Below, piece after piece: positions 1 through 64,000 of a stretch of 64,000 nt of DNA. The notes beneath the pieces were generated by a model. That model did not search any database. It was given only the letters and a program-made list of their open reading frames with translations, and had not been told where the DNA came from. Source of the DNA: an uncultured Nitrospiraceae bacterium. Its GTDB lineage: Bacteria > Nitrospirota > Thermodesulfovibrionia > Thermodesulfovibrionales > Dissulfurispiraceae. A program made the translations under genes and the position numbers. The stretch spans positions 128,001 through 192,000 of the forward strand of contig CAVPIW010000010.1 in NCBI GenBank assembly GCA_963705105.1. The letters run 5' to 3'. Positions within the stretch are counted from its first letter, which is position 1, and each line of letters begins with the position of its first letter.

Positions 1-631
1 TGAAGACAACGGCAGCGACCAGCAGCGCGATCACCAAAATGCTGCCTGCAACGAGCGGGGCTGTCCAGAAACCGGCGGGCGCCGACCTGTAGACCCCTGC
101 GGCGCCGAAGGCGATGAAGATCATGGCGGCGACCCACTTGATCAGGCGGTCGGGTATTTTCTTTCCCATCACGACGCCGAAGATGATCCCGATGGCGTCG
201 GCAACAAGCATCCCCGCAGTGGTACCTAACCAAACCGGGACTATCGTCCGGTACTCCGCGGCGAGTGCTGCCGTTGCAAGCTGTGTCTTGTCGCCCATTT
301 CCGCTATGAAAAAGGCGATGGCGACTGTCCAAAACGGGCCGAACCTGGATGGCTTCGTGTCGCAGTCGAGCGTGTCCCCTCTGATCGTCCAAAGCCCGAA
401 AATAATGAACGATACGCCTGCCGCTATATTGATGTAGCTCATGGGAACGAACTGCGTGAGATAGTTGCCTGCAACGACGGCAAGCAAATGGTTTGCTGCA
501 GTCGCCACGAAGACTCCCCACATGACCGTCTGCCACCGGTACCTGGCGGCAAAGCACATGGCAAGCAGCTGTGTCTTGTCACCCATCTCGGCAAGAACGA
601 CAAAGATCAACGAAGAAAGAAATGCTGTCAC
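1..631 (-). CDS. TMEM165/GDT1 (UPF0016) family Mn2+/Ca2+ exporter, 3' end runs off the window
   Basis: Minus strand reads GTG-TAFLSSLIFVVLAEMGDKTQLLAMCFAARYR with a second EMGDKTQL repeat. GGAGG RBS upstream. Not in the ORF track because no stop lies in the window. Confidence 0.9.
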   Translation of the reverse strand, partial: MTAFLSSLIFVVLAEMGDKTQLLAMCFAARYRWQTVMWGVFVATAANHLLAVVAGNYLTQFVPMSYINIAAGVSFIIFGLWTIRGDTLDCDTKPSRFGPFWTVAIAFFIAEMGDKTQLATAALAAEYRTIVPVWLGTTAGMLVADAIGIIFGVVMGKKIPDRLIKWVAAMIFIAFGAAGVYRSAPAGFWTAPLVAGSILVIALLVAAVVF

Positions 632-652
632 GGTCTCCACCTCCAGGCGTAA

Positions 653-703
653 TAAAAAAGCGAGAGACTTTAGCATGACCTTTGGCCACACTAAAGCTCT
701 CGC
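653..703 (-). terminator. Intrinsic terminator forming the riboswitch expression platform
   Basis: AAGCGAGAGCTTTAG...CTAAAGTCTCTCGCTT hairpin followed by a T-run; it overlaps the 3' strand of the aptamer. Confidence 0.7.
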
Positions 704-790
704 TTATTGGTCGGATACATCAACCAACGACAAGGCCAGGTTGTTACACCAGCATGTTGACCTTGTCTGTATTAGCTACTCCGCTTTAGA
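690..790 (-). ncRNA. yybP-ykoY (Mn2+-sensing) riboswitch
   Basis: Minus strand AAAGCGGAGTAGC...GGTCAACATGCTGG...CCTGGCCTTG...AAGCGAGAGCTTT matches the yybP-ykoY pattern and lies directly upstream of a UPF0016 gene, a classic context. Confidence 0.8.
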
Positions 791-1111
791 TGCTTAAATA
801 TACCAGCTCTTTTGCACTGAAATCAAGGAAGCGGAAAGACGGGCTGTTTACCGGGGTTGTTCACAGAGGCAGGTCAACTGCTCAACGTCGTCACCATAGC
901 TCACCCCGTCATCCCGAAGGACTCATCTACCTCATGCACAGGACGCACAATTTGACCTGCTTGACAACGGGGTTCTCCGACTGGCCTTTCATCTCGATGA
1001 CAGACCTGTCTATTCAGGAGGATGCAAAGAGGTCCTCCACGCTTATGAGCGTGCCAAAGCAAGGTATCAATAGATCGGCTCGTGACTATGCATAGATATG
1101 CCGGTTATTTC

Positions 1112-1157
1112 TTGACTTTTGTTTCACTATAGAGTATATTTTCACCATATGGTGAAA
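1112..1157 (+). promoter_or_regulatory. Sigma70 promoter with a palindromic operator, probably antitoxin autorepression
   Basis: TTGACT(1112)-17 bp-TATATT(1135), then perfect 18-bp palindrome TTTCACCATATGGTGAAA (1140-1157). Confidence 0.65.
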
Positions 1158-1166
1158 CAGGCTATT

Positions 1167-2225
1167 ATGATGAAACTGAATTCTGAAAAAGATCTTCTTA
1201 ATAAGGCCAGGAAGAGCATAGAGACCGTGCTTTCAGATGTTCCGTTCATTACCCTGCTCGAAACGAAGGCTGATCTCAGAGTGGACGATCAACAAATTGA
1301 TCTCGTGGTAAATGCCCGTGTCTCCGGAAAACCGGCAAGATTCCTCGTCGAAGTAAAATCACAGGGTGAGCCCCGCCTTGTGAGAGTGGCCGTCGCCCAA
1401 TTTAAAGAGTATCTGAAGGATCTCAAGAACTCCTATGGCGTCTTGGTCGCACCCTATCTTAGCGACACAAGCAGGCAGATTTGCAGAGATGCAGGGATCG
1501 GGTGCATAGACCTCGCAGGGAATGCGTACTTATCTTTCAAGAACATTTTTATTGATAAACGGGGAAAGCCAAACCCTTTCCCCGTTGCCCGCGTTTCCAG
1601 GTCAGTCTTCTCACCGAAATCAAGCCGGCTGCTGAGGGTCCTCCTCGCAGCCCCTTCAAAACGATGGAATGTTGAAAATATGTCCCGCGAAGCCGGCATA
1701 AGCATGGGATTGACCTCAAGGGTAAAACAAACCCTTCTGGCGCAGGAATGGATCGAGGAAGTAAACAAGACCTTCTATCTGGTGAAGCCGGAAGAAATGC
1801 TTAATCGTTGGGTGAGTAATTATTCTTATCAAAAGAACCCGGCCTTCTCTTTTTACTCAAACCGTTCTGAAGAGGAGTTGGAAGCGGCAGTCAAAAAAGA
1901 GTGCGATAAGAGAAATTATGCCTATGGCCTGGCATTGTTCTCAGGCGCTCGAAAGGTCGCTCCATTCGTCAGGTTCATGAGGTTCTTTTCGTATATCGAC
2001 GGTAGTATAGAGAACTTGGCAGCAGCCCTTCAGCTGAAGAAGGTGGAAAGCGGTGCAAATGTCGTATTGATCCAGCCTTATGACAAGGGTGTCTTCTACG
2101 GTCTCCAAAATATTGGCGGTATCAATGTGGTATCAGATATCCAGCTTTATCTTGATCTTAAGGGATACAAGGGGCGCGGAGAGGACGCAGCACAGGCGAT
2201 ACTCGAAAAGAGGTCATGTCAATAG
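1167..2225 (+). CDS. Type IV TA (AbiEi-like) antitoxin / transcriptional regulator; last 5 codons replaced by the IS256 insertion
   Basis: N-terminal PD-(D/E)XK-like 'IDLVV...VEVKS', central wHTH, C-terminal 'VSDIQLYLDL..KGRGEDAA'. The original end LKPTW* resumes at 3594-3611. Confidence 0.7.
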   Translation: MMKLNSEKDLLNKARKSIETVLSDVPFITLLETKADLRVDDQQIDLVVNARVSGKPARFLVEVKSQGEPRLVRVAVAQFKEYLKDLKNSYGVLVAPYLSDTSRQICRDAGIGCIDLAGNAYLSFKNIFIDKRGKPNPFPVARVSRSVFSPKSSRLLRVLLAAPSKRWNVENMSREAGISMGLTSRVKQTLLAQEWIEEVNKTFYLVKPEEMLNRWVSNYSYQKNPAFSFYSNRSEEELEAAVKKECDKRNYAYGLALFSGARKVAPFVRFMRFFSYIDGSIENLAAALQLKKVESGANVVLIQPYDKGVFYGLQNIGGINVVSDIQLYLDLKGYKGRGEDAAQAILEKRSCQ

Positions 2226-3580
2226 GTGTGTAAAAAGCCATTAGGCGGCGATCCTTTCGACAGACTCTTCCTGCTCGACGGCAATGCCGTCTGTGAAGTG
2301 TTTCCCCTCGTGGACATCCCTCAGTAACCAATATCCCTTGAGCCTGCGGAATCTCTTCTCAGCGACTCCCAGCAACTTCCAGATCATCGCCGTCGCGTTT
2401 TGGACTTTCCTATACCGCTTCGCCGCATCCGTTCTCAAACGCACCGCGCTGAACGGTGACTCCACCACATTGGTCGTCCTGATATGCACCCAGTGCTCTT
2501 TCGGCAATGAATAGAACGTCACCATTCGCTCCCAATCTCTCCTCAGGGTCTCCGTCGCCTTCGGAAAATCCCTCCCATACCGGCTGATAAAGCTGTCCCG
2601 GAGACTCTCACACTCTGCCTGCGTCTCTGCATAGGGGATCCTGGTGAGATACTCGCCCGCCTCGGCACGTATCCTCTTGGGCATCGCATCCAGCACGTTG
2701 GTTATCTTATGGTTCCAGCACCGCTGCTCTTTGCCCTCGGGATGAAGCTCGCCCAATGCTGACCATACTCCCAAATGGCCATCGGCAACCGTCAATGTGC
2801 CCAGCTTCAGTCCCCGAGCGGTCAGATCCCTCAGGACCCCTGCCCAGGATTCCTTGCTCTCCCGATATCCGCTCTCGCAGGCCAACAGTACCTTTTCCCC
2901 GCTCACCAATGCACCGATGATCACCAGCAATGCTGCTTTATCCTTCTCCAGCCCGGCCTTCACGTATATCCCGTCCGCCCACTGATAGACGACCTCAAGC
3001 CCGGAAAGATCCCGAGCCTTCCACTCGTCGTATTCGCACTGCCACTTGCCCTTCAGCCGCTGGATCGACGAGGACGACAGCGGCGCCCCTTCTCCCAATA
3101 ACCCCCGAAGCGCTAAATCAAAATCCCCCTGCGCCAGTCCGTGAAGATACAGTTCCGGCAGGAGCTGCCCCACTTCTTTGGACCGACGCGTGAAAAAAGG
3201 CAGCACCTTGCTCTCAAATCGCTCCTCTACACCCCGCACACGAGGCCGCCGGACCGTAATCGTCCCGTTCATCAGCGTGAACTTCTTCCCCTTCCCGTGT
3301 CCGTTCCAATACCCCCGGGTCCCGTCCACCTTCTTGATCCTCTCCGATTTCCTCCTCCCTAAAAATATCTCGACTTCTTCCTCCAAAATGTCCTGGATGT
3401 ATTCCTGTACTTTCAGCCGAACCATGCCTTCCAATGTCTCGTATGTCACTCTTGACGCCTCAACTGCCTCGGTGATACTCTTTTCCATGGTGGTGTCTCC
3501 TTTCTCTTCGTTGATTCCAGGTCAACTGATTAAGGATACACCGCCTTCTTACTCATTTACACACTTTTTGATCTTACCTC
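2210..3580 (-). mobile_element. IS256-family insertion sequence
   Basis: Imperfect TIRs GAGGTCATGTCAATAGGTGTGTAAA / GAGGTAAGATCAAAAAGTGTGTAAA; 9-bp target duplication ACTCGAAAA (2201-2209, 3581-3589). Confidence 0.95.
2241..3488 (-). CDS. IS256 (Mutator-type) DDE transposase
   Basis: Motifs WADGIY, VADGHLG, QRCWNHK, RTTNVVESPF. Confidence 0.95.
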   Translation of the reverse strand: MEKSITEAVEASRVTYETLEGMVRLKVQEYIQDILEEEVEIFLGRRKSERIKKVDGTRGYWNGHGKGKKFTLMNGTITVRRPRVRGVEERFESKVLPFFTRRSKEVGQLLPELYLHGLAQGDFDLALRGLLGEGAPLSSSSIQRLKGKWQCEYDEWKARDLSGLEVVYQWADGIYVKAGLEKDKAALLVIIGALVSGEKVLLACESGYRESKESWAGVLRDLTARGLKLGTLTVADGHLGVWSALGELHPEGKEQRCWNHKITNVLDAMPKRIRAEAGEYLTRIPYAETQAECESLRDSFISRYGRDFPKATETLRRDWERMVTFYSLPKEHWVHIRTTNVVESPFSAVRLRTDAAKRYRKVQNATAMIWKLLGVAEKRFRRLKGYWLLRDVHEGKHFTDGIAVEQEESVERIAA

Positions 3581-3604
3581 ACTCGAAAAGAGGTTAAAGC
3601 CTAC

Positions 3605-4915
3605 ATGGTAAGCAAAAGCCTGTACGGCAACAGAGAGGTCAATGCTTGTAAGTCAGTGCTCCTGGAACTCGTGCATATTCTCGGGAATGCAAAGACGAGA
3701 TGGTCATCATCGGCGGCTGGACCCCCTCTTTTCTTCTTCCCGACTCAAAAGAGCCGCATGTCGGAAGCCTTGATATTGACGTTGCCCTGAATTTCTCAGA
3801 AATCCCTGATGAGGCATACCAAACAATTCTGAAAGCTTTGCTTAAGAGAGGCTATATGCAGGATGCGCAACCCTTCAGGTTTTTTCGCAAGGTCCGAGCA
3901 GCAGGATATGATCCGATAGATGTTGAAATCGATCTTATGGCCGGGGAATACGGAGGAACCGGCAAGACGCACAGGACTCAAAAAATTCAGGATATCCGCG
4001 CCAGAAAAGCCCGTGGTTGTGATCTTGCCTTTGATGCTTCGGTCACCGTAACGCTCGAAGGCGACCTCCCGGATGGAGGAAGAGACAAGGTAAGCTTCAA
4101 GGTCGCCGGTATAGTACCGTTTCTTGTTATAAGGGAATGGCGATGTATGACAGGATGAAGGAAAAGGATGCTTATGACATTTACTACTGCGTTGAGTACT
4201 TGTTAGCGCCGCGGGAAAGGAACCGAATCCGGCGATGAAGGAACCGTATATGGCGAGAATGGTTCCCGTTACAGCATGACAGTATAGCTGCAAACCTGCC
4301 CTTGAAACGGCAGTGGCCACCGGGAAAAAAATGCTCATTCTAATGAAGCGTCACACTCTCTGTCGATAGAAGATCCCCTGGAAGGGTAGAAATATCCATT
4401 AATGATGAACCAATCAATGATGACGGCCGAAGCTGCCACTGTCTCGACGATATCGATTCTTCATCAGGCATGGCAGCACATTTTATCATGAAGGCACTAT
4501 AAAAATGTGAGCTGCAGGAAGGCAAATAGCGATGATCACCAGATGCTGGGAGATGGTAACCATATTTCGCCATATTCGGCTCCTTTATGTCGACTGTTTT
4601 GGTCCGCCAGATATGGCTCTTTTTTCTCGGCCCCAACAGTACTATCCGGGCGGTACAGATAAGCTCGCTGTCGAATGCTCATCTTTTCTGAAGAACAAGC
4701 TTGTCCTTGAAGGGCTCGGGAAAATAAGAAGCAAATTTGCCTCTGTCGAGCATGTAGGTCCCACGTGGGTTGCGGACTTTCTTGAAATCACAGAAAAAGA
4801 GGACAGGGAAATTATCATGCGGAGGGCATACGAGAAGGTGAATGAGCTCCTTGATTTGCTCAGGATTTCTTCTTGGGAAGAACCAGCCCCGATCGGTCGA
4901 AATAGAGTGAGGTAA
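3605..4915 (+). pseudogene. AbiEii-like nucleotidyltransferase toxin, interrupted by the mini-IS21 and two 1-bp frameshifts
   Basis: ATG overlaps the antitoxin's native stop (ATGGTAA). Motifs VIIGGW, GSLDIDV and KEKDAYDIYYC. Frameshifts near 3683 and 4129. Removing 4201-4643 restores EYYPGG. Confidence 0.8.
4201..4638. mobile_element. Non-autonomous IS21-like element (438 bp)
   Basis: TGTTAGCGCCG...CGGCCCCAACA ends with repeated subterminal motifs; 5-bp duplication GTACT (4196-4200, 4639-4643); degenerate IstB-like C-terminal remnant on the minus strand. Confidence 0.8.
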
Positions 4916-5126
4916 TCTGCGGCCTGAGTTGCATGACCGATCAGTTGCCCTGAATGCTCTCGATCTCACCGTTTCGCCAGCCGACGCAGACCAGGGCACC
5001 ACCGTGGAGCGAATTCTGAAATCAGTCATTTCCTGAATCTCCGGATACAGTTACCAGTGCTTTACTTTTCAGCTTCTTGGCAGGACGTCAAAGTTCTGAA
5101 AATCAGGAGGGACGGTATCCAAAAAG

Positions 5127-5209
5127 TGCCGGTGGTGGGAGTTGAACCCACACGGGCCTAAGCCCAGCGGATTTTGAGTCCGCCGCGTCTGCCATTCCAC
5201 CACACCGGC
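5127..5209 (-). tRNA. tRNA-Leu(CAA), CCA not encoded
   Basis: GCCGGTGTGGTGGAATGGCAGAC...CT-CAA-AA...GGTTCAACTCCCACCACCGGCA, with a long variable arm. Confidence 0.95.
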
Positions 5210-5237
5210 TCATTCGTGCGCGGCCGCATGAGAAAAG

Positions 5238-5447
5238 CTATTCCGTTTTTTTCCTTCTCCGGCGGATGCCGGGACTTTCCTGCCCGGCGCCTTTCTCGCC
5301 TCCCTGCCCGTTCGTTTCGGTGAAACAGGGCGGCAGTTCTCCGGCCTCACGGTGCTCGTTGAGGCACTCGTTGCAGAGGTTCTTCCTGCTGCCCGACGGA
5401 TTGGCGCAGGCGCGCTTTTTCACCTTCTCTTCCGCGGCTACTGTCAT
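5238..5447 (-). CDS. Small Cys/His-rich hypothetical protein (DUF6485-like)
   Basis: SRKNLCNECLNEHREAGELPPCF pattern. Confidence 0.45.
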   Translation of the reverse strand: MTVAAEEKVKKRACANPSGSRKNLCNECLNEHREAGELPPCFTETNGQGGEKGAGQESPGIRRRRKKTE

Positions 5448-5578
5448 GCAGATAGTATATCATTATTGCCGAATTCCTAAGAAGTCGTTATCACGCGAAG
5501 CCTATCCCCACAGATTAGGAAGCCCGAAACCGGCACCCGGGCTGCATTATTACCAGAGCAATTAAATATCGATACCTT

Positions 5579-5747
5579 TGTCATTGCCGCAACCCCGCAC
5601 TTGATGCGGGGGCGTCGGCAATCCTTCTGAAAACCGGGAAGGATTCCGGACGAGCCGGAATGACGAAGCATAGTGCAGTTCATAGGTCTAATTGCCGGGT
5701 TAATAATCTGACTGAAAACACTGGATTCCCGTCTGCACGGGAATGAC
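5579..5747. repeat. Cluster of GTCATTCC(N)GGAATCC-type palindromes (REP/dRS3-like)
   Basis: GTCATTGCCGC...GGCAATCC, GGATTCCGGACGAGCCGGAATGAC and GGATTCCCGTCTGCACGGGAATGAC. A ~70-bp part recurs inverted at 29648-29713. Confidence 0.7.
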
Positions 5748-5793
5748 GGAAAAGCGTTGTGGCGGGCTTCTCACGAGGTCGTCCGGGGCAGGG

Positions 5794-7858
<2,065 letters not shown>

Positions 7859-7891
7859 TTATATCAGAACATCCCTTCATGAAAGACATGA

Positions 7892-8092
7892 ACCTGTCGT
7901 TGCACACTCCATCGAGAAAGGCGGGGTGTATGCGCCGAAAACATGAGACGACGTCCGCGCGAATGCCTGAAAAGGTCTGCCTTCTGCTCACACTCACACT
8001 GACACTGATACTGTTTTTGAGGCGCTTCGCCCCGCCATTGAGTCACTTCATCGCATTGGAAAGGCTTTGAACCATACCTGCCTTCCCGGACA
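7892..8092. repeat. Modular MITE-like family A, copy 1
   Basis: ACCTGTCGTTGCA...GAAAGGCGGGG end, CACACT-type hexamer module and GAGGCGCTTCGCCCCGCC, followed by the inverted CCGGGAAGGCAG...CCAATGCGATG module. Confidence 0.75.
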
Positions 8093-8225
8093 GCGCCAGA
8101 CGGACTTTCAGGCCTCTCTCCCCCACCTTTTTTCGGGTCGTAAATCGGACTAACAGGTTGTCCACACCGATTTCACAGGAAAAGACCTGTGAAAACAGAG
8201 ACCTCCCTTTTCGGTCATTTTTCCC

Positions 8226-8280
8226 TTGACATCCACAAGATGTTGTGGTTTAATTTAACGTATCATACAAAATGATGGAT
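8226..8280 (+). promoter_or_regulatory. nrdJ promoter with NrdR box(es)
   Basis: TTGACA(8226)-17 bp-TTTAAT. Palindromic CCACAAGATGTTGTGG (8233-8248) fills the spacer; a degenerate second box starts 32 bp later (8265-8280). Confidence 0.75.
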
Positions 8281-8306
8281 TTTTCATATTTTCAGGGGGG
8301 ATTGCC

Positions 8307-10553
8307 ATGGCCGAAATAACTGAAGCGCTCCGGTTCACACCGAATGCGATAACCGTTCTCGAAAAGAGATACCTCAAGAAAAACGAAGAGGGCAAAATCA
8401 TGGAGACGCCGGACCATCTCTTCCGGCGCGTCGCCCGCCATGTGGCCTCGGCGGACTACCTCTACGGCAAGCCCGACGCCGAGGTGAAGCGGACGGAAGA
8501 GGAATTTTACGGCCTCATCACGTCCCTGGCCTTCCTCCCTAACAGCCCGACGCTCATGAACGCCGGCAGGAGGCTGGGCCAGCTCTCCGCCTGCTTCGTC
8601 CTGCCCGTCGATGACTCGATGGAGTCCATCTTCGACGGCGTCAAGCACGCCGCCATCATCCACAAGTCGGGAGGCGGCACGGGCTTCGGGTTCTCGCGGC
8701 TCAGGCCGAAGGGCGACGTCGTCGGCTCGACAAAGGGGATCTCCTCGGGGCCCATCTCCTTCATGACCGTCTTTGACACCGCCACCGAGGCCGTCAAGCA
8801 GGGAGGCACCCGGCGGGGCGCCAATATGGGCCTCCTCAGGGTCGACCACCCCGACATCCTCGATTTCATCACCTGCAAGGACAGCAACAGACGGCTGAAC
8901 AACTTCAACATCTCCGTGGGGCTGACAGAGGACTTCATGAAGGCCGTCGAGGAGAACACGGCCTATGACCTTATCAACCCGAGGACGAAGAAGGTCGTCA
9001 GCAGGCCCAAGGCCCGCCTGGTCTTCGAGACTATCGTGAAGCAGGCCTGGAAGAACGGCGAGCCGGGCATCGTCTTCCTCGACAGGATCAATGCCTGCAA
9101 TCCCACTCCGGACCTGGGCCAGATCGAGTCGACGAACCCCTGCGGCGAGCAGCCCCTCATGCCCTACGAGTCCTGCAACCTCGGGTCGATCAACCTCGCT
9201 CTCATGGTGACCACCGGCGATGAGGGCGACCGGACCGTCGACTGGGAGAGGCTCAGGGACACGACGTGGAGGGCCGTCCACTTCCTCGACAACGTCATCG
9301 ACGTGAACAAGTATCCCCTCAAGATGATCGAGCAGATGACGAAGGCGAACAGGAAGATCGGCCTCGGCATTATGGGCTGGGCCGACATGATCATCCAGCT
9401 CGGCATCCCCTACAACTCGCCCGACGCGATCCAGCTCGCCGAGGACGTCATGCAGTTCGTCCAGAACGAGGGCAGAAAGGCATCGTGCGCCCTCGCCGAG
9501 GAAAGGGGGACCTTCCCCAACTACGAGAAGAGCATCTACCGGGGGAAAACGCCCCTCCGGAACGCCACCGTCACGACGATCGCGCCGACAGGGACCCTCT
9601 CGATCATTGCCGGCTGCTCCTCGGGCATCGAGCCCCTCTTCGCCCTGTCTTTCGTCCGGACCGTCATGGAGGGAACGAAGCTGATCGAGGTAAACCCCCA
9701 CTTCGAGAGGGAGGCGAAACGCCGCGAGCTCTGGAGCAGGGAGCTCATGGAGAGGGTGGCAGAGACGGGCTCCATCGCCGGCTTCGAGGAATTCCCGGAA
9801 GATATGAAGGCCGTCTTTGTGACGGCCCATGACATCACGCCCGTCGACCACATCCGCATGCAGGGCGCCTTCCAGAAATACACCGACAACGCCGTCTCGA
9901 AGACCGTGAACTTTCCTCACACGGCAGAGACGAAGGACGTGGAGGACGTCTTCGTCCTCGCCTACCAGCTCGGGTGCAAGGGCGTGACCGTCTACCGTGA
10001 CGGGTCGCGGGAGGAACAGGTGCTGAGCAAGAAGAAGGCCGAGGAGAAGTCCCAGGGCGAGGGAAGGGAGAAAGTCGTCCCGAAGAAACGGCCCTCGGTG
10101 ATCCGGGGATCGACGCGGCTCATGAAGACGGGCTGCGGCAACCTCTACATCACGATCAACGAGGACCAGGACGGCCGGGCCTTCGAGGTCTTCACCAACA
10201 TCGGCAAGGCCGGCGGGTGCGCGGCGAGCCAGGCCGAGGCGATCGGCCGCCTCATCTCCCTGGCGCTCCGGTCGAACATCGAGCCCGAGGAGATCGTCAA
10301 GCAGCTCAAGGGCATTTCCTGCCACCAGCCCTCGTGGTACGAAGGGGGGCGGGTGCTGTCATGCTCGGACTCGATCGCCAAGGCCCTCGAAAAGTACCAG
10401 CCCCTTACGCCTTCGAACGGGGAGAAGGGAAACGGCAAGACCACCTACCAGGCGGTCATGATCATCGGCGCCTGTCCCGAGTGCGGCGGCGCCGTCCAGC
10501 ACGAGGAGGGCTGCGCCAAATGCTACACCTGCGGATACACCAAGTGCGGGTAA
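8307..10553 (+). CDS. nrdJ: Adenosylcobalamin-dependent (class II) ribonucleotide reductase with C-terminal TSCPD-like/Zn-ribbon domain
   Basis: PNSPTLMNAG, LSACFV, TNPCGEQ, SCNLGS, TIAPTGT and LSCSD motifs; terminal CPEC...CYTC. Confidence 0.95.
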   Translation: MAEITEALRFTPNAITVLEKRYLKKNEEGKIMETPDHLFRRVARHVASADYLYGKPDAEVKRTEEEFYGLITSLAFLPNSPTLMNAGRRLGQLSACFVLPVDDSMESIFDGVKHAAIIHKSGGGTGFGFSRLRPKGDVVGSTKGISSGPISFMTVFDTATEAVKQGGTRRGANMGLLRVDHPDILDFITCKDSNRRLNNFNISVGLTEDFMKAVEENTAYDLINPRTKKVVSRPKARLVFETIVKQAWKNGEPGIVFLDRINACNPTPDLGQIESTNPCGEQPLMPYESCNLGSINLALMVTTGDEGDRTVDWERLRDTTWRAVHFLDNVIDVNKYPLKMIEQMTKANRKIGLGIMGWADMIIQLGIPYNSPDAIQLAEDVMQFVQNEGRKASCALAEERGTFPNYEKSIYRGKTPLRNATVTTIAPTGTLSIIAGCSSGIEPLFALSFVRTVMEGTKLIEVNPHFEREAKRRELWSRELMERVAETGSIAGFEEFPEDMKAVFVTAHDITPVDHIRMQGAFQKYTDNAVSKTVNFPHTAETKDVEDVFVLAYQLGCKGVTVYRDGSREEQVLSKKKAEEKSQGEGREKVVPKKRPSVIRGSTRLMKTGCGNLYITINEDQDGRAFEVFTNIGKAGGCAASQAEAIGRLISLALRSNIEPEEIVKQLKGISCHQPSWYEGGRVLSCSDSIAKALEKYQPLTPSNGEKGNGKTTYQAVMIIGACPECGGAVQHEEGCAKCYTCGYTKCG

Positions 10554-10563
10554 GGAGGGCCAT

Positions 10564-10938
10564 ATGCCCCTGACATCGAAGCGGTGCGCCGCTTCCCAAT
10601 CCATGCACGACCAGATGGTGAGGACCCGGGCTTATGACCTGCGTGCGCAGGGGTATGCCGTCTCCGCCGACTTGCCCGGTTTTTCGCTGCCGCCGGCAGT
10701 GCTCGGCCGCAGGCCGGACATCCTCGCCGTAAACGGCACGTCGGCGATCATCGTCGAAGCGAAGACCGCCGACACCCTCTGCTCGGACCACACGCGGGAG
10801 CAGTTCCGTTCTTTTTCCGCCCGCCCCGGGACGGAATTCCATGTCGTCGTGCCCCGGAGCTGTCTCTTCGATGCCCTCATATGGGCGTCGGCCTGGGATG
10901 TGCGGGTCGATGAATGGTGGACGCACCAGGGGTACTGA
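10564..10938 (+). CDS. Small PD-(D/E)XK nuclease-fold hypothetical protein
   Basis: PDILAV...IIVEAKT motif; strong AAGGAGG RBS overlapping the nrdJ stop. Confidence 0.6.
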   Translation: MPLTSKRCAASQSMHDQMVRTRAYDLRAQGYAVSADLPGFSLPPAVLGRRPDILAVNGTSAIIVEAKTADTLCSDHTREQFRSFSARPGTEFHVVVPRSCLFDALIWASAWDVRVDEWWTHQGY

Positions 10939-11026
10939 TAGTTGAGTGCTCCTTCAAGCGGTTTGCACAAAGGTTGAAACATTTCAACCGGAGGTGTAGA
11001 TTATAGACAAAACAGTCAAGACACAT

Positions 11027-14000
11027 ATGTCCATGAGAGAACAGGAGAAAAGACGAGGCTCCGACCTCTTCATCGTCGACAACAGTGACGACCTTTGGAA
11101 GGTCAAACACTACCTTCACGAGTGGGCCGACATCTCCACCCAGTTCGACATTGCCACGGGATTCTTCGAAATCGGCGCCCTGCTTGCACTTGAAGGCCAG
11201 TGGCAGAAGCTCGACAAACTCCGCATCCTCATGGGTGACGAGGTCTCGTTCCGCACCAAGAAGGCCCTCCAGGAAGGCATCCAGTCTGCAAAGCAGAAGC
11301 TCGATCAAAGCATAGAGAACGAGAAGGAGAAGAACGACTTCCTCGCGGGCGTCCCGGCAATCGTCGATGCCTTAGGGAAAGGGCAGATCGAATGCCGCAT
11401 CTACAACAAAGAGAAATTCCACGCCAAAGCCTATATCACCCACTCAAAACTCGCCGTCGTCGGCTCAGCCGCACTCGTTGGATCCAGCAACTTCACCAAT
11501 CCCGGTCTAACAAACAACGTTGAACTGAACATCCAGATCCGGCGTGAGGTTGAAGTGCTCCAGGAATGGTTTGAACGCCATTGGAAAGATGCCGAAGAGA
11601 TTACTCCCGAAATACTCAAGGTCATCGAGCGGCACATCCGCGAATATACTCCTTTTGAGGTCTATGCGAAAGCCCTTCAGGAGTACTTTAGAACGTACGA
11701 GATGACACCCTCCGCTTGGGAGCAGACAGAGTCAAAGATGTACCCTATCCTTGACCAGTACCAGAAAGAAGGGTACCAGGCGCTCGTGAAAATTGCGCGG
11801 CAGTATGGCGGTGCCTTCATCTGTGACGGCGTCGGTCTGGGCAAGACCTTCGTCGGCCTCATGCTCATTGAGCGGCTCGTCATGCACGAAAGAAAGAGGG
11901 TGGCCCTATTTGTGCCGAAGGCCACTCGTGCAGACGTTTGGGAGAGGGACATCAGACGCTACCTCTCCCATGTCGGCGGCATACGAGGAGGCGATTTCAG
12001 CAACCTCGTTATTTTCAACCACACAGACCTCAACAGATCCGGCGATTTCCCCTATCGGTTCGAGCGCATCAAGGAACTTGCAGACGCTATTGTGATTGAC
12101 GAGGCCCACCACTTCAGGAACCCTGGCTTCAGGGGAATAGGGGGGCGCATCAAAGGGACAAAGGAGCGCAAACTATCGCGTTACTGGTACCTCTATGACC
12201 TCCTTGAGAGCGGAAAGTGCTCTAAAGAAGTCTACATGCTCACCGCCACCCCCATTAACAACTGGCTTGACGATTTCCGTCACATGGTGGAACTCTATAC
12301 GCGCCTTCGGGATGACTACTTCAAATCTTCACTCGGCATCCACTCTTTGAAGGGGCATTTCATCAGGATGGAGAAGGACTTGAAGAAGACACTGGGCAGC
12401 GAGAGCCCCGGTCAGGTCACCGAGATCAACCTGTTAGAGGCCGAACGAGCCCTCTCGTCAGACAGCCTGTTCCAGGCACTCGTTGTGCAACGGAGCCGCG
12501 CATACGCCAAAGAGAGCCAGTTCAAGCAGAAGGGCACCGCAGCGATTTTTCCGGAAAGGCAAGACCCCCAGGTGGCCGACTACTCCGTGAAGAAAACATA
12601 CGGGCGGCTTCTGTCATTGGTCGAGACAGCATTTGTGAAAGATAAACCACTCTTTGTCCTGGGTATTTACTACCCCCTCGCGTACTATAAAGGGCCCGAC
12701 ACTTCCGTTGATCCCTTTGTCAAAAACCGACAGAAGCAACTGATCGGCCTGATACGCACCCAGTTCCTGAAGCGATTTGAAAGCGCGGCACACGCCTTTG
12801 AGCGCTCCTGTGACAGGCTCCTCCTCAAGCTACTTTCCTGGGCGACAAAGCACAGTGAGTCCGACGCCGAGAAACGCCATCTTGATCGCTGGATGGCACA
12901 GCGCGCAGAGACCATCGATTATGTCCGGCAGAGACAAAAGGAGCTCTTCGGCGACGACGAGGAACTTGACGAAGACATCGTCACGGAAGAGATGCTTGAA
13001 GATGTCCAGCAGCTCAACAGGGACGAATACAAGGTCGATGAGATCCTCGACGACACCTACCTCGACATGGACGAAATCTGCAAGTTCCTCGAGGAACTGC
13101 GGAAATTTGAGCCGAAACATGACGACAAGCTCAAGGCCCTCATCAAGCTCCTGAAGACCGACCCCGTTTTGAAGAAAGAGAAAGTCCTCATCTTCTCCGA
13201 GTTTGCCGAGACGGCCCGCTACCTCCATAAGCAGCTCCGGGAAGCCGGTATTCCCGGTGTCGAACAGATCGATAGCGGCACAAAGAGAGACCGCAGCGAC
13301 ATTATCCAGAGGTTCTCGCCCTACTATAACGGCACCTCAAGCGCAGAGATAATGGATGCCGGTAAGGAAGAGATCAGGGTCCTCATTTCCACTGATGTGC
13401 TTTCAGAGGGCTTGAACCTTCAGGATGCCACAAGACTTATCAACTACGATCTTCACTGGAACCCTGTCCGCCTCATGCAGAGGATCGGCCGTGTCGACCG
13501 ACGCATGAACCCCGAGACTGAGCAAATAATACTTCAGGACCACCCGGAACAGAAAGACCTCAGGGGCAAGGTCGCCTACTGGAATTTTCTTCCCCCCGAA
13601 GAGCTCGACGATCTCCTGAAACTCTATGCCCGAGTCTCTCACAAGACACTGCGCATCTCAAAAACCTTCGGCATCGAGGGCAAGAAGCTCCTGACACCCC
13701 ACGACCACTTTGAAGCTCTGAAAGAGTTCAACCATGCCTATGAGGGAACGACGACCCCTGTTGAGAAGATGCACCTTGAGTACCAGCAACTGTTGATCGA
13801 CAACCCCGACCTGCCTGAGCGTCTTGCCTTGTTGCCGGGCCGGGTCTTCAGCGGGAAACAACACCCCAAACCGGGGACCAAGGCAGTCTTCTTCTGCTAC
13901 GCGCTTCCCGGTCCGGCTGCCACCCATGACGGAGACGGCAATGAGTGCGAGGTGTGGACAGACGAGGCCGGTGTCACGCGGTGGTATCTCTACGACGTTC

Positions 14001-14209
14001 AAAGGGAGGCGATCATGGAGGACCCCACGGAAATCGTGGAGTTCATACGGTGCAAACCTGATACCCCGCGGCACAGGACGCTCCCCGAGCAAAATCTGTC
14101 GCAGATCAGGGTCTCCATTGAGAAACACATCAAGAATACATACTTCAAACGCATTATGGCCCCTGTTGGAGTCAGGGCAACGTTGAAAGCCTGGATGGAG
14201 CTTTCCTAA
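11027..14209 (+). CDS. PLD-nuclease domain + SNF2-like SF2 helicase (RM/defence associated)
   Basis: FHAKAY...GSSNFT (PLD), DGVGLGKT (Walker A), DEAHH, TATP, SEGLNLQ, QRIGRVDR. Confidence 0.9.
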   Translation: MSMREQEKRRGSDLFIVDNSDDLWKVKHYLHEWADISTQFDIATGFFEIGALLALEGQWQKLDKLRILMGDEVSFRTKKALQEGIQSAKQKLDQSIENEKEKNDFLAGVPAIVDALGKGQIECRIYNKEKFHAKAYITHSKLAVVGSAALVGSSNFTNPGLTNNVELNIQIRREVEVLQEWFERHWKDAEEITPEILKVIERHIREYTPFEVYAKALQEYFRTYEMTPSAWEQTESKMYPILDQYQKEGYQALVKIARQYGGAFICDGVGLGKTFVGLMLIERLVMHERKRVALFVPKATRADVWERDIRRYLSHVGGIRGGDFSNLVIFNHTDLNRSGDFPYRFERIKELADAIVIDEAHHFRNPGFRGIGGRIKGTKERKLSRYWYLYDLLESGKCSKEVYMLTATPINNWLDDFRHMVELYTRLRDDYFKSSLGIHSLKGHFIRMEKDLKKTLGSESPGQVTEINLLEAERALSSDSLFQALVVQRSRAYAKESQFKQKGTAAIFPERQDPQVADYSVKKTYGRLLSLVETAFVKDKPLFVLGIYYPLAYYKGPDTSVDPFVKNRQKQLIGLIRTQFLKRFESAAHAFERSCDRLLLKLLSWATKHSESDAEKRHLDRWMAQRAETIDYVRQRQKELFGDDEELDEDIVTEEMLEDVQQLNRDEYKVDEILDDTYLDMDEICKFLEELRKFEPKHDDKLKALIKLLKTDPVLKKEKVLIFSEFAETARYLHKQLREAGIPGVEQIDSGTKRDRSDIIQRFSPYYNGTSSAEIMDAGKEEIRVLISTDVLSEGLNLQDATRLINYDLHWNPVRLMQRIGRVDRRMNPETEQIILQDHPEQKDLRGKVAYWNFLPPEELDDLLKLYARVSHKTLRISKTFGIEGKKLLTPHDHFEALKEFNHAYEGTTTPVEKMHLEYQQLLIDNPDLPERLALLPGRVFSGKQHPKPGTKAVFFCYALPGPAATHDGDGNECEVWTDEAGVTRWYLYDVQREAIMEDPTEIVEFIRCKPDTPRHRTLPEQNLSQIRVSIEKHIKNTYFKRIMAPVGVRATLKAWMELS

Positions 14210-14216
14210 AGGAGCG

Positions 14217-17200
14217 ATGATTATGATCTCAGACGAAGTCGAACGTCTCCGCTCCATTAGAACATTCCCCTCTCTGGTGAAATACCTCCGGGACAAGCTC
14301 GACTGGCCTATTGAATCAGATGACTTTGAAGACCTCACGTATGACTACGAGCCTGAAGAGCTCGGGCTGGACGCCGGGACCGCCGTCAAACTCAAAGAAA
14401 TAAAACAGCTCCGTCCTCTCATCTCGAAGCAGCCCTGGGGCATTTTCTTCATCAACTTCGAGCCGAAGACTCTCCCTATCGTCGTGTTGCGCCGTATCCT
14501 CCGCTCCCTTGTCATCAAGAAACGCGCTTCTGCCCAGAGGGCGTATCAGGCAACCTGGAACCTTCATGATCTCCTGTTCATCTCGTCATATGGTCAGTCC
14601 GAGCAAAGGGAGATCACCTTTGCCCATTTCAGCGAACCGGCAAATCGCCTTTTCGGCGACCTACCAACGCTTCGGGTCCTCGGGTGGGATGCTGAAGACA
14701 CCGTCCTCAAGCTCGACTACGTCGTACAGATGCTCTCCGACAAACTGCGCTGGCCCGATGATGAGAAGGACATCGAAGGCTGGCGGAAAAGATGGTCTGA
14801 TGCGTTCGTACTGCGTCCCCGGGAAGTGATAAAGACATCAAAGCAGTTGGCTGTCCGGCTGGCCGATCTCGCCAAGAGCATCCGTCAGAGAGCGAACCTT
14901 GTTCTTCATGTTGAGTCAGAAAGTGGTCCTCTGAGAAAACTGCACGAGGCGTTCAAGACGGCGCTCATTCATGATTTGACGCAAGACGATTTCGCGGATA
15001 TGTATGCTCAGACCATCACATACGGGCTTCTCGCTGCCAGAATGTCACGCCCTGTTGGGGTCATCGCCGACAATCTGAAAGACATGGTCCCGATAACGAA
15101 TCCCTTCCTCAGGGACATGATGGGCACCTTCCTCACCGTCGGTGGACGGAAAGGCAAGATCGACTTTGATGAACTGGGGATACAAGAGGTCGTCGACCTG
15201 TTGAACAACCCCGATACACACATGGACGATGTCCTGCGCGATTTCGGCAACCTCAGAATGCAGGAAGACCCCGTCATTCACTTCTATGAGGACTTCCTGC
15301 GTGAGTACGACAAGAAGAAGAAGGTCCAAAGAGGCGTCTTCTTCACCCCCCGCCCTGTGGTCTCCTACATTGTACGGAGCGTTGACGAGTTGCTGAAGGC
15401 GGAATTCGGTCTTGAAGACGGCCTTGCCTCGACAGTGTCATGGGGTGAGATGGTCGAGAGACATCCGGATATCAAGATTCCCGAGGGTGTGTCACCGAAT
15501 GAACTATTTGTCCAGATACTCGATCCCGCTACCGGCACAGCCACATTCCTTGTTGAAGTCATCGAGGTCATATATAACACGATGATTGACAAGTGGAAAA
15601 AGGAAGGCCACATGGCGCTGGAAGTGCCGGTGCTATGGAATGAATATGTTCCGAAGCATCTTCTTCCCCGTCTCTACGGTTTTGAGCTAATGATGGCACC
15701 CTATGCTATCGCACACATGAAAATTGGATTGAAACTCGCCGAGACCGGCTATCGTTTTGGTAGTGAGGAACGGGCACATATTTATTTGACGAACAGCCTG
15801 GAGCCCTCGACTGACGCAGCGGAACAACCGTTATTTGAAGAATGGGCACCGGCTCTGGCTCACGAGGCGAAAGCGGTTAATAGGATTAAGAAGCAAAAGC
15901 GGTTCACGGTTGTAATCGGAAATCCACCGTATGCCAAGTTGTCTGCAAATCGCTCACTGCTGCCGAGTCACTTGTTGAAATTTACAAGCGCCTAGTTCCT
16001 GATGAACGTAATGTTCAGCCACTCTCAGATGACTACGTTAAGTTTATAGCCTATGGCGTTTCCCTTCTGACACAAAGCTCTCAGGGTGTTTTGTCCGTCA
16101 TCACCAATCGCGGATGGCTTGACGGATTGATACATAGAGGGATGCGGGCCTCGGTCCTCGAGCATTTTGATCGAGTATTCATATTGGACTGCCACGGAGA
16201 CAGCAATGTGGGTGAGGCTGTTCCTTTAGGATTTGATAACGAAAATGTGTTTGAGATTCAACAGGGTGTTTCAGTGTCCTGCTTTTTACGCAGAGGCCGA
16301 AATTCAACAATGGCTGATGTATGGCGGGGTGACTTGTGGGGTTCAAGGGCCGATAAATACTCCAGGCTACTGGCTGGCACAGCGATTTCATGTACGCACA
16401 AGATCATTGACCCCAAGCCGCCAAATTTCTTCTTTAAGCAACCGAATAATCAAATGGACACTGATATATATAACGTATTTTGGCCTGTCACCGATCTGTT
16501 TGGTACAGGTAATCCAAAAACAGATCAGGGCAAGGCATATGGTAATGGTATCAAATCCAACAGAGATTCCTTGCTCGTAGACTTCGATCGACACAACTTG
16601 CTTTCCCGTATGAAAAGACTCTCGGACTTATCAGTTCATGAAGAAGTGGTGCGAAAGGAACTAGATTTGGAGGACGGGCCATACTGGAACACATACAGAG
16701 AAAGAAGAAAAATAGATATAGCAAAAGCCACAGCGTATCTGATGCGCGTCACCTATCGGCCTTTCGATGATCGTTGGATGTGGTACCAGCCCGACCTGAT
16801 TCAGATTGGCCGGGGCGGAGCGAGCCCTGGAGTAATGCGCAACCTGATCACCATAGATAATAACTTAGCGCTTCTGACTTCCAGAAATTCACAGAGTCCG
16901 TCTTTTTCATCAGCATTCTGTACACGTCACATTTCCGAGATGAAGACAGCCGAATCTACTCGGGCATCATACTGCTTCCCACTATTTGTTTGCACCGAAG
17001 ATTCAGGCGGCCTTTTTTGCAATGGGCGGAGAGCTAATCTATCACCGGTATTCTTGGAAGATCTTCACAGGTCGCTCCAGCTGGAAACAGAAAGTGTGAC
17101 TGCTGAACAAGTAATCTCCTTCATATACTCAATCCTTTATAGTCCCACCTATCGCATTCGATACCGTGAGTTTCTGAAGATTGACTTTCCGCATATTCCG

Positions 17201-17947
17201 ATTCCCACCAGCATCAGCTTGTTCGGGGAGCTTGCTTGTGTTGGCGGTGAACTCATCGCACTACACTTGCTGGAGTCGCCTCTGCTCGATCACTTCATTA
17301 CCACTTATATCGGCCCAAAGAAACCTGAAGTTGTTCGAGTTGGCTGGTCGGACAACACGGTCTGGTTCGACGCCACCGCGACGAGGAAGGGACAGCCGGC
17401 AACTCCAGGCACCATCGGTTTCCGCGGCGTGCCCGAGGAGGTGTGGAATTTCCACATTGGCGGCTACCAGGTCTGCGAGAAGTGGCTCAAAGACCGCAAA
17501 GGCCGTGTGCTCTCCGAAGACGATATTGCCCACTATCAGAAAATCGTCGTCGCCATTAACGAGACAATTCGGGTCATGAAGGAGATTGACGAAGTCATCG
17601 AGCGTCATGGCGGCTGGCCTGATGCGTTTCTCAATAAGAGTGCGGCCGCGGAGAACGAAGATCCGGAAGGATCGGCCCCCTCGTCTGTCTCTGAGAAACA
17701 GGACCAATACGTCGCCACAAAACAGACGACAGCCGCCAAGAAACCTCCTTTCCCGAAAAACAACTGGAAAGTCTGGCTTAACGTCGCCAAATGGATTAAA
17801 GAGACGAAATGCCTGAACTCTTATTGGATCGATTTCGGGCATACAATCAGCACGGCTATCAAGAATCACCGTACTCTTAATGACAAACAAGTGACAGAAA
17901 TGAAAAAACTCTGGGATATGGCCGTAAAGAAAGGGTTTCGAGCATGA
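14217..17947 (+). CDS. Type ISP/IIG-like N6-adenine DNA methyltransferase with C-terminal specificity domain; one frameshift near 15955
   Basis: GVFFTP, LDPATGT and GNPPY motifs. After the shift it reads AESLVEIYKRLVPDERNVQPLSDDYVKFI into the 16091 ORF (YRPFD, IGGYQVCEKWLKDRK). Confidence 0.85.
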
Positions 17948-19087
17948 GTATTTTACTTTTCAGCAGATTCATGCAAAAGACCCACAAATATGAAAGTGCC
18001 ATAGGTATCTGGAGGCCATGAGTTGGGCAGAGCAGAGGATATTTACAGAAGAATTGTTCAAGCAGGGGAATCAGCAATCCAGCAGTTTGTCGAAGACCGA
18101 GAAGTGGAATCTATGTTCCTTGACTTCAAGCGGTCAGCTAACGACGGGGATGGGACCAAACTCGATAGGAGGGACAGGGAGAATCTCGCCAAGGCGATCT
18201 CAGGATTCGGCAACTCGGGAGGTGGCGTGATTGTATGGGGAGTTGACTGCAGAAAAACATCAAACGGAGCTGACGTGGCTTGTGAGACAAGACCTATCAG
18301 AGATGCAAAGCGATTCATAAGTTGGCTGCAGGCTGCTGTCTCTGGTTGTACCATACCTGCTCACGGCGGAGTTCAGCATGAAGCAATTCTGATTAATGAC
18401 AGCGGTGATGGATACGCGGTGACTTTAATACCGGAGAGTGATCTGGCTCCGCATCAAGAACTAATAAAAGAGAACTATTATATACGGGCAGGATCATCGT
18501 TTCAGCGAACGCCCCATTCGGTCATCTCTGGGCTGTTTGGAAGGAAACCATCTCCCAATGTCTTCTTCAGCTTCGGTCTAAAACCGCCAGCTTTCCAGCC
18601 AGATTCAAAGAATGATGAACTGATAATTATTCCTTCTTTACATCCCGCTATAGAGGGGATCTCTGTGACAATCGACCTCATGGTTAGAAATGGGGGCCGT
18701 GGCATGGCATATGATCCCTTCGTGGAATTGATGGATGGCTCGCGTCCTGGCATAAACTGTCGTATTCATATGATTGAAATGGATACGGAAAACTGGATTA
18801 TTCAGAGGCCACACGCCAATGTATTGATTCTCGTCGGGAAGAGAGAGATGCGCATTGTGCCAGGGTCATATGTTCTGCCAATCAAACTTGATATATTCCT
18901 TTCTCCTCCTTTTGATAAGGATCTTTGGATCATCGGCAGGTGCGGTTCCGGAAATGGACCGACTCACAAATTTGAGATGCGTCATGCCGCCCAAGCGCTA
19001 TTGGAATGGTATTCCCCTCTGTGTCAATATAACTGAGACACCTCCCCTATAGTAAATTAGAGTAGAGGGCGGGGAGGAATAGACAAC

Positions 19088-19597
19088 ATGATAGCTGAAG
19101 AGATGAGAGCAACCGAGGGACTGGAGATGCTTTTGATGGAGACGGAGAACTTGAAGAGAGAGGCTGTGGGGGCGAAACAAGCCGGATATCCGTTGGTGCC
19201 GGCGAGCACGACTCCTGACCCCGAGGTAGCAGACAAGGCCACCCGGCGGCGCTTTCCTGCTGAGTACAAGCTTCGCATATTGAAGCAGGCCGATGCGTGC
19301 ACCGACCCGGGGAGTCTGGGAGCGCTTCTTCGTCGTGAGGGACTGTATTCGTCGAACCTGACGACCTGGCGCCGCCAGAGGGCGCAGGGAGTGCTCTCTG
19401 CACTTGCCCCCAAGAAGCGTGGACGCAAGGAGACCGTGCGCAATCCACTCATTGAGGAAAATGAGAAACTTCGCCGGGACAATGAGCGGCTGAGGGATCG
19501 CCTGAGACGAGCCGAGATCATCATTGACGTTCAAAAAAAAGTATCCCAGATGTTGGGGGCACCCCTGGAGGGGACCGACGAGGGAGGCAACGACTGA
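19088..19597 (+). CDS. IS transposase OrfA (HTH + coiled coil)
   Basis: RRRFPAEYKLRIL...LLRREGLYSS; TGATG coupling to OrfB. Confidence 0.85.
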   Translation: MIAEEMRATEGLEMLLMETENLKREAVGAKQAGYPLVPASTTPDPEVADKATRRRFPAEYKLRILKQADACTDPGSLGALLRREGLYSSNLTTWRRQRAQGVLSALAPKKRGRKETVRNPLIEENEKLRRDNERLRDRLRRAEIIIDVQKKVSQMLGAPLEGTDEGGND

Positions 19598-20613
19598 TGG
19601 AGGCCGCCGTCACCCTGTCCGTTGATGTCGGTATCAAGGCGGCCTGTGCGTCGCTCGATATCGCCCGCTGTCAGTACTATCGGGAGCTGACAAGGAAGAG
19701 CGCGCCTGTGGCGGAACCCCGGAAGCGACCGAGCCCTCCTCGTGCATTATCTGTCCAGGAGCGGCAGGCAGTCCTGGATCACCTGCACAGCGAACGATTC
19801 GTGGACAAGGCACCCCCTGAGGTGTATGCAACTCTTTTGGATGAAGGTGCCTATCACTGCTCCATCCGGACCATGTACCGCATTCTGGAAGACAACCAGG
19901 AGGTCAGGGAACGGAGACACCAGGTGAGCCGCCCGGTGTATCAGAAACCTGAACTTCTTGCCACGGCGCCCAATCAGGTGTGGTCCTGGGATATCACCAA
20001 GCTCCTTGGTCCCGTAAAGTGGACCTACTTCTACCTCTATGTCATCCTGGATATCTTCAGCCGCTATGTTGTGGGCTGGATGGTGGCGGCAGCTGAATCG
20101 GCTGCCTTGGCCCAGAAGCTCATCAAAGAGACTTGTGCAAAGCAGCAGATCATCAAAGGACAGTTGACGATTCACGCAGATCGGGGCTCCTCCATGAAGT
20201 CAAAGCCGGTCGCCTTGCTTCTGGCTGACCTGGGGGTGACGAAGACCCACAGCAGGCCCTATACCAGTGACGATAACCCTTACTCCGAGGCCCAGTTCAA
20301 GACACTCAAGTATCGGCCGGACTTCCCGGAACGCTTCGGCAGCCTTGAGGACTCCCGGAGCTTCTGCCAAGACTTCTTCCCTTGGTATAACAAGGACCAT
20401 CGTCACTCCGGCATCGGACTGCTCACGCCCGACGTTGTCCACTATGGTCGTGCCGGAGATGTCAGGAACACGAGGATTGAGGTTCTGCGGGCTGCCTTTG
20501 AGGCACATCCGGAGCGCTTTGTTAAGAGAATCCCTGTGCCGCCCGCGTTGCCGGAGGCGGCATGGATCAACAAGTCGAAAACGGCTGCTGAGAGTGAGGA
20601 AGTAGTACACTAA
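19597..20613 (+). CDS. IS transposase OrfB (rve DDE integrase core)
   Basis: WSWDIT, IHADRG, DNPYSEAQFKTLK. Confidence 0.92.
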   Translation: MEAAVTLSVDVGIKAACASLDIARCQYYRELTRKSAPVAEPRKRPSPPRALSVQERQAVLDHLHSERFVDKAPPEVYATLLDEGAYHCSIRTMYRILEDNQEVRERRHQVSRPVYQKPELLATAPNQVWSWDITKLLGPVKWTYFYLYVILDIFSRYVVGWMVAAAESAALAQKLIKETCAKQQIIKGQLTIHADRGSSMKSKPVALLLADLGVTKTHSRPYTSDDNPYSEAQFKTLKYRPDFPERFGSLEDSRSFCQDFFPWYNKDHRHSGIGLLTPDVVHYGRAGDVRNTRIEVLRAAFEAHPERFVKRIPVPPALPEAAWINKSKTAAESEEVVH

Positions 20614-20775
20614 ATGCGGACGACAGGTGTCTCAAAATCATTGACATATTCCGCTTCGGAATACTTGACTGCTAATGCATCGACTCTCACAGATGAAGAG
20701 AAGATGGCATTCTCAACTCGGCTGTTACCAAAGGCTCAAGATCACCTCTCTTTTTAGAGACGTGCTCGCTTTTTC

Positions 20776-20804
20776 TTGACTGACCACTGCTTTTCGGCTA
20801 TTAT
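20776..20804 (+). promoter_or_regulatory. Sigma70 promoter
   Basis: TTGACT-17 bp-TATTAT. Confidence 0.6.
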
Positions 20805-20827
20805 TCAAAGAAATATATATTCATTTC

Positions 20828-21787
20828 ATGCAAAATTACCGGGGTGTGCGATTGATACAATTTCAATGCAAGAGATGCAAAGATCTGTTTTCTATAGACA
20901 ATCTATCAGATCAAGACATTAGTGTGAAAAGTTCTGATGTTAATGATCTTGAAGCTTTAAGCAAAATTATTGAACAAGTAGCGAACAGAACGAGATGCCC
21001 AAAGTGCGACTCTTCGGTTTATTTGAAATCTTTGGCAGGCATTAATTTTGATTATCCTGTTGACGTGACAAGCAAGCCAATTGTTCAAAACATTAAGAGA
21101 CTTGTCGATCTTCACAGCGAATATAAACGAAATACCCTCACGGCAGATTCTTTTATCAAATATTCTCAGGAGGCTGAGAATATTACATATGAAATCGTAA
21201 ACAATCTCATTTGGAACCCTGGCGGGCTCATTTTCATAGAAGACACGGATCTGATCAATGACGCCCTGACAGTCGTGAATGAAATTTGGAGAAGCACTAG
21301 CCTTGACGAATTATGGGAAGAAATATCCGCAGGTGGATATCGTGGGCTCATGGTCAATATACTGAGCGACTACATTGAGAGAGCAAAGTATCTCCGTCCT
21401 GTATTTGTCAGCGTCAAGCCTACAGCCGAAGTAAATCTATATTTTCACGAGGCAATGAAATCATGGCTCTTTGGAATGGATGCTGCGGCCCTTATTCTTT
21501 GCTGTGCAATAATGGAGGAGTTCTTGGGAAAAAAATATCCCAAGCTAACTCCACATGAAAGAACGAAAATAACGAAAAAAGGAAAGGGAAAAAAGGGAGA
21601 CCTTGAAGCCCTAATTGACAAGGCAAAAAAAGAACATCTGTTTGATGATACTGATTTCACAAAGGCTACAAAAGTGCGAATCCTTAGAAATGATGCAATT
21701 CATAAACGAAAAAGAATCGAGACCAATGATACATATGATGCAATAGTGAACACGGTCTCAATCGTTGAGAAATTGTTGTTGCAATGA
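20828..21787 (+). CDS. Hypothetical protein: N-terminal Zn ribbon + C-terminal HEPN/DUF4145-like domain
   Basis: CKRC...CPKC; C-terminal EAMKSWLFG..AALILC...LRNDAIH (RxxxxH); markedly AT-rich. Confidence 0.6.
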   Translation: MQNYRGVRLIQFQCKRCKDLFSIDNLSDQDISVKSSDVNDLEALSKIIEQVANRTRCPKCDSSVYLKSLAGINFDYPVDVTSKPIVQNIKRLVDLHSEYKRNTLTADSFIKYSQEAENITYEIVNNLIWNPGGLIFIEDTDLINDALTVVNEIWRSTSLDELWEEISAGGYRGLMVNILSDYIERAKYLRPVFVSVKPTAEVNLYFHEAMKSWLFGMDAAALILCCAIMEEFLGKKYPKLTPHERTKITKKGKGKKGDLEALIDKAKKEHLFDDTDFTKATKVRILRNDAIHKRKRIETNDTYDAIVNTVSIVEKLLLQ

Positions 21788-21861
21788 ATGGCAGCAACAT
21801 CTAACGGCACTTGATACGATGTGCTGACAATCATCAAAATTAACCTCAGAAGGACGATTCC

Positions 21862-23076
21862 ATGAGCACACCAACAGGACCTGCCCCCATGCCCCCTCGG
21901 ATTGAGGAACTGACAGTGAAGAATTACCGGGTTCTGCGAGATGTCCAGCTTAAGAAGATAACGCCCCTGACGGTCTTTCTTGGGCCGAACGGGAGCGGGA
22001 AGTCGACTGTTTTTGACGGCTTTGCCTTCCTGTCAGAATGCTTTTCCGTGGGGCTCCGCAAGGCTTGGGACAAGAGAGGCCGATTCAAGGAGCTTCGGAG
22101 CAGGGGGAGTGAAGGCCCGATCGTTTTCGAGTTGAAATACCGGGAGTCGCGCAATTCTCCTCTTATCACATATCATCTCGCCATAGACGAAGGGCGACGG
22201 GGTCCGTTCGTTGCAGAAGAATGGCTGAGATGGAAGCGGCATCCTCATGGTCAACCCTTCAGATTCCTTGATTTCAGACAGGGGAAGGGGTTGGTCGTCA
22301 CGGGAGAGATGCCGGATAAGGACGATCAGCGCATCGAGGAACAGCTCGATTCCACTGATATGCTTGCAGTCAACACACTCGGCCAGTTTGCGAAGCATCC
22401 CCGTGTGAGCGCCCTTCGGAGGTTCATAACAGGGTGGTATCTTTCCTATCTGTCCGCCGACAGCACCCGCTCGACTCCCGAGGCGGGGGCACAGGAGCGT
22501 CTGTCACCGACGGGTGACAACCTGCCGAACGTTATCCAGTATCTGAAGGAGCAGCATGAGGACCGTCTCGATCAAATACTCAATACTCTGTCCCGCCGTG
22601 TTCCCCGGTTGGAGAAGGTCGAAGCCGACATCATGGCGGACGGAAGATTGCTTCTTCAGATCAAGGATTCTCCCTTTGATCGACCCATTCTGTCAAAGTT
22701 TGCATCAGACGGCACGCTGAAGATGCTCGCCTATCTCACGGTTCTCTATGATCCCGATCCGCCACAGTTGATCGGGATCGAAGAGCCGGAAAACTATCTC
22801 CATCCCCGGCTTCTGCCGGAGCTTGCGGAGGAATGCAGGGAGTCGTCAACTCGCACGCAGTTGATGGTGACGACGCATTCCCCCTTCTTTGTAAACGGTC
22901 TCCGCCCGGAGGAACTCTGGGTGCTGAGTCGCGACGATTATGGTTATACAAGGGCCAAAAAGGTATCTGACATGAAGGGGATCAGGGCGTTCATGGATGA
23001 GGGCGCATTGCTCGGGGACCTGTGGATGGAAGAGCAATTCGAATTCGGCGATCCTCTGGGAAAAGGAGCACGATAG
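21862..23076 (+). CDS. ABC-type ATPase (AAA_21 / OLD-like)
   Basis: [12 protein letters not shown] signature, IEEPEN, TTHSP. Confidence 0.9.
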
Positions 23077-23085
23077 GTTCACCGC

Positions 23086-23694
23086 ATGCACTTGGTATTC
23101 CTGGTTGAGGAGTCCTCTGCGAGAGAAGCGCTGAATAACCTGATACCTATGATAGTCGGTACGGCGGTCACATTTGAAATTCACCCCTTTCAGGGAAAGC
23201 GCGATTTGCTGGCCAAGCTGCCTTACAGACTGCGGGCTTATCGGCGGTGGATGCCTGCGGATTGGAAGATCGTCGTGTTGATTGATGCCGACAACAATGA
23301 CTGCAGGGAGCTGAAAGATAGATTGGAAAAAATGGCCTTGCAGGCGGGGCTGATGCCGAAGACGGCTGCCGGCGGATCGCAATTTCAGGTTCTCAACAGA
23401 ATCGCCGTTGAGGAACTGGAAGCGTGGTTCTTTGGAGACGTGGAGGCCTTGAGTGACGCATATCCGGGAATTCCCAAAGGGCTGGCAAACAATAGACGAT
23501 TCCGTGATCCCGACGCCGTTTCAGGCGGAACATGGGAAACACTGGAAAGGGTGCTTCAACGGGCCGGATATTTCAAAGGCGGCCTTGAAAAGGTGCGGGC
23601 GGCAAGAGAAATCTCCATGCACATGAATCCCGACCGAAACAGATCGAAAAGTTTCCAGGTCTTCCGGCAGGGGCTGCTGGATCTGGTGGCATAA
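23086..23694 (+). CDS. DUF4276-like (TOPRIM-fold) protein
   Basis: FLVEE, LIDAD, ELEAWF and NRSKSF motifs, directly after the ABC ATPase. Confidence 0.8.
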   Translation: MHLVFLVEESSAREALNNLIPMIVGTAVTFEIHPFQGKRDLLAKLPYRLRAYRRWMPADWKIVVLIDADNNDCRELKDRLEKMALQAGLMPKTAAGGSQFQVLNRIAVEELEAWFFGDVEALSDAYPGIPKGLANNRRFRDPDAVSGGTWETLERVLQRAGYFKGGLEKVRAAREISMHMNPDRNRSKSFQVFRQGLLDLVA

Positions 23695-23778
23695 CACGGA
23701 AAATTGTATAATTCAAAGTTAACGTCGGCTGCGAAAGACCAAACCGAACGGACCAACGAAACGACTCAAGAGAACATC

Positions 23779-24261
23779 ATGGCAGATAAACCGCTCGGCG
23801 ACAAAAAGCTATTCAAGCGCCCCTCCTGGGACGAGTACTTCCTGGAGATCGCCAAGGTCGTCTCCTCCCGGTCGACCTGTCTGCGACGTCGGTACGGCGC
23901 CGTCATCGTCAGGGACCACGTCATCGTGAGCACGGGCTACAACGGCGCCCCCCGGGGCTCGATCAACTGCGTCGACATCCGGACCTGCAAGCGGAAGGAG
24001 CTGAACGTGCCGGCCGGGGAGCGCTACGAGCTCTGCGAGGCTGTGCATGCCGAACAGAACGCCATCATCAACGGCCCGCCGGAGCGGATGAAGGACGCCA
24101 CGATCTACATCGCCGGATTCGAGGAGGACGACAGCTTCGCCGAGGGGAAGCCCTGCCTGCTCTGCCGGCGGATGATCAGGAACGCCATGATCGGGCAGGT
24201 CGTGTACCTGCGGAAAGACGGGTCCGTCGTGAAGGTCGAAGACATAAACGCCCTCGCCTGA
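23779..24261 (+). CDS. dCMP deaminase (ComEB-like)
   Basis: RPSWDEYF, STCLRR, TGYNG, HAEQNA, PCLLC. Confidence 0.92.
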   Translation: MADKPLGDKKLFKRPSWDEYFLEIAKVVSSRSTCLRRRYGAVIVRDHVIVSTGYNGAPRGSINCVDIRTCKRKELNVPAGERYELCEAVHAEQNAIINGPPERMKDATIYIAGFEEDDSFAEGKPCLLCRRMIRNAMIGQVVYLRKDGSVVKVEDINALA

Positions 24262-24392
24262 CAACATCAGCGCTCCTTTCACCCCGGAAGAACATCTCCT
24301 TTCACTCACACTTTCTTGTTCTGCGGGCAACTTTGCATCATTCGCCGTTTCATGGTATCTTGAGGGAAGCACTTTTGAGGAGGGAAGATACC

Positions 24393-25682
24393 ATGCAGGT
24401 CAGGAAAAGAAGCATCATACTATCGGTTCTTTTTATTTCTCTTGTTCTGCTCGTTCAGCCCGGCACCGCCGCGGAAAAGGCAGCCACGGCAAAGATACCT
24501 CCCTACACGCACTATTGGGTTGACGTGGCCACACAGAACATGACCATGCCCGGGATGTCCGAGGGGATGGGCGGATTCATGGGGAAGATAATGGGGGGGC
24601 CCGGCTTCGGACCGAGCCGCAGCCTGCTCCTGCTTGTCAATTCGCCCATGAAGCTCCCTGCCGATCCGAACGCGACCCACGACATCCCGCCGGGCCAGAA
24701 CATGGGGAAGACACTCCCCCTGATGATCCCCGAGAAGGAAAAGGTCGAGCGCTATGAGCCGGGGGAACGGCACGAGGAGCGTGAGCACGAAAAACCTCGC
24801 TTCCGCATGCTCATCTACTGGGGATGCAGCGACGAGGTCAGGAAGGGCCAGCCCCGCGTGCTCGATACGGAAAAGATGAACCCCGCCGAATTCGGCAGGG
24901 CCATGTCCGGCATCAGGGCGACGCAGCAGTATCCTCCGTCACCACGTTCCGGCTGGATCTTCGCCGACTGGCCGAACAAAAAGAGCAGGATCGAGGTGCC
25001 CAAGGACAGCTCCCTGACGGGAGACCACTTCGTGCACGGCAACTACGTCCCCGATATCCGGTTCGCCGTCGGGCCGAGACACGACTTCATGGCGCCCGTC
25101 GAATTCACCTCCACATCGGGTACGCTCGCCGACCCCGTCCGCTTTGACTGGCGCGAAATACCCACGGCCATCGGGTATTACGCTTACGCCATGGGAAACA
25201 ACGACCGCGAAGGCGAGATGATCATCTGGTCATCCAGTGAAATCCCCGATGCCTCCTTCGGGCTCATGGATTACCTGACGCCGGGAGATGTGCAGAAATT
25301 CATCAAGGAAAAAATCGTTATGCCTCCCGGCACAACCACCTGCACCATCCCGCGGGGCATTTTCAAGGATACGGGCGGTCCGATGCTCCAGTTCATCGGG
25401 TATGGCGACGAGTTGAACCTGATCCACCCCCCCAAGCCGAAGGACCCGAAGCAGCCCTGGAACCCCATATGGTCCGTCAAGATGAGGCTGAAATCGACGG
25501 GCATGCTCATGCTCGGACAGAGCGACGAAAGGAAGCCCTCGCGCTCCCGCGACCAAAAGGGGCAGGAGTCCGGCGAGCAGGACCAGAGGACGAGAAAGCA
25601 GGAGCAGGAGCGGAAACCGGAGGAAAAGCAGCCCGGCGTCGACAAGACCATCGACAAGATCAGGGGGATCTTCGGGTTTTAG
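24393..25682 (+). CDS. Exported hypothetical protein
   Basis: N-terminal signal peptide, GGAGG RBS, host-like codon usage. Confidence 0.75.
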   Translation: MQVRKRSIILSVLFISLVLLVQPGTAAEKAATAKIPPYTHYWVDVATQNMTMPGMSEGMGGFMGKIMGGPGFGPSRSLLLLVNSPMKLPADPNATHDIPPGQNMGKTLPLMIPEKEKVERYEPGERHEEREHEKPRFRMLIYWGCSDEVRKGQPRVLDTEKMNPAEFGRAMSGIRATQQYPPSPRSGWIFADWPNKKSRIEVPKDSSLTGDHFVHGNYVPDIRFAVGPRHDFMAPVEFTSTSGTLADPVRFDWREIPTAIGYYAYAMGNNDREGEMIIWSSSEIPDASFGLMDYLTPGDVQKFIKEKIVMPPGTTTCTIPRGIFKDTGGPMLQFIGYGDELNLIHPPKPKDPKQPWNPIWSVKMRLKSTGMLMLGQSDERKPSRSRDQKGQESGEQDQRTRKQEQERKPEEKQPGVDKTIDKIRGIFGF

Positions 25683-25696
25683 GTCCTGAAGTCTTA

Positions 25697-25986
25697 ACCT
25701 GCGAGTTGCATGAAAAGGCGGGACAAAGTGCTCTGAAAAAGTGTAAGTGTGAGTGTGAGTGAAAGGAATAGTTCAGATATCTATGCGGTCTCCGGGAAGG
25801 CAGATATGGTTCAAAGCCTTTCCAATGCGATGATGGGACTTTTCCAGGTGTTCAGCGCCTGTTGCCTGACGGTCATATGCAATCAATAGACACGGCAAAG
25901 TGTGGTCTGGTGACGCATAAGGTATCTTAGAGGAAAGGCTTTTCACCACATCAGCCTTCCCGTAGGTTCTATTGCAGCGATAAAGT
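25697..25986. repeat. MITE-like family A, copy 2
   Basis: Near-identical over ~180 bp to 39761-40020; both ends resemble the family consensus. Confidence 0.8.
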
Positions 25987-26021
25987 TGCCCGTTTGCAGC
26001 CGCGATGAAGGAGGACAGGTT

Positions 26022-26561
26022 GTGTTCGACTGGAACGTCGTCATCACCATCCACGAACGGTGCTTCAGCCAGGTCGTGAGGCTCTTCGGGAATTTCGGCC
26101 AGATCAGGAGGACCGAGTTCTTCAATGTCCTTGTCCTGAGGACCGGTGACGTGGCCGGCATGCTCGAGACGTTGAGGGGTTGGCTCGTTGACGACCCGAG
26201 GTCGCTCGGCTGCATCTCCCGGCTGATCCCGGTGACGAAGATCTTCGCCTTCCAGTCTCCCGAGGAGTTCGAGGCAAAGTCCCTGGAGGCCGCCCTGGAG
26301 TGGCTGCCGGACCTTGCGGGAAAGGGGTTCCACGTGCGCATGCACCGCCGGGGCTTCCGGGGGAAACTTGCAAGCCTCGACGAGGAACGGGTCCTCGACG
26401 AGGCGCTGCTCGACGGGTTGACCAGGAGGGGGACGCCCGGGCATATCACCTTTGAAGACCCCGATGCCGTCCTGGCGGTGGAGACGGTCGCACAGAGGGC
26501 CGGGCTGTCCCTGTGGACGCGTGAGGACCTCCGGCAATACCCCTTCATCAGGATCGACTGA
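26022..26561 (+). CDS. THUMP-domain (RNA-binding) protein
   Basis: DWNVV...GKGFHVRMHRRG...ITFEDPDAVLAVET; AAGGAGG RBS before the GTG. Confidence 0.7.
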   Translation: MFDWNVVITIHERCFSQVVRLFGNFGQIRRTEFFNVLVLRTGDVAGMLETLRGWLVDDPRSLGCISRLIPVTKIFAFQSPEEFEAKSLEAALEWLPDLAGKGFHVRMHRRGFRGKLASLDEERVLDEALLDGLTRRGTPGHITFEDPDAVLAVETVAQRAGLSLWTREDLRQYPFIRID

Positions 26562-26563
26562 CA

Positions 26564-27727
26564 ATGGACGAACGAAGCCCCCTTCCTGAAGCGATCCGGC
26601 CGGAGGAGTTCGGTCTCCGTGACGACATCATCTACCTGAACCACGCCGGCGTGTCCCCCTGGCCGATTCGCACATCCGAGGCGGTCAGGCGGTTCGCTGA
26701 AGACAATGTGGCTGCCGGCTCCCTCCATTACCCCCTGTGGGTCGATGCCGAGCACGACCTTCGCCGCCAACTCCGCGACTTGCTGCACGCGTCTTCCTCC
26801 GACGACATCGCCCTGCTCAAGAACACGTCCGAGGCCCTGTCCGTCGTCGCCTACGGCATTGCCTGGCGCGAGGGCGACAATGTGGTGAGCACCGATCAGG
26901 AATTTCCGTCCAACAGGATCGTCTGGCAGTCCCTGCAGAGCAGGGGCGTCGAATTCCGCGAAGCCCCGGTCGGCAATACACCGGAACCGGAGGAGGCCAT
27001 CCTCTCGCTCGTTGATGACCGCACCCGTCTCGTCACGGTCAGCTCCATCCAGTTCGGCACGGGCCTCCGCATGGACCTGGGGCGCGTCGGCGCATTCTGC
27101 GAAAAGAGGGGCATTCTTTTTTGTGTCGACGCCATCCAGAGCATCGGCGCCGTCGATCTGGACGTGCAGCGGATCAGGGCTGACTTCGTCATGGCCGACG
27201 GCCACAAGTGGATGCTCGGACCCGAGGGCCTGGCCGTCTTCTACTGCCGTTCATCGGCGCGCGACCTCCTGGGCCTGAATCAGTACGGGTGGCACATGGT
27301 CGAAGAGGCGGGCAATTTCGATGCGAAACAGTGGAAAGTCGCCAAATCGGCCCGCCGGTTCGAGTGCGGAAGCCCGAACATGCTCGGCGCGCAGGCCCTC
27401 CGGGCGAGCCTCTCACTCATCATCGATATCGGGATCGGGACGATCGAAGAGAACGTCCTTGCGAAGAGCTCCTTCATCTGCGAATGTGTTTTGGACAACC
27501 CGGCACTTGAGCTGGTGACGCCCTTTCAGCCGGGCAGGTTCGCGGGGATCGTCACGTTCCGGCTGAAAGAGGGCGACCCGTCAGAACTGCACTGCTATCT
27601 GCGGGAACGGGGGGTGATCTGTGCGATCAGGCACGGGGGCATACGTTTCTCACCTCACTTCTATACGCCGGCCCGTCACATCGAGAAAGCCCTGGGCCAT
27701 GTCGACGCATTCGTCAGGTCACAATAG
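26564..27727 (+). CDS. Class V PLP-dependent enzyme (cysteine desulfurase/lyase-like)
   Basis: YLNHAG, NTSEAL, VDAIQ, DGHKWMLGPEG, IRFSPHFY. Confidence 0.88.
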   Translation: MDERSPLPEAIRPEEFGLRDDIIYLNHAGVSPWPIRTSEAVRRFAEDNVAAGSLHYPLWVDAEHDLRRQLRDLLHASSSDDIALLKNTSEALSVVAYGIAWREGDNVVSTDQEFPSNRIVWQSLQSRGVEFREAPVGNTPEPEEAILSLVDDRTRLVTVSSIQFGTGLRMDLGRVGAFCEKRGILFCVDAIQSIGAVDLDVQRIRADFVMADGHKWMLGPEGLAVFYCRSSARDLLGLNQYGWHMVEEAGNFDAKQWKVAKSARRFECGSPNMLGAQALRASLSLIIDIGIGTIEENVLAKSSFICECVLDNPALELVTPFQPGRFAGIVTFRLKEGDPSELHCYLRERGVICAIRHGGIRFSPHFYTPARHIEKALGHVDAFVRSQ

Positions 27728-27752
27728 TAGCCAATAGACAGTAGACAGTAAT

Positions 27753-29138
27753 TGATAACGTTCAGGACATCGTTTACTCAAAGAATGGTCACGACATCGT
27801 TTATCGCTTTGAGCGGATGTATTTTACGATGTCGTGACTCATCACCAGTTATCGCATTTGATAGTTGTATTCTTCAACCTGGATCTTATCCAGAAAGAGT
27901 TTTAATTTTTGCTCTTTGACATCGACAGTAGCCACGACGTATTCATATTGGGTTTCCGGAGGAGCGGGAAACATTTCCCCAAAAATGTTCAGCCGGCAAT
28001 CACTTCGGATGAATCGGACGAAGTGGTAGTAACCCTCTTCTGGCTTATCCAAGGGGTGCCTGGGGACATCCCTCTTACTCGGGAAGATCAACTTCCTTCG
28101 TGTGTCAGTCAAGGCTTTGAGAGGAGTTTTCCCCTTGATCTTACTATAGCGATACGTGCTGTTATGCCTATGCTCGAACACCAGCGACTCCTGTCGAAGC
28201 TGATCCCCGGAGGCCATCTTTACTTTGGCGAGAAACTTCTGCCCATAGTGGTCATTGAATTTTTCAACGACGCCGTTGCGCCATGGCTCAGAAGGTGGAA
28301 TGAACCAGAGATGGACTCCATAACGTAGGCAGAAACGAATAAGTGGTCCCATTCCTCGCGGGTGAGTTGGACTACCGAAGAAAGCCCATTCGTTGTCCAC
28401 TTGAAGATTCTCAGGGATTCCCATGCGTTGCCAGACTGCGTGCACAGCATTCAAAATGCTTTGTGCTGCACGAGATGTCATCGGCTCAATCCCGCACAGG
28501 TTGATTGCAGCATCAACGGCATTCAGGCTGTAGAACCGGATCGGGCCTGTCAAGTAACAGGGGCCGACCAAATCAATCTGATGGGTCTGATTGGGCAAGA
28601 GAGCCGGAAGTTCGGGATACTTCTTGCCCTTGGGCTCATACCGCCCGGCCCGTCGACGGGTCAATTCCAGGCGGCGTAAGATACGGCCAATTGTGCTCAG
28701 GGAAGGGATCGGCTGGATCTCCATGTCCTTCATCTCCCACTGAATGGCCTGATTGCCGCAAAAGACGCCCTTGTTGTACAGGCTTAACCGAACCATCTCC
28801 ACGATCTTTTCAATCTCCGTTGGCGTTCGTGATGGGCTGCAAAGGGGTCGCCGGGACTGATCTTCGAACCATGTCGGATTATCTGGGATATACCGTGCAA
28901 TCCATTTGTACAGCCACGGCTTTGTCTTTCTCAGTGAGGAGCAGATACTTTGGGGACTTTCCCCTTTTAGGTATCGCTGTACTGCCGATACCCGTTGCTT
29001 CAGGAGAGTCTTCTTCATGAACACCTCCGCAAAACAGATGTTCATGATAAAAACCGCTGTGGCTACATCATTGTCAAAGAGCGATAGTAAACGATGTCTT
29101 GAACCGAAAATAAGTAAACGATGTGTTGAACGTTGTCA
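27753..29138 (-). mobile_element. IS481-family insertion sequence
   Basis: TIRs TGATAACGTTCAGGACATCGTTTACT / TGACAACGTTCAACACATCGTTTACT with repeated ACATCGTTTA motifs; 6-bp duplication AGTAAT (27747-27752, 29139-29144). Confidence 0.9.
27849..29018 (-). CDS. IS481-like transposase (HTH + integrase core)
   Basis: WLYKWIARY, HQID, LQVDN, PWRNGVVEKFN. Confidence 0.9.
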   Translation of the reverse strand: MKKTLLKQRVSAVQRYLKGESPQSICSSLRKTKPWLYKWIARYIPDNPTWFEDQSRRPLCSPSRTPTEIEKIVEMVRLSLYNKGVFCGNQAIQWEMKDMEIQPIPSLSTIGRILRRLELTRRRAGRYEPKGKKYPELPALLPNQTHQIDLVGPCYLTGPIRFYSLNAVDAAINLCGIEPMTSRAAQSILNAVHAVWQRMGIPENLQVDNEWAFFGSPTHPRGMGPLIRFCLRYGVHLWFIPPSEPWRNGVVEKFNDHYGQKFLAKVKMASGDQLRQESLVFEHRHNSTYRYSKIKGKTPLKALTDTRRKLIFPSKRDVPRHPLDKPEEGYYHFVRFIRSDCRLNIFGEMFPAPPETQYEYVVATVDVKEQKLKLFLDKIQVEEYNYQMR

Positions 29139-29213
29139 AGTAATCAGTAGTCGGAGCAAGGCGACGAACATACCTGCAGACTGTTCAGCCATTCAACTCA
29201 ATCAACTTGGTCA

Positions 29214-29260
29214 ACCTTATCTTTGCATACGACATCTGGGAAGGCGGGGCGAAGATGCCG
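29214..29260. repeat. MITE-like family A, isolated end
   Basis: ACCTTATCTTTGCA...GGAAGGCGGGGCGAAGATGCC. Confidence 0.6.
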
Positions 29261-29396
29261 AAAAGCTTTGGTGACAACGACAATGATTATTTTAGTCTCC
29301 TTTTGATCGATTTCATTCAATCGACTGTTCCGCCCGGTGTTCGTGGCCTTGTTTCGACTGCCGACCGCCACCAATGACTTAATGACTTGAAATCAT

Positions 29397-29639
29397 TGGT
29401 GTCCAAAATAACGTGACACGAGGATTGGGCATGCTTTCTTCGCAAAATAAACTTCCTCTTCTCATGTGTATGCCTTTGCTATGAAAACCTTTGCCTTTTC
29501 TGATACACTGTGCGGCTCCCGCTGCGGCTTGCGCCTTCGACTCCCGCCGCCGTTCACGTTACCCGTGAATTTTGCTTCAGAAACCACACCCAATCCTCGC
29601 TTTCAAGGTGGTCTCGCTGCAAGATATTTTGGACAGGGG
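29397..29639. repeat. MITE-like family B, copy 1
   Basis: TGTCCAAAATA...TATTTTGGACA inverted ends; both ~70-bp arms are homologous to 49782-50100 in inverted orientation. Confidence 0.7.
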
Positions 29640-29764
29640 TGACTTGAATTAATAACCCGGCAACAGATGAACTGCACCACGCTTTGTCATTCCGGCTTGT
29701 CCGGAATCCTTCTTTTTAACGGTAGCCGGGCATTATCCCCGTGTCAGATTACTCGGGACACCCA

Positions 29765-30208
29765 TTACCGGCTGTCGATCCATGATGCGAGTTGTGATTT
29801 GCTGAGGGCGCCCCTCGTCTCGTCCAGCCGCCTTCCGTTTCTATAAAGGATCAGCGTCGGCACCGAGAGGATCTGGAACCGCCGGGCCAGGGACTGCTCC
29901 TGTTCCGCGTCGATCGTCACGATCTTGAGAGAACCAACCCGTTCGCGGGCCAATTCTCCGAGTACGGGAGTAAGGAGGCTGCAGGCGCCGCAATGGGGGG
30001 TCCAGAACTCGACGAGGACGGTCCCGTGCCAGTCGATCACTTCCTCCTGGAAATTTCCTGCTGTGCCCTGGACCGGCGTCGCCGGGATGACGAGTTGCCT
30101 CTTGCACCGTCCGCACCGCGCACGCTCTCTGACCCGCCCCGACGGGACCTGGTTCAGAGTCCTGCAGGCACTGCAGCGGATGATGACTGATCCTGCGTGA
30201 CCGTCCAT
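29765..30208 (-). CDS. trxC: Thioredoxin with N-terminal Zn finger (TrxC-like)
   Basis: CSAC...CGRC, then FWTPHCGAC and SVPTL. Confidence 0.8.
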   Translation of the reverse strand: MDGHAGSVIIRCSACRTLNQVPSGRVRERARCGRCKRQLVIPATPVQGTAGNFQEEVIDWHGTVLVEFWTPHCGACSLLTPVLGELARERVGSLKIVTIDAEQEQSLARRFQILSVPTLILYRNGRRLDETRGALSKSQLASWIDSR

Positions 30209-30232
30209 CGCAAACCTGCCAATGCCCGCTGT

Positions 30233-30430
30233 TTAGAAAAGACGCTTTTTCAATCTGCCGGAGTATTTGCCCGCGTAGTCCCTCGCTTCCTCCGCCATAT
30301 GCACAATCTGTTTCCTCGTCTTCTTGCCCGACTGAGGGGCGAGCAGGAAGGCGAGGCCTGAACCGACAACACCGCCTATGAGGAAGGAAAAGAGCGCTAC
30401 CATTTTGATCTTCTGATCCGGTTTTTCCAT
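30233..30430 (-). CDS. YtxH-domain protein
   Basis: FLIGGVVGSGLAFLLAPQSGKKTR; AGGAG RBS. Confidence 0.8.
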   Translation of the reverse strand: MEKPDQKIKMVALFSFLIGGVVGSGLAFLLAPQSGKKTRKQIVHMAEEARDYAGKYSGRLKKRLF

Positions 30431-30760
30431 GTCCTGTCTCCTTGAATTGGAATTGCAGGGCAGTGACGGGCGGCTGCCGCACCGAAACTGAGGGGTCCCT
30501 GCATCTTTCATAAAAGGTATCATGGTTGGCCGCAGGAGTCAACCTTAACAACAGAACGATATGATCGAAGACGAGGATAAGACCCCCTCGTCTTCCTGAT
30601 GTCGTCATCGCCGGAAATTCTTTGGAACAGGAGAGCTGCGCCCCGGGATACGCGAAAATCATTGAAAATCATGCCTTGACATTGAAAGAGAACGGGCCGT
30701 ATGATAAAAACTTATGTTCACGAACCGTTTGCGACACACAATAGCGGGGTGCTCCGACTG

Positions 30761-31429
30761 ATGGATTTCGCCCCTATCCTTCGGCAAGTTATCATATCGG
30801 TCATCCCGATTCTTTTCGCCATCATCCTGCACGAGGTCTCCCATGGATTCGTGGCGGAGAAACTGGGGGACCCGACGGCCCGGAAGATGGGCCGGCTGAC
30901 GCTCAATCCCATCGCCCACATCGACCCTTTCGGGACGGTCATCATGCCGATCGCCCTCTTCATTTTCACGAACGGTCAGTTCGTGTTCGGATATGCCAAG
31001 CCCGTGCCGATCAATCCTTTCAACTTCAGGAACCCCAAGCGCGATATGGCGATCTCCGCTGCGGCCGGTCCCGGTGTTAATATCCTCCTGGCTGTTCTGA
31101 GCGTCCTCGTGCTGAAGTATCTGCTTCTTCCCGTTTCCGGCGTCATTCCCGACGAGGTCGCAGGTACGTTCCTGAAGCCGCTGGCCTTGATGCTCTCGGC
31201 GAACGTGAGCGTGAACGTCATCCTTGCGGCCTTCAATCTCATCCCCGTTCCGCCCCTCGACGGGGGAAGGATTCTTATGGGCCTGCTTCCGCAGCGCCAG
31301 GCAGAGATGGTCGGCAGGATCGAACCCTACGGCATGATCGTCGTCATTCTGCTGGTTGCAACGGGTTTGACGCGCGTCATCGTTCTGCCGATAATCATGC
31401 TCATCATGCATGTGCTGGAGCTGCTATAA
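30761..31429 (+). CDS. Site-2 protease (M50 family)
   Basis: HEVSH and NLIPVPPLDG. Confidence 0.92.
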   Translation: MDFAPILRQVIISVIPILFAIILHEVSHGFVAEKLGDPTARKMGRLTLNPIAHIDPFGTVIMPIALFIFTNGQFVFGYAKPVPINPFNFRNPKRDMAISAAAGPGVNILLAVLSVLVLKYLLLPVSGVIPDEVAGTFLKPLALMLSANVSVNVILAAFNLIPVPPLDGGRILMGLLPQRQAEMVGRIEPYGMIVVILLVATGLTRVIVLPIIMLIMHVLELL

Positions 31430-31436
31430 GACCATA

Positions 31437-31532
31437 GTCATTAAGTCATTAAGTCATTAAGTCATTAAGTCATTAAGTCATTAAGTCATTAAGTCACTGA
31501 GTCATTAAGTCATTACGTTATTGAGTCATTGC
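31437..31532. repeat. Octamer tandem repeat (GTCATTAA)
   Basis: Seven perfect units followed by five more, mostly degenerate. Confidence 0.95.
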
Positions 31533-31581
31533 CGTTCTTTGCGCACTTTGCGACTTTGCGCGAGGAAATAAAGGAGGAATC

Positions 31582-32568
31582 ATGGAGAAGGATCGGGTTC
31601 TCAGCGGGATGCAGTCGAGCGGAAAGCTCCATCTCGGCAACCTTGTCGGGGCACTGAAGAACTGGGTAGCCCTTCAGGACCGGTACGAATGCTTCTACTT
31701 CGTCGCCGACTGGCATTCACTGACAACGGGATATGCTGACCCGTCGTCGATCCAGGCGAGCACGAAGGACCTCCTCGTCAATTTCCTGGCGGCGGGCCTC
31801 GATCCTGAAAAGTCGACGCTCTTCATCCAGTCGAAGATCCTGCAGCATGCCGAGCTGCACCTGCTTCTCTCCATGATCACCCCTATCGGCTGGCTCGAAC
31901 GGGTCCCCACCTTCAAGGAGAAGCAGCAGGAACTGCAGGACCGGGATATATCGACCTACGGGTTTCTCGGATATCCCGTCCTGCAGACAGCAGACATCGT
32001 CATCTACCGGGCGAAATACGTCCCAGTCGGTGTCGACCAGATCCCCCACCTCGAGATTTCCCGGGAGATCGCGCGGAGGTTCAATCACTTCTACGGTGAA
32101 GTCTTTCCCGAACCGGAGGGGCTCCTTACGGAGTTCCCGAAAGTGCCGGGGCTCGACGGCAGGAAGATGTCGAAGAGCTACGACAACGCAGTCTACCTGA
32201 GCGACCCGCCGGAGGTGGCGGAGCAGAAAATCAGGACCATGATGACCGACCCCGCCCGGAAGAGGAGGACCGATCCCGGAGATCCGGAACTCTCTCCCGT
32301 TTTCCAGCTCCACAAGATCTTCTCGTCTCCGGAGGAGATCGAAGAAGTCGCCCACGGGTGCCGGACCGCCGGCATCGGGTGCATTGACTGTAAGAAGATC
32401 CTGATCCGGAACGTCTTTACCGCCCTCGAGCCGATCTGGCAGAAGCGGAGGGAGCTCCTCGACAGACCGGATATCCTCGTCTCGATCATCGAGGAAGGCA
32501 CGAGAAAGGCCTCCGCTGTCGCGGAGCAGACGATGCTGCTCGTCCGAAAGGCGATGGGATTGATATAG
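31582..32568 (+). CDS. trpS: Tryptophan--tRNA ligase
   Basis: HLGN, YPVLQTADI, VPVGVDQ, KMSKS. Confidence 0.97.
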   Translation: MEKDRVLSGMQSSGKLHLGNLVGALKNWVALQDRYECFYFVADWHSLTTGYADPSSIQASTKDLLVNFLAAGLDPEKSTLFIQSKILQHAELHLLLSMITPIGWLERVPTFKEKQQELQDRDISTYGFLGYPVLQTADIVIYRAKYVPVGVDQIPHLEISREIARRFNHFYGEVFPEPEGLLTEFPKVPGLDGRKMSKSYDNAVYLSDPPEVAEQKIRTMMTDPARKRRTDPGDPELSPVFQLHKIFSSPEEIEEVAHGCRTAGIGCIDCKKILIRNVFTALEPIWQKRRELLDRPDILVSIIEEGTRKASAVAEQTMLLVRKAMGLI

Positions 32569-33038
32569 AAGTAGTCGGCCAACTTCTGTGATCTCCGGCT
32601 TCACCTGTGCTCGCAATCCCACGCAGGAATGAATGTCTGACCCATATCCTGCTTCTGTGAAGTCATTCCCCGAAGGTCGCAGCAGGATTCTTGCCCTGAT
32701 GGGTTGCGGAGTTCTCCTGCAGGCTGTTCAAGGCCGCTTCTAATCGCTCACCTCGATTCCTTCCGAGAGTCCGCAGCGAATGATGTTCGTAGGATGATGC
32801 GTGGGTTTGACAGGAAGACGCACAAACGAAGGCCCGACAATCCGGCGAAGTTCAAACGGAAATCGTCTCAAGCGAAGCCCAGTTCCTCTGCACCCTGCGG
32901 CAATGAAGAACCAATCTCACCGCTATCAAGCTATAACATCAATCTCATGCTTGACGGCATGTGATCATATCTCATCGATGCTGCCATACAATTGAATCAT
33001 GCAGACCCCCGGCAAGTTCACCGCAAGGAGGTGTCATC

Positions 33039-33878
33039 ATGACCGTTCGAGACGCCGTCGAACTCTTCAGAAAGCATCAGACAATAGCCGTCAAAAAGAG
33101 CACCCGGAAAAACTACAGGGGATTCTTGGATCAGCTTCAGACTTCATTGTCGGACAGGGAGGTCGACTCCCTGTCGCCCGATGAGATCAGCCGGTTCCTG
33201 GAAGCATGCACCGAGGGACTGAACAGATCCACCCGGCATCTGCGTTATGCCCAGCTCAAGGCCTTCTTCAACTACGTCATCGACGTGACAGGGACAAACA
33301 TCAAGAACCCCTGTTCGGCCCCACTGGTCCTGAAGGCCTTCAGGAACGTCCCCCATAAGCCCCGTAAGATCCTGGACAAGGAGACGGTGGACGAGATCAT
33401 CTTCAACTCCACAAACACGAGAGACCGTCTCATCCTGGAGCTTCAGGCACGGTGCGGCCTGCGGGTCGGCGAAGTGCTGAACCTCAGGGTCTCGGACCTT
33501 TCGGGCAGAAAGATCCTCATCCAGGACCCGAAGTCGGGCAGGGACACGGAGGTCGCCTTCATGCCGGAGCATATCGCGGCGAGGTTGGCGGACTATGCTG
33601 CAAGCCAGAAACGCTCTTCTGACGACCGTGTCTTCCGTGTCGGTTACACGACGGTCAGAAACCTGGTGACGAGACTCGGCATGAAGCTGAATGTGAAGAT
33701 ATCGCCCCACGACCTGCGCCGGCATTCAGCCACCTATGCCAGCAGGAACGGGGTCCCTCTGGAGATCATCTCCAAGGTCATCCTCCGTCATCAGGACCTG
33801 AAGACCACGCAGGTCTACCTGGGGAAGATCAGCGATTCCGAGGCGATTAGATGGATGGACATCCTGCATGGCAGGTAG
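33039..33878 (+). CDS. Tyrosine recombinase/integrase
   Basis: GLRVGE, K, HDLRRH and RHQDLKTTQVY catalytic set; AAGGAGGT RBS. Confidence 0.9.
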   Translation: MTVRDAVELFRKHQTIAVKKSTRKNYRGFLDQLQTSLSDREVDSLSPDEISRFLEACTEGLNRSTRHLRYAQLKAFFNYVIDVTGTNIKNPCSAPLVLKAFRNVPHKPRKILDKETVDEIIFNSTNTRDRLILELQARCGLRVGEVLNLRVSDLSGRKILIQDPKSGRDTEVAFMPEHIAARLADYAASQKRSSDDRVFRVGYTTVRNLVTRLGMKLNVKISPHDLRRHSATYASRNGVPLEIISKVILRHQDLKTTQVYLGKISDSEAIRWMDILHGR

Positions 33879-33939
33879 GATTGTGAACTGACCAATAATG
33901 ACAATGACCTTCGGGGGTCTGTAATCTCTTGAAGGAAGC

Positions 33940-34315
33940 CGTACTGCCAAAGCGAGGCGGACATACGAACCAGGCAGCATCTGATGGAGCGTTCTTTTGC
34001 GAGGGGACGCGATACGGGTTTGATCAAACGAGGTGGCGGGGGCTGTGGCGAATGCAGATACAGGAGTATCTGACCTGTGCGATTCAGAACATCCAGCTAC
34101 TGATCGGCAAAGCCGCTAAACCGAAGAGAACGGCGGCAGCAAAAGCATTGGCAGTGGACACTGCCCGTACGAAGGCGATCCGGTCTCTGATTGTGGCTGT
34201 CCTTGCTGCATATTATGGACAGCGTGCCTGCCTCCGAGCATTATCACGGAAGAAGTGAAGTCGGGGGCTATTGTTGAAATCGATCCGAAAAACTCGTTTT
34301 GGGCAACAGCCCGTC
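33940..34315 (+). pseudogene. 3' remnant and right end of an IS1182-family element
   Basis: RQHLMERSFAR, frameshift, then GTRYGFDQTRWRGLWRMQIQEYLTCAIQNI; end TTTTGGGCAACAGCCC. Confidence 0.75.
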
Positions 34316-34433
34316 AATGGGTGACCCCCTTTTCCCTGCTCCTGTCGTACTGCTTTGCACGTGGTGTCGCTCGTGAAAAGGTCAATCAATAAATACGGGG
34401 GTTGTCCCGGATTGCCCGCCCTATCTAGTGGAC

Positions 34434-35153
34434 TCAATTTCCCTGATCGAAGTCGTCAAGAAAACATTTAATACCTTCAAAGATACCCTTAGCCATCTTC
34501 TCTTGATTGGCAAGATTAGTCATAAATTCCCTATCGTCTCTATTTGTCATGAAACCAATCATAACAACAACTGATGGCATATCTGTCTCAAGCAGAGTCT
34601 TAAACAGACCATTCTTGATCCCCCTATCATGTAGACCTACTACCTTGTTGATGCTTCTTTGAAGTGACTCAGCAAGTTTCCTACTGCCACTGTCCCTCTT
34701 GTTGCTTGCCAAGTCCTTAAGGAATTGTCTTAGTTCGGGTCGAGACTGCAGCGAATGCGGCTTAGAATCAATAATAACGTGGGGCTCCGCTTCAATTCTT
34801 GGGGGCGTGTATATTTCAAATCCCCTCGCCACAGCCATCTTTGCACTATTAATCCCTATACTTACAAATACTGCACCCTTATTGATGCTAGCAATCTCTA
34901 TTTTTCTTTCCGGCTCCACCAATGTATCATCGTTGCGGGTGTAGATAACCTTTTGTCCGGATTTCAACAATAATTCCCCCACCTCTTTGGCTATTCTTAA
35001 GGTTATCTGTTTCGAGAAGAAGGTTTGATATTTTGGTCCATAATCCTTTCCCCCATATAGGGGGTCAATTATAATTGTTTGCTCGGAAGATGCCGTCGAG
35101 GAAATGAGAATAGCAACAAATACAATTATAATACTAACAATTGTCCTAATCAT
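34434..35153 (-). CDS. Exported Amidase_3-fold protein lacking Zn ligands and catalytic Glu; candidate Rhs immunity protein
   Basis: Signal peptide. IIIDPLYGGKD (vs DPGHGG), SKQITL (vs EK), FVSIGINS (vs SIHAN), PSVVVMIGFMTN (vs VExGF). Confidence 0.75.
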   Translation of the reverse strand: MIRTIVSIIIVFVAILISSTASSEQTIIIDPLYGGKDYGPKYQTFFSKQITLRIAKEVGELLLKSGQKVIYTRNDDTLVEPERKIEIASINKGAVFVSIGINSAKMAVARGFEIYTPPRIEAEPHVIIDSKPHSLQSRPELRQFLKDLASNKRDSGSRKLAESLQRSINKVVGLHDRGIKNGLFKTLLETDMPSVVVMIGFMTNRDDREFMTNLANQEKMAKGIFEGIKCFLDDFDQGN

Positions 35154-35167
35154 GTTATCTCATCGAC

Positions 35168-36205
35168 CTAATGGTTATAAAGCCATTCACCCATTTCGCA
35201 CGTAATTATAATTGAAGAATCGTATTCTGATAGTCTTACGTTCTTCTTGCCCCTCTTCACTTTTACTGTACAATGGTAGTAACATTTCAGTCTACATGGA
35301 CACTCCAACTTCTCTGTCTTTGTTAGAACGCATTTTCCCTCTCCTTTATACACAGCTCCTCGACTGTCATCCCGAGCTTTAACAGGCCAAGATGTCCATC
35401 GCGGACATGTAGGGGTTAAACCCATCGGGTCCACAAGGTTCACAGGATCATTGTCAGCATATGAATAGAGGTTAATCGAACCTCTGTCTAACCCAATTGG
35501 GTCTTCGCTGATATACCTCCCGATCTCCGCCTTGTAATCCCTGTGCCAATTCTGGTGGAGCCCTGTTTCTTGGTCAAAGTATTGACCCGGGAACCGGATG
35601 TTGTTCGTTTCGGTGCCGGTGATCGACATCGGCTCTCCGAAGGGCATGAAATCTCCCTCCCACACCTTGGCGCCGGTAGTGTCCGTCATGATCATCGGCG
35701 TACCGAGGTGGTCGGTGTGATAGAAAGACAGATTGTCTCCTTCGATCTTTCCGATAGGCTGTCCGTTCATATACACATACTCCGCCGTGATCGTCCCGTC
35801 TGCCGCGGATTCCGCTATGAGACTGCCCTGCAGGTCGTAGTGGTACAGGGTCGTCTGCTGCCCGACTGTCTTCTTCACCCTCTGACCTTTTGCGTTATAG
35901 ACGTATTCACCGAGTATGCTTGTTCCTTCCATCGCCCTGATCAGTCTCTGATTCTGATTATAGACGAACTGCCTCTGGTTTTCCATGACGGTGTTTCCAT
36001 TGGTATCGTATGAGAAGGAGAAGGTCTTCGCTCCCGTGGATGATGTGAGCTTGTTGGCGGTATAGGTATAGCTCGTTGTGGAAGCATTCATCGACTCCGT
36101 CGTCCTGTTGCCGACGGGATCGTAGCCGTACTGGAGGCTTCCCCAGGGTCCGGTCGCCTGGGTCAGGCGATACAGGGGATCATAGACGAAGGATTTCGCC
36201 TTTGC
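35168..36205 (-). CDS. Orphan (5'-truncated) Rhs/YD-repeat core with Cys-rich C-terminal tip
   Basis: YD repeats continue in frame upstream of the 36091 Met (SFVYDPLYRL...YDPVGNR). HTDHLGTP, RFPGQYFD and DPIG...DPMGL cleavage motif, then a ~80-aa AT-rich tip. Confidence 0.9.
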   Translation of the reverse strand, partial: AKAKSFVYDPLYRLTQATGPWGSLQYGYDPVGNRTTESMNASTTSYTYTANKLTSSTGAKTFSFSYDTNGNTVMENQRQFVYNQNQRLIRAMEGTSILGEYVYNAKGQRVKKTVGQQTTLYHYDLQGSLIAESAADGTITAEYVYMNGQPIGKIEGDNLSFYHTDHLGTPMIMTDTTGAKVWEGDFMPFGEPMSITGTETNNIRFPGQYFDQETGLHQNWHRDYKAEIGRYISEDPIGLDRGSINLYSYADNDPVNLVDPMGLTPTCPRWTSWPVKARDDSRGAVYKGEGKCVLTKTEKLECPCRLKCYYHCTVKVKRGKKNVRLSEYDSSIIITCEMGEWLYNH

Positions 36206-36374
36206 GATTTAAAAGAGGGACAACCCCCTATTTATTGACAATGCTCGTCGCATGTTCGTTCTGCTGACGACATATTGCACTGAGACAGGATCGAGGGGAC
36301 GTTCTTCCCTGACGCGCAGATATCCCCGGATAAGGCCTGTCCCGGCATAGACCGGGAACGCGTGAACTGTCCGT

Positions 36375-36602
36375 TCACAACCGCCGCATTTGCCCTATTC
36401 CCTGAACCTGCGGGCTTTGTTGTGTTGTGCCCAACTCGCCTGGGGACTGAGCCTTGTATGCGGTTTCTGTTCCCCGGATCAAGTCCGGGGCAGGCTCTTG
36501 CCTTCGGCTCGTACTTGTGATAGCATCCATTAGTATGAACACTCTCAGGTTCTCGTACAGGGGACTTTTACCCCATGAGCTCACGCCCATGGCGGGCGTA
36601 TA
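36375..36602 (-). mobile_element. 5' remnant (domain I) of a group IIC intron
   Basis: Minus strand TACGCCCGCCATGGGCGTGAGCTCATGGGGTAAAAGTCCC...GCCGAAGGCAAG resembles class C intron 5' ends; no RT ORF follows. Confidence 0.7.
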
Positions 36603-36672
36603 TAAATTGATGGAGCCGACTCCTTACACTCGAACAGATGCCCTTCGGGCACTGCTCAGCATCGCATTAACA
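36603..36672 (+). other. Degenerate attC-like site
   Basis: GATGGAGC...GCTCAGCATC imperfect inverted repeat ending ATTAAC, between the intron 5' end and a TA cassette. Confidence 0.45.
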
Positions 36673-36686
36673 TGACGAGGCTTTGT

Positions 36687-36965
36687 ATGAAAATGACCTT
36701 TGAATGGGATGAAACCAAAGCACGAGAGAACTTCAGAAAACACAAAGTGTCTTTTGAAGAGGGTAAGACGGTCTTCAATGACCCCTTCCTGTTTACCTAC
36801 CCGGACATCGATAGTTCCGACACTGAGGAGCGATATATCAATATCGGATTATCCGCCAAGAACCGCATTCTCGTTTTGATTCATGCGGAGAGACAGAGTA
36901 AAATACGTATCATCAGCTGCCGCAAAGCAACGGCGCGTGAGAGGAGACACTATGAAGAAGGCTAA
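36687..36965 (+). CDS. BrnT-family toxin
   Basis: FEWDETKARENFRKHKVSFEE...IRIISCRKAT. Confidence 0.9.
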   Translation: MKMTFEWDETKARENFRKHKVSFEEGKTVFNDPFLFTYPDIDSSDTEERYINIGLSAKNRILVLIHAERQSKIRIISCRKATARERRHYEEG

Positions 36966-37257
36966 GACTGAAGGGCCGACAACAATAGAAGAGATGAGAG
37001 GAGAATATGACTTTTCTTCCATGAAGGGCGACGTGCGGGGCAAGTACTATGAAGCATATCGAGCGGGCCATAAGGTCGTCATTCATAAAGAAGACGGCAC
37101 GGACTCCGTTCAATACTTCAAACTCGAAGATGGGGCAGTCATGCTTGAGCCGGACGTAAGGAAGTACTTCCCCACTTCTGACGCGGTTAATAAGGCACTC
37201 AGATTATTGATCGAGATTGTTCCGGCAAGGAAGCGTGCATCCGGCCATCGGAAATGA
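36952..37257 (+). CDS. Cognate antitoxin (BrnA-like)
   Basis: EMRGEYDFS...RGKY...LEPDVRKYF...VNKALR; overlaps the toxin end. Confidence 0.8.
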   Translation: MKKAKTEGPTTIEEMRGEYDFSSMKGDVRGKYYEAYRAGHKVVIHKEDGTDSVQYFKLEDGAVMLEPDVRKYFPTSDAVNKALRLLIEIVPARKRASGHRK

Positions 37258-37627
37258 CACGACCGCATAATCATCCATGCACCGTTTCTGCATGAAATGA
37301 CCCCTGTCTCCCTGTGATAGCCATGTTCTGACGTCTGAAGGAGTGATGCTGTTATCCGCGACAGCCCCCCCCGCAAAAGTCCCAACCGAAAATCTTAATC
37401 CCAGTCAGACAGCGCACAGGGCGTGCTTGTGGCTGAAGTCGGCACAGCCTCGATCACCGACTGTTTCTCGATGATAGTATCAGGAGGCGGGATGGTTTTC
37501 AGGATTCCGTTGAAGCTTCGTGGGAACATCAAGATAGGGGTGGTAATGTCCAGAGGAGAGCATCGGAGAGGTCAAACTCGCCAGCCGGCACTCAAACCTG
37601 AGCCACGCTCTTCCTGACGGACACCCT

Positions 37628-38848
37628 TTACTGGCGCGATCCGTCATCCCCCTCGGACGGGTGGTGCGGGAGCGCGCTTTTTATCCCCGCCCCTTCCAGA
37701 GCGGCACGTATCTCTTCCCCGTGCTGCACGCCCCTTGTCTCGACAGTCACGTCCACAAGGGTCTTCCCAATGGGGATGCCCCGGACGAGGGGATCGTGGA
37801 TGATATTCAGGATGTTGCCGTTTCGGGAGGCGATGATGCCCGTCAGCCGGTGAAGGCTGCCGGGCGCGTCGTCGACGATGACACTGAATTCCGTGATCCT
37901 GCCGCTCGATACGAGCCCCCGGTGGATGATGCGGTCGATGAGGGTGAAATCGATATTCCCGCCGCTCAACAGGAGGACGACCCGCTTCCCCTGAAATCGC
38001 CCGCCCTGTTCCAGCAGGAGAGCGAGGGGCGTCGCTCCCGCACCCTCGACGACGAGCTTCTTCCTCTCCAGCAGGAGCAGAACGGCGACGGCGATGGATT
38101 CCTCGCTCACAGTGAGGATGTCATCGACGACACGGCGCATGACATCGAGGGTCAGCGCTCCCACCCTGCCGACGGCGATACCGTCCGCAATGGTCGTCTG
38201 GGGGTGCACGTCCCGCACTGTGCCCTCGTGAAAAGAATCCCGGGCGGAGGTGGCCGAGACGGTCTGGACCCCGATGACTTCCGTTGCCGGCGACAGGGCC
38301 TTGACTGCTGTGGCGACTCCCGCAATAAGCCCTCCCCCTCCGACGGGCACGATGACAACATCGGGCCTTTCCAGGTCGGCGAGAATCTCAATGCCGGCCG
38401 TTCCCTGGCCGGCAATGATCGCCCTGTCATCGAAGGCATGAATGAAGGTGAACCCCTCCTGTGACTGCGCATGGTCAAGGGCATCCTGAAAGCTCTCTCC
38501 GTGAAGGATCACATCGGCCCCGTATCCCCGTGTCGCTTCCTGTTTGACGATCGAAGACGTAACGGGCATGACGATCCTGGCCCCGATGCCCAGAGACTGT
38601 GCCGCATAGGCGACTCCCTGGGCATGATTGCCCATTGATGCGGCGATGACCCTTCCGGGGCGCTCCGTCACCAGCTTGTGGAACGCGCCCCTGACCTTGA
38701 AGGAACCCGTCTTCTGCAGGTTCTCGGCCTTGAGATACACCTGGGCCCCTGTGATCCTGCTCAGGGAGTTCGCATAGATCAGCGGCGTCCTGTTTATGTA
38801 TCCCCCGATATTGTCACGGGCCCGGTAGATCTCCTCCAGCGCAATCAC
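37628..38848 (-). CDS. ilvA: Threonine ammonia-lyase with C-terminal ACT domain
   Basis: KAENLQKTGSFKVRGA, SMGNHAQG, VGGGGL, LSGGN. Confidence 0.9.
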   Translation of the reverse strand: MIALEEIYRARDNIGGYINRTPLIYANSLSRITGAQVYLKAENLQKTGSFKVRGAFHKLVTERPGRVIAASMGNHAQGVAYAAQSLGIGARIVMPVTSSIVKQEATRGYGADVILHGESFQDALDHAQSQEGFTFIHAFDDRAIIAGQGTAGIEILADLERPDVVIVPVGGGGLIAGVATAVKALSPATEVIGVQTVSATSARDSFHEGTVRDVHPQTTIADGIAVGRVGALTLDVMRRVVDDILTVSEESIAVAVLLLLERKKLVVEGAGATPLALLLEQGGRFQGKRVVLLLSGGNIDFTLIDRIIHRGLVSSGRITEFSVIVDDAPGSLHRLTGIIASRNGNILNIIHDPLVRGIPIGKTLVDVTVETRGVQHGEEIRAALEGAGIKSALPHHPSEGDDGSRQ

Positions 38849-39699
38849 GATCGCCTCTTTGCCGCAGGTTTCACCTGTTTTTCGGTGGGCATGTCCAGAT
38901 TATGGACGATCTCCGCCCCGATAAGAAAGATGCAGGAGGAATAGAAAAGCCACAGGAGGAACATGACGAAAGCTGAAAGGGGGCCGTAAATCGTGCCGAG
39001 CCGCATGACCCGGACGACGTAGATCGTAAAGAGGTACTTCGCCGCCTCGAGAAAGATGGCGGTGAACAGGGATCCTGCGAAGGCGTGGACCAGGCGGACC
39101 CTCTTTTTCGGCAGGAGGAGATAGATCGTCGTCAAAGTGAGCAGGCTGAGGGCGAGGGGACCCACGAAGGCAATGAGAAAGGCCGTCACCGCCCCGATCT
39201 GGAACCCCGGGAAATATTCGGGGAGGTCCATGAGCATGTTGACGACCGATGTGGCGGCGAAGGAAAGGATGATGAAGACGATGATGAGCGTCATGAAAAG
39301 GACGGACAGAATGATGGACACGATGAAGTGTCTCTTCGTCTTGGTCTTGAAAATCACGTTGATCGCCGATTCCATGGACGAAAAGAGCTGGTACGACAGC
39401 AGGGCATAGAGACCAAAGGAATAGGGGCCGATGACCCTGTAGGTGATGAGTTTTTTCAGTTCCTGGGTGATCTTGGACGTGATGTCGGGGAAATAACTCA
39501 TGAGCTTTGCAGCGAAGAACCGGAAGATTTCGTCATGCTCACCGAGGAAATAACCGAAGACGGTCACGAAGAAGATGCAGAAGGGAACGATGGCCATCAT
39601 GTAAAAGAACGACATCGAGCCGGCGAGCATGAGCCCGCCGTCCCGGAAAAAGTCGATGAAACTCCGGCCTATGATCCGCGGGTAGCGATCAAGACCCAT
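38845..39699 (-). CDS. YihY/BrkB family membrane protein
   Basis: Multi-TM; YGPL...LLWLFYSSCIFLIGAE. Confidence 0.88.
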   Translation of the reverse strand: MGLDRYPRIIGRSFIDFFRDGGLMLAGSMSFFYMMAIVPFCIFFVTVFGYFLGEHDEIFRFFAAKLMSYFPDITSKITQELKKLITYRVIGPYSFGLYALLSYQLFSSMESAINVIFKTKTKRHFIVSIILSVLFMTLIIVFIILSFAATSVVNMLMDLPEYFPGFQIGAVTAFLIAFVGPLALSLLTLTTIYLLLPKKRVRLVHAFAGSLFTAIFLEAAKYLFTIYVVRVMRLGTIYGPLSAFVMFLLWLFYSSCIFLIGAEIVHNLDMPTEKQVKPAAKRRS

Positions 39700-39760
39700 G
39701 GGTCATTCCGGAATGAAGATCAGGAGGCGCCGATCTCATGTTCCCAAACGCAGGAAATGA

Positions 39761-40125
39761 ACCTTGCAGGTGCACGAAAGGGCGGGACAAAGCGCTCTGA
39801 AAACAGTGACAGTGTGAGTGTCAGTGTCACTGCCGCTGCCGCTGCCTCCGGGAAGGCAGATATGGTTCAAAGCCTTTCCAATGCGATGATGAGACATCTC
39901 CAGGTGTTCAGCGTCTGTTGCCTGACGGGCTTTTTGTATCAATAGACACGGCAAAGTGTGGTCCGGTGATGAATAAGGTATCTTAGCGGAAAGGCTTTTC
40001 ACCACATCAGCCTTCCCTTCGCGCGTGTTTGTCATCAGGATCCTGTTTGTTGTCTACTGTCTACTGTCTAAATTTTCGTGGCATCTTCGCCCCGCCTTTC
40101 CGGAGGGAGCACGCAACGATCAGGT
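39761..40125. repeat. MITE-like family A, copy 3, including a CTACTGT heptamer tract
   Basis: Shares its core with 25697-25986 and its right arm with 43334-43470. Confidence 0.8.
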
Positions 40126-40128
40126 AAA

Positions 40129-40962
40129 TCACGACATGTCAAGTTTGAGGAATAATTCGAGGAGCCGGTCGAGCTCGTCGAGAGAATAGTACTCGATCTC
40201 GATCCTTCCGCGCTTCTTCCCGTGATGCAGCCGCACCTTCGTTCCCAGGGAGCGGGTCAGCCTCTGTTCGAGGTCCTCCACTTCAGGGGTCTTCCCGGGC
40301 CTCGTTTTCGTCTTTCCGCCCGTGAATTTCCTGCAGAATGTCTCTGCAGCCCTCACGCTGAGGGCGCGTTTGACGATCTCCCTGGCGGCGTCGATCTGCC
40401 TCTTCTGCCCTTCCAGGCTGAGGATGACCTTTGCGTGACCGATGGAGAGGCGGTCTTCGTTGATCAGCGTCCTCACCTCTTCAGGCAGCCTGAGAATGCG
40501 TATGTAATTGGCAACGGTCGCCCTGTCCTTTCCGACACGGGCCGACAGGTTCTCCTGGGTCATGCCGTAGTCGCTGACAAGTCTCTGGAAGGCCTCGGCG
40601 GTCTCGATCGGGTTGAGATCTTCCCTCTGGATGTTTTCGATCAGGGCGATCTCGATGGCGTCCTGCGACGAGACGTCCTTAATAAAGGCCGGGATTGTCT
40701 TCAACCCCGCCCGCGTCGCGGCCCGCCAACGCCGCTCCCCTGCTATGAGCTGAAAGGCGCCGTCTCCGAGGCTCGAGACGATGACAGGCTGGAGGATCCC
40801 CTTTTCACGGATGGACTGGGTGAGGTCCTCGATGGACCCGTCGTCAAAGCGCTTCCGGGGCTGGTCACCGCTGGGGCGGATCTTCCCGATGTCGATCTGT
40901 ACAACCTCTTCTCCCCTTTCGGGGAGGAGCGCCTCAAGCCCGCGGCCTAACGCTGTTTTCAT
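40129..40962 (-). CDS. parB: Chromosome partitioning protein ParB
   Basis: ALGRGL, QPRKRF, AGERRWRA, ENIQREDL. Confidence 0.95.
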   Translation of the reverse strand: MKTALGRGLEALLPERGEEVVQIDIGKIRPSGDQPRKRFDDGSIEDLTQSIREKGILQPVIVSSLGDGAFQLIAGERRWRAATRAGLKTIPAFIKDVSSQDAIEIALIENIQREDLNPIETAEAFQRLVSDYGMTQENLSARVGKDRATVANYIRILRLPEEVRTLINEDRLSIGHAKVILSLEGQKRQIDAAREIVKRALSVRAAETFCRKFTGGKTKTRPGKTPEVEDLEQRLTRSLGTKVRLHHGKKRGRIEIEYYSLDELDRLLELFLKLDMS

Positions 40963-41713
40963 GCAGGATCTCCTTTGCGAGGGAAAGGTAGCTCTGCGCT
41001 CCCTTTGATCGCGCGTCATACAGAATGGCCGGTTTTCCGTGGCTCGGAGCCTCGCCAAGGGTCACATTCCTGGGGATGAGGGTGGTGTAAACCTTTTCTT
41101 TGAAGAATCTCCTCACCTCACCCTCCACCTGGTGAGAGAGGGTGTTCCTCGGATCGAACATGGTCAGGAGAATGCCCTCGATCGTGAGGGCGGGATTGAA
41201 TGATCCCCTCACGCGCGTGAGCGTCCGCGTCAGGAGACTCAGGCCCTCGAGGGAATAATACTCGCACTGCACCGGGACGAGGATGGAATCGGCCGCGACG
41301 AGGCCGTTCAGAGTGAGTATCCCGAGGGATGGCGGGCAATCGATCATGATGTAGCGGAAACGGTCTTTGACAGGGGCTATGGCCTGAGACAGAATCTTTT
41401 CCCTGTCCTGCCGCTGCGTCAGCTCGACTTCAACGCCGAGCAGGTCGATCGTTGACGGGACGATGAAGAGACGCGGCATCGACGTCTCGATGATGGCCTC
41501 CTCAAGGGGAATCCTGCCCAGATAGACGTCATAGAGGCTCTTCGTCACTCCGCGGCGGTTAATGCCGAGACCGCTCGTGAGGTTGCCCTGGGGATCGGAA
41601 TCGATGACAAGGATGTCGACATCCGCCAGGGCCAGGGAAGCGGCGAGGTTGATCGTCGTCGTCGTTTTCCCGACCCCTCCCTTCTGATTGGCGATGACGA
41701 TTGTCTTTCCCAC
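40934..41713 (-). CDS. parA: Chromosome partitioning ATPase ParA/Soj
   Basis: NQKGGVGKTT, DPQGN, IDCPPSLG, EAPSHG. Confidence 0.95.
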   Translation of the reverse strand: MGKTIVIANQKGGVGKTTTTINLAASLALADVDILVIDSDPQGNLTSGLGINRRGVTKSLYDVYLGRIPLEEAIIETSMPRLFIVPSTIDLLGVEVELTQRQDREKILSQAIAPVKDRFRYIMIDCPPSLGILTLNGLVAADSILVPVQCEYYSLEGLSLLTRTLTRVRGSFNPALTIEGILLTMFDPRNTLSHQVEGEVRRFFKEKVYTTLIPRNVTLGEAPSHGKPAILYDARSKGAQSYLSLAKEILHENSVRPRA

Positions 41714-41801
41714 GGCATCCCTATTCTATCACGTTCAAAAAAGAGAATACTAATGGGAGGTTTCACTATGAATGCGATATACTTAAGAAAAGGAGGCAGC
41801 C

Positions 41802-42344
41802 ATGGAAGAGGCGAGGAAATTTCAGGCAAAGAACGGTGAAACGATCACCATCAGACCTGCTGAGCCGGTAGACTCCTGCGAGATCATCGACACGATCCGG
41901 TCCAACGCGCAGGAGCGGAGCTACGTCCTTATGGAACAATACGGCAAGACCGTCAAGTCCGAGCAGGCATATATCTCCGGCATCGACCGGAACAAGAACC
42001 TCCTCATCGTCGCCGCTGTCGGCGTCGAAGTCATCGGGTGCCTTGCCGCCCTTCAGGCAGACGGCGGGAAACGGGAAGAAACGGCACATATCCTCCACGT
42101 CGGTCTTCACCTGAAGGAGGCGTACCGCGGCCTCGGCATAGGAGGACAGATGCTCTCCTACGCGGTCGAATGGGCCCGGGAGGCGGGGTTCGGGAAGATC
42201 GAGGCGAGCATATTCACCATGAACAAGGTCTCCCTCAAGCTCTTCAGCCACGCCGGGTTCACCGAGGAAGGGGTCAGGCACAAAAGGATACGGCTCGGAT
42301 CGGAGTTCATTGACGAGGTCCTCATGGGGAAGGTCCTTGAATGA
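41802..42344 (+). CDS. GNAT N-acetyltransferase
   Basis: YRGLGIG acetyl-CoA motif; N..SLKLF..AGF. Confidence 0.88.
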   Translation: MEEARKFQAKNGETITIRPAEPVDSCEIIDTIRSNAQERSYVLMEQYGKTVKSEQAYISGIDRNKNLLIVAAVGVEVIGCLAALQADGGKREETAHILHVGLHLKEAYRGLGIGGQMLSYAVEWAREAGFGKIEASIFTMNKVSLKLFSHAGFTEEGVRHKRIRLGSEFIDEVLMGKVLE

Positions 42345-43265
42345 CCGTCGTGACGGGCCTGGGGCAGTGCTGCCTCGACTCCCTCGTTCTCGTCGACGGC
42401 TATCCCCCTGCGGATTCGAAAAAAGAGGTGCTCGCGTGGCATGAGCAGGGCGGCGGCCCCGTCGCCACGGCACTCGTTGCGCTTTCTCGCCTCGGCGTGT
42501 CCTGTCGATTCTACGGCATCACAGGCGATGACGAGGCCGGCGAGAAGATACGGCAGTCCCTTTCTGAGGAAGGGATCGATGTCAGGGGTCTTGTCCGGCG
42601 CCGGGGGGCTCTTTCTCAGAGGGCCTTCATCGTCGTCGACCGCTCAAGCGCAAAGAGGACGATCTTCTGGAAGCGGCCGACGGGCGATCCTCTGAGACCG
42701 GAAGAGCTCGGATGAGACATTTTGAATGACAGCTCCTTCCTCCTCCTCGACGGCCTCATGGCCGATGCATCCATAGCGGCTGCGCAGTCTGCGAGAGCCC
42801 TCGGTGTGCCTGTCATGCTCGATGCAGGGAGGATGAGGGCGGGGATGACCGATGTGGCCATGCACTCCGATTATCTCGTGGCTTCGGAGGAGTTTGCCCG
42901 TGACCTGGTCTGGGACGTCACGCCGGAGCATCTGGAGAGGGAACGGGAACGACTCGGTGTCCGGGCGGTTACGGTGACGCTCGGGGACAGGGGCAGTGTC
43001 ACGGCAAGCTCGGACAGTGCCTTTCTGACGCCTGCCTTCCCGGTCGAGGCCGTCGACACGACCGGCGCCGGGGACGTGTTTCACGGCGGTATATATCTAC
43101 GGGTTGCTTCAGGGCTGGCAGCTTGCCGATACGGTGACGTTCGCCTCGGCACTGGCGGCGATGAAGTGCACAAAGATAGGGGGGAGGGCCGGCATCCCCA
43201 ACCTTGAAGAGGTCACCCGCTTCATGCAAAAGCACGGCCATCCCTCAACATCATGCCGTACGTAG
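42341..43265 (+). CDS. PfkB-family sugar kinase, with in-frame TGA at 42713 and a frameshift near 43091 (pseudogene or sequence error)
   Basis: GGGPVATA and DTTGAGDVFHG; the shifted frame continues YIYGLLQGW...FASALAAMKC..IGGRAGIP. Confidence 0.8.
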
Positions 43266-43333
43266 GGTCTGCTCCCCGAGCAGACCGCGTCATTAATGTC
43301 GGGCCGTTCGGGGAACGGCCCCTACAGGATTCC

Positions 43334-43470
43334 ACTTTTCACCACATCAGCCTCCCCGTCGTGCGTCTGTCATCCAATTCCTGTCTATTGTCTACTGTCT
43401 ACTGTTTCCTGTCTAATGTTGCGTGGCAGCTTCGCCCCGCCTTTCCGGAAAGCGTATACAGCGATAAGGA
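43334..43470. repeat. MITE-like family A, partial right arm
   Basis: CTTTTCACCACATCAGCC, CTACTGT repeats, CTTCGCCCCGCCTTTCCGG...CGATAAGG. Confidence 0.65.
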
Positions 43471-43518
43471 CTATCCTGTTGTTTCTTAACGTTCTTTGCT
43501 GCTTTGCGTGAGACGGAC

Positions 43519-44634
43519 TTAGGTGCTCCTTTCACGGGTGACAGCCCCTGCCGAGTTTTTCTTCAGGAAGCGCTTGAGCCGGAGGCGGTTGAAATACGTA
43601 ACGGGGCTCTCCGATGCCTTCACCTTCCCTTTCAGCACAGCTTCAGGTTCCAAGATCAGGTCAAGGACATGGGCTGTAGAAGTTATCTTGTTGAGAAAGT
43701 TGACGCAGCCTGCGCAGTAGGTGATCACCTTCTTGTCCTTCACCTCTCCCTTCCGTATTTGACCCCATGTCCCGGCCAGTTCCGGTGACAGGAAACCCAC
43801 GGCCCCGCCTTCTCCGCAACAAAGGGTCTTCGTCCTGGAATGCACCATCTCCTCGACCGTGAGCCCGACAGCAGTGACGAGACTCCTCACGGCATCATGG
43901 ATGCCTTCTTCAAACCGCACGGCGCAGGGATCATGAATCATTACGTTACCGCTGACACGGGGCATCTTCGGCAGCTCAAGCTCGGCCATGACTTCATACA
44001 CGGTCCTGACGGAGAGGGGAGCGCCGAAGCGGCTGAATATCTTATGGCAGTTGGGACAGGCGACGAGAACATGCTGCACACCCTGATCCAGGAGGTATCC
44101 TTTCATTTCATCAAACATGATTGTCATGTGTGACTCGCGGCCGAGATCGTGGGAGGGATTGGTGCAGCAGTCGAGGACTATGCCGATGTCTGGAATGTTG
44201 TGTTTTAATTGTTCAAACGCTTTAAGCACCGTGCCGGGCCTCGCTCCGGGCAGGGCGCAGCCGGGGAAAAAGACGGTCCTGCATCCCTGCGGAAGCATGT
44301 AATGCGTGTACCTCCGGGACGTTCCCCTGCGCTCGTATCCGAGAAACGACTCGTGCTCCCGATATGTCCCGAAGCCTCTCGACACTGCCTCCCTGCGCAT
44401 TTCGAGAAACATATCGGAAGGATTGACTTTTACGGGACAGACGGCTGCGCACAACCGGCACAGGCTGCACTCGAAGGGCATCCTGTGGTGTTTTCCCTTA
44501 CCAGGGTCATATGACCCTGCGATGTCTTTCGGCTTGCCGTATTTTCTGAGAAAGGCGCATTCCTTCTGGCAAAGGTCGCACATGATGCAGCCGCTGAAAA
44601 TGCCCTCCAGTTGCTGCCGAAGCGCGAACCTCAT
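43519..44634 (-). CDS. Fe-S oxidoreductase (4Fe-4S dicluster + CCG domains, HdrD/GlpC-like)
   Basis: CIMCDLCQKEC, CSLCRLCAAVCP, FFPGC, DCC, HDPC, CCGEGG. Confidence 0.88.
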   Translation of the reverse strand: MRFALRQQLEGIFSGCIMCDLCQKECAFLRKYGKPKDIAGSYDPGKGKHHRMPFECSLCRLCAAVCPVKVNPSDMFLEMRREAVSRGFGTYREHESFLGYERRGTSRRYTHYMLPQGCRTVFFPGCALPGARPGTVLKAFEQLKHNIPDIGIVLDCCTNPSHDLGRESHMTIMFDEMKGYLLDQGVQHVLVACPNCHKIFSRFGAPLSVRTVYEVMAELELPKMPRVSGNVMIHDPCAVRFEEGIHDAVRSLVTAVGLTVEEMVHSRTKTLCCGEGGAVGFLSPELAGTWGQIRKGEVKDKKVITYCAGCVNFLNKITSTAHVLDLILEPEAVLKGKVKASESPVTYFNRLRLKRFLKKNSAGAVTRERST

Positions 44635-44647
44635 GGTCCAGGCACCC

Positions 44648-45148
44648 TCACTCCCTGCAGAGACCTGAAAATATGCTGCGGAGTGTCGCCTCGTCAATCC
44701 TCTTCATGAGGTCCTCCTCGAATGCTTCCGACCATCGTCGCTCCTCCTCGAGAATCAGAAACTCCGAAGGCATATCGTCGGCGTCGTCTTCGGCGCACAT
44801 TTCCTCACTGCCATATCTGTCGATGACGGACTGAAAACCCTTGTTCCTCTCGATCCAGCGCAGGCATTCCTCATGGTTGCCCAGGAAGAGAAGCACAAGC
44901 ACGTTCTCCTGCCTCTGGCAGATCATCCGATAACCGTCAGCAAGGTCATATTTAAGACACTTTTTGATCCGGTGTTCGCCCCATCTCGTCATTCTGCGCG
45001 CATCGGCAATCTCACATATTTCCAGAGACTTGATCCGCTCGATAACCTTTTCCGCCTTTCTTGCCACGACTGCCGATTTGCCCCCCTTCCGCTTGAGGAC
45101 CGCCAGGCTTTTCTCGAACTTCTCATCGCGAATGATCGTCATGTTCAT
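44648..45148 (-). CDS. Hypothetical protein with possible RelE/ParE-like N-terminal fold and acidic tail
   Basis: KFEKSL...KYDLADGYRMI...LLFLGNHEE pattern. Confidence 0.5.
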   Translation of the reverse strand: MNMTIIRDEKFEKSLAVLKRKGGKSAVVARKAEKVIERIKSLEICEIADARRMTRWGEHRIKKCLKYDLADGYRMICQRQENVLVLLFLGNHEECLRWIERNKGFQSVIDRYGSEEMCAEDDADDMPSEFLILEEERRWSEAFEEDLMKRIDEATLRSIFSGLCRE

Positions 45149-45154
45149 CTCGTT

Positions 45155-45370
45155 ACCCTTATCGTCGCAAAATACTCCCCGGAAAGACGGGGCGTATGCG
45201 CCGAAAACCTTGCTGCGGCGACACCGTAACCCTCACAGAAGACAACCTTTCAGGCCAATGGTCGATCACACAAAGAGTGGAATCATGAAAGACAAACCTT
45301 ACGAGGAGTATCGTCGCCTTCAGCAAGGCTTTGAGGCGCTTCGCCCCGTCCTTCTGTGCAAGGTTACCTT
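45155..45370. repeat. MITE-like family A, copy 4
   Basis: Inverted homologue of 59627-59840. Confidence 0.8.
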
Positions 45371-45412
45371 ATTTTTGCATCCGCCCTCCCATGCAACAGG
45401 AGGAATCATTTC

Positions 45413-45922
45413 CTATTTCTTGCCGACCGGGTAGTCCGCGTCCATCCAGGCCTTGATGCCACCGGGATAGCGGTAGACATTCCTGTATCCAAGCTTCACC
45501 GCCCACATGGCGCCGTTGTGGCTGCGGGTGCACTTGGTGAAGCCGCAGTAAAAGACGATGAGTCTGTCCTTGTTCGGACCGAGGAGCTTCTCGAGTTCCG
45601 CCTTCTTCTTGTCATCGAGACTCGTCATCTCCGGGATGGGGAATTCCATCTGCACCGCGCCGGGGACATGATTCTTTTTATAACTGTCCTCGTAAGGCAT
45701 CGTGTCGACGATGAGCATGTCCTTCTTCTGGTCGATCCAGCCCTTCAATTCCTCCGTTGTGACGATCTTGTAGCCGCCCCTCGCAACCTCGCGAGCGAAG
45801 GTCACGGCGATCTTCTCCGTCTCCAGTTCCTTGGCGCCCCACGCGGCGATCCCGACACCGGACAGGCCGAACACAACGGCGACAACGACGGCAACGGCGA
45901 TACACAGACCTCTCGTGAACAT
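45413..45922 (-). CDS. Exported single-domain rhodanese (sulfurtransferase)
   Basis: Signal peptide; HVPGA, VFYCGFTKCTRS, YPGGIKAW. Confidence 0.88.
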   Translation of the reverse strand: MFTRGLCIAVAVVVAVVFGLSGVGIAAWGAKELETEKIAVTFAREVARGGYKIVTTEELKGWIDQKKDMLIVDTMPYEDSYKKNHVPGAVQMEFPIPEMTSLDDKKKAELEKLLGPNKDRLIVFYCGFTKCTRSHNGAMWAVKLGYRNVYRYPGGIKAWMDADYPVGKK

Positions 45923-45932
45923 ACAAACCTCC

Positions 45933-46469
45933 TCATATCATCGATTTTATGTGGTTCCACACACCGTGGACGTGCTGCCTCGCCGGTGAAATCCACCGGA
46001 CTATGTACAGATACAGGGCGCCTCCGAGCATGGCGATATCGCGGTAGAAAGCGTTCCACAGACCCGCCTGTCCGCTGATTTCCTCCTCGGAAAAGCAGCC
46101 GCAGTCGATGTCGAGCCCGCTCAGGATGCCGTACCAAAGGACAACGATGAAGAGAACAAGGAGCAGCGTGACAAGGGTAAGACCGCCTGTGACGTTGAAT
46201 ACGAGACCCGCTCCCCCGACCACCTCGAGCACGGGAAGACCGACGGCTATGAAGGGAAGCCAGCTCTCCGGCGCAAGGTCGTAGGAAGCGATCGTCCGGG
46301 CAAAGGCCTTGGGATCCGTGAGTTTGATCACACCCGCATAGATGAAGACGGCGCCTATGACACAGCGCACTGCGAGTGAAAGCCTGCGGTCCGTCAGAAA
46401 TGCGCCGATCCTACGGATGGCCGACCCTGTCGCTGCAGGACTGGTATGAGAGGGATCCCGAATGCTCAT
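45933..46469 (-). CDS. MauE/DoxX family redox membrane protein
   Basis: FIYAGVIKLTDP and GLDIDCGCF. Confidence 0.85.
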   Translation of the reverse strand: MSIRDPSHTSPAATGSAIRRIGAFLTDRRLSLAVRCVIGAVFIYAGVIKLTDPKAFARTIASYDLAPESWLPFIAVGLPVLEVVGGAGLVFNVTGGLTLVTLLLVLFIVVLWYGILSGLDIDCGCFSEEEISGQAGLWNAFYRDIAMLGGALYLYIVRWISPARQHVHGVWNHIKSMI

Positions 46470-46481
46470 TGCACAGCCCCT

Positions 46482-47231
46482 TTACGCGCCGTTCATGGCG
46501 ATACGGGCCGCCCCGAGGGCGGCGAGCATGTCGGGATGACCGGGAACATGCACCCTTGTCCGGAGACGCTCCTCGAACACATGGCGCAGGCAGAGATTCC
46601 GGGCGCAGCCGCCTGCAAAGACCACGTCATCCTTCACACCGACCCTCTGGAGAAGACCGACGACCCTGATCGCGACGGAGCGATGGAGCGCTGCGGCGAT
46701 CGACCCCCTTTCCATCCCCTTTGTGATCAGTCCGATCACCTCCGACTCGGCGAAAACGGTGCACATGCTGTTGATCTTGATGCCGTCATCGCCGGAACCG
46801 CACTGGCTCCCGAATTCGTCCATATCGAAACTTAGGGCCTTCGCCATGATCTCGAGGAACCTGCCGGTGCCGGCCGCGCACCGGTCGTTCATCTCAAAGT
46901 CCGTCACCTGGCCCTCTTCGTTCAGGACGACGACTTTCGTATCCTGTCCGCCGATATCGATGATGGTGCGGCATGTGGGCAGCACCTCGCGTACACCCCT
47001 TGCCACCGCCTTGATCTCCGTGACGGTCCTGACCTCGCCGTGCACCTCAAGGAGGTACCTGCCGTACCCTGTGGCGACAAGCCTGTCCGGCTTTTTCGAT
47101 TCCATGAGCTCCCTGCAGACGGCAAGGGGGTTGTGGCCCGTCTCCCTTCGCTCATAGAGAATGGGACTCCCGCCGTCCAAAAGGGTATATTTGATGTAGC
47201 GGGAGCCGATGTCGATGCCCCCGCAAATCAC
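46482..47231 (-). CDS. ASKHA ATPase [4Fe-4S] activator (HgdC / DCCP-reductase type)
   Basis: GIDIGS, ATGYGR, IDIGGQDTK, MNDRCAAGTG, CTVFAESE. Confidence 0.92.
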   Translation of the reverse strand: MICGGIDIGSRYIKYTLLDGGSPILYERRETGHNPLAVCRELMESKKPDRLVATGYGRYLLEVHGEVRTVTEIKAVARGVREVLPTCRTIIDIGGQDTKVVVLNEEGQVTDFEMNDRCAAGTGRFLEIMAKALSFDMDEFGSQCGSGDDGIKINSMCTVFAESEVIGLITKGMERGSIAAALHRSVAIRVVGLLQRVGVKDDVVFAGGCARNLCLRHVFEERLRTRVHVPGHPDMLAALGAARIAMNGA

Positions 47232-48520
47232 GCGTGGACGCCCTTGCCGATCATCTCCAGAAATGCCTCGATCCTCGTCTTGAGCTGGCCGAAATCCTCC
47301 ATGCTGTAGTCCGTCTCGATCCTCAGGAAGGGCAGGTTGATCGCCTCGACGGCGTTTTTCGCGCGGAACGCCTCCACCATGTAAGGCGTGCAGAACTGAA
47401 GAGCGTAGTGGATGACGCCGTCAGCGCCTAGCCGCTTCGCCATTTCGACGATGTTTTCCATACGTTCCGTATTCGGCGTGAAACAGGCGCAGTCGATGGA
47501 GACATACCGGGAGGCGATGTTGTCCAGTCCCTCATCAACGGTCCGGAAGGCCTCGTCGAGGAGGCTTCTGAAATTCCGCTCGCCGACGCAGGACTCCTCG
47601 CCGACGACGACGGCGCCGCTGCCTTCGATGATGGCGTGGACCTTCCAGTTGGGGATCGCCATGGGAGAGCCCGACAGAAGCACCCGCGTCGTTCCCTTCG
47701 GCGCGACGCCCCTTCCTGCGGTGATTCTCAGGTCCAGTTCGTCGCAGAGCTCATTCACCTTGGCCGTAAACCGCAAAGGATCGTCGTAAAAGGAGACCTG
47801 GTTGATGAGCAGTGCGTCGAGCCCGGAAATCGGGGCGGGATCGGCCTTCCTCAATGCGGCAAGCCTCTGGAGGGCCTTTCTCTTTGCGTTGACGATGGCG
47901 GCGGCCTTCGCCAGGTTGTCGAGGGTGATCCGCCTGCCCGTCACCTCCTCGAGTTTTTTCGCGAAACGCTTCACCTCTTTTGCCCAGAGGCGCCTGCTCT
48001 CCTCACCCTTCATGTTCGGCAATTCCATCACGTAGACCTTCTTCGTGATCTCGTCGAAGATCTCATAGGCCTTTTTCTTTCCGTCGCACGTCGTCTCGCC
48101 GACGATGAGGTCCGTCAGCTCGACGTAGGGGCAGAGACCGGCGAGCTTGAAGCCCATGAAGGCCTTGATGAGGGCGCAGGTGTTGCGGGGGATGTACTGC
48201 TCCGCCTCGGACGTGCCGACGTCGGCGCCGGCGCAAAGGCCGATGCAGACGCCGTCGACGGCGAGGACAAGCTCCTCCGGCACGTAGACGCAAAAGGTGC
48301 CGATCACCTTCTTCCCCTGGTCCTTGGCGTTGACGATCTCCTCGATCCTGAGGCCATGGACCTCCGATATGACGAAATCGAAGTACCCCATGCCTTCGGG
48401 CCTGTTTTTCTGGGAGAGATAGATGTTTTTGTACGCGTCGGACAGGACGGCCAGCAGGCCGTTATGGGCCTCGAGATTGAGGCCGATGGAGCTCCACATG
48501 TTTGTATAATCCTTTGACAT
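47228..48520 (-). CDS. Double-cubane-cluster reductase (2-hydroxyacyl-CoA dehydratase family)
   Basis: GTFCVYVPEE, GLCAG, NTCALIK, CPY, ETTCDGKKK, ESCVG, CACF, QFCTPY, IETDYS; the number of Cys fits the double-cubane subgroup. Confidence 0.85.
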   Translation of the reverse strand: MSKDYTNMWSSIGLNLEAHNGLLAVLSDAYKNIYLSQKNRPEGMGYFDFVISEVHGLRIEEIVNAKDQGKKVIGTFCVYVPEELVLAVDGVCIGLCAGADVGTSEAEQYIPRNTCALIKAFMGFKLAGLCPYVELTDLIVGETTCDGKKKAYEIFDEITKKVYVMELPNMKGEESRRLWAKEVKRFAKKLEEVTGRRITLDNLAKAAAIVNAKRKALQRLAALRKADPAPISGLDALLINQVSFYDDPLRFTAKVNELCDELDLRITAGRGVAPKGTTRVLLSGSPMAIPNWKVHAIIEGSGAVVVGEESCVGERNFRSLLDEAFRTVDEGLDNIASRYVSIDCACFTPNTERMENIVEMAKRLGADGVIHYALQFCTPYMVEAFRAKNAVEAINLPFLRIETDYSMEDFGQLKTRIEAFLEMIGKGVHA

Positions 48521-48595
48521 GATGCGCCTCCTTTATGATGCTTTTTGTATTGCCAGGGCTGCTCCGCAGCCTTTTTGCACGTCCTTCTGCGTATC

Positions 48596-48691
48596 TGGAG
48601 GGGGGTAGTGGGAATCGAACCCACCACAGCGTCTTTGACTACCGTGTTACTGGTTTTGCAGACCAGGCGGGGCGCCAGCCCCTTACCCCCC
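48596..48691 (-). tRNA. Atypical tRNA-Cys(GCA) on a tRNA-Sec-like scaffold (selC*-like)
   Basis: GGGGGGTA/TACCCCCC 8-bp acceptor, U73 + CCA, GGGGC-TGGC-GCCCC D arm, CTGGT-CTGCAAA-ACCAG anticodon arm, long variable arm, GTGGG-TTCGATT-CCCAC T arm. Confidence 0.85.
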
Positions 48692-48887
48692 GTGCGCAGC
48701 CTCCCGGCCGCGATTCAGCAGCCCTTCAGAGCGCCATCTTCGGCGCCCTTTTCATGGGCCGACTGCACGGGGAGTGGATATCTGTGTCCAAACCTGCCTG
48801 CATGAGAATTCCATTGTTCACATCAATACCGTTTTTTGTCATGCCTGACCTATTCGTTCGGGGAAAACACAAAGAAGACCCGCGTGA

Positions 48888-49646
48888 TCAGCGCTCCACC
48901 GGCATCCCCGCATCCTTCCAATCCGCGAAGAGTGACTGGTATATGTTCTTGTAATCCATCTTTATGAGCTTCCTGTATGCAAGATAGCTCCTGCTCCCTG
49001 TGTTGCAATAGACAATAATCTTTTTTTCCTTCGGCAGGATGTCCTGGCTGGTCGCAAAGGTCTCGGCGGGGATGTTTAAAGCCGTCGGGATGTGGCCCTC
49101 CTTATACTCTGCCGCGTCTCTCACGTCGACGAGGACGTACCCGTCCTTATTCCCCTCCATGAGAGCTTTGAGTGCGGTGGGGGAGAGCTTTGTCGTTTCA
49201 ATCTTTTTGTCATAGTCCGGACCGGCAACAATCGGGAGGTTCATCTCCTCCCAAACGGGGAAGCCCTCACTGTAGATGCGAATATTTTTGTACCCGAGAG
49301 CTGCGGCCTTCACGGCGGTACGTTTGCTCTTCCCGCACTTGACACCGTTGCAGTAAAAAACGAGCGGATTCTCCTTGTTCTCAGGAAGCAGGGAACGCTG
49401 CTCGTCAAACTTCTTCTCCGGGATGTTGATCGACCCGACGATGTGGGCCTCGCTAAATTCCTCTTCAGTGCGGGCGTCGACAAGCGCGAAAGGTGTCTTC
49501 TGTTCCATCATTGCCTTGAGTTCAGATGTGGTGATGAGGGGATAGTCCGCCGCCGCCGGACGCCGGTCCGATGTGACCACAACAGCGAAGACGATAAGGA
49601 AAATAATGAATGCACGTCCCAATTGAGCAACACTACGTTGTATCAC
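48888..49646 (-). CDS. Exported tandem-domain rhodanese
   Basis: Signal peptide; FYCNGVKCGKS and VYCNTGSRS; GGAGG RBS. Confidence 0.88.
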   Translation of the reverse strand: MIQRSVAQLGRAFIIFLIVFAVVVTSDRRPAAADYPLITTSELKAMMEQKTPFALVDARTEEEFSEAHIVGSINIPEKKFDEQRSLLPENKENPLVFYCNGVKCGKSKRTAVKAAALGYKNIRIYSEGFPVWEEMNLPIVAGPDYDKKIETTKLSPTALKALMEGNKDGYVLVDVRDAAEYKEGHIPTALNIPAETFATSQDILPKEKKIIVYCNTGSRSYLAYRKLIKMDYKNIYQSLFADWKDAGMPVER

Positions 49647-49732
49647 ACGACCTCCAAATAGATGTTTTTGCAGAAATTGGGAAATTTTATAATAGTCTTT
49701 TTCTATAACTCCAATACATTATTCCGATGTGT

Positions 49733-49747
49733 TATGCATTATGCATA
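49733..49747. promoter_or_regulatory. Palindromic operator (LysR-type T-N11-A compatible) upstream of the rhodanese operon
   Basis: TATGCAT-T-ATGCATA in an AT-rich leader. Confidence 0.4.
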
Positions 49748-49781
49748 GAAAATCACGATTGAAGACAAATATGTGTCCACA

Positions 49782-50100
49782 CCCCTGTCAAAAATATTGT
49801 GCAGCCGGACTTTGAAAAACGAGGATAGGGTGCGGTTTCTGAGGCATAATTCACGGTTGCCTTGCTCGAAAAGACGGTGCAAAACGCCTGAAAAACAGCC
49901 TCGGTGACAGCGTCAGTAAAAGGTTCATCGTTTATTCTCACGTCTGACTGCGATGGTCTGTACGGGAAGGCAGAGGTTTCGCAGCACCGATGCTTTTCAG
50001 CGCATTCGCCCCGTCTTTCCTGAGATCTCATTGCGGTGATAAGGGTTTATTTTGCAAAGAAAGCATGCCCTATCCTCGTATCGCATTATTTTAGGCATCA
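49782..50100. repeat. MITE-like family B, copy 2
   Basis: CCCCTGTCAAAAATA... and ...AGAAAGCATGCCCTATCCTCG...TTATTTT arms match 29397-29639. Confidence 0.7.
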
Positions 50101-50342
50101 TGAAGTGTCCAAAAAACTTTCTTCGTTGCAGACGCACCCAAGAAAGTCTTTTCCCGCTTTTTATACAACGACGGGTCAACCTGAATGATATTGTGGCATC
50201 CCTGTTGCTATAATGATTATTGTGTAAGGCATGAAACGGCGTGTTTTCAGGTGAATGACGGGACGGATCTCCTGAAATGCGGAAACGTCTCCCCGTGAGA
50301 GGACCGTACTGACGACCTGATTGTCACAGCGAGGAGGGGAAA

Positions 50343-50930
50343 ATGGACACGTTGCTCGGTTTGTTCATCGGCATCGGGCTGAGCGCAGCCTGCGGATTCA
50401 GGGTCTTTGTGCCGTTGCTCATTACAAGCGTCGCGGCCCAGAGCGGTCACCTGACCCTGTCGTCGGGATTTGACTGGATCGGCACCGGGCCCGCCGTCAT
50501 TGCCTTCGCAACGGCGACGGTCCTCGAGATCGCCGCCTACTACACCCCCTGGCTCGACAACCTCCTGGACAGCATCATGACACCGGCTGCAGCCATTGCG
50601 GGGACGATCCTCACGGCCTCTCTTGTCGGGGACCTTTCCCCCTTCCTGAAATGGTCACTGGCGATCATCGCCGGCGGCGGGACGGCCGCAGCCGTTCAGG
50701 CCGGGACTGTGATGACGAGAAGCGCCTCCCTCATGACGACGGGCGGCCTCGGAAACGGGCTTGTCGCGACGGCTGAGCTGTTCGGGTCCGCTGTTATCTC
50801 TTTCCTCGCCCTCTTTCTCCCCGTCGTCGTCATCATCATGGTCGTCCTGGCGCTCTCCTTCCTCGTGAGAAGGGCGGCAGGAAGGGAAAAAGCTCCCGCA
50901 CAGCTCGGGCAGACCCGCATGCTGCCCTGA
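50343..50930 (+). CDS. DUF4126-like membrane protein
   Basis: GLSAACGFRVFVP, EIAAYY.PWLDNLLD, TTGGLGN. Confidence 0.85.
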   Translation: MDTLLGLFIGIGLSAACGFRVFVPLLITSVAAQSGHLTLSSGFDWIGTGPAVIAFATATVLEIAAYYTPWLDNLLDSIMTPAAAIAGTILTASLVGDLSPFLKWSLAIIAGGGTAAAVQAGTVMTRSASLMTTGGLGNGLVATAELFGSAVISFLALFLPVVVIIMVVLALSFLVRRAAGREKAPAQLGQTRMLP

Positions 50931-50948
50931 GACTTCAAAAATGTCATA

Positions 50949-51959
50949 ATGACAGCGGACGAAAAAACTGATTTCATGAAAGACAAACTGCGCGACATCG
51001 GCGCCACGAGGCTGAAGCATGTCGAGGGCGGAAATTTCGTCTGGATCAACATCGATAGTCCGGCTCCGGAGGTCGTCCGCAAACTGCCGGACATCTATCC
51101 TTTCCACCAGCTCGACATCGAAGACTGCCTGTCGAGGACTCAGCTTCCGAAAATCGATGAGTACCCGGACTATCTCTTCATCATCGTGCACTTCCCCCGC
51201 TATCTGAAAGAGAGGCGCTACTCGGTGGCGTCGCAGGTCTCGATCTTTCTCGGCAGGGACTTTCTCGTCACCATTCATACGGGCGAACTCAAGCCCATCA
51301 ACAGGCTCTTCGAGAGATGCAGGCAGGACGGGCCATCCGCCTCGGAGCTCCTGTCCCGGTCGTCGACCTTCCTGCTCTACAAGCTGCTCCAGGCCCTTGC
51401 AGGGAATCTCTTCCAGATGTCGGGCAAGATACTCTCCAACATCGAGACCATTGAGTCGAAGGTCTTTGACGAGAAGGTCGAGGCGACAAGAGAGGTCACG
51501 GAGCTCCGCCATGACATCGCGAACCTGAGGAAGACGGTCTTTCCCCTTAAGCGGGTGATTCACGATCTGGAGAAAAAGACGGAACGCTTTGCCGCCGAGG
51601 CCGGTCATCCGGGCATCGAGGTTGTGGATTACTTCGAAGCCCTCGCCGACTCCATTGACGCCGTCTGGTCCACCATCCAGGAGTGCAAGGAAATCATCGA
51701 GATCTACAAGGACACGGACTACATCATCAGCTCCGACAGGACCAACAAGATCCTGGCCCTGCTGACGATCGTCTTCACCTTCTCCATCCCCGCCACCGTC
51801 ATCGGCACCCTCTACGGGATGAACGTGAAACTTCCCGGCGGCTCCGAAAATGCCCTGACGTTCTTCGGCCCTTATACGACCTTCATCCTGATCGTCTCCG
51901 TCTCAGTCACCTCCGTTGTCACCATGTACCTTATTTTCAAAAAAATCAGGTGGCTCTGA
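50949..51959 (+). CDS. corA: CorA-family Mg2+ transporter
   Basis: DIEDCL..QLPKID and YGMNV between two C-terminal TM helices. Confidence 0.9.
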   Translation: MTADEKTDFMKDKLRDIGATRLKHVEGGNFVWINIDSPAPEVVRKLPDIYPFHQLDIEDCLSRTQLPKIDEYPDYLFIIVHFPRYLKERRYSVASQVSIFLGRDFLVTIHTGELKPINRLFERCRQDGPSASELLSRSSTFLLYKLLQALAGNLFQMSGKILSNIETIESKVFDEKVEATREVTELRHDIANLRKTVFPLKRVIHDLEKKTERFAAEAGHPGIEVVDYFEALADSIDAVWSTIQECKEIIEIYKDTDYIISSDRTNKILALLTIVFTFSIPATVIGTLYGMNVKLPGGSENALTFFGPYTTFILIVSVSVTSVVTMYLIFKKIRWL

Positions 51960-52044
51960 TAATCCGAAGGAAGAGGGCGGCTGCACGGCCAGGTGGCGCA
52001 CATCGCAATCGCGCAGAGAGGGTCCCCGTCATTCGGGCTTCGGG

Positions 52045-53168
52045 CTACCGAATTGACCTGTAACCGCCGGGCACACCCCGCTTCGACATGACGATCTGCC
52101 AGACCTGCACGCTCCGGCAGCGAAAGGCCCCGGCGTCGCTGAGCAGATAGTACTTCCACATGCGGTAGAACCGGTCGTCGTAACGGTCCCTGATCTCCTG
52201 CCATCTCGAATCGAAATTCCCGAACCAGGCGAGGAGCGTGTGATCGTAATCCGAACCGATGTTCTGCCAGTCTTCGACGACAAAGGACTTCTCGGCGGCC
52301 GCTGCAATCTGCTTCATCGACGGGACGAGGGTGTTCGGGAAGATATACGCCTCCATCCAGGGATCAAAAGTGTTCTCCGTGTAATGCTTGCCGATTGTGT
52401 GCAGGAGGAACAGCCCTCCGTCCTTCAGGCATCTGTGAACAACCCTCATGTATGTTCGATAATTCCTGTGTCCCACGTGCTCGAACATGCCGACGGAGGC
52501 GACGTGATCGAAGGGCTCGTCGATGTCCCTGTAATCCTGAAGCCGAATCTCGACGGGGAGGCCCGCACAGAGTTCCCTGCCGAGCGATGCCTGTTCCTCG
52601 GAAACGGTTATCCCCACCGCTTTGACGCCGTAGCGCTCCGCGGCGTACTTGACGAGACTGCCCCACCCGCAGCCGATGTCGAGAAACCGGTCGCCCGGTT
52701 TCAGTCCGAGTTTCCTGCAGATGAGGTCGAGTTTCGCCTCCTGGGCATCATCGAGGTTGTCGGCCTGATCCCAATAGGCACAACTGTAGCACATCCTCCG
52801 GTCAAGCGTGATCTTGAATAGATCGTTCCCGGTGTCATAATGCTTCCGTCCCCACCTGATAGGCCCGCGATTTCCTGCCGAGATTGAAGATGCGCGATCT
52901 GAGGCCAAGGTAGAGCAGCTTCACCGATCCCTTGATTTTTGCGCTCGGGATTCGTGGGGATGATCCTCGAGAAGAACTCGTCGAGGCGGTCGCATTCCCA
53001 CCAGCCGTCCATGTACGATTCACCGAGGCCGAGACTCCCGTCAAAGAGGACGCGCCTGTAGAAGCGATCATCCCTGACGGTTATGTCCCAAGGATTCCGG
53101 CCGTTGACCCTAATCCCCGCCTGTGCCAGAATCGTCTCTATAAGCCTCTTCGCTGACTCGTGAGCCAT
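52045..53168 (-). CDS. cfa: Cyclopropane-fatty-acyl-phospholipid synthase (two homopolymer frameshifts, near 52938 and 52851)
   Basis: LGLGESYMDGWW, HYDTGNDLF, LDIGCGWG, SVGMFEHVG, RMWKYYL spread over three frames. Confidence 0.9.
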
Positions 53169-53500
53169 GATCCCTGACCACGCAAATTTTCCCGCCGAAC
53201 GTGAGTGTCCGCAATTTCCGCACATCAGGGGGACTAACGTTTTGCCTCAGTTCGGCATGTTTACATAATGGATTTTTGTACACCCTTCGGTCTCTCCCTG
53301 CTGCATCGCTTTCCATCGTATACTTACTGGCAGAACGGCTTTGTTGCCAATAGCATCCTAATCAACAAATAGCAGATTATCGAGGGCTTTTCCAATTATA
53401 ATTGCTAATAGATTAATTAATTCTGCTGATATATCAGAATCAGTCAGCCCCGGTTGACAACGTGCATTTCTGCGCCTATACTGATAAAAACAGTCAATCA

Positions 53501-53710
53501 ACCTTATTGTTGCAATACACTGAAAGGCGGGGCGAAGCGCTCTGAAAAACAGTGTCAGTGTGAGCGTCAGTATCAGTCAAAAAGGCTCACTTTTCGGCCA
53601 ATGGTCTTGAACGAGTGATCTAAACTAATCTGATGAGGGTATGTGTCGCCGCAGCAAGGTTTTCGGCGCATACGCCCCGCCTTTCCCGGGAGGTATTGCA
53701 ACGATAAGGT
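53501..53710. repeat. MITE-like family A, copy 5 (clearest TIRs)
   Basis: ACCTTATTGTTGCAATAC..GAAAGGCGGGGCG / CGCCCCGCCTTTC...GTATTGCAACGATAAGGT. Confidence 0.85.
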
Positions 53711-53740
53711 CAACATTAGGCTTGAGTCAAGGAGCAGGTA

Positions 53741-54211
53741 ATGGCTTCGACGTTTTCCCTGACAGTAAACGGCAAAAAGCACGTTGTGGATGCTGATCCC
53801 GACACGCCGTTGCTGTACGTGCTTCGCAACGACCTTGGGCTGAACGGTCCGAAATTCGGCTGCGGCCTCGGCCAGTGCGGGTCCTGCACGGTCATCATGG
53901 ACGGCCTGGCCGTTCATTCCTGCACGATGCCCGTCTCCAGGGCCGCGGGGCGAAACATCCTGACGCTGGAAGGGCTCGGCTCAGCCGAAAAGCCCCATCC
54001 TTTGCAGAAGGCCTTCATCGGGGAGCAGGCAGCACAGTGCGGTTATTGCGTCAACGGCATGATCATGAAGAGCAAGGCCCTGCTTGACGCAACTCCCGAA
54101 CCGAGTGATGAGGAGATCCGCATGGCCTTGACGTCGAATCTCTGCCGGTGCGGCGTTCATAACAACATCATCCGCGCGGTCCGGCGAGCAGCCGGGGAGA
54201 TGAAGAGATGA
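53741..54211 (+). CDS. (2Fe-2S) small subunit of a Mo-hydroxylase (CoxS/IorA-like)
   Basis: KFGCGLGQCGSC, QCGYC, NLCRC. Confidence 0.92.
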   Translation: MASTFSLTVNGKKHVVDADPDTPLLYVLRNDLGLNGPKFGCGLGQCGSCTVIMDGLAVHSCTMPVSRAAGRNILTLEGLGSAEKPHPLQKAFIGEQAAQCGYCVNGMIMKSKALLDATPEPSDEEIRMALTSNLCRCGVHNNIIRAVRRAAGEMKR

Positions 54212-56421
54212 CGGACTATCTGCTTACACGCCGGGAGTTCGGCAAAACAGCGGCGGGTATTTTTGTCACCTTCACATTGGCGCCGGAGCTTGCGTGGCCC
54301 GCCGAGGAAGGACTGCCCGGCAACCTCGGCAAGGCGCCCGTGCTGGACGCATGGCTTCTCATCGATCAGGACGGGAGGGTCACGATATTTACGGGGAAAG
54401 TGGAGCTGGGACAGGGCATTCTGACCGCACTCAGCCAGATGGCAGCCGAAGAACTGGATGTGTCTCTGTCGCGCATCAGGATGGTCTCCGGTGACACCCG
54501 CCTGACCCCTGATGAAGGATACACAGCCGGCAGCCAGTCTGTCGAGTACAGCGGGACGGCGATCCGTTATGCCTGCGCGGAGGCCCGTTCGGTCCTTCTC
54601 GAAAAGGCATCTGCCCGTCTCGGCGTTCCTGCTGACCGGCTCAAAACGGCTGACGGCGCAGTCATTGCGCCTGACGGCGGGAAACTGACCTATGGCGAGA
54701 TCGCGAAAGCGACCCTGCACCACAAAGCGACGGCAAAGGTACCCCCGAAACCTGCCAAGGAGCACGGCATCGTCGGAAAGCCGGTAAGCCGCATCGACAT
54801 CCCCCCGAAGGTGACAGGCGGTCCCGCATTCGTTCAGGACATGCGTATGCCCGGCATGGTTTTCGGCCGCATCGTCCGTCTGCCGGGCCCCCGTGACAGG
54901 CTCGAAGAAGTCGATACGTCTGCAGTACAACGCATGCCCGGCGTCCTGGCCGTCGTGCGTGACGGCAGCTTCCTGGGCGTTGTCGCAGCCCGGGAGGAGC
55001 AGGCGATCGCAGCCCGCGAGGCCCTGAGAAAGTCCGCGAAATGGCGGATTGCAGGGGACCTGCCGGACCCGGCCAAAATCCACCTCTGGCTGAAACAGCA
55101 GGCGGCCGAGGACACGATCATCAGCGAGAAGAAGGCACTGGATACCCCTCCGATTATCCGCCGCATCGATGGCACCTATACGAAACGACACGTGGCGCAC
55201 GCATCTCTTGGTCCGTCCTGTGCCGTCGCCGAGATGAAAGACGGCACACTCCGCATCTGGTCGCACACGCAGGGCGTCTATCCCCTCCGTCGCGACATCT
55301 CCGTCGCCATGAAGATGGACCCCACGGCCGTAATCATCTCACATGTCGAGGGGGCGGGCTGTTACGGCCATAACGGCGCAGACGACGTGGCCCTGGATGC
55401 CGCCCTTTTAGCGCGCGCCGTGCCGGGCCGCCCGGTGAAGGTCCAGTGGATGAGGGACGATGAATTCGCCTGGGAGCCCTTCGGGTCAGCAATGGTGATG
55501 CAGGTCTCGGCGGGCCTCGCCGCTGACGGGACGATCGCCGACTGGCAGTACGAACTCTGGAGCAACGCTCACAGTACCCGTCCGGGCCGGCAGGGAGGCG
55601 TGAACCTGCTGGCGGCATGGCACCTCGGCGATCCCATGAGCCCGGCACCGCTCCAGTCCATTCCCCTGCCCGCGGGGGGACCGGACCGCAATGCCGTGCC
55701 GATCTATGACTTTCCGAATCAGAAGATCGTAAGACATCTTGTCAGGGAGATGCCCCTTCGCACATCGGCGCTCCGTGCGCTTGGAGCTTATGCAAATGTC
55801 TTCGCGATGGAGTGTTTCATGGACGAACTGGCCGGGGCTGCCGGCATGGATCCCGTCGACTTCCGGCTCCGGCACCTGAAGGACCCCCGTGCCAGGGCCG
55901 TCATCGAAACAGCGGCTGTCAAAGCGTCATGGAAAAGCGGCTTCAAGAGCGACGGCAGGCGCGGTCGGGGCCTCGGTTTTGCCAAGTACAAAAATCTTTC
56001 CTGTTATGTCGCCTGCGTCGCCGACGTCGACGTGGACCGAAAAACAGGACTGGTCAGCGTCCGCCGCGTCGTCGCAGCGGCTGATGCCGGGCAGATCATC
56101 AACCCGAAAGGTCTCGAGATGCAGATTGAGGGAGGTATCATCCAGTCCGTGAGCTGGACCCTGAAAGAATCGGTCACCTTCGATCGAAGGGCGGTCACTT
56201 CCCGTGACTGGTCCGACTACCCCATCCTCACCTTTCCGGAAGTGCCAAAGGTCGACGTTCACCTGCTGGACAGGCCGGACGAAAAGCCCCTCGGCAGCGG
56301 CGAGGCGTCGCAGGGTCCCACTGCTGCCGCTGTCGCCAACGCCGTCAGCTCCGCCCTTGGCCGCCGCGTCCGCGACCTGCCTCTTTCCCCCGAGCGCATC
56401 AAACAGGCAATGGGGTCTTAA
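54208..56421 (+). CDS. Xanthine-dehydrogenase-family molybdopterin subunit (IorB/NicB-like) with Tat-like leader
   Basis: TRREF, GKVELGQG, GCYGHNGADD, LRALGA, QIEGG, GSGE. Confidence 0.9.
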   Translation: MTDYLLTRREFGKTAAGIFVTFTLAPELAWPAEEGLPGNLGKAPVLDAWLLIDQDGRVTIFTGKVELGQGILTALSQMAAEELDVSLSRIRMVSGDTRLTPDEGYTAGSQSVEYSGTAIRYACAEARSVLLEKASARLGVPADRLKTADGAVIAPDGGKLTYGEIAKATLHHKATAKVPPKPAKEHGIVGKPVSRIDIPPKVTGGPAFVQDMRMPGMVFGRIVRLPGPRDRLEEVDTSAVQRMPGVLAVVRDGSFLGVVAAREEQAIAAREALRKSAKWRIAGDLPDPAKIHLWLKQQAAEDTIISEKKALDTPPIIRRIDGTYTKRHVAHASLGPSCAVAEMKDGTLRIWSHTQGVYPLRRDISVAMKMDPTAVIISHVEGAGCYGHNGADDVALDAALLARAVPGRPVKVQWMRDDEFAWEPFGSAMVMQVSAGLAADGTIADWQYELWSNAHSTRPGRQGGVNLLAAWHLGDPMSPAPLQSIPLPAGGPDRNAVPIYDFPNQKIVRHLVREMPLRTSALRALGAYANVFAMECFMDELAGAAGMDPVDFRLRHLKDPRARAVIETAAVKASWKSGFKSDGRRGRGLGFAKYKNLSCYVACVADVDVDRKTGLVSVRRVVAAADAGQIINPKGLEMQIEGGIIQSVSWTLKESVTFDRRAVTSRDWSDYPILTFPEVPKVDVHLLDRPDEKPLGSGEASQGPTAAAVANAVSSALGRRVRDLPLSPERIKQAMGS

Positions 56422-56702
56422 CAAGGAGGCCTCGCCTCCCTTTCATGATCACCGAAAGATGGACGTGCCTTTCATTGCCGCTTAATTCCTTATACGACCG
56501 AAGAAGGAGAGACGAAACCGGACGTGAATCTCGTCAATGAGACCCTGTGGCTAATACAAAGACAGATGAATGGGCTGTTTTCAAAAGGATGTGCGGATAA
56601 TCAGCGTGCAATCCGGAATGTCTTTGTCGCGAGAGAACTGGCTGCAGCATCAGCTATCCGGAATTTCCGGATAGTTCAAACATGAAAGCAAACTGCCCTC
56701 GC

Positions 56703-56993
56703 TCAACGCGCCCGAGCAAGCTCTTCCTTCAGAATGCGCCGAAGGGTCTTTTCCAGTTCCTCGCGGTGAATAGACTCCTTAAGGGCCTCATTGATCAGTG
56801 TCTGATAGCCCCGCTCGCCGGCCTTGGCCTTGAAGAAGGAGATTATACCGGTATCCAGCATGATGTTCACCCTCTGTTTGCGCGGCACCTCCTGAAGATT
56901 GACGCGGAATCTCGCGCGTTTCATATCCGCCTGCGTGATTTCCGGATATTCATCGAAGTCTTCAGAGATTTTCGAAGACGTTTTCTTGCTCAT
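56703..56993 (-). CDS. BrnA-family antitoxin
   Basis: KQRVNIMLD..II.FFK....GYQTLINEAL. Confidence 0.85.
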   Translation of the reverse strand: MSKKTSSKISEDFDEYPEITQADMKRARFRVNLQEVPRKQRVNIMLDTGIISFFKAKAGERGYQTLINEALKESIHREELEKTLRRILKEELARAR

Positions 56994-57064
56994 TTTCTGC
57001 GCCTTTTCTCATGGAATTTATTCAGGTTCGTCTTTCGCTTCGCCTCATCCCACAGGAAACGCAT
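56962..57064 (-). pseudogene. Internally deleted BrnT toxin
   Basis: MRFLWDEAKRKTNLNK joined directly, out of frame, to SMRKGAENEQENVFENL*. Confidence 0.65.
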
Positions 57065-57216
57065 AATTTTATTATGCATATATTCATACACATCGCAACA
57101 TTTCGGAAGGAGGGAGGAATACCTGCGGAAACGGATTGCTCCCTTCTTCTAAAAAGCGTTGAAATAAAATTGAATCTGTACGCTGAGCAGGTGAGAATTG
57201 CGCGGAGAGAAAAAAT

Positions 57217-57245
57217 TGTAACATTCCTGTAACATTCCTGTAACA
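57217..57245 (+). promoter_or_regulatory. Pho-box-like 11-bp direct repeats
   Basis: TGTAACA at 57217, 57228 and 57239. Confidence 0.65.
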
Positions 57246-57290
57246 TTGGAAATGGTATGCTTATCTAATTTCAAAGTGAGGTGTCATTCA

Positions 57291-57500
57291 ATGGAGAAGA
57301 GCTACCTCTTGTGCCCCTACCTGAAAGGATCCGTCGACGGCGCCCTCTGCAATGTTGTCAGGGATTTCATCAAGAAAATGGATGATGTGGACATCCGCAT
57401 GTGCATGGGCAGGCATTTCGAGTCCTGCTATTTCTACCATATGAAGATCAGGAGCGCCATTGCCGCCCATTCCTGCGGGCCCGCGCTCGAACTCAACTGA
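57291..57500 (+). CDS. Small Cys-rich protein
   Basis: CPYL...C...C......CYFY; GAGGTG RBS. Confidence 0.65.
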   Translation: MEKSYLLCPYLKGSVDGALCNVVRDFIKKMDDVDIRMCMGRHFESCYFYHMKIRSAIAAHSCGPALELN

Positions 57501-57556
57501 AGGGTCTTTCGAAAACTGAATAATCTCCTTTTTTCCCGGGGAATCGCCGCGTCATC

Positions 57557-58792
57557 ATGAACTCCCGATTCCTCTGGGGGGTTGCAACCTCCGCTTTTCA
57601 GCTCGAAGGCTCCCCTTATGCCGACTGGTCGTCCTGGGACCTCTCCGTCGGTGACAACCCCGACATCACGGACCATTACAACCTCTACCGGCAGGACCTT
57701 CGCCTGCTCAGGGCCCTCGGGGTCAACGCCTATCGCTTCTCTCTCGAATGGAGCAGAATCCAACCCGGTCAGGACGCCTGGGACCGGAAGGCCATCGACC
57801 ATTACCAGGAGATGATCGACATCCTCAACGACCACGGCATCGAGCCCATGGTCACGATCCACCACTTCACCCATCCCCTCTGGTTCATACAGCGGTACCC
57901 CTGGCACGACGACAAATCCGTCGACTGGTTCCTCCGGTACGTCGACAGGCTTATGGCGTCGGTCCGGGACGTCAAATACTGGATCACCTTCAACGAGCCC
58001 TACGTGCTCCTCCTCGGCGGCTATCTCGAAGGGTGCATGCCGCCCGGCCTGAGAGATGCGGACCTCGCCCTTGCGGCCCTGAAAAACATTCTGACATGCC
58101 ATGGACGTGCCTATGAGATCATTCACAGCCGCCGTCCCGACGCGCTGGTGAGCGTCGCCCACAACATGGCCGCCCTCGCTCCCTGGCGCCGGTGGAACCC
58201 CCTCGACAGGGCACTTGCAACGATTGCCGGCTCCTTCTACAACCACTCCCTGCTCGACGCGTTCAAGTCCGGCAGCGTCCACGTGAAATTCCCCTTCCGC
58301 AAGGCCACCGACATGATGGTGCCGATTCAGGGGAAGCTCGATTTTTTCGGCATCAACTATTACACCAGGGTGCACCTGCGGTTCAATCCCCTGAAAAAGA
58401 TGGGCGTCGAACTCCGGCACAGGGATATCGACGGATACGGCCTGACGGACCTCGGATGGGAAATCCATCCCCATGGCCTCGATCATGTCATCAGGCAGGC
58501 ATCGGGTCTCGGCGTTCCCATGATGATCACCGAGAACGGCATTGCCACCCATGACAGTCGGAAGAAGATACGGTTCATGAAGCGCCACGTGGACGTCATT
58601 GAAAAATGCATAAAGAAGGGATTCGACATCAGGGGATATTTTTACTGGTCCCTCATCGACAACTACGAGTGGCTCCAGGGTCTCGATGCCCGGTTCGGCT
58701 TGTACACCGTCGATTACTCGACCCTCCGGCGCCGTCCCACCACGGCAGCCACATACTATTCCTATCTCATCAGAAGCAGGTCTTTCACGTAG
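57557..58792 (+). CDS. Glycoside hydrolase family 1
   Basis: FLWGVATSAFQLEG, YRFSLEWSRI, TFNEP, ITENG, DNYEW. Confidence 0.95.
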   Translation: MNSRFLWGVATSAFQLEGSPYADWSSWDLSVGDNPDITDHYNLYRQDLRLLRALGVNAYRFSLEWSRIQPGQDAWDRKAIDHYQEMIDILNDHGIEPMVTIHHFTHPLWFIQRYPWHDDKSVDWFLRYVDRLMASVRDVKYWITFNEPYVLLLGGYLEGCMPPGLRDADLALAALKNILTCHGRAYEIIHSRRPDALVSVAHNMAALAPWRRWNPLDRALATIAGSFYNHSLLDAFKSGSVHVKFPFRKATDMMVPIQGKLDFFGINYYTRVHLRFNPLKKMGVELRHRDIDGYGLTDLGWEIHPHGLDHVIRQASGLGVPMMITENGIATHDSRKKIRFMKRHVDVIEKCIKKGFDIRGYFYWSLIDNYEWLQGLDARFGLYTVDYSTLRRRPTTAATYYSYLIRSRSFT

Positions 58793-58860
58793 TCCCGTTC
58801 CTTCAGGCGTCTTATCAATATCGATCGCCAGACCACCTATCCACGTCCCGCAACACACCT

Positions 58861-58909
58861 GTAATCAAGTCTTCTTCATTTCGTAACCGCCTCTTAATCC
58901 TGCCGTAAC
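58861..58909 (+). promoter_or_regulatory. Pho-box-like 11-bp array
   Basis: GTAAT/GTAAC/TTAAT/GTAAC at 58861, 58883, 58894 and 58905. Confidence 0.5.
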
Positions 58910-58934
58910 CAAGACTTTTGTATCATGCAGACAG

Positions 58935-59627
58935 ATGCTGCTTTGCGACTTTCACATTCACACCACTTATTCCGACGGCCTCGTCGACCTGAGGAGGACC
59001 GTCGATCTTTTCGGCCAGGCAGGTTTCGACGTCATCGCCATTACGGACCATGTGGTGAGCAGCAACGGGTCCTTCGGCAAGCTCGCCCGGACGTTCAAAT
59101 TCAGCGTCGATGAGCATAATTTCGGACGGTACGTGGAGCACATCCGCAAAGAGGCAGAGCGGGCCTGGACCAAATACGGCCTCCTGATCATCCCCGGCAT
59201 CGAGATCACAAAAAACTCTATCTCGGCGGAAAACTCGGCGCACATCCTGATCATCGACATCAAGGATTTCATTCCCGCCTCCTGGGGATACGATGAGATC
59301 TTTCAGGAGGCGAAGAGGCAGGACGCCCTCAGCATCGCCTGCCACCCCCACTACATGTCGGAATTCGCAGTCCGCGACACCCTCTATCTCTGGAAAAACC
59401 GTGACAAGTACGCTCCTCACATCGATGCCTGGGAGATCGCCAACAGGGATGACGTGTTCAACGTCATCAGCCTCAAGAAATACCCCTATATCGCCGGCAG
59501 CGATTTTCACCGTCCGCGCCATCTCTATTCATGGAAGACGCTGCTGAACTGCGACAAGGATGTGGAGTCCGTGAAACAGTGCATCCGCCACAACAGGGGC
59601 GTTGCCATCACTCTCTTCAGAAAATGA
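58935..59627 (+). CDS. PHP-domain phosphoesterase
   Basis: DFHIHTTYSDG, ITDH, GIE, CHPH, GSDFH. Confidence 0.9.
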   Translation: MLLCDFHIHTTYSDGLVDLRRTVDLFGQAGFDVIAITDHVVSSNGSFGKLARTFKFSVDEHNFGRYVEHIRKEAERAWTKYGLLIIPGIEITKNSISAENSAHILIIDIKDFIPASWGYDEIFQEAKRQDALSIACHPHYMSEFAVRDTLYLWKNRDKYAPHIDAWEIANRDDVFNVISLKKYPYIAGSDFHRPRHLYSWKTLLNCDKDVESVKQCIRHNRGVAITLFRK

Positions 59628-59840
59628 ACGCTGTAGTTGCATACAAAGGCGGGGCGAAGCGCCTCAAAGCCTTGCTGAAGGCGACGATACGCATTGTCAG
59701 CTTCGTGTTTCAGGATTCCACTCTTTGTGTTATCGACCATTGGTGTAAAGTTCGTCTGCCCTTTCGATACAGGTGTCGCCGCAGCAAGGTTTTCGGCGCA
59801 TGCACCCCGCCTTTCCGGGAAGCGCATGCAACGATAAGGT
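59627..59840. repeat. MITE-like family A, copy 6
   Basis: Inverted homologue of 45155-45370; right arm shared with 53640-53710. Confidence 0.8.
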
Positions 59841-59860
59841 GAATAAATGAAGGAGGTCCC

Positions 59861-61075
59861 ATGGAGATATTCCTGATCTTTGCCGTCTTGTCCCTGTTCG
59901 CCCTGGTCGCCTATGGCCTGCAGATACGCGCCGCACGCGCAGTCCTGGTTGAGGAGAAGGCATCTGAAGCCGTGGCGGTCAGCCGTGACCGGACCTGTCC
60001 ACCCGTTTCGATCCTCAAGCCCCTCAAAGGGCTGGACGACAACCTCTTCGACAACCTCGAGAGTTTCTGTGTGCAGGACTACCCGGAATACGAGGTCATC
60101 TTCTCCCTTCAGGACAGGAACGACCAAGCCTGCAAGGTGGCCGAAAAGGTCAGGGAAAGGCATCCTGACAAAAACATCACCATCATCACGGAGAAAACCA
60201 ATGCGGGCCTCAACCCCAAGATAAACAACCTTATCCCGGCCTACCGCGTTTCCCGTTACGACCACGTTCTGATAAGCGACAGCAACGTCCTGGTCGGCAG
60301 GGACTATCTGCGGGAAATCATGGGCCGCATGGCCGATCAGCGTGTCGGCCTCGTCTCGAACCTCATCAAAGGCACGGGAGGACGCACCATCGGGTCCGTC
60401 CTGGAAAACCTCCATCTCAACTCCTTCATCATGGGGAGCGTCTGTTTTCTCGACCGGTCCCTGGGCATGCCCTGCGTCGTCGGCAAGTCCATGCTTTTCC
60501 GCAAGGACGACCTTGAAAAGATGGGCGGCCTGTGGTCCTTCAAGGATGTCCTCGCCGAGGATTACATGATGGGCAAAAGGATGCATGAAGCGGGCAAGAA
60601 GGTCGTGCTGTCCGGCTACATGGTGCAGAATGTGAATGATTACTGGGGGTTCCGCAGGTTCCTGAACAGGCACACGCGCTGGGGCAAGCTGCGCTGGAGG
60701 ATCGGCGGTATCAAATATGTGTCGGAGATCCTCACGAATGCGGTCTTCCTCTCCTCCATGCCCCTCATCTTCTGGGAGACGTCCCTCATGACATGTTCCC
60801 TCGCGGCGGCCGTGAGTTCGGTGAAGATCATGGGAGACCTCTACATCGGCAGAAAAATTCAGGCAGGCATGAACAGCGCGCTCTATCTCCTCTCGCCGGT
60901 CAAGGATCTCATCATCGGCATCCTTTGGTTCATCCCCCTCTTCAGCAGGACCGTCGTCTGGCGGGGCAACAGGTACTCCGTCGGGAAGGATTCCGTTCTC
61001 TCGCCCTGCGGTGCCGCCGCTACCCGGGATAGAAGAAGCCGTCTGATCGTCGCCATCAGGACACGTTTCGCCTGA
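59861..61075 (+). CDS. Ceramide-glucosyltransferase-like (GT21/HpnI-like) glycosyltransferase
   Basis: SILKPLKG, NPKINNL, ISDSN, GKSM, LAEDY, RHTRW. Confidence 0.88.
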   Translation: MEIFLIFAVLSLFALVAYGLQIRAARAVLVEEKASEAVAVSRDRTCPPVSILKPLKGLDDNLFDNLESFCVQDYPEYEVIFSLQDRNDQACKVAEKVRERHPDKNITIITEKTNAGLNPKINNLIPAYRVSRYDHVLISDSNVLVGRDYLREIMGRMADQRVGLVSNLIKGTGGRTIGSVLENLHLNSFIMGSVCFLDRSLGMPCVVGKSMLFRKDDLEKMGGLWSFKDVLAEDYMMGKRMHEAGKKVVLSGYMVQNVNDYWGFRRFLNRHTRWGKLRWRIGGIKYVSEILTNAVFLSSMPLIFWETSLMTCSLAAAVSSVKIMGDLYIGRKIQAGMNSALYLLSPVKDLIIGILWFIPLFSRTVVWRGNRYSVGKDSVLSPCGAAATRDRRSRLIVAIRTRFA

Positions 61076-61146
61076 TCGGACCTGTTTTTCAATACTTTTC
61101 CACATTCCGTCTGCATAACAAAGACATCTGCAGCAATCGGGTCCCT

Positions 61147-61184
61147 GTAACGCAATTGTAAAGTCCGCTTCATCTTCCTGTAAC
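61147..61184 (+). promoter_or_regulatory. Pho-box-like 11-bp array
   Basis: GTAAC/GTAAA/TTCAT/GTAAC at 61147, 61158, 61169 and 61180. Confidence 0.55.
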
Positions 61185-61317
61185 CGGGCTTCCCTAAAAT
61201 AACGGCAAGACGAAAGGAGGTGGTGCGGCGATTTCGTCAAGGGAGAAACGAGGCGGCAGCACCCGCGGTGTCTTTTGGACTCCGCAGAACATCACATGAA
61301 TCACACAAGGAGGAACG

Positions 61318-63075
61318 ATGAAAGACTTCGCAAAACGCACACTGAGCACGGCCCTCGGCGCCCTGCTCACCCTGTCCCTGGCCGCTGCCCCGGCCCTGAG
61401 CGCAGACGACAAGCCTTTCCAGAAGAAGAACACCAAGTGGACGTCCGGCGACTTCCACCAGCACACCCTCTACACCGACGGATCGACGACCTTCGACTTC
61501 GTCATGGGCAAGAGCAACGAGTTCGACCTCGACTGGTGGGCCAACTCAGAGCATGGAGGGGGCAGAAACAGGGACGGCAACGGTCTTTTCTGGGATGCAC
61601 GAAATCCCAACCCCATCGTTGGTTGTCCGGCCGCGTCCGGAGGGCACCAGATCATGTGGCGCTGGCAGAGCCTGCGTGACTTCGTGTACCCTGACATCCT
61701 CCGGAACCGCTCCCTCTATCCTGAGAAAAAGATCTTTTCCGGCTTCGAGTGGAACGTGCCCGGTCACGAGCACTGCAGCACCGGCATCGTGGCCGACGAT
61801 GCAAGCGCCATCAGCGCCTTCGAGTACATGTTCGACGCGTCCGACAACGACATAAGCCGGAATGGAGAGGTAACACCTTACGGGATTCTCCAGAAGATGA
61901 ACGGCAGGACGTATGTCGGCTGCACTGGAGCAAGCAAGTCCTTCCCCGATAGACATGCCGATGCCGTCAGGGGCTGCGCCTGGATGCAGGATCAGTATAA
62001 ACCGGCAGTTCCCGGAAAGGCGACGATAGACAACGGCTGGATCGTCTTTGCCCACATCGAGCGCGACGGTTCCTGGAACCTCGTCAGCGGCGGCGGGTAC
62101 AACGTCGAACACTTCCGTGATTTCAACAACGCCGGTCCCGACGTGTGCTTCGGCTTCGAGGGGGCGCCCGGGCACCAGGTCAACAATGACCGCGGTTTCG
62201 GCAATGCAGTCACCTGTGATGCTTCGGGCGTCTGCACCTCCGACGACTTCGGCGGCACCTACGGAGGAGCAGGATTCTACACGGCAAAGGTCGGCGGCCT
62301 CTGGGACGCGCTTCTCGGTGAGGGCCGCAGGTGGTTCAACTTTGCCAGCTCCGACTACCACCGCCACTATACGGCAGGAGGCGACGACTTCTTCCCCGGG
62401 GAGTACCAGAAGAACTGGGTAAAGGTTGTCGACACGAACGCCGACGGCGACTATGACCTGAACGAGATCGCAAACGGCCTCCGCTCGGGCAACGTGTTCC
62501 ACGTCATGGGAGACCTCATCAGCGTCCTGGAGTTCAATGCAAAGTCCCGCGATCAGGAAGTCGAGATGGGCGGTGAGCTGAAGGCCGGCAAACCGATCAA
62601 CAATCTTCAGATCAAGATCAGGTTCAAGAGCCCCGTGATGAACAACTGCGCCGTTGACGGCGCCTTCATCACTTCCTGCGTTTCGCCCGTCGTCGATCAT
62701 ATAGATCTGATCGCCGGTGAAGTCACGGGCAAGGTCGATCCGTCAAGCCCTGAATACATGAATGCAATGAACCCGACGGCAAAAGTCATCGCCAGCTTCA
62801 CCGGCAAGGACTGGGAGAAGGACGACGAGGGCTACAACGTGATCGTTCACCACATCAAGGATGTGAACAGGAGCATGTATTTCAGGCTCCGCGGCACGAA
62901 CGTGCCCTGCGGTACGGAGTTCGAGACGAATCCTGCCACCCCGCTGCCCTCGGCCGACTACTGCAGCCCGCTGGCCGACGCGCTCGTGACGCAGAACATC
63001 GGCATCGACGGCGCGCAGGAGGCGTGGAACGACCTCTGGTTCTACTCGAACCCCATTTTCGTCTACGTAAAATAG
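61318..63075 (+). CDS. Exported PHP-like metallo-hydrolase (putative phosphoesterase)
   Basis: Signal peptide; GDFHQHT..TDG, SEHGG, GFEWNVPGHEH, AH, SSDYH, WFYSNPIF. Confidence 0.75.
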   Translation: MKDFAKRTLSTALGALLTLSLAAAPALSADDKPFQKKNTKWTSGDFHQHTLYTDGSTTFDFVMGKSNEFDLDWWANSEHGGGRNRDGNGLFWDARNPNPIVGCPAASGGHQIMWRWQSLRDFVYPDILRNRSLYPEKKIFSGFEWNVPGHEHCSTGIVADDASAISAFEYMFDASDNDISRNGEVTPYGILQKMNGRTYVGCTGASKSFPDRHADAVRGCAWMQDQYKPAVPGKATIDNGWIVFAHIERDGSWNLVSGGGYNVEHFRDFNNAGPDVCFGFEGAPGHQVNNDRGFGNAVTCDASGVCTSDDFGGTYGGAGFYTAKVGGLWDALLGEGRRWFNFASSDYHRHYTAGGDDFFPGEYQKNWVKVVDTNADGDYDLNEIANGLRSGNVFHVMGDLISVLEFNAKSRDQEVEMGGELKAGKPINNLQIKIRFKSPVMNNCAVDGAFITSCVSPVVDHIDLIAGEVTGKVDPSSPEYMNAMNPTAKVIASFTGKDWEKDDEGYNVIVHHIKDVNRSMYFRLRGTNVPCGTEFETNPATPLPSADYCSPLADALVTQNIGIDGAQEAWNDLWFYSNPIFVYVK

Positions 63076-63098
63076 ACTGACGTCCCTTCCTCGATAAT

Positions 63099-63134
63099 GC
63101 CGGGGTGGAAATCTCCACCCCGGCGCTGAAAAAA
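63099..63134. terminator. Strong hairpin, probable terminator
   Basis: GCCGGGGTGGA-AATC-TCCACCCCGGC. Confidence 0.55.
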
Positions 63135-63148
63135 GACCAATCCGTGAT

Positions 63149-63186
63149 GTCACGCAATCTTCACCTTCCTGAAATACTCCTGTAAC
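63149..63186 (+). promoter_or_regulatory. Pho-box-like 11-bp array
   Basis: GTCAC/TTCAC/GAAAT/GTAAC at 63149, 63160, 63171 and 63182. Confidence 0.5.
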
Positions 63187-63236
63187 ATCCCTCTGGTAAT
63201 CTTGGAATAGACAAAGATCAAGCAAGGAGGTATCTC

Positions 63237-63443
63237 ATGATGAACGCCGAGGCGTTAAAACCCGCCGGATTCAGAGTCGAAAGGGAATACGAGTTCACAT
63301 GCCCGTATTGCGACGACTTGACGAACATCTGCGGGGCCTCTCTCTCATCCATGGCGATCACCTGGAAGAAGAGGGTCCTGCTGTGCAACAGCGAGAATCA
63401 CGACAACTGCCCCGTCTATCTCGCAAAGTGCCTGAGGGGATAG
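63237..63443 (+). CDS. Small Cys-rich protein
   Basis: AAGGAGGT RBS; CPYC...C...C......CPVY. Confidence 0.75.
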   Translation: MMNAEALKPAGFRVEREYEFTCPYCDDLTNICGASLSSMAITWKKRVLLCNSENHDNCPVYLAKCLRG

Positions 63444-63446
63444 GCC

Positions 63447-63644
63447 ATGTGCCCCAACTTCAATCTTATCGAGGGGATCTGCGAACTGGCCGGGATCGAG
63501 CCGTCGCGGATCGGCTGCGTCGGCGAGTGCACGTGCTTCTGCAACGACTGGGACGAGTGCAGGGTCTATGAGTCCCAGTTCGTGCTGCATTGCGAGGAAT
63601 ACAGTCATTTCCTCGCGGTGACGGAATTTGTAACGGAATTGTAA
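63447..63644 (+). CDS. Small Cys-rich protein
   Basis: CPNF...C...C...CRVY; GAGGG RBS. Confidence 0.6.
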   Translation: MCPNFNLIEGICELAGIEPSRIGCVGECTCFCNDWDECRVYESQFVLHCEEYSHFLAVTEFVTEL

Positions 63645-63667
63645 CAATCCCGTAATCAGCCTGTAAA
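63630..63667 (+). promoter_or_regulatory. Pho-box-like 11-bp array
   Basis: GTAAC/GTAAC/GTAAT/GTAAA at 63630, 63641, 63652 and 63663. Confidence 0.6.
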
Positions 63668-63707
63668 AGTAATGTGTTTCAATATAAGCATGGCAACGGT
63701 GTTCTCC

Positions 63708-63994
63708 ATGACAGAGGCGATGGCAGGCGACGAAATACAGTGCCCCCGGTGCTGTTCCTACGTGCTGTACCGTTACGGCAAGAACCCTTGGGAAAGCAGC
63801 GCTTTCTCTGTCTCATGTGCGGACGGCAATTCGCACCGGAACGGACCAGGATTGCGATGAAGGAAAAGCCGGCCTGCCCGAAGTGCGGAAGGCCGATGCA
63901 TCTCTATAAAAAAGAGGAGAACATTGTTCGGTTCCGTTGTGCCCATTATCCCGAATGCAAGACATTTTTAAAAAAGAATAAAGAGGAGGAGTGA
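63708..63994 (+). CDS. Double Zn-ribbon protein (InsA-like ribbon + topoisomerase-C4-like ribbon), one frameshift near 63787
   Basis: CPRC..YRYGKN / GKQRFLCLMC...CPKC...RCAHYPECKTF. Confidence 0.65.
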
Positions 63995-64000
63995 AGTGAG

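What the first reader, a model, noticed from the sequence alone, without database searches (positions are those of the whole stretch)
48596..48691. tRNA-Sec-shaped tRNA with a Cys anticodon embedded in a sulfur/redox operon
Seen in sequence: a 96-nt tRNA with an 8-bp acceptor, 5-bp T stem, D stem closed by a 4-nt loop and a long variable arm, which is the bacterial tRNA-Sec architecture. It nevertheless carries anticodon GCA and discriminator U73, the CysRS identity elements. Established: canonical tRNA-Cys is short-armed and 7/5; selC*-type tRNA-Cys species are known from some anaerobes and can come with dedicated SelB*/CysRS paralogues. Seen: this gene lies on the same strand between a tandem rhodanese and a double-cubane reductase, with no selB or cysS in the window. 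Inference: it may supply Cys for these Cys-rich proteins, carry Cys/S/Se outside translation, or act as an mRNA-processing or regulatory element of the operon.
Basis: partly seen in the sequence, partly recalled or inferred. Interest (0 to 1): 0.85.

Follow-up and report, generated by a model that had tools for sequence, protein, structure and literature searches.

The report
Backup cysteine tRNA in selenium operon
This is a real, conserved extra tRNA of an already described class that is shaped like the selenocysteine tRNA but carries cysteine, most likely so the cell can fill selenocysteine codons with cysteine when selenium is scarce; what is added here is that it sits in an apparently selenium-regulated gene set.

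Summary
In detail: window 48596-48691 (-) is a 96-nt 8/5 tRNA with anticodon GCA, U73 and encoded CCA. It is no error: an independent contig keeps both marks, and 48 of 49 distinct homologues have GCA and all 49 have U73. It is a 'Nitrospirae-type' selC* tRNA-Cys (tRNA-ReC), listed by Mukai 2017. Two papers report that a GCA member decodes Sec UGA codons as Cys via SelB, not EF-Tu (primary paper not held). The genome has ordinary tRNA-Cys and tRNA-Sec, one selB, one cysS, selA, a UGA-containing selD and further selenoprotein genes. Best reading (0.7): a SelB-delivered Cys backup for UGA codons, co-expressed with selenium-handling genes. Additions not found in my searches: a LysR-type box upstream in 40 of 52 loci versus 0 of 29 controls; neighbours LysR_Sec, YedF, YedE and double-cubane reductase across three phyla; and 119-132-nt homologues with a branched variable arm. 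The tRNA and the reductase are not obligate partners. New member of a known kind; interest 0.32.

The parts
48596..48691 (-). selC* tRNA-Cys (tRNA-ReC), Nitrospirae type: 8/5 fold, GCA, U73, encoded CCA; T arm identical (17 of 17 nt) to the genome's tRNA-Sec
49689..49709 (.). weak copy of a LysR-type palindromic box (core ATAG-N7-CTAT at 49692-49706), 43-63 nt upstream of the first gene; putative operator
   Evidence: matrix score 10.6, one of 13 sites at 10 or more in the genome; lacks the adjoining TTGAC seen in relatives; binding is inferred
48888..49646 (-). tandem rhodanese with signal-like N-terminus, active loop CNGVKC; Cys counterpart (30% identity) of a Sec-encoding rhodanese at G000:C14:197460
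47228..48520 (-). double-cubane cluster protein (DCCP)
   Evidence: NF040772 above cut-off; E 1e-154 to PDB 7YYL/6ENO with the cluster cysteines aligned
46482..47231 (-). ATP-dependent activase (DCCP reductase type)
   Evidence: TIGR00241 above cut-off, PF01869
45933..46469 (-). MauE/DoxX-like membrane protein
   Evidence: PF07291; in 3 of 52 tRNA loci
45413..45922 (-). single-domain rhodanese, active loop CGFTKC, TsoB-like below cut-off
44648..45148 (-). small protein with a weak ParE-like match; membership of the operon uncertain, but homologues recur near this tRNA class
   Evidence: PF24732 E 2e-4, below cut-off; maps
43519..44634 (-). 4Fe-4S dicluster/CCG protein, partial match to 'diclust_near_Sec'; start uncertain
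   Evidence: NF045663 216 bits, below cut-off 530; PF02754, PF13183

Best explanation
The gene encodes a selC*/tRNA-ReC. It is charged with cysteine by the ordinary CysRS through GCA and U73 (inferred from identity rules). Its 13-bp acceptor/T branch keeps it off EF-Tu and makes it a ligand of the genome's only SelB (inferred here; reported for a Firmicute GCA member). SelB bound to a SECIS hairpin brings it to in-frame UGA codons, where G34 misreads the third-position A, so selenoproteins are finished with Cys instead of being truncated. The gene is transcribed within a selenium-metabolism gene set under a LysR_Sec-type regulator, most likely switched on when selenium is short (inferred from a shared box and from HrsM in Methanococcus). 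The rhodaneses and the double-cubane reductase are co-regulated neighbours (Cys counterparts of selenoproteins or selenium-handling enzymes), not enzymes that act on the tRNA.
For: Shown here: 8/5 fold, GCA and U73 in 48/49 and 49/49 distinct homologues. T arm identical to the genome's tRNA-Sec and unlike its tRNA-Cys. Always an extra tRNA: canonical tRNA-Cys in 46 of 49 and selB in 47 of 49 carrier genomes. In 4 of 12 further Nitrospirota-type loci selB follows the tRNA directly, and one genome has two extra selB copies beside two such tRNAs. Across phyla the class alternates between GCA and UCA (35 versus 14 of 49). UGA targets exist: selD with one TGA and about seven more genes recognised by motif. 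Neighbours: YedF in 21, LysR in 19, YedE in 12 and DCCP in 9 of 52 loci; 35 of 52 have at least one. Box at score 10 or more within 3 kb upstream in 40 of 52 loci (13 of 25 outside the training set) versus 0 of 29 windows further upstream, and in 7 of 19 DCCP loci without the tRNA versus 6 sites in 444 kb of unrelated loci. In print: class and Nitrospirae members (PMC5389517); UGA read as Cys via SelB and not EF-Tu, for GCA and UCA forms (passages of PMC11415595 and PMC13582414 citing Vargas-Rodriguez 2018); HrsM/LysR_Se repress Cys isoform genes when Se is present (PMC5322559, PMC11097638).
Against: No charging, SelB binding, decoding or expression data for this tRNA. The primary 2018 paper could not be read, and the one organism named for that work in the passages seen is a Firmicute, not this order. 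The minor CysRS determinant C3-G70 is G3-C70 here, and the E. coli SelB determinant pairs (C7-G66, G49.U65, C50-G64) are not matched literally. The window's own box is weak and lacks the -35 element; 12 of 52 loci have no box within 3 kb and 11 of 52 have none of the core neighbours in the flanks held. The box seed was picked by eye from the same sequences. selB is found in 96 and the LysR family in 97 of 101 relatives, so their co-occurrence with the tRNA (49 of 101) is not discriminating. The direction of regulation is borrowed from archaea. My SECIS folds of the selenoprotein genes were heterogeneous. A 119-132-nt tRNA may not fit the ribosome, which would mean some homologues do something else.
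Confidence: 0.7

Rival explanations
1. An ordinary extra Cys supply: the tRNA is carried by EF-Tu to UGC/UGU codons when the operon's cysteine-rich proteins are made.
For: GCA pairs perfectly with UGC. The six main operon proteins hold 47 Cys in 1649 residues, 41 of them TGC. An 8/4 selC* variant worked with EF-Tu in E. coli.
Against: A canonical tRNA-Cys is present. The 13-bp branch is fixed in 49 of 49 and a long acceptor stem disfavours EF-Tu. A GCA member is reported not to use EF-Tu. It would not explain selB linkage or the switch to UCA in relatives.
Confidence: 0.08
2. A non-translational carrier or substrate: Cys-tRNA is used by the double-cubane reductase or rhodaneses, for example in S/Se exchange on the tRNA.
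For: DCCP lies beside the tRNA in three phyla: 9 of 52 order-level loci and 8 of 23 non-Nitrospirota loci. The gene for a protein identical to PDB 7YYL chain C starts 25 nt after such a tRNA gene. The natural DCCP substrate is unknown.
Against: 32 of 49 tRNA genomes have no DCCP match, and 11 of 28 DCCP genomes have no tRNA match; Fisher p 0.18, kin not independent. In one genus the tRNA is intact in one genome and damaged in two while the DCCP gene stays. DCCP genes without the tRNA still carry the box, so co-regulation explains the linkage.
Confidence: 0.07
3. A regulatory decoy or sensor: the Cys-charged tRNA sequesters SelB, or its processing splits the operon mRNA, tuning selenoprotein output without inserting much Cys.
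For: It is usually the first element after the promoter (box 51-70 nt upstream in most training loci). 17 of 49 homologues have a greatly enlarged, branched variable arm. SelB levels are thought to need tight control.
Against: The anticodon loop is near-invariant and switches to UCA in other phyla, as expected for decoding. Published work reports decoding. The two roles are not exclusive.
Confidence: 0.1
4. A true Sec carrier that recodes Cys codons, like the Aeromonas salmonicida tRNA-Sec(GCA).
For: Rfam tRNA-Sec match above gathering score; precedent in print.
Against: U73 instead of the G73 needed for serylation. The D stem has 5 pairs and the acceptor-to-D linker is two bases short of this genome's tRNA-Sec. 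A normal tRNA-Sec(UCA) is present. No consistent SECIS-like hairpin after the TGC/TGT codons of three candidate genes (crude test).
Confidence: 0.03

Closest known systems
selC* tRNA-Cys, 'Nitrospirae type' (Mukai et al. 2017, PMC5389517; supplementary sheet 3 and Fig. S11 legend)
   Same: Long variable arm, 8-bp acceptor, GCA, U73; full selABCD in the genome. By eye, two metagenomic entries at the end of the sheet match the window tRNA in the anticodon arm and T arm and differ at two acceptor positions.
   Different: That paper gives no operon, regulator or box for this type in the text I read (figures not seen). Its listed sequences are about 90-97 nt, with none of the 119-132-nt forms.
tRNA-ReC of Desulfotomaculum nigrificans (Vargas-Rodriguez et al. 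2018, RNA Biol 15:471; seen only through passages of PMC11415595 and PMC13582414)
   Same: Sec-like tRNA-Cys with GCA that uses SelB to read UGA as Cys with a SECIS.
   Different: Clostridial type has a Y50a bulge in the T stem; the window type has a plain 5-bp T stem identical to the host tRNA-Sec. Function untested for this order.
(8/4) selC*-selB*-cysS* loci of Desulfobacterales/Syntrophobacterales (PMC5389517)
   Same: U73, long variable arm, missing linker bases; DCCP and activase often follow.
   Different: 12-bp branch with A51a bulge, often UCA, dedicated SelB* and CysRS*. None of these here.
LysR_Se/HrsM, YedE, YedF selenium gene neighbourhood (Lin et al. 2015, PMC5322559) and the DCCP-SelD link (Haft and Gwadz preprint 10.1101/2022.07.06.499078)
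   Same: The same families flank the tRNA in relatives; Lin's table already lists dehydratase-family and activase genes beside them; 955 of 970 DCCPs are in SelD genomes.
   Different: The passages read name neither a tRNA-ReC in these neighbourhoods nor a binding box ('binding site' 0 hits in PMC5322559; 'tRNA' 1 unrelated hit in the preprint).

Membership tests
selC* tRNA-Cys / tRNA-ReC | U73 discriminator with GCA or UCA anticodon | tested here: met
   GCA and U73; confirmed in an independent contig
selC* tRNA-Cys / tRNA-ReC | tRNA-Sec-like fold: 8-bp acceptor, long variable arm, at least 80 nt | tested here: met
   96 nt; Rfam 55.9 bits; covariation
selC* tRNA-Cys / tRNA-ReC | Genome also has selA, selB, selC and selD | tested here: met
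selC* tRNA-Cys / tRNA-ReC | Sequence belongs to a published subtype (Nitrospirae type) | tested here: met
   comparison by eye with supplementary sheet 3; not aligned by a tool
selC* tRNA-Cys / tRNA-ReC | Cysteinylated by CysRS, bound by SelB and not EF-Tu, reads UGA with a SECIS | not testable with these tools
   reported for another member
(8/4) delta-proteobacterial selC*-selB*-cysS* subtype | 12-bp branch with A51a bulge | tested here: not met
   5-bp T stem in 49 of 49
(8/4) delta-proteobacterial selC*-selB*-cysS* subtype | Adjacent selB*, and cysS* in the UCA forms | tested here: not met
   single selB on C7 and single cysS on C6
tRNA-Sec (including sense-codon tRNA-Sec) | G73 for serylation by SerRS | tested here: not met
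   U73 in 49 of 49; G73 requirement from PMC5330540
Canonical tRNA-Cys | 7/5 fold with short variable loop | tested here: not met
   8/5 with a 24-nt variable region; the canonical gene is separate at G000:C5:569465
LysR_Se/HrsM selenium regulon | Regulator present and a shared operator upstream of member genes | tested here: inconclusive
   two NF040786 genes above cut-off; box enriched across relatives but weak at this locus; binding not shown

The most novel reading that the evidence does not exclude
The tRNA is not only a backup decoder but a working part of a selenium-scavenging module: Cys-tRNA (with a variable arm that in a third of homologues has grown into a three-way junction, a possible protein-docking site) is handled by the ATP-driven double-cubane reductase and rhodaneses, for example exchanging S for Se on the tRNA to give Sec-tRNA without SelA. 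That would supply the missing natural substrate of DCCP.
Probability: 0.05. Interest if true: 0.9.

Novelty: new member of a known kind. Interest (0 to 1): 0.32.

Why it matters
The tRNA class and its UGA-to-Cys function are published, so the gene itself is not a discovery. What remains open in print is when cells use it: a 2026 paper says the division of labour between tRNA-Sec and tRNA-ReC is unclear. The conserved LysR-type box gives a direct test that it is a selenium-starvation switch of the genetic code. The same box ties double-cubane reductases, whose substrate is unknown, to that response. The 119-132-nt homologues exceed the 90-101 nt given for the longest tRNAs and are missed by ARAGORN, so they test how much variable arm SelB and the ribosome tolerate. 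In these genomes an in-frame UGA cannot be assumed to give Sec.

Tried and rejected
Sequencing error: rejected. Dedicated SelB*: none among 101 relatives (96 have exactly one selB). Dedicated CysRS*: 33 of 101 relatives have a second, shorter cysS, but it is not associated with the tRNA (13 of 49 versus 20 of 52, p 0.21) and is absent here. Obligate tRNA-DCCP partnership: rejected. SECIS after Cys codons: no consistent hairpin in three genes. Expression: no RNA holder listed; this is not evidence either way. Promoter/terminator scan of 43000-50350: counts at chance level (5 versus 3.3 and 6 versus 6.9), no informative site. The pattern was mis-specified and its result is void; the covariance model search replaced it. 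Rfam found no family for the structured motif upstream of deltaproteobacterial copies (5 loci), and its covariation support is poor (1 of 15 pairs). Papers not held: Vargas-Rodriguez 2018, Mukai 2016, Jeoung and Dobbek 2018.

Full report
Observation. ARAGORN calls tRNA-Cys(GCA) at 48596-48691 on the minus strand, and Rfam's tRNA-Sec model scores it 55.9 bits, above the gathering score of 47. Its lowest-energy fold is an 8/5 cloverleaf with a 5-bp D stem, a UGGC loop, a 24-nt variable region, U73 and encoded CCA. A contig of public run X2 covers 47200-48935 with 20 differences, all listed, none at the anticodon or N73. The genome (G000, 99% complete) also has a canonical 74-nt tRNA-Cys, an ordinary tRNA-Sec(UCA, G73), one selB, one cysS, selA and a selD with an in-frame TGA, all on other contigs.

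Conservation. A DNA search of 101 genomes (G000 and 100 relatives of the same family and order) matched 50. Of 54 regions fetched, 51 held such a tRNA and 3 were ordinary tRNA-Sec. With the window that makes 52 loci. I dropped one of another subtype (L090) and one with a damaged T arm (L089) and merged one identical pair, leaving 49 distinct sequences: 48 have GCA, 1 has GUA, all 49 end in U73-CCA, each of the 8 acceptor pairs is kept in 48 or 49, and each of the 5 T-stem pairs in all 49. On 32 short forms, 17 of 29 pairs show two-sided changes. Counting by genome with a covariance model as well, 49 of 101 carry it; one of these rests on the model score alone, one is the damaged copy, and two weaker model hits were not examined. 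Of the 49, 46 have a canonical tRNA-Cys and 47 a selB. It is an extra tRNA, not a replacement.

What it is. Mukai et al. 2017 (PMC5389517; I read the abstract, methods, results, conclusion, part 1 of the supplement and its sheet of selC* sequences, not the figures) define selC* tRNA-Cys as Sec-like tRNAs with U73 and GCA or UCA, found in Firmicutes, Thermodesulfobacteria, Nitrospirae and deltaproteobacteria, with the 8/4 bulged fold only in some deltaproteobacteria. Their sheet lists three Thermodesulfovibrio sequences and two metagenomic ones that by eye match the window tRNA closely outside the variable arm. Passages of two later papers state that the D. nigrificans GCA member decodes Sec UGA codons as Cys, is delivered by SelB and does not interact with EF-Tu (PMC11415595), and that both anticodon types recode UGA in the presence of a SECIS (PMC13582414). 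The window tRNA is therefore a new member of a known class.

Fit of the known mechanism here. The T arm is identical over 17 nt to the host tRNA-Sec and unlike the host tRNA-Cys. There is no second selB in any of 96 relatives with selB, so the partner would be the ordinary SelB. Across those 49, the anticodon is GCA in 35 and UCA in 14. Targets exist: besides SelD, a crude scan of 74 candidates gave about seven genes that I recognise by motif, from recall, as selenoproteins (formate dehydrogenase, DsbA-like, glutaredoxin-like, a hydrogenase large subunit with CxxU, two rhodaneses, one uncertain). One of them has Sec where the window's tandem rhodanese has Cys (30% identity). Against: the minor CysRS pair C3-G70 is reversed, the E. 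coli SelB determinant pairs are not matched literally, and nothing was tested biochemically.

The neighbourhood. In 52 loci (flanks up to 8 kb, often cut by contig ends) the commonest neighbours are YedF (21), a LysR regulator (19), a C_GCAxxG_C_C protein (13), YedE/TsuA (12), activase (10), DCCP (9) and a transglutaminase-like protein (9); 35 have at least one of YedF, LysR, YedE or DCCP and 11 have none of the core set. One representative of each cluster was named by family scans: YedF TIGR03527 and LysR_Sec_metab NF040786 passed their cut-offs, the YedE-like one did not. These families are known selenium-metabolism neighbours (PMC5322559, passages), and DCCPs track SelD (preprint 10.1101/2022.07.06.499078, passages). 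DCCP also lies beside the tRNA in 8 of 23 non-Nitrospirota loci, deltaproteobacterial and Firmicute. In genome G106 the gene for a protein identical over 421 residues to PDB 7YYL chain C begins 25 nt after such a tRNA gene whose T loop is damaged; the copy is intact in G101 and decayed in G107. The link is not obligate: 17 genomes have both, 32 only the tRNA and 11 only DCCP.

A shared operator. Upstream sequences show ATAG-N7-CTAT abutting a TTGAC -35 element, usually 51-70 nt before the tRNA. It is found in 27 of 52 loci against 0.16 in shuffles (the seed was chosen from these sequences). A matrix built from it scores 10 or more within 3 kb upstream in 40 of 52 loci, including 13 of 25 not used for training, against 0 of 29 windows further upstream. 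It also hits 7 of 19 DCCP loci that lack the tRNA, against 6 sites in 444 kb of unrelated loci. In the window the site ahead of the first rhodanese scores only 10.6, one of 13 such sites in the genome, and lacks the -35 element. The best genomic site precedes a HesB-like gene with Cys in its GGCC motif (family name from recall). The likely orthologous LysR here lies on C6 beside the same QueE-like and Nudix-like genes (labels from recall) that precede the tRNA in relatives, so the cluster seems to have moved. In Methanococcus the related HrsM represses Cys isoform genes when selenium is present, and yedE rises on depletion. That this LysR binds the box, and that the genes are induced by low selenium, are inferences.

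Long forms. 17 of the 49 distinct homologues are 119-132 nt. The usual 6-bp variable stem encloses a purine-rich 4-nt linker, a hairpin whose base pairs vary on both sides, and a short 3' element that pairs in about half of the predicted folds; the mean folding z-score of the insert is -1.4. The alignment-based fold did not recover the inner helices, so the three-way junction is a moderate inference. ARAGORN missed all five homologues of 102 nt or more, including the one 127-nt form tested. The window's variable arm has the same outer stem with a minimal hairpin. tRNA-Sec is given as the longest tRNA at 90-101 nt (PMC5330540, passages). One paper search (listing only) and one search of earlier notes showed no report of these forms.

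Verdict. Real, conserved and already classed. The most likely role is a SelB-delivered cysteine backup at Sec UGA codons within a selenium-responsive gene set (0.7). Other papers seen as passages: PMC7609411, PMC13188914, PMC7306483, PMC11097638, PMC8124441, PMC8762117, PMC9976931.

Noticed in passing
L047, L062, L072-L079, L081-L088 (e.g. L072:7989-8118, L088:7962-8088): Homologues of 119-132 nt with a branched variable arm; missed by ARAGORN where tested; longer than the 90-101 nt quoted for the longest tRNAs.
   Followed up: partly
L270:1588-1682 and 1707-2972: The gene for a protein identical to the crystallised DCCP (PDB 7YYL) lies 25 nt behind a selC* gene with a damaged T loop.
   Followed up: yes
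L131:5820-5900, L143, L146, L148, L161, L162, L218, L129: A conserved, hairpin-forming sequence 139-150 nt upstream of deltaproteobacterial selC* genes (8 of 17 loci checked); no Rfam match in 5 tested; weak covariation; possible cis-regulatory RNA. Not seen in the window.
   Followed up: partly
G000:C6, L019:835-2967: cysS lies in one 710-aa frame behind a serine acetyltransferase-like (CysE; name from recall) N-terminal part; open frames of about 705-760 aa in most relatives suggest a widespread fusion.
   Followed up: partly
33 of 101 relatives: A second cysS of about 400 aa lacking the C-terminal part of the model; not associated with the tRNA and absent from G000.
   Followed up: partly
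G000:C10:49824-51521 (-): NiFe hydrogenase large subunit with an in-frame TGA in the N-terminal CxxC motif (CxxU).
   Followed up: no
L067:5391-5486: A homologue with anticodon GUA (Tyr) but U73; mutation or decay not examined.
   Followed up: no
L047 (G016), L066/L077 (G050), L072/L086 (G030), L058/L080 (G096): Some genomes carry two copies, in one case a long and a short form, and some second copies look decayed.
   Followed up: no
G000:C4:10181-12340: An array of 23 tRNA genes in about 2.2 kb.
   Followed up: no
window 42341-43207: A PfkB-type sugar kinase appears split into two ORFs (124 and 161 aa) at a stop near 42713.
   Followed up: no
window 44648-45148: Small protein with a weak ParE-like match whose homologues recur next to selC* loci (L051, L057, L100, L101, L111, L161).
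   Followed up: no
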